Notes under the pieces: model-generated | Seen by the model: the letters and a program-made list of their open reading frames with translations, nothing else | Database searches by the model: none | What the model was told of the DNA's origin: nothing | Position numbers and translations under genes: made by a program | Shown here: positions 1-32,000 of the stretch, one piece after another | Numbering within the stretch: position 1 is the stretch's first letter | Layout: the number at the start of each line of letters is the position of its first letter | Source of the DNA: Candidatus Electrothrix sp. GW3-4 | Lineage (GTDB): Bacteria > Desulfobacterota > Desulfobulbia > Desulfobulbales > Desulfobulbaceae | Direction of reading: 5' to 3' | NCBI RefSeq assembly: GCF_037902255.1 | Contig: NZ_CP147990.1 | Location: 3,540,001 to 3,572,000, forward strand | Length of the DNA: 32,000 bases

Positions 1-2
1 AA

Positions 3-1883
3 GATGATAGCGGGAAGATCTGGATAGGGACCGACGGAGGGGGGGTCCATATTTATGAAAACGGGGAGATCAAGCAGGGCCTCACGAAGGATGATGGCAT
101 CTTGGGCAATGTTATCTTTCGCTTCTATAATGATGGAGAGGGTGGGCTCTGGGTGATGACCAATAGCGGCATCTCCATCCTCAAAGACGGACGCATCCAT
201 AACCTCACCTCCCAAAACGGTCTGTTAACCGACACCGTCTTTGAAGTCTTACGCGATAAACAAAATAAGCTCTGGATGACATCGACCTTTGGCCTTTTTT
301 ATGTCACTCAGCATGATCTCAACGAGGTCATCAACGGGCGCAAAGAACGATTCCCCATTGTCCTTTTTGATAGCAACTCAGGACTGGAGAAGAACCCCAC
401 TTCAAACGCCTGGTCTGAACAAGACAGTGCAGGAAATTTCTGGATCGGCACCTATGGTGGGGTGGCTGTTATCAATCCGAAAAATATTCCTATCAACACG
501 ATCTCGCCAAAAGCAATTATCCTCTCGTCCAATATTTCTCCCCGTAACAGCAGCAAAGCCGAAGAACAGGTCATCGTTCCCGCTGATATTGCCCGACTCA
601 ACTTCCATTTCGCGGTCCTCAGCTTTGTTTCCCCTGAAAAAAACCTGCTCCAGTATAAACTGGATGGCTTTGATCAGGACTGGTCGCCTCCTGGCAAACA
701 ACGCAATGTCTCCTACACCAATCTCCCTCCAGGAAACTATGCTTTTCGTGTCAAGGGGATGAATAATGACGGTATTCCTTCGCAGGAAGAGGCGAGACTT
801 CCTTTTTACAAAAATCCACATTATTACGAGCGCCTCTGGTTTCGCCTTGCAAGCGCCTTATCAGTCCTGCTACTTCTGGTTCTGGGAGGCGTCAAGGTGC
901 ATAGGGATCGCATAAAAAAACTGAATCACACCTTGGAGCAGCAAAAACTCCAGATTGAGCTGGCAAAAAAAGCAACCAGGGCAGAACGGCTCGCTAAGGA
1001 AAAGGAAAGGGAACTGTCTGAATCCTACAGTCGCTTTGTTCCCCATGATTTTCTCAATTTCCTCGGGAAAAAGAGTCTCCTTGAAGTTGGTCTCGGCGAC
1101 CAGGTGGAACGAACAATGACGGTCTTATTCGCTGATATTCGTAATTTCACCCAAATTTCCGAAGGACTTACCCCCAAAGAGACCTTTGATTTCATCAATT
1201 CTTTTCTCGGACAAATAGCACCAGCAGTCCAACGCTCCGAAGGTTTTATTGACAAGTACATCGGTGATGCCGTCATGGCCTTATTCGCCTCTGCCCAACA
1301 GGCGCTGCATACAGCTGTCCAAATGAATAAAATCCTCCTCAATCCAAAAACGCAGCAATGTATTAAAAATCATGACCAGGAAATCAGAATTGGCATTGGC
1401 ATCAATACAGGGAACCTCATGCTGGGAACAGTCGGTAATAAACACAGGATGGACGGAACCGTTATAAGCGATGCGGTCAATCTCGCCTCACGTATTGAGC
1501 ATCTCAACAAATACTATGGCTCGAATATCCTCTTCACAGAAGAGACCTATCGCAGGCTGCCCGATACTGATCAGTGGAATATCAGAGAGATTGATCGGGT
1601 TATGGTCAAGGGAAAAACACGGCCTGTAACGCTGTATGAGGCCTTGGATGGATTACCGAAAGATATACGCTCCTTGAAAATCGCTTCGAAACAGCATTTT
1701 GAAGAAGGAGTACATTATTATAGAGCTGGCAAGATGGAGATGGCCCAAGAATTATTCCAAGACTGCTTATCGCAATGTCCGACAGACGAAGCAGCAGAGA
1801 TCTATCTCTGCCGATGTGAGCATTATTTGGTAACCGGGATTGGAGAAGATTGGGACGGAGTGAGCAGACTTGATTTTAAATAA
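3..1883 (+). CDS. Sensor class III adenylate/guanylate cyclase (periplasmic beta-propeller/Y_Y_Y region, one TM helix, cyclase domain, TPR-like tail). The 5' end lies outside the window.
   Basis: The frame is open from nt 3 (DDSGKIWIGTDGGGVHIYENGEI, propeller-type repeat) upstream of the track start at 102. TM segment LASALSVLLLLVLGGV. Cyclase motifs TVLFADIRNFT, KYIGDAVMALF, RIGIGINTGNLMLGTVG and DAVNLASRIE. Confidence 0.85.
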   Translation, partial: DDSGKIWIGTDGGGVHIYENGEIKQGLTKDDGILGNVIFRFYNDGEGGLWVMTNSGISILKDGRIHNLTSQNGLLTDTVFEVLRDKQNKLWMTSTFGLFYVTQHDLNEVINGRKERFPIVLFDSNSGLEKNPTSNAWSEQDSAGNFWIGTYGGVAVINPKNIPINTISPKAIILSSNISPRNSSKAEEQVIVPADIARLNFHFAVLSFVSPEKNLLQYKLDGFDQDWSPPGKQRNVSYTNLPPGNYAFRVKGMNNDGIPSQEEARLPFYKNPHYYERLWFRLASALSVLLLLVLGGVKVHRDRIKKLNHTLEQQKLQIELAKKATRAERLAKEKERELSESYSRFVPHDFLNFLGKKSLLEVGLGDQVERTMTVLFADIRNFTQISEGLTPKETFDFINSFLGQIAPAVQRSEGFIDKYIGDAVMALFASAQQALHTAVQMNKILLNPKTQQCIKNHDQEIRIGIGINTGNLMLGTVGNKHRMDGTVISDAVNLASRIEHLNKYYGSNILFTEETYRRLPDTDQWNIREIDRVMVKGKTRPVTLYEALDGLPKDIRSLKIASKQHFEEGVHYYRAGKMEMAQELFQDCLSQCPTDEAAEIYLCRCEHYLVTGIGEDWDGVSRLDFK

Positions 1884-1890
1884 TACAGGC

Positions 1891-1920
1891 ATGTTCGTCG
1901 AGCAGCGAACATGTTGTTTC
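1891..1920. terminator. Hairpin between convergent genes
   Basis: catgttcg (1891-1898) pairs with cgaacatg (1907-1914) across an 8-nt loop and is followed by ttgttt. It lies between the cyclase stop and the stop of the minus-strand zinc-ribbon gene. Confidence 0.45.
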
Positions 1921-1947
1921 AGCAGACTTCCGTATCTGGGCAAAGAA

Positions 1948-2475
1948 TCAGGCGAAGCAGAGCCCGCAATCAGGACAGGTGGTTTCGGTGGTTGAAAAGC
2001 TATAGCCGCAGGCCGGGCAGGTTGCCTGCTCCGCTTCGGTATCGATGATAGCGCCAGCTGTGGACAGGTCATGATCTTCCAGCCCTGTTGAACGAATATG
2101 ATCGCGCTCAAGAATCGCAACAACATCCTGGAGGTCTTCCCGCCTGATCTGGACAAATAAGTTGGTCCCGCAACTTCCCTGACCGCAGTTACTGTCTTCA
2201 CTGACAGCTATTGACGGAATTCCTTCCCGTTTGAGCATGGTCTGAAAATCCTTCATCTGCACAAGAGGACCCTTTCTGATGCTCACCAGTTCATCATCTG
2301 GGCTTATCACCATATTGCGGCCCGCCTGGTTTCGCACCAAGTCCTGCTGTGCTGCCAGCATTTCCTTGCCGCTGACAAGGGAGATTCGACAAGCGGCACA
2401 GGTCGTGATCTCTGCCCGGTATTCATCCATGCAGTTTGGGCAATACTGTAACTCCGCTTCAATTGCTCGTTTCAT
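1948..2475 (-). CDS. Hypothetical cytoplasmic protein with paired CxxC zinc-ribbon motifs at both ends
   Basis: 175-aa ORF. N-terminus CPNC..(11)..CAAC and C-terminus CPACG..(9)..CPDCG. The start lies 11 nt after the stop of the upstream 78-aa ORF. I recognise no family. Confidence 0.6.
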   Translation of the reverse strand: MKRAIEAELQYCPNCMDEYRAEITTCAACRISLVSGKEMLAAQQDLVRNQAGRNMVISPDDELVSIRKGPLVQMKDFQTMLKREGIPSIAVSEDSNCGQGSCGTNLFVQIRREDLQDVVAILERDHIRSTGLEDHDLSTAGAIIDTEAEQATCPACGYSFSTTETTCPDCGLCFA

Positions 2476-2485
2476 CTCTTGCCCA

Positions 2486-2722
2486 TTACCCCTGATCTGT
2501 TATAAAATTGTTTGCAACAATAGGCTGCTCTGTCATCAGCTCATGGGCCACAACCTTTTCTTTCCCCTGATGATTCCCTTCGAGTGCGGTGCTCGCTCCG
2601 CCCAACCAAGCAAACATAACCAAAAAGGTCACGCCTAAAACATACACTGCCAACATCAAATACCCTGGATCAAGAGCTGAACGCAATTCACTGCGGTTCT
2701 GGTTTTCTTTCCTCATCAACAT
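2486..2722 (-). CDS. Small exported/membrane protein (78 aa) whose signal-anchor region is paralogous to the N-terminus of the sortase substrate
   Basis: DPGYLMLAVYVLGVTFLVMFAWLGGASTALEGN aligns with DPGYLMIVIYTLGVAMLILFGWFGSADAASEGK of the 3460-5604 protein. GGGGA lies just upstream of the ATG. The ORF has its own copy of the upstream box architecture. Confidence 0.55.
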   Translation of the reverse strand: MLMRKENQNRSELRSALDPGYLMLAVYVLGVTFLVMFAWLGGASTALEGNHQGKEKVVAHELMTEQPIVANNFITDQG

Positions 2723-2765
2723 CGTCCCCTTTGTTTACAGACCAACTATCGCCTCTTACTTTTGT

Positions 2766-2839
2766 AGTATGTCCCAAGACCATGACGGACTCTCTGATCG
2801 ATTATGACTTACCAGTAAAGAATAATGACAAATCATGAC
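2766..2839 (-). promoter_or_regulatory. Candidate activator-dependent promoter: four GTCAT boxes plus a CATACT -10
   Basis: On the plus strand ATGAC occurs at 2782, 2804, 2825 and 2835 (spacings 22, 21, 10). agtatg at 2766-2771 (CATACT on the coding strand) lies 10 nt from the proximal box. The geometry is the same as at 5655-5728. Confidence 0.5.
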
Positions 2840-2896
2840 AAAACACTAATACTCGATAACCAACCGATGTACATGGAAGAATCACAAAGAAAAAAA

Positions 2897-3463
2897 CTAT
2901 ATTCTGTCTGCCAAAACAACATAACGCTGACTGGCATCTGCACTCATCCCCTGAAAAGGGTAACAGGTGACCAAGGCGAGCTGCGCACCTTGGTCCCGAT
3001 CAAAATAAAGATCTGTGGCAAGCCGTATCGTCGTTACATTCACCCTATATCGCCACTGCCTGCCCAGACTGTCTTCCAACGTAAAAATATCCCCCTTTTG
3101 CACCTTACGGAGAAAACTGAATTGGGTATCCCGGTGAGCTGCCAAAATACAGGGACCTGCCTGTCCCGGCTGAACTCCTGTCTCCAGCATACCTGGTCCA
3201 AAGGCAAGGGCCTGCCCTGACTGTCCTGCAAGGACAATCAGATCCTGGCTGTATTTTTCAGCACGTAGCCTCGCCACTGGCCAGGTATCGGCCCATGGCC
3301 AGGGCTTTACCAATACTCCCTGGCTCTGACTCTGCTGCCAGGCCTGTTGCAGGAGCACTTGCGCTAACAGGGCCTTGCCGTGTATCCACAGCCCATTGCC
3401 CAAGCAGAGGAGCCCGACGATAGCGGGAAAAAGAAGCAGTTTCCATGAGCATGTTATCTTCAT
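2897..3463 (-). CDS. Sortase of the Gram-negative (class GN / marine proteobacterial) type
   Basis: Catalytic-type motifs ILAAHRDT (His), LVTCYPF (Cys) and QRYVV (Arg), plus an N-terminal TM anchor. I prefer the start at ATG 3463, which is preceded by AAGGAGGAG and overlaps the upstream stop as ATGA. The track start at 3484 would place that RBS inside the coding sequence. Confidence 0.85.
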   Translation of the reverse strand: MKITCSWKLLLFPAIVGLLCLGNGLWIHGKALLAQVLLQQAWQQSQSQGVLVKPWPWADTWPVARLRAEKYSQDLIVLAGQSGQALAFGPGMLETGVQPGQAGPCILAAHRDTQFSFLRKVQKGDIFTLEDSLGRQWRYRVNVTTIRLATDLYFDRDQGAQLALVTCYPFQGMSADASQRYVVLADRI

Positions 3464-5604
3464 TGTCTCCTCCTTTGTATCCAAAATAAGAGAGCAGATA
3501 AGGAGAGCAAGAAAAAACCAACAAAAATGAGCAGAGATGCTGGGGTAGCGGTATCAGCTCCTCCGGCAAAGACCTTTTCATGCACCCAGCCAGCAGGCAA
3601 GTTGGTTTGCACCTTCTGCTTCTGTAACGGCGTCTCATCATCAGGTCGCGCTACCTTTTCTTCCACAGCTACCAAGCTGGTATAGCGGCTGACAAGATGG
3701 TTGGTCAAAGCCAGTTCTGTAACCTCCTGTTTGACCCGATGAGGGTCTGCTCCAGCGGCTAGGCTGTCCATCAGAATTCTGATTTTCTTTCTTGCCCAAA
3801 GCACGGCAATCCCCGGCCTGTTGATAAAACGTGAGGCATCTATGGTTGCTTGCCAGGGTTTTCCACCGCCCTGCCGTCCAGAGAGAACCAGATTATCAGG
3901 TGCCCCCTGCCCCTTTATAAGCACAGTCAGGGGTTCCCCCTGATAGAGATCCGGGAGCGGGTCAGGAAGGGCTTCAAATCCATCCGTCCCAGCCAGCTGA
4001 AGATTGATGAGAGCAGGTTGCTCAAGCATGGCAAAGAGGGTCGTCATCTTATCTCGCACCTCATCCAACTTACCGATAAAGGTATAACTTCCTCTACCTA
4101 TCATTGCCGCCCTGGTCATGAAATAACTGTTCGGAGCCGAGCCGATCCCGACGGTGAACAGCCGGGAATCTCCGAGCTGATTCTTGATCAATCGGAATAA
4201 CTCTTCTTCATTGCTGACCGACCCATCTGTTAAAAAAACAAGCTGACGAATCCGCTCATGCCGCTGTGTCCCATCCAGGGCCAATTTCAGAGCCTTCCTG
4301 ATCTCTGTACCACCGTTGGCCTCAAGCTGATCGATAAAGGCCACAGCCCGATCTTTATTTTCCCGACTGCCTGCCTTACTCTCACGAAACAAGGCGCTCG
4401 CCCTGCTATTAAACGCAATAACATTGAATCGGTCCTGCGGACGCATGCGTTCCACCGCCATAAGTAAGGCCTTCTTGGCCTGCCTGATGGATGCCCCACC
4501 CATTGAACCAGAGGTATCAAGGATAAAAACAACCTCTCGGGCAAGGGGAGACTGTTGCTCCTGCTCCGGTGGCAGGACCATGAGCAGCATGTAGCGCTCA
4601 TCCCCCTGCTGTTCACTAAAGAGACTCACCGTTGGCACCTGCGTTCTTTTCGGCTCCCATTCCAGAACAAAATCGCGATCCGCCTTTACTTCTCCGGTAA
4701 ATCGGATATCAAGATTGTCATCTTCATTTTTCTCGCTTGCAATACCGTGATACAGGCTATCGAGCCGAGAGAGTTCCATGCCAGCAGCAAGATTCACATG
4801 CAAGGTCACCGGATTAATCGGTGGTTCATCCGGCCCAACAACGGCGAGCTCCTCCAAGGCAGGAGGTTGGGTATTAGTAGTTCCGTCTTCAACGCCCTCC
4901 CATCTTCCATTTCCAGAGGCAACACCAGTAGCGGGAGGAGGCCCTGGGGTATATCGCGGCCCAATAACCATGGGAAAACGCAACGAGTAAATTCGGCCCT
5001 GCCGCTGCACCACCTGCTGATATTCAAGCTGAATAATGACAGTTTCTCCGGGACCAATATTAGCAACCGCAGTGGTAAAGATGTTGGGACGGGCCTGCGA
5101 GAGCAATGAGGCCTTCTTCCCCTCCAGCTTTGCCGTCTCATAAGTTTTACGGGCCTCTTCCTTTTCCTGAATCTTCCCGACAATAATGCGTTCGTTAATC
5201 CGCATCTCCAGATGATCCACAGCACTCTCGTCAGGCAGGGGAAAGACGTACAAGGCCTCGACCCATTGATTCGAATCATTAGTAAAATGCTGTGTAACCG
5301 TAGCCCGGGCAACTATACCACTCACCCTGATATCAACATCCAGAGAGAGCATAGGGGCAGACCGATAGGTTCCCGGCTCCGCCCCAGGGAGAAGGAGCTC
5401 GCCCTGTTGGACCTCGTTGGGCGTCAGCAGTTCTTGCTGCCCAGCTTGGTTAAACAGCCCTTTTCCTTCGGAAGCAGCGTCAGCACTTCCAAACCAGCCA
5501 AACAGGATAAGCATGGCCACCCCAAGGGTATAGATTACTATCATTAAATAACCGGGATCCATGTGTAGGACCTGTACACCTCTTTTTTTCTCACCTGATG
5601 TCAT
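3460..5604 (-). CDS. Sortase substrate: VIT domain + von Willebrand A domain protein with a C-terminal sorting-signal-like tail
   Basis: Signal-anchor YLMIVIYTLGVAMLILFGWFG followed by SADAAS. VIT-like region ATVTQHFTNDSNQWVEALYVFPLPDESAV. vWA MIDAS motif VFILDTSGSMGG. C-terminus ADTATPASLLIFVGFFLLSLSALLFWIQRRRQ. I chose the start at ATG 5604 (GGGGAGGA lies 7 nt upstream). The 60-codon track extension is not signal-like. Confidence 0.85.
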   Translation of the reverse strand: MTSGEKKRGVQVLHMDPGYLMIVIYTLGVAMLILFGWFGSADAASEGKGLFNQAGQQELLTPNEVQQGELLLPGAEPGTYRSAPMLSLDVDIRVSGIVARATVTQHFTNDSNQWVEALYVFPLPDESAVDHLEMRINERIIVGKIQEKEEARKTYETAKLEGKKASLLSQARPNIFTTAVANIGPGETVIIQLEYQQVVQRQGRIYSLRFPMVIGPRYTPGPPPATGVASGNGRWEGVEDGTTNTQPPALEELAVVGPDEPPINPVTLHVNLAAGMELSRLDSLYHGIASEKNEDDNLDIRFTGEVKADRDFVLEWEPKRTQVPTVSLFSEQQGDERYMLLMVLPPEQEQQSPLAREVVFILDTSGSMGGASIRQAKKALLMAVERMRPQDRFNVIAFNSRASALFRESKAGSRENKDRAVAFIDQLEANGGTEIRKALKLALDGTQRHERIRQLVFLTDGSVSNEEELFRLIKNQLGDSRLFTVGIGSAPNSYFMTRAAMIGRGSYTFIGKLDEVRDKMTTLFAMLEQPALINLQLAGTDGFEALPDPLPDLYQGEPLTVLIKGQGAPDNLVLSGRQGGGKPWQATIDASRFINRPGIAVLWARKKIRILMDSLAAGADPHRVKQEVTELALTNHLVSRYTSLVAVEEKVARPDDETPLQKQKVQTNLPAGWVHEKVFAGGADTATPASLLIFVGFFLLSLSALLFWIQRRRQ

Positions 5605-5654
5605 GAGCACATCCTCCCCTATTGATAAAAATTGTTCTGCTCTTTCCTGGATAC

Positions 5655-5728
5655 AGTATGAACGATGATCATGACGGACTTTCAGCAGGATGATGACGTG
5701 TCTTAAAAAAAAAATGACAGTCTGTGAC
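5655..5728 (-). promoter_or_regulatory. Candidate activator-dependent promoter of the substrate-sortase operon (pho-box-like direct repeats)
   Basis: On the plus strand ATGAC occurs at 5671, 5693 and 5714 and GTGAC at 5724 (spacings 22, 21, 10). agtatg at 5655-5660 (CATACT on the coding strand) lies 10 nt from the proximal box. The distal pair reads TTGTCACAGACTGTCAT on the coding strand. Confidence 0.5.
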
Positions 5729-5893
5729 AAGTGGCTCCTACCTATAAAAAAGGATGTCTTCCTGAAGGGAAATATGCTACTCAATAAGTATAGGGTTATA
5801 ACAGCGGAAAAATATTCATGGTCTCAAGGGGATATTTCTGCCCCAAAACATAACAGGCTATCATTCTAATACGATTTAAAAAGGAGGAGAGAC

Positions 5894-6376
5894 ATGTTGA
5901 AAAAAGTATCTGTGGGATGTTTCATTGGTGTTATGCTGCTGAACAACGTCCTCTTTGCTCAAGGGGAAGAAATGCCAAAACCAGAAGCAGAGTCGGTTTG
6001 GCAGTATATTACTCAGGAAAAACCCTTCACAGACTGGTCCTTCTGGCCGGATCATCAAGGAACGAACCCCAGTAATGCTCCACATGCCCCAAAGCATAAA
6101 ATATACGTGAACACACAGGCATTGCATTCGAAACAACCGCCACTGCAAGACGGGTCAATGGTGGTAAAGTATAACCTGAGCCCGGCAGATGAGGTGAAGG
6201 CGATAACGCTCATGTACAAGGTAAAGGGATACAACCCTGATGCTGGTGACTGGTTTTGGGTGCAGTACAGCCCGACCGGTGAGGTGTACGAAGCAGGAAA
6301 GCTTGAAAAATGTATAGGTTGCCATGCAGCCAAGTCAGCATCAGACTATATTTTGGTGCATAAGTTCAACAATTGA
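5894..6376 (+). CDS. Secreted mono-heme protein, cytochrome P460-like family
   Basis: RBS AAGGAGGAG. Signal peptide ending VLFAQG. A single CIGCH heme motif near the C-terminus, preceded by DAGDWFWVQYSPTGEVYEAGK, a pattern I associate with P460-type proteins. Confidence 0.65.
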   Translation: MLKKVSVGCFIGVMLLNNVLFAQGEEMPKPEAESVWQYITQEKPFTDWSFWPDHQGTNPSNAPHAPKHKIYVNTQALHSKQPPLQDGSMVVKYNLSPADEVKAITLMYKVKGYNPDAGDWFWVQYSPTGEVYEAGKLEKCIGCHAAKSASDYILVHKFNN

Positions 6377-6394
6377 CATTTTCCAGCAAACCTC

Positions 6395-6459
6395 CTACGC
6401 AGAAGAAATAACAAAAGAATACCAGCCTGTTAAATGAAAGCGTTTTTTCTTCTGCGTAG
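6395..6459. repeat. Perfect 14-bp inverted repeat with a 37-nt spacer downstream of the P460-like gene
   Basis: ctacgcagaagaaa (6395-6408) is the reverse complement of tttcttctgcgtag (6446-6459). No T-run follows, so a terminator role is uncertain. Confidence 0.4.
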
Positions 6460-6588
6460 CTGAACAAAAAATGACCGCATACATAACGTATATAAGCACT
6501 CTGAAATAAAAACAAAATCCGCCCAGAACAACTTCATTGACAATCCTACCTGCCATTTTGTATCATAAAATATTATAAGCTAACGATT

Positions 6589-6687
6589 GATGGTTTCGTA
6601 AAAAATCCAATTTTACGGAAACTCGTACCGTAACTCACTGAGTTGCCGTTGCCTACTTGCTATTTTTCGACTTTTTACCAGATCATC
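6589..6687. mobile_element. MITE-like element, copy A (99 bp, terminal inverted repeats, flanking direct repeat AACGATT)
   Basis: About four-fifths identical by manual alignment to 24281-24378. The left end GATGGTTTCGTAAAAA matches the reverse complement of the right end, GATGATCTGGTAAAAA. AACGATT occurs at 6582-6588 and again at 6688-6694. Confidence 0.65.
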
Positions 6688-6756
6688 AACGATTCGGTCA
6701 AAAAAGATCCGTCCTCCTCTTGGTTCTCGCATAACTCAAACCAGTAACAAGATATT

Positions 6757-7326
6757 ATGACGACTCAAACAGCATCAAAGCAACTATACCTCGAAAAAAG
6801 ATCGTCCCTAGGAGCAGGAGCACTCTGCCTCCTCTTGTCCCTGACTACGACGGGCCCGAGTAACGCAGCAGGAGAGCACCAAGCTGTTGATTCAGCAGCC
6901 ATGACTGCGGCCCATAACCAATGGCGCGCAAAAACAGGTGTTCCCCACCTCAAATGGTCGACAATCTTAGCAGGAAGCGCTCAAGAATGGGCAAAACATC
7001 TGGCGCAAACGGGCTGTAATATGCAACACAGTACAACAGCATATGGCGAAAACATCTTTTGGGCTGGCCCCCTTTCTTCTTCTAACGGAACATCGTCTGT
7101 ACAAGAGATAACCGAGCAAAATGTGGTCGATGCATGGGGTAATGAGGTGCAGTATTATAATTACGCCAACAACAGCTGCCACGGAGTCTGTGGTCATTAC
7201 ACCCAAGTGGTCTGGAAGAGCACAAAGGAAGTGGGCTGCGGCATGGCACTCTGCCCGGATAAAGGGCAAATCTGGGTATGCCAATATAACCCGCAAGGTA
7301 ATCTCATCGGCCAAAAGCCCTATTAA
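6757..7326 (+). CDS. Secreted CAP/SCP/PR-1 domain protein
   Basis: Signal peptide (LCLLLSLTTTGPSNAAG). CAP signatures HNQWRAK, YGENIFW, GHYTQVVWKSTKEVGCG and VCQYNPQGN. Confidence 0.8.
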   Translation: MTTQTASKQLYLEKRSSLGAGALCLLLSLTTTGPSNAAGEHQAVDSAAMTAAHNQWRAKTGVPHLKWSTILAGSAQEWAKHLAQTGCNMQHSTTAYGENIFWAGPLSSSNGTSSVQEITEQNVVDAWGNEVQYYNYANNSCHGVCGHYTQVVWKSTKEVGCGMALCPDKGQIWVCQYNPQGNLIGQKPY

Positions 7327-7454
7327 CTCCTGGTCAGCAGGTAGGAATTTCTTTACACGCCCCATGAATTCCTTTATGGTATCGTATTACTTTGATCTAA
7401 CGAGAGCCTCGCAAATTTTCTCCTGTTAACCCGAAACAGGCTGTAGATATCGCT

Positions 7455-8147
7455 ATGACCTACCGTATTGCCCTTGTCGAAGATGATTCCAGGTTACAGG
7501 CCAATTATGCTCAGGCCCTCCAGCGCGAAGGCTATGACGTGGCCACCTATAGCAGTAAACCCGAGGCCATGTCTGCCTTTGCCCGCTCCCTGCCAGACCT
7601 TGCTATCTTGGACGTCATGCTGGGAGAAGAACTGGCTGGTGGCTTTGACCTCTGCCAGCACCTCCGCTCTTTATCCCCTGTTATACCTATCATTTTCCTT
7701 ACAGCACGCAATTCAGACCTGGATCGGGTCTCTGGCCTCCGACTTGGGGCCTGGGACTACCTGACCAAGGACACAACAACCCTGGACTTTCTGCCCGCCA
7801 GGATATCTGCCATGTTTCGAACCGTTGAGGCCTTACGGAGCAATACAACGGAAAATAAGATCATCCGACATAAGGACCTCCAGATTGACGAGGATCGGAA
7901 GGAGGTCTACTGGAAAAGACATGCGGTCAGCCTGACCCTGACTGAGTTCTGGATCTTGGTTTGCCTTGCCAAGAGACCAGGACATGTCAAAAATCATGAG
8001 CAGTTGATGGAGGCAGCCAGCGTTATTGTGACGAATAATGCGATTGCAGCCCATATCAGAAGAATCAGAGATAAATTTTACGATGTAGATCCTGACTTTA
8101 AGGCTATTCGCTCAGAGTATGGGATGGGGTATCGCTGGCAGCCATGA
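7455..8147 (+). CDS. OmpR/PhoB-family response regulator (dedicated sortase-system regulator type)
   Basis: Receiver domain (IALVEDD, LAILDVMLG, IIFLTAR) and a winged-helix output domain (LTLTEFWILVCLAKRPGHV, YGMGYRW). It is linked to the sortase and its substrate. Confidence 0.85.
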   Translation: MTYRIALVEDDSRLQANYAQALQREGYDVATYSSKPEAMSAFARSLPDLAILDVMLGEELAGGFDLCQHLRSLSPVIPIIFLTARNSDLDRVSGLRLGAWDYLTKDTTTLDFLPARISAMFRTVEALRSNTTENKIIRHKDLQIDEDRKEVYWKRHAVSLTLTEFWILVCLAKRPGHVKNHEQLMEAASVIVTNNAIAAHIRRIRDKFYDVDPDFKAIRSEYGMGYRWQP

Positions 8148-8209
8148 GAGCGCCAGCTATTGGTAAGCACATGACCATATTTTTCTTTACTCCCTTGACA
8201 TAAAACGCC

Positions 8210-10357
8210 ATGCGTTTTTCTCTGCGCCTCAAGCTTGCCCTCCTCTCCCTTCTGCTCCTTCTCTTCCCCTTACTGGGGATGCGCCTGAACAATACCTTAA
8301 AAAACAGCCTGATCATCAGTCAGCAGGATACCCTCAGCCTTACTGCCCAAGCGGTTTCAGCGGCATTAACCGACCGAAACGACCTCTTTGACAGAGAACA
8401 GTTTCACGGCCTCAATCAGGACCGGGATCTCTATCTCTTCCAGCTCAGCAATACCATACAATTAGATGGCAATTTGGACGATTGGCGTCCCGAACTTGCT
8501 GAAGCTGAAGAATTTGGTCGTGAGCATCTCATCAGTTCAGAAGGCAGCTATGTTCTCCAATCCCTTAATTTCCGCCATCTTGCTGGCAAGCAGGACAAGT
8601 ACCTGTACGCACTCTTTGATGTACAGGACGATCATGTCATTTATCGAAGCAAAAACTCATTACGCCTTGACCGTTCTGATCATTTACAAATAGTGATAGG
8701 TGATGATAACGGACAGAGAAAATATCTGATCACAGCCCATGAGCAAGGCTGGGTGAATGGTTTTCTCATGCCTGATGTTCCGATTAAATTTCCTGTCATC
8801 GAACAACGAATTCAAGGGGTATGGAATCAAACCGACAGCGGCTATATCCTGGAAATTCGTATTCCTCTGGAGCTGCTCGGAAACAAACTTGCCTTCACAG
8901 TCGCTGATGTCGATGACATTGAAACAAGAGATATCAAGGCGTTAATAGGCACTTCCAACTTAAAGGAAGACAAGGCTCCGGGCCTGCTCCTCACGACCTC
9001 AACTCCCATTGAAGATATACTGAAATCTCTTGATCGCCCCTATGCACGTATTCGCATTGTCGATCGCAATCAAAGGGTGAGAGCTCAGGTCGGCAGCCTG
9101 CGTACCTCTGAAATACCTCAAGAACAGGTGAGCACACTCTCTCGTCGCATAAACGAATTCATGCGCCCTCTCTATCGTTTTTTTATCAATCCTTTTTTAG
9201 CGGAATTTCAGGATCAGGCCTCCCAACCAACGGAATTGGACCTGCAAGGAATCCGAGAGGGACTTGCTGGCAAACATTCTGTAACCAGCTACTTAATGGA
9301 AGATGGGCAAGTGAAGGTAATGGCGGCCATTACGCCTTTATATGAGCAGGACCAGGTCATTGGTGCCGTGGTTGTAGAGCAGACCACCAACTCGATTCTT
9401 TCACTCAGCAACCGCTTAATCGAAGAAACCATTTCCCTCTCTGTTATTGCCTTTCTCTTTGGTGGTTGCGTCCTGCTCTTTTTCGCCTTTCGGATCTCCG
9501 CACGGATTCGGCGTTTACGCGATCAGGCGGCCTCGGCAATCACGCCTGACGGTCGGATCCTCAACACCATTCACAGGGATTCAGCAAGTGATGAAATCGC
9601 TGATTTAGGCCGCACCTTAGATTCCATGCTCACCCAGCTCCAGCAGCAGATTGAGCATCGCGAGCAAATGGCTGATAACCTTGAGCACGAAATGCGAACG
9701 CCCTTAGCTGGCATTGCCGCATCAGTAAAAAATCTTCGTCAGGAACAGCTTGAGGCAAAACCATCTGGTCGTATTATGGAGTATATTCAGTGGGTAAAAC
9801 GAGATGTTCAGCGATTGGAAGAGCTTCTCACCTCAATTCGGGAGGCCACTACCTTGAAGAATGCCCTGCTACTGGACAGTATGGAGGTGTTTGATCTTGG
9901 CAGGGCCGTATCAGTATGGCTTGAGCACGGTTGGCGACCTGCCTTTAGTGAGGTAGAGATCCTTTATCAGGCTCCTGAACATGAGGTGCTGGTCAACGGC
10001 GACCCGGTTCGTTTACGCCAGGCTTTAGATAAGCTTGTCGAAAATGCCGTTTCTTTCCATACAGCGGACACACCAATTGAGCTCTGCTTAGAAAACTATG
10101 ATGACTGTATATCTCTGCTCGTTATCAATCAAGGCCCAATTATCGAACCAGAGATGCAGCAGCAAATATTTCACTCGATGATCTCCAATCGAGCGATCAA
10201 AGATAAGTCACCCCACCTGGGCCTTGGCCTATATATTGTTCGTACGGTGCTGGACCATCATGATGGGCAGGTGAGTGTTGAAAACCTGTCTGACGGGAGA
10301 ACAGGAGTTGTTTTTACGATTACGCTGCCCAGTACATCAGAGAATGAGCCTTTATAA
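8210..10357 (+). CDS. Sensor histidine kinase with a large periplasmic domain (dedicated sortase-system kinase type)
   Basis: N-terminal TM LALLSLLLLLFPLLG, a ~380-aa periplasmic region (LDGNLDDWRPE, DHLQIVIGDDNG), and a second TM ISLSVIAFLFGGCVLLFFAF. H-box LEHEMRTPLAG. ATPase boxes ENAVSF and HLGLGLYIV. Confidence 0.85.
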   Translation: MRFSLRLKLALLSLLLLLFPLLGMRLNNTLKNSLIISQQDTLSLTAQAVSAALTDRNDLFDREQFHGLNQDRDLYLFQLSNTIQLDGNLDDWRPELAEAEEFGREHLISSEGSYVLQSLNFRHLAGKQDKYLYALFDVQDDHVIYRSKNSLRLDRSDHLQIVIGDDNGQRKYLITAHEQGWVNGFLMPDVPIKFPVIEQRIQGVWNQTDSGYILEIRIPLELLGNKLAFTVADVDDIETRDIKALIGTSNLKEDKAPGLLLTTSTPIEDILKSLDRPYARIRIVDRNQRVRAQVGSLRTSEIPQEQVSTLSRRINEFMRPLYRFFINPFLAEFQDQASQPTELDLQGIREGLAGKHSVTSYLMEDGQVKVMAAITPLYEQDQVIGAVVVEQTTNSILSLSNRLIEETISLSVIAFLFGGCVLLFFAFRISARIRRLRDQAASAITPDGRILNTIHRDSASDEIADLGRTLDSMLTQLQQQIEHREQMADNLEHEMRTPLAGIAASVKNLRQEQLEAKPSGRIMEYIQWVKRDVQRLEELLTSIREATTLKNALLLDSMEVFDLGRAVSVWLEHGWRPAFSEVEILYQAPEHEVLVNGDPVRLRQALDKLVENAVSFHTADTPIELCLENYDDCISLLVINQGPIIEPEMQQQIFHSMISNRAIKDKSPHLGLGLYIVRTVLDHHDGQVSVENLSDGRTGVVFTITLPSTSENEPL

Positions 10358-10436
10358 AAATTTAAGCAAAAATTTCAGGCTCCCATGAAGATGGTCGCCA
10401 AACGAATCGGCTCAACGGTTGTTTGCAAACAAAAAA

Positions 10437-10463
10437 AGCCAAGGACCTTGTCCTTGGCTTTTA
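10437..10463. terminator. Bidirectional rho-independent terminator
   Basis: agccaaggac (10437-10446) pairs with gtccttggct (10450-10459) across a 3-nt loop. An A-run precedes it and TTTT follows. It lies between convergent genes. Confidence 0.7.
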
Positions 10464-10490
10464 TGTTCTCAGGAACTTCTACTTAAAATT

Positions 10491-11765
10491 CTAGTAAATC
10501 CCCAAGGCCTCTACAGTCTCTTTTGTCAGTCCGCCCCCCTGAGCAAGTCCATTTTCACCCTGAAAAGCTCGAATAGCCTCATTGGTTGCCGGATTCAGCT
10601 TTCCATCAATCAGGCCGTTGTAAAAACCCAGCTGGCTTAAGGCTGTCTGTACCTGACGGATAGTTGAGTCAACAAGTTCGTCCTTACACAGTGCTGGCTT
10701 CCAGACTATCCTGGAATCGCTCACTTTAACCTTTTTAACAATGGTCTTGTACTCAGCAGGAACTGAAATAATATTCTCTTCTGCCGGTTTGACGAGTTTC
10801 TTTACCTTGACCGTTTTGTACTCAGGAGGAACAGGGACAGTACGTGACTGGGCCGGAGCGACCATTACTTTCTTCCTGATCATCTGGGTGACCGCAGGTA
10901 TGGTGACGACCTCCGTTCTCGCCGGAGCAACCATTACCTGCTTACGTACAGTTCCATATTCTGCTGGTATGGTGACGATTTCTGTCCTGGCAGGCTCAAC
11001 AACAACCCTTTTCCGAACAGTCTTGTATTCAGCAGGAATAACAACTTCCTGGCGGCATCCACCGATTTCACCTGCACAGTCTTTCGGTACTTTCTTGATC
11101 ACCGTCTTGTACATGGCTGGAACAGCTACGTAACATAGAGTATCACAGTCGGTCAACCCCATCTTAATATCTTCTGGTGAACAATGGGTGGTCTTTTTAA
11201 TCCATTTTGCAGAAGGTGCCTTAACCAAAACCTGCTCTTTCACCTCCTCATAACCAGGATCAGTGATGGTGATGGTGACAACTTCAGGAGAAACCATCAC
11301 CTGCTCATCTACCCATTCATACCGGGCAGGGATAGATTGCAGCTCCTCAGAAGCCTCCTTGATCACGACCTGTTCATCACGCCATTCATACTGGGCAGGA
11401 ATGACGTTAATCTCTTCTGAACCTTCTTTGATAACGACCTCTTCATCCCTCCACTCAAACTGGGCAGGAATTGTCTCAATCTTCTCAGAAGCTTCTTTAG
11501 CGATAACCCGTTCGTCAATCCATTCATACTCAGCCGGGATAATTTCTGTTCGTTCCATAGCTGGTGCAATCTCAATTTCTTCCTCTACATCCTCATAGAC
11601 AGCAGGAGCAAGACAACGAGAGTAACACTCACCAGGCTGAACATTGGCCGGGAATCCCTCATTAATGAATTGAGCCGGATCAATCTGACCATACTGAGCA
11701 GCTGCGGGTGAAGATACCGCGAAGAGCAAAGCGGCAGCTACCACGAAATTCCTTTTCTTCAACAT
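10491..11765 (-). CDS. Secreted repeat protein (about eleven ~23-aa xPAxY repeats, Cys-rich centre) with a C-terminal PG_binding_1-type domain; paralog 2
   Basis: I prefer the start MLKKRNFVVAAALLFAVSSPAAAQ at 11765 because the track extension runs into the intergenic hairpin. Repeats include IPAEYEWIDERVIAKEASEKIET and IPAEYKTVRKRVVVEPARTEIVT. C-terminus LSQLGFYNGLIDGKLNPATNEAIRAFQGENGL. Confidence 0.75.
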   Translation of the reverse strand: MLKKRNFVVAAALLFAVSSPAAAQYGQIDPAQFINEGFPANVQPGECYSRCLAPAVYEDVEEEIEIAPAMERTEIIPAEYEWIDERVIAKEASEKIETIPAQFEWRDEEVVIKEGSEEINVIPAQYEWRDEQVVIKEASEELQSIPARYEWVDEQVMVSPEVVTITITDPGYEEVKEQVLVKAPSAKWIKKTTHCSPEDIKMGLTDCDTLCYVAVPAMYKTVIKKVPKDCAGEIGGCRQEVVIPAEYKTVRKRVVVEPARTEIVTIPAEYGTVRKQVMVAPARTEVVTIPAVTQMIRKKVMVAPAQSRTVPVPPEYKTVKVKKLVKPAEENIISVPAEYKTIVKKVKVSDSRIVWKPALCKDELVDSTIRQVQTALSQLGFYNGLIDGKLNPATNEAIRAFQGENGLAQGGGLTKETVEALGIY

Positions 11766-11826
11766 TTCTTCTTTTTCCCTTTTTCTGATACGTATTCTCG
11801 GGTTATACGGTGTAAAAACAGAAAGA

Positions 11827-11845
11827 GGCACTTAAAAAAGTGCCC
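11827..11845 (-). terminator. Intergenic hairpin between the two paralogs
   Basis: ggcactt (11827-11833) pairs with aagtgcc (11839-11845) across a 5-nt A loop. T-rich sequence follows on both strands. Confidence 0.4.
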
Positions 11846-11872
11846 CTTTTTTCTTCTTTGTTGTCTAATCGA

Positions 11873-13279
11873 CTAGTAGATTCCTAAAGACTCAAGCGTT
11901 TCGATGGTCATCCCACCACCCTGCGGTAAGGCACGATCTGCCTGATAGGCTCTCAGTGCCTCATTGGTCTCCGGGGTCAGGACACCATTAATCTCACCAG
12001 CGTAAAAGCCTTCTCGACTCAAAGCACTTTGCATTTCTCTGATCTTCGAATCAACGGCTTCATCCTCACAAAGAGCCGGACGCCATACGATCTTACTATC
12101 GCTAACTTTAACTTTTTTGATAATAGTCTTGTATTCGGCAGGAACCTGAATAACGTTTTCCTCAGCCGCTTTCACAAGCTTTTTCACCTTGACTGTCTTG
12201 TACTCAGCAGGAACCGGGATAACCTCTGTTCTGGCAGGCTCAACCATTACCCTCTTCCGTACCATTCTGTACTCAGCAGGTATATTAACGACTTCTGTCC
12301 TGGCAGGCTCAACCAAAACCTGCTTGCGTACCATTCTGTACTCAGCAGGAATCTGAACCGTTTCGGTCCTTGCGGGCTCTACCACAACCTTTGTTCTGAT
12401 CGGCTTGTATTCTGCCGGGATGACCACTTCCTGACGGCATCCGTCAACTCCACCAGCACAGTCCGTGGGTACCTTTTTGATAACCGTCTTATACATAGCC
12501 GGGACGGCTACATAACAAAGGGTATCACAGTCGGTCAGTCCCATCTTGATATCTTCAGGAGAGCAATGCGTCGCTTTTTTAATCCACTTTGCAGAAGGCG
12601 CCTTGACCAAAACCTGCTCTTTCACCTCTTGAAAACCGGGATCGGTCAGAGTAATCTTGACCATCTCAGGAGAAACCATAACCTGGCCTTCACGCCAAGC
12701 ATAAACTGCGGGAATAGCTTTAAGCTCTTCGGAAGCCTCTTTTACCACTTCCTGAACATCCTGCCACTCGTACCGGGCAGGAATAACCTTGATCTCCTCT
12801 GACGCCTCTTTTACCAAGACCTCTTCTTCGACCCAATCATATTGTGCAGGAATGACCTTAATCTTTTCAGATGCCTCTTTGGCAATGACCTCTTCATCCA
12901 CCCATTCGTATTCGGCAGGAATGATCTCGGTCCGCTCCATCGCTGGAGCTACCTCAATTTGCTCTTCTACATCTTCAAACACAGCCGGAGCAAGACAGCG
13001 AGAGTAGCACTCACCAGGGTTAACATTGGTCGGCAGCCCTTCACCAAGGTCCTGCTGTGCAACCATTGGCGCAGCAGCAACTGGCCCAGACATCTGCACA
13101 ACATCTTGAGCGACAACCTGCTGGGCAGCCTGTTGCTCTCCTTTTGCCTCTTCACAAGGGCCCTGAACACAGGGCTGTTCACCAGAACCCTGCGGGACAT
13201 AGGCTACGTCCGCCACACAACCAGTTAAGGCAAAAAGAGCGATAGCCCCGATGGCCACGCCATTCTTCATCTGTTTCAT
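11873..13279 (-). CDS. Lipoprotein repeat protein (same xPAxY repeat architecture) with a C-terminal PG_binding_1-type domain; paralog 1
   Basis: RBS AAGGAGAGG. Lipobox LFALTGC. A Q/A-rich linker, then acidic repeats (IPAEYEWVDEEVIAKEASEKIKV), then basic repeats (IPAEYRMVRKQVLVEPARTEVVN). C-terminus LSREGFYAGEINGVLTPETNEALRAYQ. Confidence 0.8.
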   Translation of the reverse strand: MKQMKNGVAIGAIALFALTGCVADVAYVPQGSGEQPCVQGPCEEAKGEQQAAQQVVAQDVVQMSGPVAAAPMVAQQDLGEGLPTNVNPGECYSRCLAPAVFEDVEEQIEVAPAMERTEIIPAEYEWVDEEVIAKEASEKIKVIPAQYDWVEEEVLVKEASEEIKVIPARYEWQDVQEVVKEASEELKAIPAVYAWREGQVMVSPEMVKITLTDPGFQEVKEQVLVKAPSAKWIKKATHCSPEDIKMGLTDCDTLCYVAVPAMYKTVIKKVPTDCAGGVDGCRQEVVIPAEYKPIRTKVVVEPARTETVQIPAEYRMVRKQVLVEPARTEVVNIPAEYRMVRKRVMVEPARTEVIPVPAEYKTVKVKKLVKAAEENVIQVPAEYKTIIKKVKVSDSKIVWRPALCEDEAVDSKIREMQSALSREGFYAGEINGVLTPETNEALRAYQADRALPQGGGMTIETLESLGIY

Positions 13280-13736
13280 CGCACCTCTCCTTTACCTCTC
13301 CGTTCATCTGCAACCAACAGAGCCAAATGCACGAAAAAGTATCAAGATAACAAGTTATTCTTTAACCAACACGGTTTACTTCAGTAACATCTCAACAGGA
13401 GCGCGGCTTTTTTGCTACCGACTGTCTGCAGCTACTGAAACTTTTGCATGTTTGAGAGATACCATCCCCCCAAAAAAATAGCAATACAAAAAACTGTACA
13501 AGAAATAAAAAGACGACATTTTTTCCAGAATGCTTCTGGGTATCCCTTCTGACTCACAGCTGATATTTTATTCCGGCCAACGAGCAGAAAAATATCTTCC
13601 TCAATTCATGCCATCCAATAGATTAAATTGACCGATTTGGATCGCATATTGCACACAGAACAAAAGGTCGAGAACAATTACTATTCCTTGAGCACTCTCG
13701 ATAAAAGTATAATTTATTGTACCGTTAAAATATTTT

Positions 13737-15716
13737 TTAAACCACACGCTCGTTTCCACCGTCAACGGGCAACTGGGCCGCTGTTGTGCAAGCGAACAAG
13801 AGTCCACACATTTCAGATGCCAATTCAGCAACCTGCCGACTCAACACCTCGACCCCAAGCAAATTATTGGTCTTATACTGCTGTACAGATAATCCATAAT
13901 GCCCTGCCCTGGCCTCCAGTACCTCGTCCGTCCAAATTCCCGTATCAAAAACTGCATTCGGGTGCAGGGCATTTATTCGGATTCCATCCCGACCCCATTC
14001 CAGGGCAGCGACCCGCATCAACTGGGTTAAGGCTGCCTTGGAAGCAGAATACGCCCCTGCACCTGGGCCGGGAGCAGGTACATTTTTTGATCCGACCACC
14101 ACCACACGCCCTTTGCCCGGAGCGCATTTCAGCAGCGGATAACACTCCCGGAGCAGAACAAGATTAGCCTCAAGATTCACCGCCATCACCTTGTGCCATA
14201 CCTCCAGGGACAGTTCAGCAACCGTCGTGCTGGCAGGAAACATCCCTGCATTCAATACCAACATATCCAACCCGCCAAAACGACAAACAGCCAGGTCTAA
14301 GGCCTTCTGCACCTGGCCCTCATCGGTCAGATCACATTGAATGCCAAGGAATCCACGAGCAGAGGAAACACCCGCAATGCGCTCGTCAATATCCAAACCT
14401 ACGACGGCCGCACCTCGTTGCAGGAATGAATCAACGCAGGCCTTGCCAATTCCTGAAGCCGCTCCGGTGATCAAGACCACCTCGCCAGTAAAAAGCGGAG
14501 GAGCCCCGCCTTTAGCCAATTTGGCCTGTTCCAGATCCCAGTACTCCATATCAAAGAGGTCGTCAGGAGGCAGGGCCTGCCATCCACCAAGCTTCTCTGC
14601 CCGCAGGATGCATTCCATCGTGTGCTCATAGATATCATGAACAATAGCCACATCTTTTGCTGATTTCCCAAGGCAACACAAGCCAAGGTCCTGATCCAAG
14701 ATCAGCCGGGGCGCAGGATCCAACATGGTTTTGCGTTCCTTTGCCGCTGGTTCGTGGGTGTGGAAATAGGCCCTGTACTGCTGCGCATAGCTTGCCACAT
14801 CACGGCCGAGCATGGGCACCGCTTTGGTCCGGATCACATGATCCGGGGTTGCTGGCCCCTGCTGGGAAATCTCCCCCAGGTCATCACGCTGAACAAAAGA
14901 AAGCCCACGGGCACTCTTGGTCACCCGCAGGATCATAGGCCTGCCCGCCTTCTCAGAGACAGACTGGCGCAACTGTGCGACCTCAAGACGGTTAAGCTGG
15001 TCGCAAGCGAACGTATTTTCAGCTGGCGGCTCCAGCTCCCAGGCATCATGGCTAACGAGATAACGCTCCGCCATATCGACCAACTGAATCATCCGCTCAT
15101 AGGACTTCTGGGCCGAATCAGCAAAGGAGAAGACGCCATGATGCAGCAACACCATACCGATGGTCTGCGGCCCAGCCTGTTCGGCAAAGATACGGGCAAC
15201 ATCACGGGCCAGATCAAAGCCCGGCATGACATAAGGAATCACCACCACCTGATCGCCATAGATTTCCTTAATACGCTGGGATCCATCAGCCGTATTGGTA
15301 ATGGTCACCACAGCATCGGCATGGGTATGATCGACATAGCGAAACGGCAAGACTGCATGCAGGATCGTTTCCACCGAGGGGGCCGGGGCATTGGCGCGGG
15401 TCAGCTGGGTCTTCAACTCGTTGACCATTTGCGGATCTGTCAGAGAATCTAAGGCTGCCAACTTAATCATGGGCTGCAAACGCACCGGGGCAAAGCCTTC
15501 TGCTTCGATAGTCTCCAGGTCCCAACCACTCCCTTTAATATAGAGGATCTCCTCCTCTGCACCTACAATGTTTTTCTCTTTGATCTTGACTGAGGTATTG
15601 CCCCCGCCATGCAGAACCAAAGAGGAATCTCGCCCTAATAGACGTGAAGAGTACACTCGTAGCTCAAGTTCGCTTTCACAGGCCTCAGCCTCTTGCTCAT
15701 TCCATAAACTCTGCAT
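13737..15716 (-). CDS. Bifunctional class II aldolase/adducin-domain + short-chain dehydrogenase (rhamnulose-1-phosphate aldolase/SDR-like)
   Basis: N-terminus LRVYSSRLLGRDSSLVLHGGGNTSVK. C-terminal SDR motifs ITGAASGIGKA, NAG and YSASKAAL. I prefer ATG 15716 (AAAGGAA upstream) over the TTG at 15749. Confidence 0.8.
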   Translation of the reverse strand: MQSLWNEQEAEACESELELRVYSSRLLGRDSSLVLHGGGNTSVKIKEKNIVGAEEEILYIKGSGWDLETIEAEGFAPVRLQPMIKLAALDSLTDPQMVNELKTQLTRANAPAPSVETILHAVLPFRYVDHTHADAVVTITNTADGSQRIKEIYGDQVVVIPYVMPGFDLARDVARIFAEQAGPQTIGMVLLHHGVFSFADSAQKSYERMIQLVDMAERYLVSHDAWELEPPAENTFACDQLNRLEVAQLRQSVSEKAGRPMILRVTKSARGLSFVQRDDLGEISQQGPATPDHVIRTKAVPMLGRDVASYAQQYRAYFHTHEPAAKERKTMLDPAPRLILDQDLGLCCLGKSAKDVAIVHDIYEHTMECILRAEKLGGWQALPPDDLFDMEYWDLEQAKLAKGGAPPLFTGEVVLITGAASGIGKACVDSFLQRGAAVVGLDIDERIAGVSSARGFLGIQCDLTDEGQVQKALDLAVCRFGGLDMLVLNAGMFPASTTVAELSLEVWHKVMAVNLEANLVLLRECYPLLKCAPGKGRVVVVGSKNVPAPGPGAGAYSASKAALTQLMRVAALEWGRDGIRINALHPNAVFDTGIWTDEVLEARAGHYGLSVQQYKTNNLLGVEVLSRQVAELASEMCGLLFACTTAAQLPVDGGNERVV

Positions 15717-15875
15717 AGCATTCCTTTGCTCCCTAAGAATCTCCTCCAAAGGCTGGTCCCATGGGGAGACAGTGCATATTGCATATCATCGAAAGCCCGC
15801 CTTATCCTTATCGCCTTAAAATATCCCGTCATATTATCGTATCTTCCCCCAGAAATACAGCATATTTTCCCTACA

Positions 15876-15904
15876 TTGACTATTCTTCGTGAATATCATA
15901 TTAT
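15876..15904 (+). promoter_or_regulatory. Sigma70-type promoter candidate for the selenoprotein-bio operon
   Basis: TTGACT (15876-15881), a 17-nt spacer, then TATTAT (15899-15904). It lies about 90 nt upstream of ATG 15995. Confidence 0.45.
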
Positions 15905-15994
15905 ATAGCCTCCTAAAAAAGCACCCGGCGCCCCTTGCTTCCGCCAAAGGAGGGGGGCAAAGCAGGTTGCCCGTTCTTGCAAAAGAGACAATAA

Positions 15995-16333
15995 ATGGGT
16001 ATTGACAGGACCTACCTCTGGAAGGGATGAACATCCTGTACCCGGGCACAGGCTGAGCTGGTTATAAAAGGTCTAGAGGTAAAAGCGGTTGTCGAGGCAA
16101 GAAAAGAAAAGATCGCCTATGATGCGGCTTGGGGGCTCCTGGGAGCAGCGCACGAAGTGATTGTCGGGCGAGGAAAAAAATTCCAGATCTTTCATCCCGC
16201 CAAGGACGATAAAGAAACCATCCTCAAGGCCTGCCTGGGAAGGTTAGGCAACCTCCGTGCCCCTGCCGTAAAGATGGGGACACGGTTCGTGGTCGGATTT
16301 AACGATGATATGTACGAACAGTTTATAGGATAG
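15995..16333 (+). CDS. ArsC/Spx/YusI-family thioredoxin-fold protein with an in-frame TGA (predicted selenocysteine, UxxC)
   Basis: Absent from the ORF track. Manual translation gives MGIDRTYLWKG-TGA(16028-16030)-TSCTRAQAELVIKGLEV...GRGKKFQIFHP...GNLRAPAVKMGTRFVVGFNDDMYEQFIG*. No ATG/GTG/TTG occurs in frame between the TGA and 16157. UTSCTRAQ sits where the family has CxxC(R/K)KA. A hairpin at 16032-16055 follows the TGA. Confidence 0.6.
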
Positions 16334-17532
16334 TGGATCCATTCACCAGCCGTTTAGCGGAACAATTACACATCTTGTCCGCCCAGGGGATACGACGGGA
16401 GCTCCTTCCTGTTCAAGCAAGGGGTACCGCTCGTCTCCACCATCAAGAGAGGGGGTACCTCAATCTGGCCAGCAACGACTATCTTGGCCTGGCTGGCAAC
16501 TCAACGCTGTTGCAAGGATTTTATGCCGCTCTTGAACAGGAGCACCTTGTTGATCGGTTCGGCTTGGGTAGCGGGGCCTCCCGTCTCATGACCGGCAATC
16601 ATGAGCAATACTCCCGACTGGAAGAAGAACTGGCCCGCTCGTACCATAAAGACAAGGCCCTGATCTTCACTTCAGGCTACCATATTAATATAGGCCTACT
16701 GCCTGCCCTTGCTCAGAAAGGCGATCTGATCCTTGCCGACAAGCTCTGCCATGCCAGCCTCATTGATGGAATGCGTCTTTCCGGGGCCCGGATGATCCGC
16801 TACCCCCACCTTGATTATGAGCGACTGGAACAGTTACTCAAAAAACATCGAGCGGATTCTACCGCTCAAAAAAAGCAGACCATCTTTCTGGTGACCGAGT
16901 CCATTTTTTCCATGGACGGTGATTGTGCCGATCTCCCGCCCCTGGCCCGCCTTAAAGAAAAGTACGGGGCGATCCTCTACGTCGACGAGGCGCATTCGGT
17001 TGGGGTACGTGGCCAACAGGGCTTGGGTTTAGCTGAAGAACAGGGAGTCACTGACCGGATCGACCTGCTGGTCGGGACCTTTGGCAAGGCCTGGGGTGGC
17101 CAAGGGGCCTTTGTGGTCTGCGAAAAAATTATATATGAGTACCTGGTCAATACGGCCCGCTCACTCATCTTTACCACGGCCCTCCCTCCGGTCAACATCC
17201 ATTGGCTCAACTTTATCCTGCCGATCATCCAAAAGATGGAAAAGGAACGACAGCAGCTTGCTGAGCTAGCCCAACAATTACGTTATGGTCTGCAAGGGAC
17301 AGGTCTCCAGACCTGCGGCGAAAGCCATATCGTTCCGGTTCTGATTGGCGACGAAGAGAAAGCTGTTGCTGTTGCCGAAAAACTGCGCCACCAAGGGCTC
17401 TGGGTACAGGCGATCCGCACCCCGACAGTCCCTCGCGGTACAGCCCGCTTGCGCCTCTCCCTGACCGCAGACATGAAAGCGGAGCAGCTAGCGCCATTGC
17501 CGGAACAGATCACTCAGGCCCTTGCAGCATGA
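16333..17532 (+). CDS. bioF: 8-amino-7-oxononanoate synthase
   Basis: The GTG start overlaps the upstream TAG (TAGTG). Motifs NDYLGLA, ESIFSMDGD and DEAHSVG, and the PLP-lysine context GTFGKAWG. Confidence 0.9.
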   Translation: MDPFTSRLAEQLHILSAQGIRRELLPVQARGTARLHHQERGYLNLASNDYLGLAGNSTLLQGFYAALEQEHLVDRFGLGSGASRLMTGNHEQYSRLEEELARSYHKDKALIFTSGYHINIGLLPALAQKGDLILADKLCHASLIDGMRLSGARMIRYPHLDYERLEQLLKKHRADSTAQKKQTIFLVTESIFSMDGDCADLPPLARLKEKYGAILYVDEAHSVGVRGQQGLGLAEEQGVTDRIDLLVGTFGKAWGGQGAFVVCEKIIYEYLVNTARSLIFTTALPPVNIHWLNFILPIIQKMEKERQQLAELAQQLRYGLQGTGLQTCGESHIVPVLIGDEEKAVAVAEKLRHQGLWVQAIRTPTVPRGTARLRLSLTADMKAEQLAPLPEQITQALAA

Positions 17533-18227
17533 AGTTCTGCTGGCTCCATCAACAGGGGAACCGGGACTGTCTGCTCTTTTTCGCAGGCTGGGGCATGTGC
17601 CCAGAACCCTTTCTGGATATTGCCCCAGGCAGCGTTGACGTGCTCATGCTCTATGATCATCGCAGCATGGACCTCCAAGAGATCTCCAGCTTTCTCAAAG
17701 ACCTTCAGGGGAAGGGAGATTATGGCAGGTTGCATCTCCTAGCCTGGTCTATGGGGGTTTGGGCGGCAGCCTTGCTGTTTGGCAATAAAATTCCCTCTCC
17801 ACCTGAGCTTGCTTCGGCGATCGCGATTGGCGGGACCTGCTCCCCCATTGATGACAGGCTTGGTCTCCCTGCGCATAATTTTGCCGACATGGCTGAGCGG
17901 CTTTCTCCGGCCCGGATGAGGGCCTTTCATCGTTCCATGTTTGCTGACCAAGAGGAAGCAGAGCGTTTTACGACCTCTTTCTCCAGGGGAGAGCGCTCCT
18001 TCCAAGGACTTCAGCACGAGCTGCTCACCCTGGCCACAGCCTACAAAGCGCAGCCAGAGGCACCTAACATCTATACCAGCAGGATTGTTACAGGTCGGGA
18101 TCAAATCTTTCCGGCCCGCAATCAGGTTCGCGCCTGGGGCCGCAACAAATGCCGTACACTCTCCCTGCCCCATTTTCCTTTTTATCAGTGGCCCAGCTGG
18201 TCAGCAATGCTTCAGGAGCTCACCTGA
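17529..18227 (+). CDS. bioG: Pimeloyl-ACP methyl ester esterase, BioG (DUF452) type
   Basis: ATGA overlap with bioF. Motifs LLFFAGWGM, HLLAWSMGVW (nucleophile Ser), GGTCSPIDDRLGLP and GRDQIFPARNQ match my recollection of Haemophilus-type BioG. Confidence 0.75.
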   Translation: MKFCWLHQQGNRDCLLFFAGWGMCPEPFLDIAPGSVDVLMLYDHRSMDLQEISSFLKDLQGKGDYGRLHLLAWSMGVWAAALLFGNKIPSPPELASAIAIGGTCSPIDDRLGLPAHNFADMAERLSPARMRAFHRSMFADQEEAERFTTSFSRGERSFQGLQHELLTLATAYKAQPEAPNIYTSRIVTGRDQIFPARNQVRAWGRNKCRTLSLPHFPFYQWPSWSAMLQELT

Positions 18228-18252
18228 GCCTGTATCAGGCCTGCCTTCAATT

Positions 18253-19089
18253 ATGCAAAAAATCAACAAGGACCTTGTCTGCCGCCAATTTCGCCGGGCC
18301 GCAGCCAGTTATGACCGCCAGGCCACGATCCAACATCGGGTGGCTGACCGACTCCTGGCCCTGGCAGCCCAACATATCCCAGCTCACCCGCTCAATGTCC
18401 TGGAAATCGGCTGCTGTACCGGCCTGCTGACCAGCAAGTTGCTCAACAGCAACATCAAGGTTGGCAGCCTGGTCCTTAATGACCTTATGCCCGACTTTGC
18501 AGAACGACTTCCCCACAACCTTTCTGTTGCTGAGCTCAGCTTTCTCCCTGGTGATATAGAAGGACTCCCCTTGCCCGGCCCCTTTGACCTGATCATTTCC
18601 TCTTCCACCTTTCATTGGTTTGATGACCTAGAGCAGACGCTGAAAAAACTCCTTGCTGCCCTTGCTCCTGGCGGGACACTTGCCTTTTCTCTCTACGGCC
18701 CGAGCAATCTAGCAGAGATCAAAGAACTTACAGGCGTGGGACTTGATTATCTCTCTCTGCCTGAAATAACATCCATACTGGAGAAACATTGCCTCCTTGA
18801 AGAGAGTCACCAGGACAAAGAGGTTTTTCTTTTCCCTCAGCCACGCGATGTCCTCAATCATCTGCGACAGACAGGGGTCAACTCCATCAACCATACCCCC
18901 TGGACCAGGCAACAATTGCGCGACTTTTGTCAGGAATACAAAAAAAGATTTCGCATTGATCGGTCAGTGCGTCTCACCTATCATCCCTTGTATTTCATTG
19001 CCCGAACTTTTCATGGCGAGAGAGAAAGGTCCGTGAGCCGCCAAGCATTAGCCCGCTCTGGGACAAAGAAAAATGAACAGATCAGATAA
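18253..19089 (+). CDS. bioC: Malonyl-ACP O-methyltransferase
   Basis: MQKINKDLVCRQFRRAAASYDRQATIQHRVADRLL. SAM motif VLEIGCCTGLLT. Also SSSTFHW and GGTLAFS. The first 104 codons of the track ORF from 17941 overlap bioG out of frame. Confidence 0.85.
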   Translation: MQKINKDLVCRQFRRAAASYDRQATIQHRVADRLLALAAQHIPAHPLNVLEIGCCTGLLTSKLLNSNIKVGSLVLNDLMPDFAERLPHNLSVAELSFLPGDIEGLPLPGPFDLIISSSTFHWFDDLEQTLKKLLAALAPGGTLAFSLYGPSNLAEIKELTGVGLDYLSLPEITSILEKHCLLEESHQDKEVFLFPQPRDVLNHLRQTGVNSINHTPWTRQQLRDFCQEYKKRFRIDRSVRLTYHPLYFIARTFHGERERSVSRQALARSGTKKNEQIR

Positions 19090-19136
19090 AAACACCTTGC
19101 AAGATCCTCCATAAGATGATAAAAGAGTCTGCACTT

Positions 19137-19213
19137 GCGCCTGTAGCTCATCTGGATAGAGTATCGGACTACGAATCCGAGGGTAGCAGGTTCGAATCCT
19201 GCCAGGCGCACCA
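19137..19213 (+). tRNA. tRNA-Arg (anticodon ACG), CCA encoded
   Basis: Acceptor stem GCGCCTG/CAGGCGC. Anticodon arm tcgga-CTACGAA-tccga. T arm GCAGG-TTCGAAT-CCTGC. 3' ACCA. Confidence 0.9.
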
Positions 19214-19220
19214 GAATTTC

Positions 19221-19256
19221 AGCCTCCCGGTCTTTTAGATCAGGAGGCTTTTTTAT
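19221..19256 (+). terminator. Rho-independent terminator after tRNA-Arg
   Basis: agcctcc (19221-19227) pairs with ggaggct (19243-19249) and is followed by TTTTTT. Confidence 0.6.
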
Positions 19257-19376
19257 TTTCTCGTGCAGCATGTTCGTTCTCTCCTTGTCAACAGGGCAAG
19301 AAATGACTACTGTTGATGAAATGATAGAAGCAAACGAACACAACGCCCTTGATTATCAGTGGATACTGTCTGAGCA

Positions 19377-19826
19377 ATGAAGATTGTCTGCAAAAACAAG
19401 AAGGCCTTTCATGATTATCATATCGATAAGACCATGGAAGCAGGCATGGTCTTGACCGGACCAGAGGTCAAGTCGTTGCGAGCAGGCCGGGCCAATATTA
19501 AGGATGGCTATGCCCAGCTCAAGAACGGTGAAGTCTTTTTGTACAATATTCATATTTCGCCCTATGCCTTTACCAGCCACTCAGCCACAGACCCACTGCG
19601 AGTGCGTAAGATCCTGTTGCACAAGCGGGAAATACGAAAACTGATCGGCAAGCTGAATGAAAAAGGGGTTGCGCTTATTCCGCTCAAGATATATTTTATT
19701 AATAATGGAAAGGCCAAGATTGAACTTGGCCTGGCTCGCGGCAAGAAGCTCTACGATAAACGAGCCGCTTTAAAAGAAAAGCAATCAAAGCGTGATGTTC
19801 AACGATCATTGCGCCAGCAAGACTAA
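19377..19826 (+). CDS. smpB: SsrA-binding protein
   Basis: [27 protein letters not shown] and a basic C-terminal tail. It lies directly upstream of ssrA. Confidence 0.95.
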
Positions 19827-19831
19827 TACAT

Positions 19832-20193
19832 GGGGGTGAAACGGATTCGACGGGGATATGAAAGCTCAACGTTGCATGCCGAGTGTTCTGTCAGCTCGTA
19901 AACTTGATGGAATCTTAAATATAATCGCTGACGATTATAACTACGCAATGGCAGCGTAAGCTGCTTTGCCGCTTTCCCGGTCCGCGCCCGTAAGGCCGGT
20001 GTAAAGCGTCGACTCTTCGGGCTGGTCTCACCGATGTGCCTCTCATCGGAAAGACGAGAACTTAACAGGCTGGTATTCAGCAATCCCCTGTTCCGGGTGA
20101 GAGCTGGATACGAGATTTTTACCCGGAACTAAGCATGTAGATACGTGAGGGGAGTATTTTCGGACCCGGGTTCAACTCCCGGCACCTCCACCA
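19832..20193 (+). ncRNA. ssrA: tmRNA (one-piece), tag peptide ADDYNYAMAA
   Basis: 5' GGGGGUGAAACGGAUUCGACGGGG. Tag ORF gct gac gat tat aac tac gca atg gca gcg at 19927-19956, then taa at 19957-19959. 3' GGACCCGGGUUCAACUCCCGGCACCUCCACCA. Acceptor pairing is GGGGGUG/CACCUCC with a G-U at position 3. Confidence 0.95.
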
Positions 20194-20204
20194 AGCAGCA
20201 GATA

Positions 20205-20238
20205 AGCCCGCAACCTGATACGGTTTGCGGGCTTTTTT
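20205..20238 (+). terminator. Rho-independent terminator of ssrA
   Basis: agcccgcaa..ttgcgggct stem followed by TTTTTT. Confidence 0.8.
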
Positions 20239-20383
20239 GTGTGCCTTTCCTTCTTTTTTCTTTTTTACAATTATTGTAATGGACTATAGCGGATTTGAGG
20301 TAAACTCCCGATAAGGTCTTCCATCATATATGCGGCCTTTGGAAAAACAACTCACACTCGTACAGAGGAAATCAGGCGATCAA

Positions 20384-20625
20384 TTTTAAAAAGCAGCCGT
20401 TCATCTTTTAAAGATCAGCCACTACTTTTTAAAAGCGGGTGTTGGATTTTAAAAGGTGAGAGGTCTCCTTTTAAAGGTCAGGTCTCAACTTTTAAAACTC
20501 AGGCGGCACCTTTAAAAGGTATGCTCTCATCTTTTCAAGGAGGGCTATGGGAATTAAAAGGTGACGCCTCGCCTTTTAAAGATGGGGCATGGGAATTAAA
20601 AGGCGGGCGGATGGTTAAAAAAAAA
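20384..20625. repeat. Array of 12 phased repeats (~21-bp period) with a (CC)TTTTAAAA(GG) palindromic core
   Basis: T/A core centres lie at about 20387, 20409, 20430, 20450, 20472, 20493, 20513, 20535 (degenerate), 20555, 20577, 20597 and 20616. Spacings are 19-22 bp. atgggaattaaaagg recurs exactly 42 bp apart. No ORF is present. Confidence 0.8.
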
Positions 20626-21167
20626 GACCGGTCGTCTTGTCATCAGAAGCCAGCGACAAAAAGAAAAGGAGAGACATATTTTGAGTAAGAGCGTACTGAA
20701 TTATTGCAGAAAGCAAACGAGATAAAGAAGGCACTGTTGACCTGCTCAAGGGAGTAACTCAGAGGCCGCCGGGAAGGTCAGGTCATTAATGGGAGCTGGC
20801 GAGCTTGGTGGTTTCTGAACACTTGCACACCAGTTGTCTTTAAGATTCGAACCTGTAACCCCGACCGTTAACCCGCATCACTGCGCGGTCTGAAAATGGG
20901 CTGTGATACCGGGAAGGATACATTCTTTCATTACAACAGCCAGTTTATCCTTGCCTTATGAATGTTCTTATGTTTATCAATTGTATTAGTCAGAACTGAT
21001 TAAGTTTCCATGTTATCAATAGATAACCGTTGATATCCTGGAAAAGCAAAAAAGAAATCAATAAACTGGAAATATTTTTCCAGTTTTCTCGCTTAATACG
21101 TAATAGCCTGGAAAGTTGGTCCATATATAGGGTAATACCCTATCCCGATTCCAGGTTATCCACACTG

Positions 21168-22368
21168 TTAGAGCAAGGATATTCTGAGCCATGGACTTTA
21201 ATACAGTAAGCACATTTCAGAGGCTAGGTGTTCCCCCTAATGTAATTAACACGGTTTTGGTAATCATAATCGTTCTTCTTCTCGCACCTTATGTAGGCGG
21301 GACCGATTTTGGGGTTTTTAAAGTACCAGATTTTCCGCCAACAATAGAGTATCTGCTCAAGTGGATCGGGCCGTTTCTATTGTTGGTATTTGTAATTCTA
21401 TTTATACCTGCATGGAAAACTAATAAAGTCGAAATCGGAGCAGAAAAAAAAGATCAGCCAAACGCGGTACATTCGAAGTCTAAGTACAGGCTGCAAAGTA
21501 CTCCAGATATCATTTTAAATGAGCTCCACAGGCAAAATGTTAACACAGGCGGAATTAGAATTATTCCAGGAATCAATATCCATGACCTTAAAAAGCGCAT
21601 TAAAATATTAAACACACAGCTATCTGACGAAAGAATAAATCAATTAGTGGAATCTGCACGTGAAACTGCTTTTACATCCAAGTATGCCGCACCTAAAGAA
21701 GATGAGAAATTAGTAAGTATTACAGAATTGAAGGTTCAAGGAATTCAGGAATGGCACATTTATTTAGAACAATTTTTGTCCAGACTGGGGGTTCCTGATA
21801 TCAAGAACATTGATGTGTTAGATGTGGGTATCGGTAACGCCTATGCGTCGCAAGTATTTTTGGGTAGCTGCGCGAGTTTAACTGGCGTAGATATCTCTCA
21901 TGAGGCGATAACATACGCCAAAAATAAGCTACCTAATGCGGTGTTCAAAATCGGGGGTGCAGAGGATTTAAAAGAAATTGAATCATTTTCGATGGATTTA
22001 TATATATCACTAAGAACATATCAATCGACACTCTTTGATATCAAAGAATCCCTTCATGAGGCATATAGGGTATTAGCAAAAGGTGGAGGACTAGTAGTTT
22101 CCATCCCAAACATGTTTCTTAAAAAAAATGACTCAGGAAAGATCATAGGTGTTTTGTATGGTCTTATACCTCCAGGATCAACCGCACCTAGTGTTGAGTT
22201 TGCAATGCAAATTTCGGAAAAGATTCAAGAATACATGAATTTATTAGGCTTCAAAGACGTCGAACTGTACAAGGAATCGCCGTTCGAAATATTCATTGGC
22301 GCTAGAAAATAAAGCTCTAACACGGCGCTCAAGCGGATGCTCCTGACGTCGCACCGCTTAGCTTGGCG
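21168..22368 (+). mobile_element. Integron-type gene cassette (single ORF plus attC) with no integrase in the window
   Basis: The upstream core G|TTAGAG (21167-21173) is the exact complement of the R'' box CTCTAAC of the attC at the 3' end. This is as expected for one cassette bounded by G|TT crossover points. Confidence 0.6.
21191..22312 (+). CDS. Membrane-anchored class I SAM-dependent methyltransferase (cassette ORF)
   Basis: Two N-terminal TM helices (VINTVLVIIIVLLLAPYV, FLLLVFVILFIPAW). SAM motif I VLDVGIGNAYAS, acidic loop GVDIS, and AKGGGLVVSIPN. Confidence 0.7.
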   Translation: MDFNTVSTFQRLGVPPNVINTVLVIIIVLLLAPYVGGTDFGVFKVPDFPPTIEYLLKWIGPFLLLVFVILFIPAWKTNKVEIGAEKKDQPNAVHSKSKYRLQSTPDIILNELHRQNVNTGGIRIIPGINIHDLKKRIKILNTQLSDERINQLVESARETAFTSKYAAPKEDEKLVSITELKVQGIQEWHIYLEQFLSRLGVPDIKNIDVLDVGIGNAYASQVFLGSCASLTGVDISHEAITYAKNKLPNAVFKIGGAEDLKEIESFSMDLYISLRTYQSTLFDIKESLHEAYRVLAKGGGLVVSIPNMFLKKNDSGKIIGVLYGLIPPGSTAPSVEFAMQISEKIQEYMNLLGFKDVELYKESPFEIFIGARK

Positions 22369-22374
22369 TTAGTC
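22315..22374 (+). other. attC (59-base-element) recombination site, 60 bp
   Basis: R'' CTCTAAC, 6 nt, L'' CTCAAGC, 21 nt, L' GCTTAGC, 5 nt, R' GTTAGTC. The folded form gives a 5-bp R box, an unpaired central spacer, and a 9-bp L stem (G13-C48 to G22-C40) with an extrahelical C16. It begins 3 nt after the stop codon. Confidence 0.65.
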
Positions 22375-22492
22375 GCATAAGAGATTTTATATTAAATTCG
22401 ATTTCCTACCAGGCTCGACACAAAACACCTCATCACACTTTTCCTTTTCTTAACGACCTCAATTTCACCGGCCCGGTGCCTGCATTCAGGTA

Positions 22493-22520
22493 TTGACAAT
22501 ACAGCCCCTTAATGTACTAT
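22493..22520 (+). promoter_or_regulatory. Sigma70-type promoter candidate
   Basis: TTGACA (22493-22498), a 16-nt spacer, then TACTAT (22515-22520). It lies about 77 nt upstream of ATG 22597. Confidence 0.4.
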
Positions 22521-22596
22521 ATTTGTAATCGTGCCCGATCCCCAGTTACAGACATGATTTGTATCACGGTCAGGCCTTCTTGTTTTCGGTGTCCTC

Positions 22597-23280
22597 ATGC
22601 CTTCCCCGCCTCTTATCAAACCCCATTTAGAATACCCTCTTGTTGCCCGTCTCAAAGAACGGGGGATGATCATTCCCGATGAAGCAAGGGCAATCCGCAA
22701 GCTGTCTCAAATAGGATACTACCGGTTAAGCGGCTTCAGCTATCCGTGCAGCCGTCCCAGATTTGACTATGGGGTCCACTTTAATGCTCTTAACTCAGAT
22801 AAAGATGACATTATAACGTTGATCTACATGAGGCGGCATTTTGAGCTCACCGATGATAAAGGCGATGCTTATCAAGTGTTGTCGAACCTCTTACACAAAA
22901 GGGAACGGGCCATAGATACTCGAGAACCCAAAGGCACCGGCGAGAACCATCCTGAGATGGAGGGCGGAAAGTTTTCTTCAGGATGCGATCAACTTATAAA
23001 TGTTATGCCCAGTTTTTCATACTCCGACATGTTACATCGAGTTGAAGATAAAGATTCTTTGAAGTCACTTTACGAATCATGCTCTAATGGCTATGAGAAG
23101 CTGCAAGTGTGCCGACTTATTGAACACGAGGAAAACAATGCTGTTGTTGAGAAATCTATCAAGCAGACATATCACATCGAAAATGAATTCATCTGCCAGC
23201 TTGATCTCGCTGAATTTGACACTATTCCAGAATATGTGATCTCCAAATGTGATGCGATTGTTAGTGGAGATTCAGCATGA
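22597..23280 (+). CDS. Hypothetical protein. The first ~50 aa resemble the N-terminus of Abi (Abi_2/AbiD-F-like) proteins and the remainder is unrecognised (possible fusion or remnant).
   Basis: KPHLEYPLVARLKERGMIIPDEARAIRKLSQIGYYRLSGFSYP matches the Abi_2 N-terminal pattern (..RGL.I.D......L..i.YYRLSGY..PF). After about residue 50 the similarity ends. Confidence 0.4.
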   Translation: MPSPPLIKPHLEYPLVARLKERGMIIPDEARAIRKLSQIGYYRLSGFSYPCSRPRFDYGVHFNALNSDKDDIITLIYMRRHFELTDDKGDAYQVLSNLLHKRERAIDTREPKGTGENHPEMEGGKFSSGCDQLINVMPSFSYSDMLHRVEDKDSLKSLYESCSNGYEKLQVCRLIEHEENNAVVEKSIKQTYHIENEFICQLDLAEFDTIPEYVISKCDAIVSGDSA

Positions 23281-23408
23281 CTCACTCTCAATCAACTCTA
23301 AAACAATTTTCACTAAATTTCGGCAAGTTGCCTTCAGTGCATTTCCATGCATTCCGTGGTTCCGAATCCTTTGGTGCCTTCCGTGGTTAAAAATAGAGGA
23401 CTCCAAAA

Positions 23409-24152
23409 ATGTTAGATTTCACGAAACTCGACGAGCTTAAGCAGAAACTTGATTCCTTCCGGCCTCTGCCACCAGAAATTGTTACTAATCTCCATGAGGA
23501 TCTGGTGCTTCGCTGGACCTACCACTCCAATGCCATTGAAGGCAATACGCTAACTCTGAAAGAAACCAAGGTCGCTCTGGAAGGGATCACTATTGGTGGG
23601 AAAAGCATGCGGGAGCATTTTGAAGCGATCAACCACAGAGAAGCCATTTTTTTCGTTGAAGATCTGGTCAAGAAAAATGAGCCCCTGTCTGAATGGCAGA
23701 TCAAATCGATCCACCAGTTGATCCTGAAAAATATTGATAACAAAAATGCGGGGACCTATAGGAAAACAAATGTCATTATCTCTGGTGCCGATCATGTACC
23801 GCCTGATGCTTTGCATGTAGAAAATGATATGCAACATTTTATCAACTGGTATCAAATTGAGGGGACATCTCTTCATCCGGTAGAACGAGCTGCCCGTGTA
23901 CATGCTGATTTTGTGAAAATCCATCCCTTTGTAGACGGCAATGGCAGGACATCACGGCTGCTGATGAATCTGGAATTGACGAAAAGTGGCTTTCCACCGG
24001 TTGTCCTGCCTGTGGAAAATCGACTGGCGTATTACGAGGCTCTGGATAGAGCCCACACGAAAAACGATTATGAACCGTTTTTGATGCTGATTGCGAATAT
24101 TGCGGAATCTGGATTCAAACCTTACTGGCATGCATTGGGGGTCACCCCATGA
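23409..24152 (+). CDS. fic: Fic/DOC family protein (AMPylase-type Fic motif)
   Basis: Core motif HPFVDGNGRTSRLLMN (HxFx[DE]GNGRxxR). N-terminal helical region with SNAIEGNTLT. Confidence 0.9.
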   Translation: MLDFTKLDELKQKLDSFRPLPPEIVTNLHEDLVLRWTYHSNAIEGNTLTLKETKVALEGITIGGKSMREHFEAINHREAIFFVEDLVKKNEPLSEWQIKSIHQLILKNIDNKNAGTYRKTNVIISGADHVPPDALHVENDMQHFINWYQIEGTSLHPVERAARVHADFVKIHPFVDGNGRTSRLLMNLELTKSGFPPVVLPVENRLAYYEALDRAHTKNDYEPFLMLIANIAESGFKPYWHALGVTP

Positions 24153-24450
24153 ATACGCTCCAGATCAACGAAAAGCATCTTTCTCAAATCCCGGCTTTGC
24201 AGCTTTTGATTGGCTTGGGATTTGAATTTTTGACACCAGCTGAAGCCCTACGCGAACGGCAGGATCCAATATCCAATGTTGATGGTTTCGTAAAAAGTCC
24301 AAAATTGCGAAAATCGTATTGTAACTCGCTGAGTTGCCGTTAGCGAATTGCTGTTTTCTGACTTTTTACCAGGCCATCAATGTTTTATTGAAAAGTATTC
24401 TGCGCAACCTCAACCTGCTCCAGGAAATAAAGCGCATTTGTTACAAGGAC
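24149..24450 (+). pseudogene. hsdR: Type I restriction enzyme R-subunit gene, N-terminal stub only, interrupted by a MITE and 3'-deleted
   Basis: MNTLQINEKHLSQIPALQLLIGLGFEFLTPAEALRERQDPISNV, then the element, then (frame +2) LLKSILRNLNLLQEIKRICYKD. The ATGA overlap with the fic stop is typical operon packing. Nothing HsdR-like lies beyond about 24450. Confidence 0.6.
24281..24378. mobile_element. MITE-like element, copy B (98 bp), flanked by the direct repeat AATGTT
   Basis: Homologous to 6589-6687. AATGTT occurs at 24275-24280 and again at 24379-24384. Deleting 24281-24384 fuses the two hsdR fragments in frame. Confidence 0.7.
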
Positions 24451-24477
24451 AGTACGCATCTCTCTAGCGCTGCCTTC

Positions 24478-25308
24478 TTACTCCACCACCCCCTCCGGCA
24501 TATCCGGCACCTGTTCTCCACCCAACACAAAGCCACCATCCATCCGGAGACAGGATCCGGTCATAAAGTCGGCATCTCGGATGAGAAAAAGCACAGCACG
24601 GGCAACTTCATCGAGCTGACCCGTTCGCCCTAACAGGGTATGATTCATCAGCTGTTCCTTTTCAGACTCTGTGAGAAGCTCCCAGCCTCGGGTCCCCGGT
24701 CCGTGCCTATGATCCACCAGTCCCAGCATCAGCTCGTTCACCCGAATACCTGGGGCCCCTAGCCTTGCCCAGGTCTCGGTCAACGATCTAACACCTCGGT
24801 TGGCAGCTGCATAGCCGTCGTTAAAAAGCAGTCCTGCTGGTCCCGAACGCCCGGTAAGAGCTGCTACAGAGGAGATATTCACCACAGCCGCCTGCTCCGC
24901 CTGACGGAGTAAAGGGAGGCAATGGTCAAAGACCAGCCATTTGGCATGCAGGGTGGTTTCCAGTTCCAGCTGCCATTGCTCCGCATTGACAAGACGCCGG
25001 TAGCTGCCATGCACCACGGGCATCCCCCCCCGCTCTATATTATTTACCAGAACATCAAGCGAACCAAATTCGGCTTCTATGCGCGCAACCATCTTCGCTA
25101 TGCTGCCAAGGTTGCGCAGGTCCACCTCCAGAGTAAGATGCCCGGCCTCCATAGCAGCAAACTCGGCCTCCATTTCCCGACAGGCATCTGGCCAGTCAAA
25201 CCAGGGAAGAAAGAGGCGCATTCCCGCGTCAGCCAGTTTTCGGGCTATCGCCCTTCCCACTCCCCTACTGGCACCAAGAACCAGTGCATTTTTTCCTCGT
25301 ATGTCCAT
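24478..25308 (-). CDS. SDR-family oxidoreductase (atypical active-site spacing)
   Basis: I prefer ATG 25308 (AGGAG lies 5 nt upstream). Cofactor motif VLGASRGVGRAIA. NISSVAA is followed by YAAAN where classical SDRs have YxxxK. C-terminus LRMDGG. Confidence 0.7.
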   Translation of the reverse strand: MDIRGKNALVLGASRGVGRAIARKLADAGMRLFLPWFDWPDACREMEAEFAAMEAGHLTLEVDLRNLGSIAKMVARIEAEFGSLDVLVNNIERGGMPVVHGSYRRLVNAEQWQLELETTLHAKWLVFDHCLPLLRQAEQAAVVNISSVAALTGRSGPAGLLFNDGYAAANRGVRSLTETWARLGAPGIRVNELMLGLVDHRHGPGTRGWELLTESEKEQLMNHTLLGRTGQLDEVARAVLFLIRDADFMTGSCLRMDGGFVLGGEQVPDMPEGVVE

Positions 25309-25559
25309 GTTACTCCTGCCCAAAGCCCTGTATGAGACATTGAAGTCAGCCCTCACCAAGCGCATCGCGAATGCTCGATAGGCTGAAAACTTCTTGAGTT
25401 CAAGATCACTCAATGGTTAAATGTAAGATTAGTAATTTCAAGCCGTCAACTTGGCAAATGCAATTGTATTGAACGAGCACTCGGCATGAACCCTCATGTC
25501 GCTTTCGGTGCATTATCCAACTTGATTCCTACACAGTAAATCCTTAACAAGGAAAAGAG

Positions 25560-26024
25560 ATGACTGAAGAAAAGGTAGAACAGCCGAATATTCCTGTTTT
25601 TCGCATGCAGAAAATTTATATAAAGGATCTCTCCTTTGAAAACCCCAATGCTCCACAAATATTTCTTCCTCAAGCTCAAGAGCCTAAGGTTGATTTCAAT
25701 CTCCAGCTTGGCAATAAAAAGGTTGATGATGACCATTACGAGGTTTCCATCTCAATCACAGCCAAGGTCCTTGATCAAAAAGCTGATGACACGGTTATGT
25801 TTGTAGTCGAACTTGAGCATGCTGCTATCTTTCTGCTGAAAAATATTCCAGCAGAGCATATTCAACGTGTTCTGGCGGTCGACTGTCCACTGATGCTCTT
25901 TCCCTTCACCCGCCAGGTTGCCTCCCAGCTTGCTGTTGATGGAGGCTTTATGCCCTTCCTTATGGAGCCGATTAACTTTGTCGCTCTGTACGAGAAGGCC
26001 CAGAAGCAACAAAAGGATTCTTAA
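25560..26024 (+). CDS. secB: Protein-export chaperone SecB
   Basis: FRMQKIYIKDLSFENPNAPQIF, AAIFLLKNIP, LFPFTRQVASQLAVDGGFMPFLMEPINF and an acidic/polar tail. Confidence 0.9.
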   Translation: MTEEKVEQPNIPVFRMQKIYIKDLSFENPNAPQIFLPQAQEPKVDFNLQLGNKKVDDDHYEVSISITAKVLDQKADDTVMFVVELEHAAIFLLKNIPAEHIQRVLAVDCPLMLFPFTRQVASQLAVDGGFMPFLMEPINFVALYEKAQKQQKDS

Positions 26025-26056
26025 TATCCCTCCCAGCGAGCACGAGTACAAAAAAA

Positions 26057-26089
26057 AGCCCGAACAGCTGAGCTGTTCGGGCTTTTTTT
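26057..26089. terminator. Bidirectional rho-independent terminator
   Basis: agcccgaacagc (26057-26068) pairs with gctgttcgggct (26072-26083). An A-run and a T-run flank it. It lies between convergent secB and the lipoprotein gene. Confidence 0.85.
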
Positions 26090-26107
26090 ACTTTTATAAA
26101 ACTCTTT

Positions 26108-27139
26108 TTAAGGAAGTCCGTACAGAACAAAGTTATTCATAAGGGCCGTTGTTGCCTTTCTGATTGCGTGCTCAAAAAGCGTATCGTACTGATTATCCGC
26201 AAGAACCGATTCAGGAGAAACCCGTACGTCAACTCGATTCGTCCAGACAATGCTGGCATCGTAGGCACTTTGCACCCAAATACGCATCTGAACCACCGCT
26301 TGATCGACTCTGCCGCCGTGTTGAGCCATATCACCGAGCATAGCGCCTGCAGCAGCCCATGCAATGGTATTGGCTCCTTCTCCGCCACTTATACCCAGAA
26401 AACCTTTGGAGTCATCTGGATTCCAGGGGTTATTTGCGCTGGCGCCAACAACAGTGCCCCAGGTCCCACCGGCCAGAATATTATCCCAGTTATCATACGT
26501 AGCTGAATCAGCAAATCCAAAGGCCATTCTACTGGTGCTCCCAATAGCAAAGGGAAGAATACCTCGTTTCCACGGTGCCCAGGTATGCTCCTGCCGGGTT
26601 CTGAACTCTAGGATACGGCCTCGAATGATGTAATCGACTCCAAACTGCCTGCCGATCTTCACAACTTCCTGAGAAGTCAGACCGTGCGTACCCGGCCCAT
26701 TTGGCCGCGCCGTGCTACTGCCGATATTCTGATGCTGCATATATCCCTGCAGCTTTTCCTTCATAACATCTGACCAATCAGGGTCCTTCAATTCATTGAC
26801 GAGCGATACAGAACCAGAATCATCATACGGTGCACTGCTGATAATTCCCTGATCAAGCAGATACTCAAAGACATCTTCCTGCACCGTTAAACGAAAACCA
26901 TTAATGGTCAGGTTGTCAGTTAATGACTCTGTAATCAGTATATTGCGCCGAAAAGCTGATGCAATATTATCACCATTACTGTAGTCAGCAAAGGGTAAGA
27001 TAACAACGGACATATCTTTGCCGCGTCCATTAGGATCCACCTGAGCCGGAACCATCAACGTTTCAACAGTATTTTTACCGCAACCAGTGAGTACACCGAT
27101 CAATACTATCCCGATGGATATGTATTTCAGCAGGTTCAT
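26108..27139 (-). CDS. Lipoprotein of unknown function, last gene of the pilus operon (N-terminal part resembles the CsgG/LpoB-type fold; low confidence)
   Basis: RBS AGGAG. Lipobox VLTGC. VVILPFADYSNGDNIASAFRRNILITESLTDNLTINGF and DYIIRGRILEF recall the CsgG/LpoB-like pattern. A Gly/Trp-rich segment follows (GGTWGTVVGASANNPWNPDD). Confidence 0.5.
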   Translation of the reverse strand: MNLLKYISIGIVLIGVLTGCGKNTVETLMVPAQVDPNGRGKDMSVVILPFADYSNGDNIASAFRRNILITESLTDNLTINGFRLTVQEDVFEYLLDQGIISSAPYDDSGSVSLVNELKDPDWSDVMKEKLQGYMQHQNIGSSTARPNGPGTHGLTSQEVVKIGRQFGVDYIIRGRILEFRTRQEHTWAPWKRGILPFAIGSTSRMAFGFADSATYDNWDNILAGGTWGTVVGASANNPWNPDDSKGFLGISGGEGANTIAWAAAGAMLGDMAQHGGRVDQAVVQMRIWVQSAYDASIVWTNRVDVRVSPESVLADNQYDTLFEHAIRKATTALMNNFVLYGLP

Positions 27140-27196
27140 ATGCTACTCCTAACTAGAGTGAAAAAAACTTAATATCTTTCTGGGGGGTTAATTATG

Positions 27197-29029
27197 CTAA
27201 ATAATACGAGGCCTGAGTAAAATAATGAGTTCACGTTTGGTCTTCTGTTTTTCCTCATAGCCAAACAGATATTTGAGATAGGGGATATTTTCTGTTCCGA
27301 AAAGAAAATCCCCATCACTGGCCTCTGTTTCGGAAATAAGTCCTCCGACCACCAACATTGAACCATTTTTCACCTTTACGGTTGTACTCATTTCCCGCTT
27401 ATTCACGACGGGGAGCCCAACCTGCCCATCACCGACCGTCACGTACTCAATCGGCTCAAGGAGCTCAGAGGTTATCGGCACTAAATTCATAACTATTTCA
27501 TCGTCTTTTTTTATGACAGCCGATAAAGCAAGCCCTATACCTGAAAGAAGCTGTTCTGTATTAATCGTGAATGTGGTTTTCGTATCAGTCGTTTCAGACT
27601 CGATGCTGTTAATAAAGGTAACCTCACGCCCAACGCTGATCAACGCGGGCTGGCCATTCATGACACTAATTTTCGGATTAGAGAGAACCGAGGTTTTCCC
27701 CTGCTCTTTCAAGGCATTGATAAACTTATCAAAGGAAAAGGACGCCAAGCTTAATCCGGTAATTGCTGTATTAGCCGCCCCACTGGTAATCAGCGTGGCT
27801 ATTGTGCTTCCCGAGCCGGTTACTGCCTCTCCGATGGTTGAGACAATGTTTTCACTGAGATTTTCTCCCAAATCTGTAGTGGTTAACGTTGATGAAGGTT
27901 CATCGCCTGTGACATCTTCGTTCTCTGTCGTTAGGCCAGTTGTATCCGTATTCGTCAGCGAATTGAGCGTTGTATTCGTTAAAGAATTTTCGCTACTATA
28001 TTCCTCATCCGTTGTTTTCCCGTAGTCTTTAGTTGCGAGTATAGATCCCCCGGCAAACGTCAAATTATTCAGCAAGGTCTGCCAGTTGATACCAAGAGAG
28101 GAATTATTTTTCAGCTGAACCTCAATAATTTTGGCCTCAATAATAATCTGTTTATAGAGCTCTCGCTCAAGGGTTTCCAGATAATTGGCAATCCTCTTCT
28201 GTAAGGATTTAGGGGCATGAACGGTTATCAGACCAACGGGTTTATCAATAGTATAACTCGATTCTGTCGATGATACTCTTCGGGAAGTTTGTTCAACGGG
28301 TTCTCCTTCCTGCTCATCTTTTTCGATATCACTATCACCCTTATCGCTCTTTTCAGGCGTCGTAATTGTTGCTCCCCATGTCGCAAGAAGACTGTCTATA
28401 TTATTCTGTATGTTCTCCCAAATATCAAATTTATTCCCCTTACTGTCAATGCGAACATCACTACCAAATGAATTGCCACCAATTGCTGTATTATACTCCT
28501 GCTTCACAAAGGGCATAGCAATCTGATATTGCTTTGTCTCTCTATACTTAATTATGAGTGTTGATCCCTGTACCTCATGAAAATAATCCAACTGACGCAG
28601 TATATTGTCAATAGCCTCATAAAAATTATCGTCGGCAGTGACATCAATGTCTACGAGAAGATCCTGATTTACATCGCTAGCCCAACTCAAGCTCATGTTT
28701 TTATTTCTAATCAGAGCCTTCATTGCCTCACGCAGACTTATTGGATCATGCGTTGTAATGTCAGCGCCAACCTTGAGCTGGAATTCATCAGAGGTCCCGC
28801 TATCGAGCATAGCGTTTGCCTCGTTATCGTTAATCATGTAGCCTGCTCTTTGAAAACGCTGAGGCAGCAGCGAAGGCTCTATCACCGTACGTTGCTTTTT
28901 TTCAGGAGCGGTGAGGCGAGCAGGCTGCTGATTCTCTTTTTCTGACTTTTCCCCTACGCATGAACAAAGAAGAAGGGCTGCTGCTGTCACCACAAAAATA
29001 CTATGCAATAATCGAGTATTGCTTTTCAT
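27197..29029 (-). CDS. Secretin (MshL/PilQ-like) with a lipoprotein signal and a Thr/Ser/Asn-rich insertion
   Basis: Lipobox-like LLLCSC. N-domain ISLREAMKALIRNKNMSLSW..NILRQLDYFHEVQGSTLIIKY. IIIEAKIIEVQL..LGINW. Secretin core VLSNPKISVMNGQPALISVG, VKNGSMLVVGGLI, NIPYLKYLFG and ELIILLRPRII. Confidence 0.85.
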   Translation of the reverse strand: MKSNTRLLHSIFVVTAAALLLCSCVGEKSEKENQQPARLTAPEKKQRTVIEPSLLPQRFQRAGYMINDNEANAMLDSGTSDEFQLKVGADITTHDPISLREAMKALIRNKNMSLSWASDVNQDLLVDIDVTADDNFYEAIDNILRQLDYFHEVQGSTLIIKYRETKQYQIAMPFVKQEYNTAIGGNSFGSDVRIDSKGNKFDIWENIQNNIDSLLATWGATITTPEKSDKGDSDIEKDEQEGEPVEQTSRRVSSTESSYTIDKPVGLITVHAPKSLQKRIANYLETLERELYKQIIIEAKIIEVQLKNNSSLGINWQTLLNNLTFAGGSILATKDYGKTTDEEYSSENSLTNTTLNSLTNTDTTGLTTENEDVTGDEPSSTLTTTDLGENLSENIVSTIGEAVTGSGSTIATLITSGAANTAITGLSLASFSFDKFINALKEQGKTSVLSNPKISVMNGQPALISVGREVTFINSIESETTDTKTTFTINTEQLLSGIGLALSAVIKKDDEIVMNLVPITSELLEPIEYVTVGDGQVGLPVVNKREMSTTVKVKNGSMLVVGGLISETEASDGDFLFGTENIPYLKYLFGYEEKQKTKRELIILLRPRII

Positions 29030-29089
29030 TATGCATTCCTTAAGAATAATTGTTTCTTATCGTTAAGTTAAGCTAATTGAACATTAGGC

Positions 29090-30712
29090 TTAATTTTTAC
29101 CGGTTTTACTCAGAATAAATTTTTTCAGATCCGGAGGTACCCGGAACCCGGCATGAAGAATAGCTTTATACTCTTTGCGAGCAGCTCCGTAATCCCCTAA
29201 CGAATCATAGATACGGGCTTGCGCAACCATCGAATTCAAATCTTGTCCGTAGAGATCCTCTAACTTCTCCAATAAACGCAGGGCAGCGTCATACTGCTTT
29301 TGTCGCTCACTGAAGGCTGCATAGCTGATTAAGGCCTCTCTACTTGGCTTTCCTGTATTAACACTTTGATCAAAATACTGCTGTGCTTGCCTATACTCTT
29401 CCATATTGGCATAGCCAATGGCGGCATTCAAGGCAGCTGCACTATTTTTCTTATCTGCTTTCAGGGCTTTTTTAGCAAAAAAAACAGCCTTTGCGTTTTG
29501 ATTGAGTTGAGCAAGATAGGTTGCTGAAATTTTATTGGCCAGTTTAGCGTTTTCAGGCCAACTACCAAGTGCTTTTTCGTAAAAACGAAGAGCTGTCTCA
29601 AGATCACCTTTTTTTTCAGCAGCTCTACCGTTGGCTATCAGCTTCTTTGCTTCAAGTTGCTCAGGCGGGATATTTTCTTCACCCGTAATAGTCACTCCTC
29701 TCTCTTTTTGTTCTTTTGTTATTTCCTCATTTTCTATAACAGATAGTTCAGCATTATCTTGCTGAGGCCAGACAAACTCTTTACTTTTCTGATAGATAAC
29801 AATAGTGTTCCCTCTCTCCATCTTTGCGAGATCCTTGAGATTCAAAATAATATCAAGAGCAAACTGCCAAGGAACATCCGTTAATGCAAGCGTTAAAGTA
29901 CCTGAGACGCCTTCTGCAATCACAATATTTTTACCGGTAATCTCCCGGAGCATTCTAAAAACATTATGGATATCAATTTTATAAAAATCTACACTAATCG
30001 TCTCGCTGTCCCCGATACCAATATTTGCCTTTCTTCCTGAATTCTCTGTTGATTCGCCCAGGTTTGCACTGGAACCACCAACAGAGCTCAGGACATCACT
30101 CATATCCGGCAAATGCTTATCAATGGTCTTCTGGTCAACACCTTTTTCTTGTGGCTCGGGTAAGGAAGGATCTTCTGTGGGCTGTTTTCCAGCTCCTGTC
30201 GTCGCTGGAGAAAGGTCGCTCTTTTTTTCATTACTGGTCTGCTCCTCCGTAAAAAAGCCTTCTAAAGTAAGAACAAGGTCGTTTTCGCTCCACTTCGTGC
30301 TAAAATGGTTTTTTTTAGGCAGGGTAAATTCAACGCGTACGAGCTCTGGAGAGACATCTTTTATTACCGTACTTGCAACCCCTACCCCATAGGACTCTGG
30401 CGACAGGGTGAGCTCAGCACCGGGTTTTATAGCGGCGTCAGCAATATCTATAACTATTTTAGGAGGCTTTGTAAGTTCAATAGGGATAAAATCCGCTTTT
30501 CCATTGCAATGAATAACAATTCCAAGATTCTTACCAGCAGGAGCAGCACTCAACCCGCTAATTAACACCTTTTCATTGCCGGTCTCCTCTACAGCAGCCC
30601 AAGCAGAGCGACTAACTACCAGCAGGGTGAGAAGCACCGTGCAATAAACAAAACAACAGGAGCTAAATGTTCTGCCTTGCCGCTGCATACTCGTCGAAAA
30701 AAAATGAGGCAT
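29090..30712 (-). CDS. AMIN domain + PilQ-type N0 domain + C-terminal TPR repeats (secretin-accessory fusion protein)
   Basis: Signal peptide ..SRSAWAA. AMIN-like KVLISGLSAAP..IVIHCNGKADFIPIELTKPPKIVIDI. N0-like SVDFYKIDIHNVFRMLREITGKNIVIAEGVSGTLTLALTDVPWQFALDIILN. Several TPR units follow (ALRFYEKALGSWPENAKL..., YRQAQQYFDQSV...). No secretin core is present. By my reading of the printed sequence the ATG falls 1 nt away from the track coordinate. I kept the track coordinates. Confidence 0.75.
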   Translation of the reverse strand: MPHFFSTSMQRQGRTFSSCCFVYCTVLLTLLVVSRSAWAAVEETGNEKVLISGLSAAPAGKNLGIVIHCNGKADFIPIELTKPPKIVIDIADAAIKPGAELTLSPESYGVGVASTVIKDVSPELVRVEFTLPKKNHFSTKWSENDLVLTLEGFFTEEQTSNEKKSDLSPATTGAGKQPTEDPSLPEPQEKGVDQKTIDKHLPDMSDVLSSVGGSSANLGESTENSGRKANIGIGDSETISVDFYKIDIHNVFRMLREITGKNIVIAEGVSGTLTLALTDVPWQFALDIILNLKDLAKMERGNTIVIYQKSKEFVWPQQDNAELSVIENEEITKEQKERGVTITGEENIPPEQLEAKKLIANGRAAEKKGDLETALRFYEKALGSWPENAKLANKISATYLAQLNQNAKAVFFAKKALKADKKNSAAALNAAIGYANMEEYRQAQQYFDQSVNTGKPSREALISYAAFSERQKQYDAALRLLEKLEDLYGQDLNSMVAQARIYDSLGDYGAARKEYKAILHAGFRVPPDLKKFILSKTGKN

Positions 30713-30713
30713 T

Positions 30714-30785
30714 TTTATTTATCTCCCTCTTTTTTCAAATACATTATTATTTCCTTTGTAACAACTCTACCTGTTATTGTGCTCT
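30714..30785 (-). repeat. Duplicated copy of the pilP 3' end (gene-end remnant)
   Basis: 30718-30785 aligns with 30899-30966 (ttatctccctcttttttca.a..cattat.atttcctttgt.acaac.ctacc.gtt). On the minus strand it still reads TGRVVTKEIIMYLKKEGDK*, compared with TGRVVTKEIIMRLKKEGDK* for pilP. Confidence 0.7.
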
Positions 30786-30894
30786 ACGTTGCTCTCAATT
30801 TGACTGACGAGACTTCACCTCTTCTTGAGCCTCTATTCAGATAATACCCTTTTCAGAAGCATCTTCTACTATTGCCATCCGCTCCTTTCTCGCC

Positions 30895-31416
30895 CTACTT
30901 ATCTCCCTCTTTTTTCAGACGCATTATAATTTCCTTTGTTACAACCCTACCAGTTTTCGTCTTGTAACTTTCTGTTATCTCAACCTGTTCTTCTGTTATC
31001 CTATTGATAATGCCATGCCGACCAATAAGCATATTTTCATCCAAACGATATCCTTTTCCAGCAATATCTTCAGCCATTGCAACATTTTTGTTCCCGATTT
31101 TCAACAAGGCAACCAATCTCAGTTGTCCTGGTTCAAAAAGCTGCATCCCAGTTAATGCTTTTCCTTCTCCTTCGTCTATCGGACTCTCGTCTAGCTCGTC
31201 TCTCCCGCGGTCTTGGGAAAGAAAGGGAAGAAAGGGATCAGGCCTATCTTCAAACTTATATTGAAACTTATCTACGTCTCGAATGTTCTGCCCTTCCTCT
31301 GCTTGCTTACTTTCATTCGAAAAATCAGTTTCTGCTGCCCAAACTACTCCACGAGCTACTCCAAAAACGAATAGCGTAACTACAGACAATATACATCTTT
31401 TCACGATAAGCTTCAT
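30895..31416 (-). CDS. pilP: Type IV pilus assembly protein PilP-like
   Basis: Signal/anchor ILSVVTLFVFGVARG. RPDPFLPF motif. Beta-domain LRLVALLKIGNKNVAMAEDIAGKGYRLDENMLIGRHGIINRITEEQVEI. Confidence 0.75.
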   Translation of the reverse strand: MKLIVKRCILSVVTLFVFGVARGVVWAAETDFSNESKQAEEGQNIRDVDKFQYKFEDRPDPFLPFLSQDRGRDELDESPIDEGEGKALTGMQLFEPGQLRLVALLKIGNKNVAMAEDIAGKGYRLDENMLIGRHGIINRITEEQVEITESYKTKTGRVVTKEIIMRLKKEGDK

Positions 31417-31435
31417 TGAATCTTCTGGCCTGTCA

Positions 31436-32000
31436 CTATTTTCGTTTCTTTTGAGCCTGAGCTTGAGCGCGGCGTTCTTCCTCGCTGAGGAAACGATAGG
31501 TGAGCAAATTGCAGGAGGAGCTCAGCATCATCTCACCCTCTACGTTCTTAGGACTACCCATTTTTATATCTTTAACGGTCACGATCCGTTCTAATTTACT
31601 CACTTGGTCGAGAAAATAGCCAACGTTATGATAGGGACCAGTGATCTGAATGCTGATGGGGATCTCAGCATAGAACTCCTTTGGTGTTTCTTGCCTTGGA
31701 GTAAATGAATTAAAATCAAGTCCAGCACTTGTCCCATGATCAGAAATACCGGTAAGTAATGCAGGAATTTCCTTGGTTTTTGGCAGGACAATAGCAATCT
31801 CTTCAAATCGCTTTTCGACCTCCTCAAGTTCCTTCTGATGTCGCTCTAAATTCTTCGCAGCTTTTTTAGCCTTATCCACATCGGCCTGCAATGATTTATT
31901 TTCCGACTCCAGCCCCTTTATCTTTTCTAAATTTGGTGCAAACACAAAAAAATAAAAGCCTGCAATCAAGGCAGCAACAATACCAACAGCAACAGCTACC
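31436..32000 (-). CDS. pilO: Type IV pilus assembly protein PilO-like. The N-terminus lies outside the window.
   Basis: The frame stays open to the window edge (..VAVAVGIVAALIAGFYFFVF). Coiled coil LESENKSLQADVDKAKKAAKNLERHQKELEEVEKR. IPALLTGISDHGTSAGLDFNSFTP, IPISIQITGPYHNVGYFLDQVSKLERIVTV. Confidence 0.8.
   Translation of the reverse strand, partial: VAVAVGIVAALIAGFYFFVFAPNLEKIKGLESENKSLQADVDKAKKAAKNLERHQKELEEVEKRFEEIAIVLPKTKEIPALLTGISDHGTSAGLDFNSFTPRQETPKEFYAEIPISIQITGPYHNVGYFLDQVSKLERIVTVKDIKMGSPKNVEGEMMLSSSCNLLTYRFLSEEERRAQAQAQKKRK

Follow-up and report, generated by a model that had tools for sequence, protein, structure and literature searches.

To our knowledge, sortase systems of Gram-negative bacteria that come with a two-component system of their own are widespread and almost unstudied; the only functional data known to us concern Shewanella algae, where they connect PdsS with beta-lactam resistance. 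OmpR occupies three contiguous ~20-bp dimer sites at ompF and ompC (F1-F2-F3 and C1-C2-C3), each consisting of one stronger and one weaker 10-bp half-site, and the sites fill hierarchically and cooperatively from the high-affinity distal site toward the -35 region. CreB recognizes the cre-tag, TTCACnnnnnnTTCAC, a single TCAC-type direct-repeat pair with 11-bp spacing. In the work of Makino et al. the proximal pho box reportedly ends 10 bp before the -10 hexamer. A pho box is built of two direct-repeat units of 11 bp in tandem, with 7 conserved and 4 AT-rich bases per unit (PMC4415409, PMC4447250). In S. algae the pdsS mutation G547W raises expression of pdsO 799-fold, of the target gene 388-fold and of the sortase gene 126-fold, with pdsR up 18-fold and pdsS 4.8-fold (PMC11580497); the mutation could in principle derepress the genes instead of activating them. 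The S. algae study reports neither a promoter nor a binding site (PMC11580497), and no description of a PdsR operator was found in the literature searched.

The window, the whole 32,000-nucleotide stretch of Candidatus Electrothrix sp. GW3-4 DNA analysed here, contains such a system. The sortase target gene (3460..5604, minus strand) encodes a 714-aa protein with VIT and vWA domains and an N-terminal DPG-transmembrane anchor; it scores 720.7 bits against TIGR03788 (cutoff 551.65) and is 100% identical to an annotated protein of this organism. The adjacent class GN sortase (2897..3463, minus strand; longest ORF to 3484) scores 191 bits against TIGR03784 (cutoff 158.25). Its likely ATG at 3463 overlaps the TGA stop of the target gene (ATGA), which suggests translational coupling. 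Further downstream on the minus strand is a gene for a small membrane protein (2486..2722), 78 aa from the first ATG and 76 aa, the annotated form, from a better-spaced ATG at 2716. This protein, paralogous to the N-terminus of the target, consists of a cytoplasmic tail, the DPG motif, one transmembrane helix and a conserved short C-terminal tail. Its homologues form 38 clusters of ~75-85 aa in Electrothrix, conserved from end to end, D, P, G and Y being invariant, and this D-P-G...Y signature is also that of the substrate's N-terminal anchor. Immediately downstream of it lies a gene for a zinc-ribbon (seleno)protein DG (1948..2475, minus strand; NF049953, 219.8 bits against a cutoff of 130). 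The pairing of the small ORF with the DG gene recurs in five other loci (L002 and L081-L084).

The regulatory genes are on the plus strand. An OmpR/PhoB-family response regulator (7455..8147) with the recognition helix VTNNAIAAHIRRIRDKF matches TIGR03787 best, at 307.3 bits; the next family, CreB, reaches 144.5 bits and the PhoB models 121-124 bits. A sensor histidine kinase (8210..10357) matches TIGR03785 best, at 544.4 bits. Both scores are below the curated cutoffs (335.7 and 612.2). Because TIGR03787 and TIGR03785 are the best families by far and the synteny is conserved, the two proteins are treated as a divergent Desulfobulbales branch, PdsR-like and PdsS-like, and not as curated equivalogs. 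Between the target promoter and the regulator, and divergent from the target operon, Electrothrix has a cytochrome P460-like gene (5894-6376, plus strand; PF16694, 41.4 bits) and a CAP-domain gene (6757-7326, plus strand; PF00188, 89.4 bits), which recur in L081-L084. No OmpA-like ORF was found in the window between the promoter array described below and the target gene, the place of pdsO.

Two minus-strand promoters in the window have the same four-box architecture. The target-operon promoter (5655..5730), recognized from the sequence, by pattern match and by orthologous conservation, contains GTCAC at 5728-5724 and GTCAT at 5718-5714, 5697-5693 and 5675-5671, followed after a 10-nt spacer by a -10-like CATACT at 5660-5655. 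The paralogous promoter of the small ORF (2766..2841), recognized from the sequence, alignment, pattern match and orthologous copies, has four GTCAT boxes at 2839-2835, 2829-2825, 2808-2804 and 2786-2782 and, again after 10 nt, CATACT at 2771-2766. A sequence-only reading had described this arrangement on the plus strand, and the sequence bears it out: ATGAC occurs at 2782, 2804, 2825 and 2835 in one promoter, ATGAC at 5671, 5693 and 5714 with GTGAC at 5724 in the other, and AGTATG (2766-2771 and 5655-5660) is exactly 10 nt from the proximal box in both. The extended proximal-box sequence CATGACGGACT is common to both (2781-2791 and 5670-5680), and the distal pairs, given for the coding strand, are TTTGTCATGATTTGTCAT and TTGTCACAGACTGTCAT. 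The GTCAY starts are 10, 21 and 22 bp apart in each promoter, before N10 and CATACT.

The boxes have the consensus tGTCAYnnT, start at 0, 10, 31 and 53 and all face the same way. They are direct repeats spaced by whole helical turns, and box 4, predicted at about -27 to -23, would overlap the -35 position. If the hexamer spans -12 to -7, the target-operon boxes are at about -80, -70, -49 and -27, and transcription is predicted to start at ~5648 and, for the small ORF, at ~2759. The DG gene is probably co-transcribed from this second array. The full pattern with at most one mismatch was matched twice in the window and not once in 100 dinucleotide-preserving shuffles, and nowhere else in the window do four RTGAC boxes fall within 62 bp. 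The sigma-70 scanner called neither window promoter, and the sequence 17 bp from the target-operon hexamer, GAAAGT, is no -35 element. A sigma-54 or ECF promoter was ruled out: there is no GG-N10-GC or GAAC/CGT-type element, and the hexamer TttAnT is locked 10 nt from box 4. An Rfam scan of 1900-7500 found no known leader RNA and gave one sub-threshold match, to SorX (E = 0.35).

The identity of spacing is real, but the copies are not independent. From distal box to hexamer the two arrays can be aligned gap-free, and allowing a 1-nt indel extends the alignment past the Shine-Dalgarno region to cover the first ~50 codons; the N-terminus of the 78-aa ORF is 43% identical to that of the target protein (E = 9e-13). 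Judged from these alignments, promoter, leader and the first ~50 codons, encoding the DPG-transmembrane anchor, were duplicated as one unit, so that identical spacing within the window is no independent evidence. A generic direct-repeat finder applied to 2400-5800 missed the paralogy of the promoters, owing to the ~60% identity and the shortness of the exact seeds. The two paralogues agree at 19/20 box and 6/6 hexamer positions, as against 27/50 in the spacers (Fisher p = 6.5e-4), a signature of selection on the boxes.

The sequence-only reading would have been refuted, by its own standard, had the boxes not been conserved at orthologous loci. The array is instead conserved, in Desulfobulbales and in Gamma- and Betaproteobacteria. 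In Desulfobulbales the 10-21-22 spacing is exact in all 22 strict orthologous or paralogous copies, and GTCAT or GTCAC makes up ~95% of boxes. Twenty-nine copies, drawn from loci with target-protein identity as low as ~48%, have pairwise identities of 0.87 for boxes, 0.63 for the hexamer, 0.43 for spacers and 0.31 for flanks. An nnnAnT hexamer follows the proximal box at a distance of exactly 10 nt in 26 of the 29, whereas shifted offsets give 0-3, and the best match to a -35 consensus is at most 3/6 in every copy. By sequence comparison the array is under strong constraint.

The array is also specific in its location. In 1.16 Mb, comprising 80 orthologous loci and the window, both strands were scanned for at least three of the four boxes. 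All 24 matches have the orientation of the target gene. Most are placed immediately before the target gene or a small DPG-transmembrane ORF, three lie a few hundred nucleotides upstream of one or the other, and none lies elsewhere. Orthologous arrays precede the same small ORF in L002, L081, L082, L083 and L084; in L081, L083 and L084 the target and sortase genes have been lost, yet the array is kept before the small ORF together with the regulator and kinase genes. At most loci the array is inside the regulator's own divergent intergenic region. A reverse scan of metagenomes by architecture alone, which samples this specificity, gave at least 80 matches, of which ~60 among those listed are short tandem repeats, which satisfy the pattern trivially. 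Nine of the 20 non-repetitive matches among those listed are sortase-system loci.

Pds loci of Gamma- and Betaproteobacteria have the same geometry, with boxes at 0, 10/11, 20/21, 31/32 and 53/54 before pdsO or the target gene. The L023 array has boxes at 0/10/20/31/53, N10 and TTTACT, and that of L051 boxes at 0/11/21/32/54, N10 and TTTAAT; loci whose regulators exceed the TIGR03787 cutoff (354 and 383 bits) show this window-like geometry. The array again occupies the intergenic region divergent from the regulator, ahead of pdsO where pdsO is present; in the gamma loci L051, L062, L070 and L078 it stands before pdsO in the shared divergent region, and PdsO was found in L051 and L070. No phased array was evident in target loci that have no adjacent regulator and kinase (Nitrospira, Alphaproteobacteria). 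A crude count of phased boxes against regulator adjacency discriminated weakly, because several gamma arrays are >1 kb upstream of the target gene, before pdsO, and because degenerate cores (GTCAG, ATCAT, GCCCT) were left out; it was replaced by anchored alignment and strand-specific counts of cores, in which the boxes are nearly missing from the opposite strand.

These counts showed that the box core varies with the recognition helix of the regulator. Loci with a TNNAI-type helix (13 loci) have 27 GTCA and 0 GCCA cores, those with a DD[S/G/T]/DEG-type helix (12 loci) 2 and 23, and those with a DDA-type helix (7 loci) 9 and 5; the covariation is partly confounded by phylogeny, Desulfobulbales and gamma/beta loci differing in both helix and core, and within gamma/beta, counted per locus, it has a Fisher p of 0.009. 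Many gamma arrays use GCCAT and not the TGTCA of pho boxes. The covariation and the use of GCCAT favor the dedicated regulator over PhoB as the candidate binder, as the sequence-only reading had preferred.

The arrays are, with good probability, activator-dependent sigma-70 operators for the phosphorylated PdsR-like regulator (7455-8147), with the PdsS-like kinase (8210-10357) as its partner. The binder proposed is an adjacent or divergent Trans_reg_C regulator whose helix covaries with the box core, and the array is most likely where the two-component regulator that switches on the sortase system docks, a site not described before. Each box would be one winged-helix half-site, all four facing one way on one face of the helix at ~0, 1, 3 and 5 turns. 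The well-conserved tandem distal pair, at about -80/-70, would nucleate binding. Regulator dimers would then spread cooperatively over the two strong single half-sites near -49 and -27, whose partner half-sites would be degenerate in Desulfobulbales and visible at position 20/21 in the gamma arrays. The proximal protomer, ending exactly 10 bp before the -10 hexamer, would replace the missing -35 element and recruit RNA polymerase in the manner of PhoB at pho promoters. Through the duplicated array the same control would extend to the small membrane protein and to the DG zinc-ribbon gene. In Desulfobulbales no conserved tandem partner accompanies boxes 3 and 4, which is atypical for OmpR/PhoB-family dimers, and the stoichiometry is therefore uncertain.

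The arrays might instead be true pho boxes read by the cell's PhoB, with the sortase system and the small ORF in the phosphate-starvation regulon. The half-site tGTCAT with its A/T-rich bases is close to the E. coli half-site CTGTCAT plus AT-rich spacer (PMC4415409, PMC4447250), the distance of 10 bp from the proximal box to the hexamer is that of pho promoters, and the families are close enough that the dedicated regulator itself scores 121-124 bits on PhoB models. The register, however, is 10 bp in 22/22 copies where pho boxes have two 11-bp tandem units, with the remaining boxes standing singly at distances of 21-22 bp. Twelve gamma/beta loci have the core GCCA in place of the TGTCA tract that PhoB contacts, and the core tracks the helix of the dedicated regulator. 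Target loci that have no PdsR/PdsS show no obvious array, though their hosts should have PhoB. Every array found in the loci is at a sortase-system gene or a small DPG-transmembrane ORF; no pst or pho gene is near any array in the 1.16 Mb of loci, none adjoins the 20 non-repetitive metagenome matches listed, and approximate E. coli queries found no PstS, PhoU or PhoB-like gene in the loci examined. The S. algae kinase mutation alone induces the operon >100-fold. Control by PhoB is thus very improbable.

It is slightly less improbable, but still doubtful, that an unlinked transcription factor or nucleoid protein binds the boxes as activator or repressor, the dedicated regulator acting elsewhere or indirectly. 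L004 and L013 keep perfect arrays with no regulator or kinase gene within 8 kb on either side, and single boxes two turns apart are unusual in this family of regulators. Against this, same-orientation repeats in helical phase with pho-like placement suit a winged-helix response regulator, the array adjoins the regulator gene at most loci and stays with the regulator and kinase where target and sortase are lost, and its core covaries with the regulator's helix. That the similarity is a neutral residue of a recent duplication has next to no probability: the window copies are demonstrably paralogous, leader and coding sequence included, but the duplication predates Electrothrix speciation, since the orthologous small-ORF promoters form their own group, and the boxes are still 87% identical while spacers are down to 43%. 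The architecture also occurs in single copy in genera with target proteins ~50% identical, and in other phyla. A non-functional duplication remnant was rejected on this cross-species conservation.

An operator of the PdsR-like regulator, once defined, allows the PdsR regulon to be predicted from motif scans; the motif spans 53-54 bp, stands at a fixed distance from the -10 hexamer and has a core that follows the recognition helix. GTCA and GCCA, with TNNAI and DDSTI helices respectively, form a natural specificity-swap pair, which serves the study of how OmpR/PhoB-family regulators diverged from PhoB without cross-talk. Cable bacteria would have two co-regulated outputs, the sortase substrate and the small membrane protein with the zinc-ribbon protein. 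There is an outside chance that in cable bacteria the regulatory unit is not really dedicated to the sortase. On this view, duplication of the module of array, leader and DPG-transmembrane anchor gave a small membrane protein that would be co-regulated with the substrate and that persists with kinase, regulator and array where target and sortase are gone. By analogy with MgrB acting on PhoQ, the small protein could be a feedback modulator or decoy of the PdsS-like kinase or of whatever recognizes the anchor, and the array would then be the output of a feedback loop that senses the envelope.

Compared with the described systems, the arrays are partly pho-like. They share with the PhoB boxes of E. 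coli pstS, phoA and phoB the same-orientation (T)GTCA(T/C) direct repeats followed by A/T-rich bases, several repeats in helical phase, a proximal repeat 10 bp before the -10 and no -35; the presumed binder is likewise a phosphorylated OmpR/PhoB-family winged-helix regulator that would contact sigma-70 region 4. The pho-like placement described in the sequence-only reading holds for the proximal box. The classical tandem register is confined to the distal pair, where it is 10 bp and not the 11 bp of pho boxes, with boxes 3 and 4 as singletons two helical turns apart. Pho boxes are always 11-bp tandem pairs, whereas the array adds singletons at 21 and 22 bp, has the core GCCA in many gamma/beta loci, has a PdsR-like protein as its likely binder, and precedes a sortase system and a small membrane protein instead of phosphate-scavenging genes. 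The ~63-bp span, about -82 to -20, would fit three OmpR-like units (0/10, (21)/31, (42)/53), but the OmpR half-site is GTTACA-like, and hierarchical occupancy of the array is suggested by the conservation pattern alone. CreB is the closest characterized paralogue of the window regulator and its site is also a TCAC-type direct repeat; the cre-tag, however, is a single pair that lacks the four-box 10-21-22 architecture and serves another regulon. The S. algae Pds operon is the same gene system, and the co-induction of its two-component genes matches an array in a shared divergent intergenic region. Electrothrix differs in having no pdsO here, in the P460-like and CAP-domain genes inserted before the regulator, and in a second array that would drive the small ORF and the DG gene.

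Both promoters carry the same four-box array on the minus (coding) strand, at 5655-5730 upstream of the gene for a 714-aa sortase substrate (the target) and at 2766-2841 upstream of a small ORF for a membrane protein. Each reads box1-N5-box2-N16-box3-N17-box4-N10-CATACT, where the boxes are GTCAY and box 4 is proximal to the -10-like hexamer. The sequence-only reading had proposed this architecture, and all its box and hexamer coordinates are correct on re-reading of the sequence. The whole pattern, with up to one mismatch, gives two matches in 32 kb, both of them these promoters, and none in 100 dinucleotide-preserving shuffles. Four RTGAC boxes inside 62 bp form only two clusters in the window, again these two promoters.

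The target gene (3460-5604, minus strand) belongs to the marine proteobacterial sortase target family (TIGR03788, above cutoff), and its product is 100% identical to an annotated protein of the cable bacterium Candidatus Electrothrix sp. GW3-4. Next is a class GN sortase gene (2897-3463, minus strand; TIGR03784, above cutoff). The sortase's likely ATG overlaps the TGA stop of the target (ATGA, 3460-3463), which suggests translational coupling from target to sortase; the mechanically listed sortase ORF begins farther upstream, with a TTG at 3484. The candidate sortase-system response regulator (7455-8147) and kinase (8210-10357), PdsR- and PdsS-like components of the proteobacterial dedicated sortase (Pds) system, are on the plus strand. 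Their best matches, TIGR03787 and TIGR03785, score below the curated cutoffs, though far ahead of every other family. Between array and regulator are a cytochrome P460-like gene (5894-6376) and a CAP-domain (CAP/cysteine-rich secretory family) gene (6757-7326), both on the plus strand, the latter preceded by a near-consensus sigma-70 promoter, TTGACA-18-TATCAT (11/12; 6537-6566, plus). In other Electrothrix loci the P460-like and CAP genes likewise lie between array and regulator, the P460-like gene being called in L081, a cable bacterial locus, only. Directly downstream of the small ORF is a zinc-ribbon (seleno)protein gene, DG (1948-2475, minus), and past it on the opposite strand (102-1883, plus) is a gene whose 593-aa product joins Reg_prop/Y_Y_Y sensor domains to an adenylate/guanylate cyclase domain. 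Two paralogues with C-terminal PG_binding_1 (peptidoglycan-binding) domains lie just past the kinase gene (10491-11831 and 11873-13279, both minus), and PG_binding_1-domain gene(s) stand beside the kinase in L081-L084 too; the paralogues may take over the function of PdsO, which is missing here.

The two upstream regions align ungapped over the entire array, hexamer included, and, past a 1-nt indel, the alignment runs on through the Shine-Dalgarno region into coding sequence. The small ORF (2486-2722; 78 aa, annotated as 76 aa from 2716) shows 43% identity to the target N-terminus (E = 9e-13), and both proteins start with a short tail on the cytoplasmic side, then a DPGYLM motif and a single transmembrane helix. 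The two arrays are therefore paralogues, copied as part of the promoter together with leader and signal anchor; their equal spacing within the window is inherited and does not represent two independent inventions. Identical positions between the paralogues number 19/20 in the boxes, 6/6 in the hexamer and 27/50 in the spacers (p = 6.5e-4).

Conservation was assessed in 80 loci encoding target homologues, with target identities of 74% in Electrothrix, ~48-56% in other Desulfobulbales and ~43-49% in Gamma-, Beta- and Alphaproteobacteria and Nitrospira. Both strands of this sequence (1.16 Mb) were scanned with a four-position GTCAY pattern, 1 bp of slack and a minimum of three boxes; of the 24 matches, 17 have the full set. 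Each match is in the target-gene orientation and in a Desulfobulbales locus; most lie directly upstream of the target gene or small ORF, and three a few hundred nt upstream. The ungapped, box-4-anchored consensus is TtGTCAtaaT.tGTCATttTT(N12)tGTCAt.aTt(N13)tGTCAT..Tc.T.g..TttA.T. The 10-21-22 spacing is exact in 22/22 strict copies, and the non-conservation at orthologous loci that could have overturned the sequence-only reading is absent. The motif nnnAnT occurs exactly 10 nt past box 4 in 26/29 copies (0-3 at shifted offsets), and scoring for a -35 element (TTGACA at 16-18 bp spacing) gave at most 3/6 matches in every one of the 29. Averaged over pairs of these copies, identity falls from 0.87 in the boxes through 0.63 in the hexamer and 0.43 in the spacers to 0.31 in the flanks. 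This pattern is the clear phylogenetic footprint of a putative activator-dependent promoter.

Individual loci show variations. The target promoter of L082, an Electrothrix metagenome contig, has lost the distal pair (GTCAA...TTCAT; 3990-4060) and keeps boxes 3 and 4 and CATACT; its small-ORF promoter keeps all four boxes. Two other loci, L004 and L013, have perfect four-box arrays upstream of the target and no PdsR/PdsS-like genes within 8 kb on either side; their regulator may be encoded elsewhere in those genomes. L014 (7700-7990) and L020 (~7620-7770) have in common a MITE-like repeated element, recognised by motifs such as 'ctaactcttcgttg' and 'cctcgatttag'; it lies between array and target gene in the former and immediately upstream of the array in the latter.

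Each additional array found precedes a small ORF with a DPG-TM N-terminus like that of the target. The ORF of L002 (10795-11031, 78 aa) is in the same place as in the window, with DG next; those of L003 (4518-4784, 88 aa) and L012 (7537-7764, 75 aa) lie upstream of the target gene. These single-pass membrane proteins of 75-88 aa are duplicates of the target's DPG-TM anchor, each with its own four-box promoter. The Electrothrix protein has 38 homologous clusters (~75-85 aa) and is conserved end to end; its D, P, G and Y residues, found in the target N-terminus too, are invariant. In Electrothrix, DG always comes next. Three cable bacterial loci (L081, L083, L084) lack both target and sortase genes and retain regulator, kinase, array, small ORF and DG. 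The small ORF-DG pair is directly divergent from the CAP, regulator and kinase genes and keeps its array (~6650-7250 in L083 and L084). L081 also holds an intact fossil of the target promoter, four boxes and CATACT included, and 35 leftover codons of the target gene (6541-6773). The array thus follows the regulator and kinase rather than the sortase itself.

In most loci a single intergenic region separates the regulator and kinase genes on one side from the divergent target and sortase genes on the other. In Gamma- and Betaproteobacteria this region holds a related array of the same geometry; regulators at these loci score above the TIGR03787 cutoff, and the gene between array and target, where one exists, is PdsO. 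One such array (L023) has GTCAG at 0, GTCAG at 10, ATCAT at 20, ATCAG at 31 and GTCAT at 53, then N10 and TTTACT; another (L051) has GCCAT at 0, GCCAT at 11, ATCAG at 21, GCCCT at 32 and GCCAT at 54, then N10 and TTTAAT. In loci lacking an adjoining regulator and kinase (Nitrospira and most Alphaproteobacteria), no phased array was evident, as judged by eye and by a crude count that separates the groups weakly. Two soil-metagenome contigs, L100 (1244-1304, plus) and L144 (379-439, minus), carry GTCAC, GTCAT, GTCAA, GTCAT and GTCAC at 0/10/21/31/53, the sortase-array geometry, yet they lack Pds genes, and no clear bacterial ORF follows the array.

The arrays could be bound by the dedicated PdsR-like regulator or by PhoB. 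The regulator's recognition helix keeps a PhoB-like core, H-I-(R/K)-R-(I/L)-R, differing by lineage, and the box core covaries with helix type (by-locus test within Gamma- and Betaproteobacteria only, p = 0.009). Counted on the target strand of regulator-proximal intergenic DNA, helix TNNAI (13 loci) goes with 27 GTCA and 0 GCCA cores, DD[S/G/T] or DEG (12 loci) with 2 and 23, and DDA (7 loci) with 9 and 5; on the opposite strand boxes are very rare. PhoB is conserved, as is its TGTCA tract (PMC4415409; PMC4447250), and the GCCA core follows the PdsR helix substitutions; the dedicated regulator is therefore favoured. Binding by PhoB is very improbable: the pho unit is 11 bp in tandem pairs (PMC4415409; PMC4447250), as against the 10-21-22 of the arrays, and genuine Pho genes were not found in any locus examined. 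A reverse metagenome scan with the architecture alone gave output full of tandem repeats; among the matches listed, 20 non-repetitive ones were assessed, 9 of which are sortase-system loci, and none of the 20 stood beside a pho or pst gene. In Shewanella algae, PdsS G547W raised pdsO 799-fold, the target 388-fold, the sortase 126-fold, pdsR 18-fold and pdsS 4.8-fold; that study mentions no promoter or binding site (PMC11580497). A literature search found no description of a PdsR operator.

In the proposed mechanism, the phosphorylated PdsR-like regulator would bind tGTCAYnnT half-sites head-to-tail on one helix face. The fully conserved distal pair, at about -80/-70, would nucleate binding, and occupancy would then spread cooperatively over units with a strong promoter-proximal half-site, at about -49 and -27. 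The partner half-sites of those units would be degenerate in Desulfobulbales, but gamma arrays show them at position 20/21. The promoter-proximal protomer would stop 10 bp short of the -10 hexamer. Like PhoB, it would take the place of the missing -35 element in bringing in sigma-70 polymerase, activating transcription from predicted starts at ~5648 and ~2759.

With such an operator, the regulon of a Gram-negative sortase system that is widespread yet hardly studied could be predicted and tested. The GTCA and GCCA cores with their helix types form a natural specificity-swap pair, and the arrays point to a small membrane protein, regulated together with the target, that persists in some cable bacteria after loss of the sortase. 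The array is best filed as an apparently undescribed direct-repeat operator for an OmpR/PhoB-family regulator. It would work like the OmpR F1-F3 array or the pho box, but lacks the latter's defining 11-bp tandem repeat and its location at Pho genes.

Follow-up and report, generated by a model that had tools for sequence, protein, structure and literature searches.

The stretch of DNA analysed here (the window) is 32,000 nucleotides of Candidatus Electrothrix sp. GW3-4. It carries a predicted selenoprotein gene followed by the biotin genes bioF, bioG, and a bioC-type methyltransferase gene, all on the forward strand (Table 1). Translation of 15995-16333 gives MGIDRTYLWKG, a stop, then TSCTRAQAELVIKGLEV...GNLRAPAVKMGTRFVVGFNDDMYEQFIG and the terminal stop. 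The TGA at 16028-16030 is the sole internal stop, and a TAA lies immediately 5' of the ATG at 15995. The observation of the earlier note, an in-frame TGA in a frame that starts at this ATG and ends in a TAG overlapping a GTG, is confirmed by this translation of 112 codons. Downstream of the TGA, the earliest in-frame ATG, GTG, or TTG is the GTG at 16157. The conserved frame therefore lacks a start of its own for 42 codons and cannot be expressed alone.

Table 1. Coordinates of features at the locus (positions in the window)
Feature	Position	Strand	Remarks
Candidate sigma-70-like promoter, TTGACT-17-TATTAT	15876-15904	+	About 90 nt 5' of the ATG; 10 of 12 consensus positions
ArsC/Spx-like selenoprotein gene (predicted)	15995-16333	+	112 codons; family NF041106
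In-frame UGA	16028-16030	+	Predicted selenocysteine 12, first residue of UxxC
Palindrome of the earlier note, CAUCCUGUACCCGGGCACAGGCUG	16032-16055	+	-5.9 kcal/mol; 15-nt arms, 87% complementary; possible competitor or alternative
TGT, Cys15	16037-16039	+	Predicted resolving cysteine of U-T-S-C; T16 and G17 of alignment A2 invariant (81 sequences)
Conserved SECIS-like hairpin position	16044-16060	+	Stem GGGCACA / UGAGCUG; loop GGC at 16051-16053, beginning 20 nt past the UGA
Putative alternative hairpin of the window	16045-16063	+	CAG/CUG stem extended via a bulge; loop GCUGAG; -4.1 kcal/mol
Window-specific A	16056	+	GAG Glu21, not GTG Val; places an A·A mismatch mid-stem in the SECIS
GNLRAP motif, residues 85-90	16247-16264	+	Invariant in alignments A1, A4, and A5; predicted cis-Pro loop
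TAGTG stop/start overlap	16331-16335	+	G at 16333 ends the stop TAG (16331-16333) and begins the bioF GTG
bioF (8-amino-7-oxononanoate synthase)	16333-17532	+	TIGR00858, 429.6 bits vs cut-off 426.45
bioG (pimeloyl-ACP methyl ester esterase family, PF04301)	17529-18227	+	Overlaps the bioF stop; the identical L085 gene matches Pfam BioG
bioC-type methyltransferase	18253-19089	+	The identical L085 gene is called and has methyltransferase Pfam matches; syntenic with L001 and L004

The promoter-like block at 15876-15904 is also conserved in L001, the nearest relative, whose BioF is 75% identical. Conserved promoter-like blocks sit 5' of the selenoprotein gene, not between this gene and bioF. Transcription would start at this promoter, with the selenoprotein gene first in a selenoprotein-bioF-bioG-bioC operon whose genes are presumably co-transcribed. 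The claim that the frame comes first in a bioF-bioG-bioC cluster and has a stop/start overlap is borne out by TAGTG and by the synteny of relatives. Given this overlap of stop and start, part of the translation of bioF is probably supplied by ribosomes that got past the UGA, and the selenoprotein gene and bioF are probably translationally coupled.

None of selA, selB, selC, and selD is found in the fetched loci or in the 32-kb window, where the only RNA genes are tRNA-Arg and tmRNA. Searches by tblastn with E. coli SelA, SelB, and SelD gave no matches in the window and all of the fetched loci. A scan of the window for further TGA-interrupted frames yielded nothing convincing.

Conservation of the UGA codon and its flanking peptide

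At least 513 relatives of the gene turned up when one genome per species was scanned, and the best 80 of these were fetched. Together with the window and four loci fetched earlier, these make up a set of 85 loci. A metagenome scan for closer relatives added four loci, none of them above 67% identity. The codon aligned with 16028-16030 is TGA in 81 of the 85 loci and TGC or TGT in the other four, bearing out the earlier identification of a UxxC selenoprotein. It is TGA in all four extra metagenome loci as well, making 85 of 89. Judged from these alignments, the conservation of TGA is far from chance.

The conservation extends to both sides of the codon. An ATG is found 8-13 codons 5' of the UGA in all 85 loci, at a distance of exactly 11 codons in 71, and the peptide M.IDWAYLRKG-U-xSC.KAQ is conserved upstream and downstream, with xSC kept in the N-terminal peptides of the aligned loci. 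It had been proposed to check that Cys-containing homologues place a Cys at the TGA. They do: the first Cys of Desulfobacter homologues (GCTSCKKA) aligns with the window TGA, as do the TGC/TGT codons of the four loci.

A search of a protein collection returned 93 relatives. Most of them are gene calls of 85-97 residues that start just past the UGA region and come from Candidatus Electrothrix, Desulfobulbus, and metagenome bins. A few are Desulfobacter proteins of 111 residues, which NCBI names "ArsC family (seleno)protein" and which read MTIEWAYIRKGCTSCKKA. The gene had been described as unannotated. This is true of the present record and of many 92-aa calls in relatives, but the family as such has a curated NCBIfam model and published listings. 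The gene is uncalled in the assemblies that carry this locus, and in dozens of relatives gene callers, which stop at the UGA, leave only about 92 aa. Correction of the annotation restores the redox motif.

The window protein differs from its relatives at just two of 27 highly conserved columns, and the two changes are a reciprocal swap, W5R and R9W. A relative-rate test against L001 detects no acceleration in the window gene. As far as these comparisons go, the protein shows no sign of a gene in decay.

Taken from sequence comparison, it is likely that the locus is a genuine gene for a selenocysteine-encoding ArsC/Spx-like redox protein and the first gene of a bioFGC operon. Residue 12 would be selenocysteine, inserted at the UGA at 16028-16030 just ahead of the first helix, and would pair with Cys15. 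The protein would then cycle between a selenol/thiol and a selenenylsulfide state, like a reductase of the glutaredoxin or thioredoxin type. The GNLRAP motif is predicted from the fold class to form the cis-Pro loop of a thioredoxin-like fold.

Hairpins downstream of the UGA codon

The earlier note placed a SECIS element at 16032-16055. The palindrome exists there as a sequence feature, but it does not behave as a conserved structure. Across the 81 Sec-form sequences, it is 58.8% paired compared with 61.0% after shuffling, and its covariation is 0.097 compared with 0.107. Its core pairs are largely forced, since the UG of a Cys (UGY) codon faces the CA of a Gln (CAR) codon. Models of RNA families, also suggested as a check, do not help the claim: neither Rfam at gathering thresholds on the whole window nor a permissive scan of 15950-16150 matches a SECIS family. 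RNAalifold applied to all 81 sequences finds no consensus structure because two clades use different registers.

In the clade of the window (27 sequences), the hairpin is (A/G)GCACA-GGC-UGUG(U/C)U and lies 3 nt more 5' than that of the rest of the family. It is 93.7% paired, while slid partners give 26-52%. Its synonymous sites are invariant, and it has no double substitutions. In the 26 clade relatives, the hairpin has 6-7 bp and a folding energy of -4.0 to -7.3 kcal/mol. Outside this clade (54 sequences), the hairpin is GCnCArGA-GUU-UCUUGnGC, centred about 25 nt past the UGA, and is 75.7% paired. The observed pairing and covariation of this second hairpin are reached by 0 of 500 shuffles. 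Its pair 27/41 is UA in 24 sequences, CG in nine, and GC in three, and couples a synonymous third codon position with an amino-acid-changing second position.

Of the 27 sequences, the window alone is unpaired at pair 27/35, and all four extra metagenome loci have T at 16056. Here the hairpin at 16044-16060 reaches only -1.1 kcal/mol, with pair probabilities of at most 0.07. In silico reversion of 16056 to U brings it to -6.3 kcal/mol. The A at 16056 is present in two independent assemblies. The 66-nt region as a whole folds no better than shuffles in the window (z = +2.4). From these alignments, the palindrome at 16032-16055 is not the conserved SECIS. The putative conserved element lies at 16044-16060, and this organism has an unusually weak copy of it. 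Recoding would be directed by this short hairpin, whose G-rich loop begins about 20 nt past the UGA, and not by the palindrome.

Three other readings of the frame have to be weighed. The TGA might be a sequencing or assembly error for TGC or TGT, for which there is only prior plausibility. Contigs from two independently assembled sequencing runs match the window without a difference over 13.5-14.7 kb, and therefore no base here, the TGA included, is an assembly error; with TGA also in 85 of 89 homologous loci, this reading is effectively refuted. It is highly improbable, too, that the UGA is an ordinary stop and that the true protein begins downstream as in the 92-aa calls of relatives. Most database homologues are indeed annotated as 85-97 aa beginning just past the UGA region, but the annotated start is the GTG of Val21, which is inside the first helix and would drop the redox motif. 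The window has GAG at this site and no start for 42 codons, the 11 upstream codons with their ATG are kept in 85 of 85 loci, and the Cys-form homologues are full length (111 aa). The last reading is that the selenoprotein gene was disabled recently, when T changed to A at 16056 and crippled the SECIS: most ribosomes would terminate once 11 codons are read, leaving the frame past the UGA as a young pseudogene and bioF to be translated on its own. The mismatch is unique to the window among 31 clade sequences, the canonical hairpin collapses as described, and the same change abolishes the GTG taken as the start codon in the gene calls of relatives. Yet the 100-codon frame past the UGA is intact, only the two conserved columns noted above are changed, the rate against L001 is not raised, and alternative hairpins with G-containing loops persist (-4.1 and -5.9 kcal/mol). 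The fdhF SECIS of E. coli, moreover, tolerates a single internal mismatch or bulge. We regard a disabled gene as rather unlikely. Note that a very recent lesion would give just the picture seen, an intact frame and a normal rate. If the gene is functional, as we prefer to read it, this organism would still insert selenocysteine efficiently despite the mismatch in the hairpin. The mismatch is then a natural experiment on how much stem disruption is tolerated by selenocysteine insertion.

Linkage to biotin genes in relatives

In 21 of the 85 loci, and in three of the four extra metagenome loci (24 in total), the next gene downstream on the same strand is bioF. The fourth metagenome contig ends before the position of bioF could be seen. 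Nineteen of the 21 loci have bioF at a gap of -26 to +36 nt, the other two at 161-196 nt. bioG comes next in all 21, and bioC follows in about half of them within the examined stretch. The bioF start lies at or a few nt from the selenoprotein stop, and a well-spaced Shine-Dalgarno sequence is often absent. Of the bioF-linked loci that carry a name, some belong to Desulfobulbaceae/Desulfobulbus, among them the cultured D. rhabdoformis and D. elongatus, and the others bear just the label Thermodesulfobacteriota. Judging from gene order, the linkage is real, tight, and confined to sequences of the Desulfobulbales type. Upstream neighbours vary among sub-groups while the downstream bio genes remain. 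L042, a Cys-form copy whose motif is CxxS, also lies ahead of bioF.

Whether relatives keep the gene upstream of bioF, a question raised before, is thus answered in part: the Desulfobulbales-type loci do, but other lineages have arg, ArsP, or other contexts. In Desulfocapsa, the gene exists between argD and argF in an argB-argD-X-argF arrangement. Its Aminotran_3 neighbour was considered as BioA and rejected, as it is ArgD within this arrangement, and Desulfocapsa therefore gives no independent link to biotin. Six loci adjoin an ArsP-type permease gene, five follow a topoisomerase/gyrase A-like gene, and elsewhere the neighbours are unrelated. These unrelated neighbours outside Desulfobulbales argue against a biotin-specific function. 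In a neighbour-joining tree, six loci (L007, L009-L012, and L018) nest inside the bioF-linked group yet are not beside bioF; they are labelled Thermodesulfatator, Thermodesulfobacteriaceae, or Deltaproteobacteria. A loose scan for BirA-type operators (TGTNAAC-N12-18-GTTNACA) gave hits in nine of 22 bioF-linked and 27 of 62 unlinked upstream regions, indicating no enrichment.

The position before bioF may mean more than inherited gene order. The protein may serve biotin synthesis in a dedicated role or regulate the bio operon as an Spx-like redox factor. In favour of this, the tight linkage persists where upstream neighbours differ. It extends to identities as low as about 45% for the ArsC-like protein and 52% for BioF, the CxxS copy is also retained before bioF, and Spx transcription factors are the closest structural matches. 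The BioC, BioG, and BioF steps, however, are not known to involve thiol-disulfide chemistry. The six nested loci are not beside bioF, further lineages show the arginine-operon, ArsP, and other contexts, and the middle subdomain differs from that of Spx, with a TM-score of only about 0.55. The loci, the tree, and the operator comparisons provide no evidence for a biochemical role in the BioC/BioG/BioF steps, and we consider a dedicated role unlikely. The biotin link is most likely a lineage-specific operon organisation. The parsimonious view is that of an ancestral Desulfobulbales operon arrangement which was long kept, possibly for co-expression or coupling.

One bolder idea, to which we give only a small chance, is that the selenoprotein gene of Desulfobulbales could gate biotin synthesis at the level of translation, with low efficiency and in dependence on selenium, that its product could have a redox or Spx-like regulatory role in the biotin pathway, or both. 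With such a gate, the output of BioF would be set by the fraction of ribosomes passing the UGA. Under a gating or regulatory role, the weakened SECIS of the window would be a tuning mutation, not damage.

Relation to known families

The protein family and its use of selenocysteine are already known and have been in the selenoproteome literature since 2006-2008. ArsC-like selenoproteins are reported from Desulfotalea psychrophila and Desulfuromonas acetoxidans (PMC1794560; Zhang et al. 2006). D. psychrophila is reported to have SelD and 12 selenoproteins, together with an ArsC-like one (PMC1794560), which lends indirect support to selenocysteine decoding at the present locus. Ocean metagenomes contain "Arsenate reductase 2, UxxC" (PMC2398784; Zhang & Gladyshev 2008), and the Sargasso Sea data contain ArsC-type selenoproteins of the UxxS form (PMC1088965). 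A 2026 review gives NF041106 as a UxxC selenoprotein (PMC13188914). Full-text literature searches for a link of a selenoprotein or of the NF041106 family to bioF returned nothing relevant. The suggestion that the bioF association is undescribed is not contradicted by these searches, and the association is lineage-specific, not family-wide. The operon context at the head of bioFGC appears undescribed and is modest in scope. The conserved head-of-biotin-operon position in one bacterial order appears to be the only new part, and general knowledge of selenoproteins is unchanged by these results. No function is known for this catalogued family, and its conserved place before bioF-bioG-bioC in one order offers a testable handle.

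The window protein, with U replaced by C, scores 102 bits against NCBIfam NF041106 (cut-off 85, E 2.6e-29) over profile positions 1-107 of 107. The proposed check with the Pfam ArsC profile PF03960 falls short, at 13.8 bits against a gathering threshold of 24, with profile positions 2-79 of 79 matched. Spx/MgsR-type models are far below their cut-offs (TIGR01617, 15.2 bits vs 75.05; NF002459, 12.2 vs 123). A profile search of the PDB by sequence gave no significant relative. For the fold, an AlphaFold model of the Cys homologue P0089, 41% identical to the window protein, was built with the family alignment (mean pLDDT 94.4, pTM 0.88). In this model, the redox Cys lies just ahead of helix 13-24, and the central subdomain holds a beta-hairpin (E54-58, E64-67). 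Foldseek against the PDB ranks Bacillus Spx on top (E 6e-5, probability 1.00), followed by SMU.1142c, ArsC-related proteins, and YffB; glutaredoxin/NrdH-like proteins come only later. The top 13 matches (Spx, SMU.1142c, ArsC-related, and YffB) have probabilities of 0.96-1.00 and TM-scores of 0.50-0.55. The assignment to the ArsC/Spx-like superfamily, made earlier from the motif pattern, is upheld by the NF041106 score and by this fold search. The predicted model shows the family as a branch of the ArsC/Spx superfamily that is both compact and divergent, and this accounts for the weak PF03960 score.

Compared with NF041106, there is no difference at the family level. The window protein shares UxxC, a length of about 111 aa, the N-terminal M.IDWAYLRKG-U-xSC, and the C-terminal GNLRAP...GFN..Y, and the Cys-form homologues are so named by NCBI. 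The window copy is distinguished by the W5R/R9W swap, the mismatch in the SECIS stem, and its position at the head of a bioFGC operon.

The candidate recoding element resembles bacterial SECIS elements of the fdhF type. It is a short hairpin in the coding sequence soon after the UGA, with a small G-containing loop (GGC, GGA, or GUU) and covariation across the family. A small G-containing apical loop is what bacterial SECIS elements share (PMC1088965). It departs from them in having no Rfam match, two registers depending on the clade, and, in the window copy, an internal mismatch.

R773-type glutaredoxin-coupled ArsC (PF03960) and its UxxS form, "Arsenate reductase 1", have a common superfamily and fold class with the window protein and an N-terminal nucleophile. 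Unlike these, the window protein has UxxC instead of UxxS, is about 30 residues shorter, and stays below the PF03960 threshold. There is no ars operon around the 85 loci, and an ArsP-type permease is a neighbour in only six. Arsenate reduction is therefore unsupported.

Spx and MgsR, redox regulators of Bacillus that bind RNA polymerase (PDB 1z3e and 6gho), are the best structural matches to the P0089 model. The family differs from them in scoring 12-15 bits with TIGR01617 and other Spx models whose cut-offs are 75-123, in a TM-score of 0.5-0.55 with an rmsd above 6 Å, and in a central subdomain with a beta-hairpin. At the active site, the CxxC of Spx, C10-T-S-C13, presumably occupies the site equivalent to U12-T-S-C15 here, and the C-terminal R-P ... 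G-(F/Y)-N motifs are, we take it, alike in the two.

Gene calls and residues of the selenoprotein family

Public gene calls for the ArsC/Spx-like selenoprotein family to which the gene upstream of bioF belongs (relatives' proteins P0001-P0086) are only 85-97 aa long and too short, beginning at the GTG codon of Val21, and the gene is sometimes not called at all (e.g., L085 9385-10000, the window's locus, both Logan assemblies). The selenoprotein family is a curated one, and these shortened or absent calls misannotate it systematically. While W5 and R9 are nearly invariant across the family, the window protein has R5 and W9, with the TGG and AGG codons exchanged, and this swap may be a compensated pair.

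Coordinates of features in the window and in the compared loci
Feature	Sequence	Position	Strand	Remark
Two PG_binding_1 genes and aldolase/dehydrogenase gene	window	10491-15749	-	
Codons of residues 5 and 9	window	16007-16009 and 16019-16021		TGG and AGG exchanged
smpB	window	19377-19826		
tmRNA	window	19832-20193		starts 5 nt after smpB
129-codon ORF enclosing the 21-nt repeats	window	20290-20688		
21-nt repeats	window	20385-20595		about 8 copies
CTATAGTGGATTTT/GGTGGTGGTC/GGGACTATAATG block	L019, L023, L024, L026, L028, L034, L035	about 60-200 nt upstream of selenoprotein ATG		
ArsP_1 permease neighbourhood	L021	4680-5774		PF03773

Upstream regions and alternative neighbourhoods

In Desulfobulbus, the operon formed by the selenoprotein gene and bioF is preceded by a conserved non-coding block (…CTATAGTGGATTTT…GGTGGTGGTC…GGGACTATAATG). 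Four other loci (L004, L005, L006, and L033) have a block of their own in common, TTCCTGATGACAAC…GGGTACATTA. Both are candidate promoters or operators. Upstream of the window operon and divergent from it are three genes: two code for large PG_binding_1 proteins, and one codes for a bifunctional aldolase/short-chain dehydrogenase that scores 1069 bits against NF006196. The near relative L001 has the same three genes at this place.

Other neighbourhoods are also found. In Desulfocapsa (L030 3886-7570, L036, and L037), the selenoprotein gene (X) sits between argD and argF in the order argB-argD-X-argF, which is a second instance of this gene inside an amino-acid or cofactor biosynthesis operon. 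In six loci (L021, L029, L040, L050, L054, and L057), it adjoins a predicted permease of PF03773 (ArsP_1), the sole context hinting at an arsenical or thiol-transport link. In the Desulfobulbus locus L042 (about 6001-6357), Sec is replaced by Cys and the resolving Cys by Ser (GCVSS). This Cys-form gene nevertheless keeps an overlap of about 26 nt with bioF.

The smpB-tmRNA region

Beyond the tmRNA gene, close after its terminator-like hairpin, a 21-nt unit, TTTAAAAGG-N11/12-CTTTTAAAGG, is repeated. The repeats may be iterons, or they may code for heptad repeats in a protein. The genes that follow the tmRNA, as far as window position 24152, encode a methyltransferase, then a weak Abi-like ORF, and then a Fic/DOC protein. 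The region 19377-24152 looks like a variable island beside ssrA. At the corresponding place L001 carries other cargo, namely PhdYeFM/PIN and Gp49/HTH.

Follow-up and report, generated by a model that had tools for sequence, protein, structure and literature searches.

A phased array of twelve AT-core repeats in a gene-free block beside the tmRNA gene of a Candidatus Electrothrix chromosome

Described repeat systems and their resemblance to the locus

The iterons of plasmids F, P1, RK2, and R6K are oriented direct repeats of approximately 21-22 bp that occur in 5-12 copies, lie on one face of the helix, and are bound cooperatively by one protein. In real iterons, and likewise in centromere repeats, similarity spans most of the repeat unit. 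The locus described here lies in a 32-kb stretch of DNA (called the window below) from the 4.64-Mb chromosome of a marine Candidatus Electrothrix cable bacterium, and it carries twelve repeats that are like iterons in being oriented direct repeats with a period of two helical turns. Unlike iterons, these units have only 8-10 of their 21 bp in common, and they are accompanied by no rep gene, DnaA box, or separate AT-rich unwinding element. The array also differs from iterons in being chromosomal, probably single-copy, and without a match in a plasmid collection.

The datA and DARS loci are gene-free chromosomal titration sites in which DnaA boxes are combined with IHF or Fis sites at irregular spacing. 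The array resembles them in that it is intergenic, probably present once, and composed of clustered putative sites for a protein that would be encoded elsewhere. Unlike datA and DARS, it is regularly spaced and contains none of the DnaA or IHF consensus sequences.

The sopC locus of the F plasmid, to which SopB binds, is built from 12 direct repeats with a palindromic core in every unit (PMC3177203), and the array is like sopC in having twelve tandem direct repeats, palindromic cores, and whole-turn spacing. However, sopC units are 43 bp long and nearly identical, contain a 16-bp GC-containing inverted repeat, and lie beside sopAB, whereas the units described here measure 21 bp, combine an 8-bp core of A and T only with spacers that have diverged, and come without par genes. 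When partition genes were sought directly, none was present among the large ORFs of the window (Pfam), and homology likewise revealed none among the Fic, SDR, and SecB genes of the sister-species locus L005 introduced below. Another relevant precedent is the P2 C repressor, whose dimers bind cooperatively to 8-bp direct repeats two turns apart (PMC2995052). The P2 C operator comprises two half-sites that overlap a promoter beside the repressor gene, whereas the array has twelve sites and neither a repressor gene nor a shown promoter overlap.

Considered as RNA, the array is reminiscent of the sponge RNAs CsrB/RsmZ and CrcZ and of type III antitoxins (ToxI; AbiF ncRNA, PMC12373285), which are likewise non-coding and repeat a short motif many times in varied contexts. 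A setting among defense genes, and edges that resemble a promoter and a terminator, are further points of likeness. However, the motif would be U4A4, where those RNAs use GGA or an A-rich CA motif. The units are 21 nt long, diverged, and mostly unstructured, whereas those of type III antitoxins are near-identical and 34-50 nt long. A PADLOC scan detected no ToxN-, AbiQ-, or CptN-like gene among the five ORFs immediately downstream. Unlike in type III toxin-antitoxin (TA) loci, the gene that follows is not an endoRNase toxin, but a methyltransferase gene in the window or fic in L005. The array is a phased direct-repeat array that belongs to no known family, and we found no description of it in the literature.

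Architecture and setting of the array

The array begins 190 bp past the 3′ end of ssrA, beyond the ssrA terminator (Table 1). It is held within a gene-free block (approximately 20258-20900) that heads a variable islet of defense genes. No credible gene was recognized over the approximately 950 bp between the ssrA terminator and the SAM-methyltransferase gene, and the genes downstream of the block are of the defense type as judged by PADLOC on the first five downstream ORFs. The plus strand of the block is rich in purines and in G, with a GC skew of +0.20.

Table 1. Features of the window around the repeat array, with nucleotide identity to the sister-species locus L005
Feature	Position	Strand	Identity to L005	Remarks
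bioF-bioG-bioC				upstream of tRNA-Arg
tRNA-Arg	19137-19213			Rfam, above threshold
smpB	19377-19826		85% (all positions); 63% (third codon positions)	
ssrA (tmRNA)	19832-20193	+	95.3%	ARAGORN; Rfam RF00023, 203 bits; tag peptide ADDYNYAMAA
ssrA intrinsic terminator, AAGCCCGCAA...TTGCGGGCTTTTTT	20204-20240	+	85%	inverted repeat; strong
Pre-array region	20246-20383		87%	
Conserved pre-array segment	20258-20383	+	~87%	alignment to L005
Promoter-like hexamer TTTACA	20264-20269	+		
Perfect 15-bp palindrome TTACAATTATTGTAA	20265-20279			in pre-array segment
Promoter-like hexamer TATAGC	20285-20290	+		
Phased AT-core repeat array, 12 units	20384-20625	.	94.6%	core + spacer repeats; no indels in 242 bp
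Unit-4 quasi-palindrome AAAAGGTGAGAGGTCTCCTTTT	20451-20472	+		-5.6 kcal/mol; weakened in L005
Strong SD-like AAGGAGGG, then 5-codon mini-ORF (ATG GGA ATT AAA AGG TGA)	20537-20564	+		
Unit-9 hairpin	20554-20579	+		9-bp stem, CGCC loop, then TTTT; -7.7 kcal/mol
Weak hairpin AAGAC-CGGTC-GTCTT	20624-20638			at post-array segment
Post-array conserved segment	20626-20760	+	93.3%	purine-rich (63%)
SD + TTG 14-codon ORF	20681-20725			in post-array segment
Distal part of conserved block	20761-20912	+	87% (also 87% for 20761-20890)	
Terminal hairpin CCCGCA-N4-TGCGCGG	20872-20888			ends distal conserved part
Region past conserved block	past about 20912		alignment ceases	
SAM-methyltransferase	21191-22312			next gene, 565 bp past array
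227-aa ORF	22597-23280			AbiD-like N-terminus + PDC-S06 C-terminus
Fic	23409-24152			matches PDC-S04/SoFic
SDR, SecB, type IV pilus genes				downstream of Fic

A first-pass annotation, made from the letters of the window, had described twelve phased repeats downstream of ssrA, and our analysis bears this out. Each unit consists of a T4A4-type AT core followed by a GC-rich spacer of 12-14 bp (63% GC). In the register of the 8-mer core, the units start at positions 20384, 20406, 20427, 20447, 20469, 20490, 20510, 20532, 20553, 20574, 20595, and 20615, which corresponds to spacings of 22, 21, 20, 22, 21, 20, 22, 21, 21, 21, and 20 bp and to a mean period of 21.0 bp. The spacings listed originally, which end in 22, 20, 22, 20, and 19 bp and average 20.8 bp, describe this array with the central TpA steps as reference points. 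The proposal that all sites fall on one face of the helix also stands, in that the units are phased at two helical turns with an rms deviation of 0.47 bp from a 21.0-bp lattice. That every unit keeps within 1 bp of this lattice is weakly non-random (P about 0.06-0.10).

The cores are 2-fold symmetric AT 8-mers in which the order is always T4A4 and never A4T4, and the oriented sites yield the consensus TTTTAAA(A/G)G. Exact TTTTAAAA cores are present in four of the twelve units, and the others are variants with one or two mismatches, including five degenerate cores (CTTTAAAA, TTTTCAAG, ATTAAAAG twice, and TTAAAAAA). The symmetric CC and GG flanks that had been ascribed to the cores were not recovered: most cores have G or GG after them, but just three or four have CC before them. 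The flanks are asymmetric, and the units are therefore oriented direct repeats.

The spacers exhibit position-specific similarity across units (P = 0.001), with an identity between units of 0.37-0.42 against a background of 0.25. A 63-bp super-period had also been suggested, but this exists only in the pattern of spacings: spacer identity at lag 63 is 0.39, which is not above the values at lags 21, 42, and 84 (0.37-0.42). An exact recurrence 42 bp apart was reported correctly, as atgggaattaaaagg occurs at 20547 and again at 20589, and Tandem Repeats Finder assigns the array periods of 21 and 42.

The phased array is real and far beyond chance, because both its period-21 power and its clustering of cores stand out in the window. 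At period 21, the array reaches an AT/GC spectral power of 7.9, compared with a maximum of 1.67 and a median of 0.17 elsewhere in the window. The exact core TTTTAAAA occurs four times inside the array and nowhere outside it, and TTTAAA occurs eight times within the 242 bp of the array and seven times in the remainder of the window. A simple cluster of DraI-type TTTAAA sites was considered and rejected because TTTAAA is not avoided outside the array (7 observed, 7.5 expected).

Distribution, genomic context, and conservation

We inspected the region downstream of ssrA at 80 loci anchored on SmpB, one per species, and encountered the array at a single one of them. This locus (L005, contig JAABTP010000003) belongs to a Desulfobulbaceae/Electrothrix metagenome-assembled genome from a sister species. 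The array is missing at no fewer than 14 other cable-bacteria ssrA loci. Those without it include seven other Electrothrix species, E. scaldis and two metagenome relatives reached via BioC, and three Electronema loci inspected individually (L016-L018). Loci L029 and L038 were negative in automated scans for the core motif and for periodicity. The SmpB protein of the window is 93-96% identical to those of Ca. E. aarhusensis, E. laxa, E. gigas, and E. marina, and neither the BioC nor the SmpB anchor revealed anything nearer to the window than E. aarhusensis or E. laxa. The first-pass annotation had counted absence from all relatives and other replicons among the findings that would together speak against its reading; the core and the phasing are kept in the sister species, which runs counter to that scenario.

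That annotation had also recommended a search of related islands or plasmids, and collections of plasmids, phages, and viruses were examined. No match to the array was present among 72,556 plasmids and 50,697 phages. In IMG/VR, a generic four-core pattern returned 53 matches, all of which are plain tandem repeats of identical units, mostly from AT-rich giant viruses and phages. The element-specific pattern GGGSYATGGGAATYAAAAGGYG, an exact 22-mer that is blind to orthologues below about 93% identity, returned no match in viral contigs and one chance match within a coding region in JGI metagenomes. Further contigs that could be retrieved are identical either to the window or to L005. Our comparative inference rests on two sequences because no other orthologue turned up.

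The genes that follow the array differ between these two species. In the window, the methyltransferase gene and the 227-aa ORF precede fic, whereas in L005 fic follows directly; SDR and SecB come after Fic in both. Because the neighboring genes differ, the array is not the classical operator of one adjacent gene. The Fic family is 77-90% identical across phyla, and its usual setting is in type I restriction-modification (RM) operons that lack the array. Past the ssrA terminator, other Electrothrix species carry either an Abi_2 or YhcG nuclease gene and then type I RM genes, or TA modules. The 3′ end and terminator of ssrA recur as a second copy that brackets the nuclease gene, and such copies flank other cassettes in L001-L004. 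Other Electrothrix species also carry a good promoter-like TTGACA-N17-TATTTT module just past the ssrA terminator, read in the same direction.

Assembly breakpoints provide a further view of this junction. Two Logan contigs of the L005 species, from different samples, both end at L005 position 1812/1813, the CCA end of ssrA from which the variable region starts, and two assemblies of the window strain end at window position 21026. Because the downstream genes vary and contigs break at the CCA end, the 3′ end of ssrA is supported as a hot spot for accessory defense and TA cassettes in cable bacteria, and the array block as one such cassette, in this case gene-free. Like the att-site arm of a tmRNA-targeting integrative element, the block lies at the ssrA 3′ end, with a junction at the CCA end that is polymorphic. 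The att-arm features sought in the window yielded neither an integrase nor a copy of the ssrA end, and only the terminator-like hairpin at 20872-20888 was noted. The block is probably single-copy, because sequence comparison and a periodicity scan revealed no second array within the 32 kb and because two independent short-read assemblies run unbroken through it. A dispersed repeat family such as REP/BIME, BOX, or MITE would have many copies per genome.

Between the two species, the sequence from approximately 20258 to 20900 is a conserved block, in which 20384-20760 is the most constrained part. Divergence in the array is 5.4%, compared with 13% in the flanks of the same block (P = 0.011 and 0.015). 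The array is far more conserved than synonymous sites (P = 3e-15) and equals the tmRNA in this regard (P = 0.71). Cores carry 4 changes in 96 nt (4.2%) and spacers 9 changes in 146 nt (6.2%), which does not amount to a difference (P = 0.57). Three of these four core changes are swaps between A and T, and two such swaps in L005 turn the degenerate cores 7 and 12 into better T4A4 sequences. These comparisons suggest that the array is under apparent selection. If the cassette was exchanged recently, however, then part of its conservation would reflect shared ancestry rather than selection.

A candidate protein-docking array and competing readings

The array is non-coding, as had been proposed. 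A 55-aa ORF that overlaps it (20521-20688) is open in L005 as well, but the 7 nucleotide differences cause 6 amino-acid changes, and no homologue exists among 5.8 billion proteins; this ORF is without protein-level constraint. In the window, Rfam 15 reports only tmRNA and tRNA-Arg above the gathering threshold, and at E values up to 10 it adds nothing other than spurious miRNA-type matches that are far under gathering scores. The expectation that each unit could form a small hairpin fails in 8-9 of the 11 units folded. Units 4 and 9, and weakly unit 7, are hairpin-capable, while the others fold at 0 to -0.9 kcal/mol, which is not better than shuffled spacers. The RNA fold z-scores of the entire array against shuffles are -4.6 and -4.9 on the two strands, an equality that arises because self-complementary cores yield such symmetry automatically. 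RNAalifold identified one compensatory pair on the plus strand and none on the minus strand, an uninformative outcome with two sequences.

The prediction of DNA curvature that had been recommended was carried out with a wedge model with the parameters of Bolshoy 1991. In control runs of this model, A4T4 was curved (53 degrees) and T4A4 was straight (2.7 degrees), as expected. The array has an end-to-end/contour ratio of 0.983, which places it at the 99th percentile of straightness in the window. Intrinsically curved DNA can thus be set aside, because the array is predicted to be unusually straight instead.

The reading that we tentatively place first, while judging it somewhat short of probable, is that the array constitutes a one-face row of candidate cooperative protein-binding sites within an accessory non-coding cassette and acts as DNA. 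We infer that a protein may bind the array, and our suggestions as to which protein this might be and what its binding might bring about are of the same kind. The cassette at approximately 20258-20900 would have been inserted at a tmRNA-gene integration hot spot, with the array as its core. Each site would present two narrow A-tract minor grooves flanking a deformable central TpA step, and successive sites would lie two helical turns apart on a 250-bp rod that is predicted to be intrinsically straight. Because phased sites on a straight rod can bring copies of one protein into line, a DNA-binding protein with its gene elsewhere in the genome might occupy one face in many copies, which would bind cooperatively and form a nucleoprotein filament. 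Such a filament could silence the adjoining accessory genes or insulate them from the very strongly transcribed ssrA gene. Alternatively, perhaps the array titrates the DNA-binding protein or marks the cassette for recombination.

Several observations favor an array that acts as DNA. The period is exactly 21.0 bp and the core is palindromic, and the straight, TpA-flexible order T4A4 is used exclusively. The equal fold z-scores on both strands favor it because this is what symmetry at the DNA level predicts, as opposed to an RNA structure on one strand, and it is favored further because per-unit RNA hairpins are mostly missing, the array is not coding, and no known RNA is present. The array also outconserves its flanks and synonymous sites, and the swaps in L005 improve T4A4 cores. 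Finally, the units repeat in one direction and retain some position-specific similarity.

Other observations weaken the case for protein docking on DNA. We found no gene for a candidate binding protein, for Rep or Par, or for an integrase close to the array or conserved together with it. Specifically, Pfam scans of the large non-overlapping ORFs of the window, all of them covered save a 131-aa ORF at 2825-3220, revealed no Rep, Par, integrase, transposase, Cas, or other DNA-binding genes. The block contains no DnaA box (with 0 mismatches) and no IHF or parS consensus. The case is weaker also because the array is known in two sister species only, because the block edges resemble a plus-strand transcription unit, and because phase-locking beyond the mean period has the borderline P value given above. 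Binding to the cores alone is disfavored, since the spacers are as conserved as the cores when free drift would be expected.

The main alternative, which we consider rather unlikely, is that the block encodes, between about 20297 and about 20890, a plus-strand ncRNA of approximately 0.6 kb whose twelve U4A4 modules, each in its own fixed G-rich context, would serve as a multivalent platform for an RNA-binding protein in the manner of a sponge, scaffold, or antitoxin. In sponge RNAs, motifs are expected to be alike between units while orthologous spacers are fixed. This is the pattern of the array, which including its spacers is as conserved as the tmRNA (94.6% and 95.3%). The force of this argument is reduced because cassettes are exchanged at the ssrA site. 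Conservation begins at the promoter-like hexamers TTTACA and TATAGC, both identical in L005 around a 15-bp spacer that carries three changes, and it stops at the hairpin at 20872-20888, which has a conserved stem and a variable loop. In L005, a T-rich tail follows this hairpin, which is scored there as a terminator on the plus strand. The TTGACA-N17-TATTTT module of other Electrothrix species lies at the same place and in the same direction as these hexamers. The block is moreover independent of the gene that follows it, and, without protein genes, such a cassette is more naturally read as an RNA gene. The purine and G richness of the plus strand, with its skew, fits a transcript as well, and RNA antitoxin arrays do occur in defense islets (PMC12373285).

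On the other side of the ledger, Rfam offers no matching family even at E = 10, only 2-3 of the 11 units fold, covariation is nearly nil (one plus-strand pair and no minus-strand pair between two sequences), and fold z-scores are equal on the two strands. The spacer of the promoter-like site is 15 bp, a promoter scan made no call there, and the terminal hairpin in the window lacks a U tail. A period of exactly 21.0 and a palindromic core would serve no need of an RNA. Likewise, GGA occurs 13 times in the block against 11.6 +/- 2.9 expected, and ANGGA 4 times against 3.6. A CsrB-like GGA sponge was therefore rejected, given that GGA is not enriched and Rfam is silent.

A bolder proposition would be that the protein-free mobile cassette at the tmRNA hot spot carries an undescribed repeat-array element, either an ncRNA of approximately 0.6 kb that uses twelve phased U4A4 modules to capture an RNA-binding protein or a toxin within the defense islet, or a decoy DNA array that titrates a DNA-binding protein. 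We regard this as unlikely. If it is true in either form, it would establish a family without described members.

It is improbable, though worth weighing, that the array is a relic of the tandem duplication of a 21-bp unit, with the similarity between the two species resulting from recent cassette exchange rather than function. The array occurs in two sister species only, its locus is polymorphic within the L005 species (as the two Logan contigs ending at the ssrA CCA attest), cassettes are shuffled between species at the ssrA site, and the spacers show common descent. However, the units are old, with spacers that are approximately 38% alike, and yet 10 of the 12 cores and the 21-bp register are intact. 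The divergence is uneven (5.4% in the array and 13% in the flanks, P about 0.01), which argues for constraint on the array. There are also no indels in 242 bp of a supposedly slippage-prone repeat.

Very unlikely, in our estimation, is a transcriptional insulator made of a run of weak bidirectional modules, each resembling a terminator with an A-tract, GC segment, and U-tract, which would halt read-through between the highly expressed ssrA and toxic accessory genes. Units 4, 7, and 9 are indeed A4-hairpin-U4 modules, of which the unit-9 hairpin narrowly misses terminator criteria, and the cassettes of other species are bracketed by copies of the ssrA terminator. Yet 8-9 of the 11 units have no hairpin, a strong terminator is already present upstream of the array, and termination needs neither twelve units nor exact phasing.

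Least to be expected is strict membership among iteron origins of plasmid or phage type, partition centromeres, or type III TA RNA arrays. A period of 21-22 bp and the copy number are typical of iterons, sopC likewise has 12 repeats (PMC3177203), and L005 presents an order of array, terminator-like hairpin, and Fic. Against this, neither a rep or par gene nor a gene for a toxin RNase is present, near-identity between units is lacking, and plasmid, phage, and viral collections contain no match. The L005 Fic translation contains the motif SNAIEG, which we take to be its own auto-inhibitory motif, and Fic elsewhere occurs in type I RM operons without the array. Strict membership in these classes is largely refuted by the membership tests that were run. 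The first-pass annotation had proposed iterons, a centromere, or a repressor array on a mobile element, and of this the phasing and the variable, mobile context stand; the Pfam scans showed no rep, par, or integrase gene in the window or traveling with the array, and plasmid, phage, and IMG/VR sequences provided no counterpart.

Three other explanations were tried and rejected. A CRISPR array was dismissed because the shared core is merely 8-10 bp, compared with identical repeats of at least 23 bp, and Pfam detected no Cas domains in the large ORFs. Pfam scans gave no transposase domain that would indicate a Tn7-like end. A tRNA-like fragment at 20846-20855 received no ARAGORN call and is not conserved in L005.

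If the array is a true docking platform, whether as DNA or as RNA, then it would represent a rare accessory cassette that carries nothing but a non-coding repeat array and that occupies the classic tmRNA integration site of cable bacteria, a group still poorly understood. Such a platform would provide a handle to fish out a nucleic-acid-binding protein, and it would help to show how defense islets adjacent to ssrA become insulated or regulated. The reach of such findings would be limited to two sister species of organisms that are not genetically tractable.

Two minor features at the array may be mentioned here. On the minus strand, the weak hairpin at 20624-20638 is followed by a run of 9 T that coincides with unit 12. 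The SD-like sequence and its mini-ORF lie inside a 72-nt stretch that is identical in L005.

Cassettes and assembly breakpoints 3' of ssrA

The DNA directly 3' of ssrA carries cassettes in several other Electrothrix species. At four loci from four species (L001 to L004), the ssrA 3' end and its terminator occur a second time, bracketing a cassette of ~1.4 kb that lies immediately 3' of the gene, and type I restriction-modification (RM) genes come after it. The cargo is an Abi_2 gene in L003 and L004, and a YhcG/DUF1016 nuclease gene in L001 and L002. By its appearance, the bracketed cassette at the tmRNA gene looks like an integrase-less insertion.

In most Electrothrix species, a module of the form GTCCG..TCCGGGG..GTCCGTTGACAGCCACGAAAAATTACAGTAT (TTTTTACAGTA) is conserved past the ssrA terminator. 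Within it lies a good promoter-like site, TTGACA-N17-TATTTT, that is directed into the cassette region. The module is reduced to a remnant, TTTTTTACAATTATTGTAA, in the window and in L005, the sister-species metagenome-assembled genome that also carries the array.

Independent Logan assemblies also break in this region. Contigs L261 and L262, from the L005 species, both end at L005 1812/1813, which is the CCA end of ssrA. For the window strain, L246 and L258 both end at window position 21026, and the end of another Logan contig (L259) corresponds to window position 20258. Because independent assemblies break at the same points, we suggest that segments 3' of ssrA vary within populations, either in presence or absence or in repeats. 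An inverted repeat, TATCAA-N10-TTGATA, coincides exactly with the break shared by two assemblies. It is located upstream of the methyltransferase gene, which is missing from L005, and may mark the edge of another cassette.

Coordinates of features in the window and at related cable-bacteria loci
Feature	Locus	Coordinates	Remark
Second ssrA end and terminator	L001	7223-7259	matches window 20188-20242
Second ssrA end and terminator	L002	7212-7252	matches window 20188-20242
Second ssrA end and terminator	L003	2850-2886	matches window 20188-20242
Second ssrA end and terminator	L004	7267-7321	matches window 20188-20242
Conserved module	L003, L004, L006, L009, L010, L254, L256, L257		about 50-110 nt after ssrA terminator
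Palindrome	window	20265-20279	perfect, 15 bp
First short ORF	window	20537-20564	AAGGAGGG + ATG
Second short ORF	window	20666-20725	AAGGAGAG + TTG
Inverted repeat	window	21009-21032
Abi_2-linked segment	window	22445-22771
Fic gene	window	23409-24152
Five-unit array	L017	8262-8385	~2.4 kb downstream of ssrA
69-bp repeats	window	11263-11498, 12199-12390, 12776-12924
Paralogous genes	window	10491-11831, 11873-13279	minus strand

Small features within the conserved block

The palindrome TTACAATTATTGTAA, which has one mismatch in L005, lies where the block begins, overlaps the -35 hexamer of the promoter-like sequence there, and is a possible operator. Two short ORFs with Shine-Dalgarno-like sequences are also present inside the block. 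The first, which encodes MGIKR-stop, is unchanged in L005. The second encodes a 14-aa peptide (MSKSVLNYCRKQTR), and two changes separate it from its L005 counterpart, one a replacement and the other silent. These ORFs could be leader peptides, or could have arisen by chance.

Downstream defence genes

The Abi_2-linked segment spans the initial 58-63 codons of the 227-aa ORF together with ~150 nt upstream of it, and shares 88-90% identity with the DNA that precedes the Abi_2 gene in L003 and L004. The ORF itself is a chimera in which the N-terminus is AbiD-like and the C-terminus is that of PDC-S06. An antitoxin ncRNA is known to lie in front of AbiF/Abi_2 genes (PMC12373285). An Rfam search of the segment gave no match.

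The family of the Fic protein has members in Desulfobacteraceae, Spirochaetes, Chlorobi, and Synergistetes, and proteins of this family from such distant phyla share 77-90% identity. The usual setting of the family is inside type I RM operons, with hsdM/hsdS on one side and hsdR on the other. The window and L005 Fic proteins share 87% identity, and each is nearer to a Desulfobacteraceae protein (90%).

Other repeats

Across ~600 kb of fetched cable-bacteria loci, the only strong 21-22-bp periodicity besides the window array is at L017, from Ca. Electronema halotolerans. This separate array has a period of 22-23 bp and T4A6-type AT cores, between which lie palindromic GC-rich spacers (CACCGAGCGGTG), and it has no homology to the window array.

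Elsewhere in the window, 69-bp (23-codon) tandem repeats with 78-79% identity sit within two neighbouring paralogous genes, each of which has a peptidoglycan-binding domain at its end.

Follow-up and report, generated by a model that had tools for sequence, protein, structure and literature searches.

A 1201-bp segment of the genome of the cable bacterium Candidatus Electrothrix sp. GW3-4 (closed, 4.64 Mb) is, with a probability of roughly 0.88, a genuine integron-type gene cassette. It consists of a promoterless open reading frame with its own ribosome-binding site followed by an aadA-type attC site, and it stands as a single attC lacking integrase (SALIN) within a defence-type island at positions 21168–22368 (+ strand) of the window, the whole 32,000-nucleotide stretch of DNA that we analysed. 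On this reading integron cassettes reach cable bacteria (Candidatus Electrothrix), and our literature search found no paper naming both integrons and Electrothrix. The locus would also offer a clean natural case of a stranded cassette that has kept an intact attC in a hypervariable defence islet near ssrA.

The cassette runs from the TT of its 5’ boundary core, GTTAGAG (21167–21173, + strand), to the G of R’. The core begins 24 nt upstream of an ATG at 21191, which opens a 373-residue cargo ORF (21191–22312, + strand; WP_339134594.1) ending in a TAA stop at 22310–22312. The 60-nt attC (22315–22374), which we delimited by covariance models, by its fold and by alignment to remnants behind orthologues, begins 2 nt past the stop and lies on the ORF’s own strand. 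In it R’’ CTCTAAC (22315–22321) is followed by 6 nt (ACGGCG), L’’ CTCAAGC (22328–22334) by 21 nt that include the loop (22341–22350), and L’ GCTTAGC (22356–22362) by 5 nt (TTGGC), with R’ GTTAGTC (22368–22374) closing the site. The TTAGAG at 21168–21173 is the exact complement of the cassette’s own R’’ (CTCTAA). The two marks of an integron cassette, an ORF closely followed by an attC and a 5’ TTRRRY complementary to its own R’’, are therefore both present. This arrangement had been proposed in a first-pass annotation made from the letters of the sequence, and every coordinate and motif that it gave for the ORF, the attC boxes and GTTAGAG proved accurate to the base. The cassette has a GC content of ~0.37–0.40 compared to ~0.55 for the core genome. 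It contains an AAGGA Shine–Dalgarno-like motif at 21175–21179, and a promoter/terminator scan found no sigma-70-like promoter for the cargo ORF; transcription of the cassette would have to start in flanking DNA. The heptamer GTTAGAG itself occurs three times on both strands of the window (64 kb of strand), against 3.3 expected by chance, and two of the three occurrences are the two cassette ends.

We asked whether the putative attC is more than a chance arrangement of boxes. A scanner of our own, which combined a regular expression with a stem (AAC...GTT cores, spacers and a bulged L stem), found 9 attC-like layouts in the window against 8.2 in shuffled sequence, and 106 against 118 across 866 kb. 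The bare R’’/L’’/L’/R’ layout is no better than chance; we rejected the scanner as a test, using it only to pick candidate sites that were later validated with a classical-only model, and therefore built covariance models. The first model, R1, comprised 16 environmental attC-like sites from other loci, with their centres trimmed and the window site excluded. Run with filters off, R1 gave one significant match in the window, at 22313–22376 on the + strand (25.1 bits, E = 8e-4, a rough value from a short calibration), and nothing else fell below E = 2.6. The – strand of the attC scored 12.1 bits, 13 bits lower than the + strand, and a positive control, the aadA1 attC beside intI1 on a Salmonella plasmid, scored 31.3 bits. 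Because some of the sites that seeded R1 are located behind related genes and could have an origin in common with the window site, we built a second model, R2, from seven class-1 integron attCs (estX, psp, aadA2, cmlA1, aadA1, qacL (L111) and dfrA1 (L105)). R2 returned the same interval and strand at 37.3 bits (E = 5e-7, equally rough, though with a large margin) as its sole match in the window, the next lying at E = 1.9. This score tops every R2 match in 789 kb of other loci (best 36 bits), where outside cassette contexts the best R2 match reached 16.9 bits and R1 found none at E ≤ 1. R2 also confirmed several of the environmental R1 seed sites as attCs. The site thus scored well above background in the attC model test that the first-pass annotation had set, with significance taken from R1 and R2, built here, rather than from IntegronFinder’s attC_4 model. 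A scan of the window with Rfam at gathering thresholds reported only tmRNA and tRNA and no attC match.

The substrate of IntI is the folded bottom strand of attC, with an R box, an unpaired spacer, an L box and an extrahelical G and T. Folded as DNA, the bottom strand of the window site forms a 7-bp R helix, a 3×3 unpaired spacer, an L stem and a 10-nt loop. Within the L stem a G is extrahelical, corresponding to a bulged C22330 on the top strand, and after it comes an extrahelical T, corresponding to a bulged A22337; both bulges occupy consensus positions of classical attCs in the R2 alignment. Five of the seven R-box positions pair directly, and the folded 7-bp helix recruits adjacent bases. 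R’’ CTCTAAC and R’ GTTAGTC each deviate once from the consensus RYYYAAC and GTTRRRY, and the AAC and GTT are present. The fold energy is slightly better than that of shuffled sequences (z = –1.7 and –2.1), modest scores that fit an imperfect palindrome. The fold thus upholds the aadA-type architecture claimed for the site (R box, unpaired spacer, L stem with an extrahelical base), and the aadA1 59-be given for that comparison is exact, with 100% identity in 1962 plasmids. In its sequence and its predicted structure, the window site is an attC.

Neither an integrase nor a second attC accompanies it. A tblastn search with IntI1 found no IntI in the 32-kb window at E ≤ 1e-3, a search by motif and tblastn of the window and 104 loci returned no relevant IntI or other tyrosine recombinase, and neither R1 nor R2, with filters off, matched a second attC in the 32 kb at E ≤ 1. 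These searches bear out the earlier remark that no intI and no second clear attC are visible. A complete integron has intI, attI and Pc beside its cassettes, a combination that is not found in the window, and a CALIN has at least two attCs within ~4 kb without an integrase, where the window has a single one. Since the window holds neither IntI nor a second attC, we assign the locus to the SALINs, defined by one attC next to a CDS, with neither a further att site nor intI nearby (10.1101/2022.09.11.507474); lone cassettes are a category already described under this name.

Orthologues of the cargo gene bear on the cassette boundaries. The protein has full-length relatives at 40–86% identity in very different bacteria, among them Methylomonas sp. 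11b (79%), Zhongshania, Ferrimonas, Sunxiuqinia (Bacteroidota), Saccharimonadales (Patescibacteria) and Bacillota, and the family is, judging from these sequences, widely transferred. On one metagenome contig (L004) an 80%-identical orthologue is preceded by a small ORF and a textbook attC, whose R’ (GTTAGAC) lies 25 nt before the orthologue’s ATG. Nucleotide homology between the window and L004 begins at 21167, the G of GTTAGAG, a point that in L004 is the R’ of the preceding cassette’s attC, and homology to a Methylomonas-type locus (L026) begins at 21165. The 5’ boundary G|TTAGAG put forward in the first-pass annotation therefore coincides with the start of homology to cassette-borne orthologues. 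The window, L004, L026 and L027 all have TTAGA[CG] 17–22 nt upstream of the ATG and lose similarity beyond it, and in L027 a marginal attC-model match (17.7 bits, E = 0.06) ends at the 5’ boundary. The Zhongshania orthologue (L006; NZ_JBLIKC010000014.1, a Zhongshania MAG) shares R’’ CTCTAAC and the upstream GTTAGAG with the window cassette, and its L’’ is related. The orthologue belongs to an array at 5645–12560 with at least five same-strand attCs, which start near 5645, 6911, 11111, 11817 and 12445, and no intI was found within ±10 kb of this array.

On the 3’ side the agreement is partial. The Methylomonas-type loci L002 and L026 carry a recognisable, decayed copy of the window attC. No attC is detectable behind the orthologue in L004, the closest of those carried in arrays, and thus the 3’ boundary is not uniform. 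The cassette is a shared unit on its 5’ side in L004, L026 and L027 and partly so on its 3’ side (in L006, and in decayed form in L026 and L002). Elsewhere the cargo gene family recurs in cassettes, and these share the 5’ boundary. We infer that the crossover took place between G21167 and T21168, and it is consistent with this model that the TTAGTC of R’ belongs to the next unit, as had been suggested.

The cassette had been described as lone and next to ssrA. The first part of this description stands, however direct adjacency does not: the cassette lies ~1 kb away, inside a variable low-GC island (20243–24475) between the ssrA terminator and an SDR gene. The conserved left anchor of the island is ssrA itself (tmRNA; 19832–20193, + strand), upstream of which are smpB (19377–19826, from the ORF list) and a tRNA-Arg gene (19137–19213), the two RNA genes being called by both ARAGORN and Rfam. 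Homology to other Electrothrix ends at 20241/2, past the ssrA terminator (four genomes compared), and homology to Ca. E. aarhusensis picks up again at 24476, where the SDR gene and secB follow. Between these points are 4.2 kb whose GC content is 0.37–0.48 compared to ~0.55 and whose gene content differs in each of the four Electrothrix relatives. In Ca. E. aarhusensis the slot (L108, 11043–19031) holds an intact hsdM-hsdS-fic-hsdR-ygjP set, of which the window retains fic (23409–24152, with the motif HPFxDGNGR) followed by a 64-residue N-terminal hsdR stub, the whole remnant spanning 23409–24343. As the aarhusensis slot is intact, the window appears to carry the decayed remains of such a type I restriction-modification and Fic islet. 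Another ORF of the island (22597–23280, 227 residues) is a chimera or a fragment: residues 15–64 resemble the N-terminus of AbiD, and residues 63–223 match positions 532–688 of 693 of the PADLOC candidate PDC-S06 (E = 9e-53), that is, its last quarter only. Because island content is wholly different among the relatives, they offer no informative empty-site allele. An empty-site allele, which would read CCACACTG|TTAGTCGCATAAG, was not found in the four Electrothrix genomes or in any of the fetched loci, nor was a precise presence/absence polymorphism of the cassette found in those relatives.

The island has further features that we record in their own right. At 20385–20600 are ~10 units of ~21 nt built on TTTTAAAAG / CTTTTAAA palindromes, and Ca. 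Electrothrix sp. Rat3 has a 70%-identical TTTTAAAAG-type array (L107, 11933–12051); these may be iterons, or may encode a small repeat peptide (ORF 20521–20688, with WELKG repeats). The non-coding segment 22441–22614 is 84% identical to Rat3 L107 12186–12360 on the opposite strand. Besides a promoter-like TTGACA-16-TACTAT (22493–22520), it includes a leader that is conserved and the opening codons of the ORF that follows (MPSPPL / MPSRPL). In Rat3 this conserved segment directly precedes the TTTTAAAAG array, while the window has the two the other way round, with the cassette between them. The island’s right edge has an imperfect inverted repeat of 26 nt (24279–24304 / 24355–24380, 81% complementary, with a 50-nt spacer) that encloses a terminator-like hairpin at 24326–24346. 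A palindrome at ~21108–21156, upstream of GTTAGAG, was considered as a decayed preceding attC and rejected, having no R1 or R2 score and the wrong spacing. An independent short-read assembly of the same organism (SRR28154589; Logan, L106 and L001) is interrupted at ~21026–21142, immediately to the left of the cassette, and at ~24309, where the island ends on the right; hairpins or repeats, or else strain heterogeneity, could be the cause.

How might the cassette have come to lie here? From established integron biology, an integron integrase would at some time have cut it out in circular form, and it would have been joined at a G|TT point. Since the left flank has no attC features, the likeliest route would be that IntI inserted it at a genomic position other than an attC (a secondary or ‘attG’ site), whether in this lineage or already in whatever organism donated the island. 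The cassette would now be stranded, and could probably be remobilised only with IntI supplied in trans.

The most serious alternative accepts the cassette as genuine and proposes that no integrase inserted it here. On this view the cassette would be all that is left of a decayed array, that is, a CALIN or integron remnant, or else it would have come in together with flanking DNA, on a larger fragment exchanged by homologous or illegitimate recombination within the ssrA-linked defence island. We consider this the less probable course, though a credible one. The island is pieced together from truncated genes, such as the PDC-S06 fragment (ORF2) and the 64-residue hsdR, and what it has in common with Electrothrix sp. 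Rat3 is in a different arrangement there. In R’, the half derived from the target (TTAGTC) resembles a cassette start, and no IntI was found in the window. However no attC remnant was detected on either side at E < 10 with filters off, and the cassette’s own attC is intact. A T precedes the left G|TT, where the 3’ ends of attCs almost always have C, and it is because of this base and the featureless left flank that we favour insertion into a non-attC site over a decayed array.

The remaining alternatives deny that the site is an attC at all. One takes the 60-nt palindrome for a hairpin that arose by chance or for a transcription terminator, with the methyltransferase encoded by an ordinary gene of the island; it is close to refuted. 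The loose box layout does arise ~8 times per 32-kb window by chance, the fold z-score is modest and the site lies directly after a stop codon, but these observations are outweighed by the 37.3 bits from the classical attC model, by the strand-specificity of the score and by the orthologues, which carry attCs and place the homology breakpoint at G|TT. The stem, moreover, has no following T-run and was not listed by the terminator scan. Least probable of all is a copy of a non-integron REP or MITE-like palindromic repeat of the genome, to which the other palindromic repeats of the island (20385–20600 and 24279–24380) might point, since a repeat search, R1 and R2 found no second copy in the 32 kb and the best matches of the site are integron attCs of unrelated bacteria.

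The genuine cassette that we favour carries a rare cargo. An AlphaFold (AF2) model of WP_339134594.1 (pLDDT 84) shows two predicted transmembrane helices (residues 16–35 and 50–69), a helical domain (residues ~104–198) and a class I SAM methyltransferase fold (residues 208–372; Pfam PF08241, PF13847, PF13649). A Foldseek fold search of the PDB returned generic small-molecule methyltransferases only, with no specific function. Across 36 homologues the SAM-binding motifs are kept (GxG at 213–215 and D234), and an unusual YxSLRTYQS stretch is invariant. Distant relatives retain the helical-plus-methyltransferase module, covering ~57–88% of the query, and have their N-termini swapped for patatin, PNP_UDP_1, TIR, PF13271 or CMP/dCMP deaminase domains. 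Several of these variant fusions lie directly beside attCs: metagenome contigs L057, L061, L069, L070, L073 and L100 encode a cytidine-deaminase-type (HAE...PCxxC) or PNP-type N-terminus joined to the module, and most of the contigs with such fusions carry flanking attC sites. A search of 1.84 billion proteins with the helical domain alone recovered no more than 19 clusters (50% identity). PADLOC-DB v2 contained no full-length match to the cargo, only a local match to the mad2 methyltransferase domain (E = 1.9e-9, residues 205–315). No relatives were found in viral contigs, and a literature search found no described methyltransferase-plus-effector defence family. The modelled protein is probably an enzyme or sensor that binds SAM and is anchored in the membrane, from a rare family with swapped effector-like N-termini.

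Immune proteins typically carry interchangeable effector-like heads on a constant module. Because the cargo family is built in this way and the cassette lies within an islet of defence type, it is reasonable to propose an anti-phage role, and our best guess is one of the abortive-infection type. The helical-plus-class-I-SAM-methyltransferase module would in that case act as a sensor or regulator, and the killing modules would be interchangeable: two TM helices here, and a patatin phospholipase, a PNP-type nucleosidase, a TIR or a cytidine deaminase in relatives. A wider and distinctly tentative hypothesis is that the family as a whole represents an undescribed group of anti-phage (abortive-infection) systems, each made of a single gene and disseminated for the most part in integron cassettes. 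Rare, repeatedly bounded by attCs and built like modular immune proteins, the family is a cheap candidate for phage-defence screens, and we consider it the part of the finding most worth experiments.

The window site can be compared closely with the aadA1-type attC, the type that dominates R2, with which the site scored 37.3 bits. Both are 60 nt long, have their boxes in the same order and their two bulged bases (top-strand C and A) at the same positions, and share the AAC...GTT cores and the CAAGC / GCTTA L boxes; counted from the two sequences, about two thirds of positions are identical. They differ in the 3’ spacer, which is 5 nt in the window site and 6 nt in the aadA1 type, and in the first base of R’’, a C in place of a purine. 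In contrast to the aadA1-type attC, the window site has no linkage to resistance genes or to intI1.

The surroundings of the cassette resemble tmRNA (ssrA)-linked genomic islands, which likewise consist of a variable low-GC segment right after ssrA that differs by species. The window differs from these in lacking both an island integrase and a convincing direct repeat of the 3’ end of ssrA, and the island looks like a decayed restriction-modification/defence islet rather than an active integrative element. Anti-phage systems carried by integron cassettes have been reported (bioRxiv 10.1101/2024.07.02.601719; Kieffer 2025, Darracq 2025 and Getz 2025, as they are cited in 10.64898/2026.03.17.712381). 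The window cassette is like them in being small and holding a single gene, in the swapping of an effector-like N-terminus among relatives of its cargo, and in its defence-related neighbours (Fic/PDC-S04, the PDC-S06 fragment and the hsdR stub). In contrast to them, its cargo matches no described defence system.

CALINs and sedentary chromosomal arrays hold orthologues of the cargo, as shown by the five or more attCs of L006 and by the attC directly upstream in L004, whereas the window has one attC and a CALIN by definition has at least two. The closest known category is the SALIN, of which 3400 were counted in 2469 of 21,105 RefSeq genomes and explained by IntI-mediated insertion into GWT ‘attG’ sites (10.1101/2022.09.11.507474). 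Like these, the window locus has one ORF and one attC, a left junction that is a bare G|TT in non-attC DNA, and a foreign low-GC cargo. It differs in that it was assigned with R1 and R2, not with IntegronFinder, in that its insertion event is one that we infer, and in its host, a cable bacterium of the Desulfobulbaceae.
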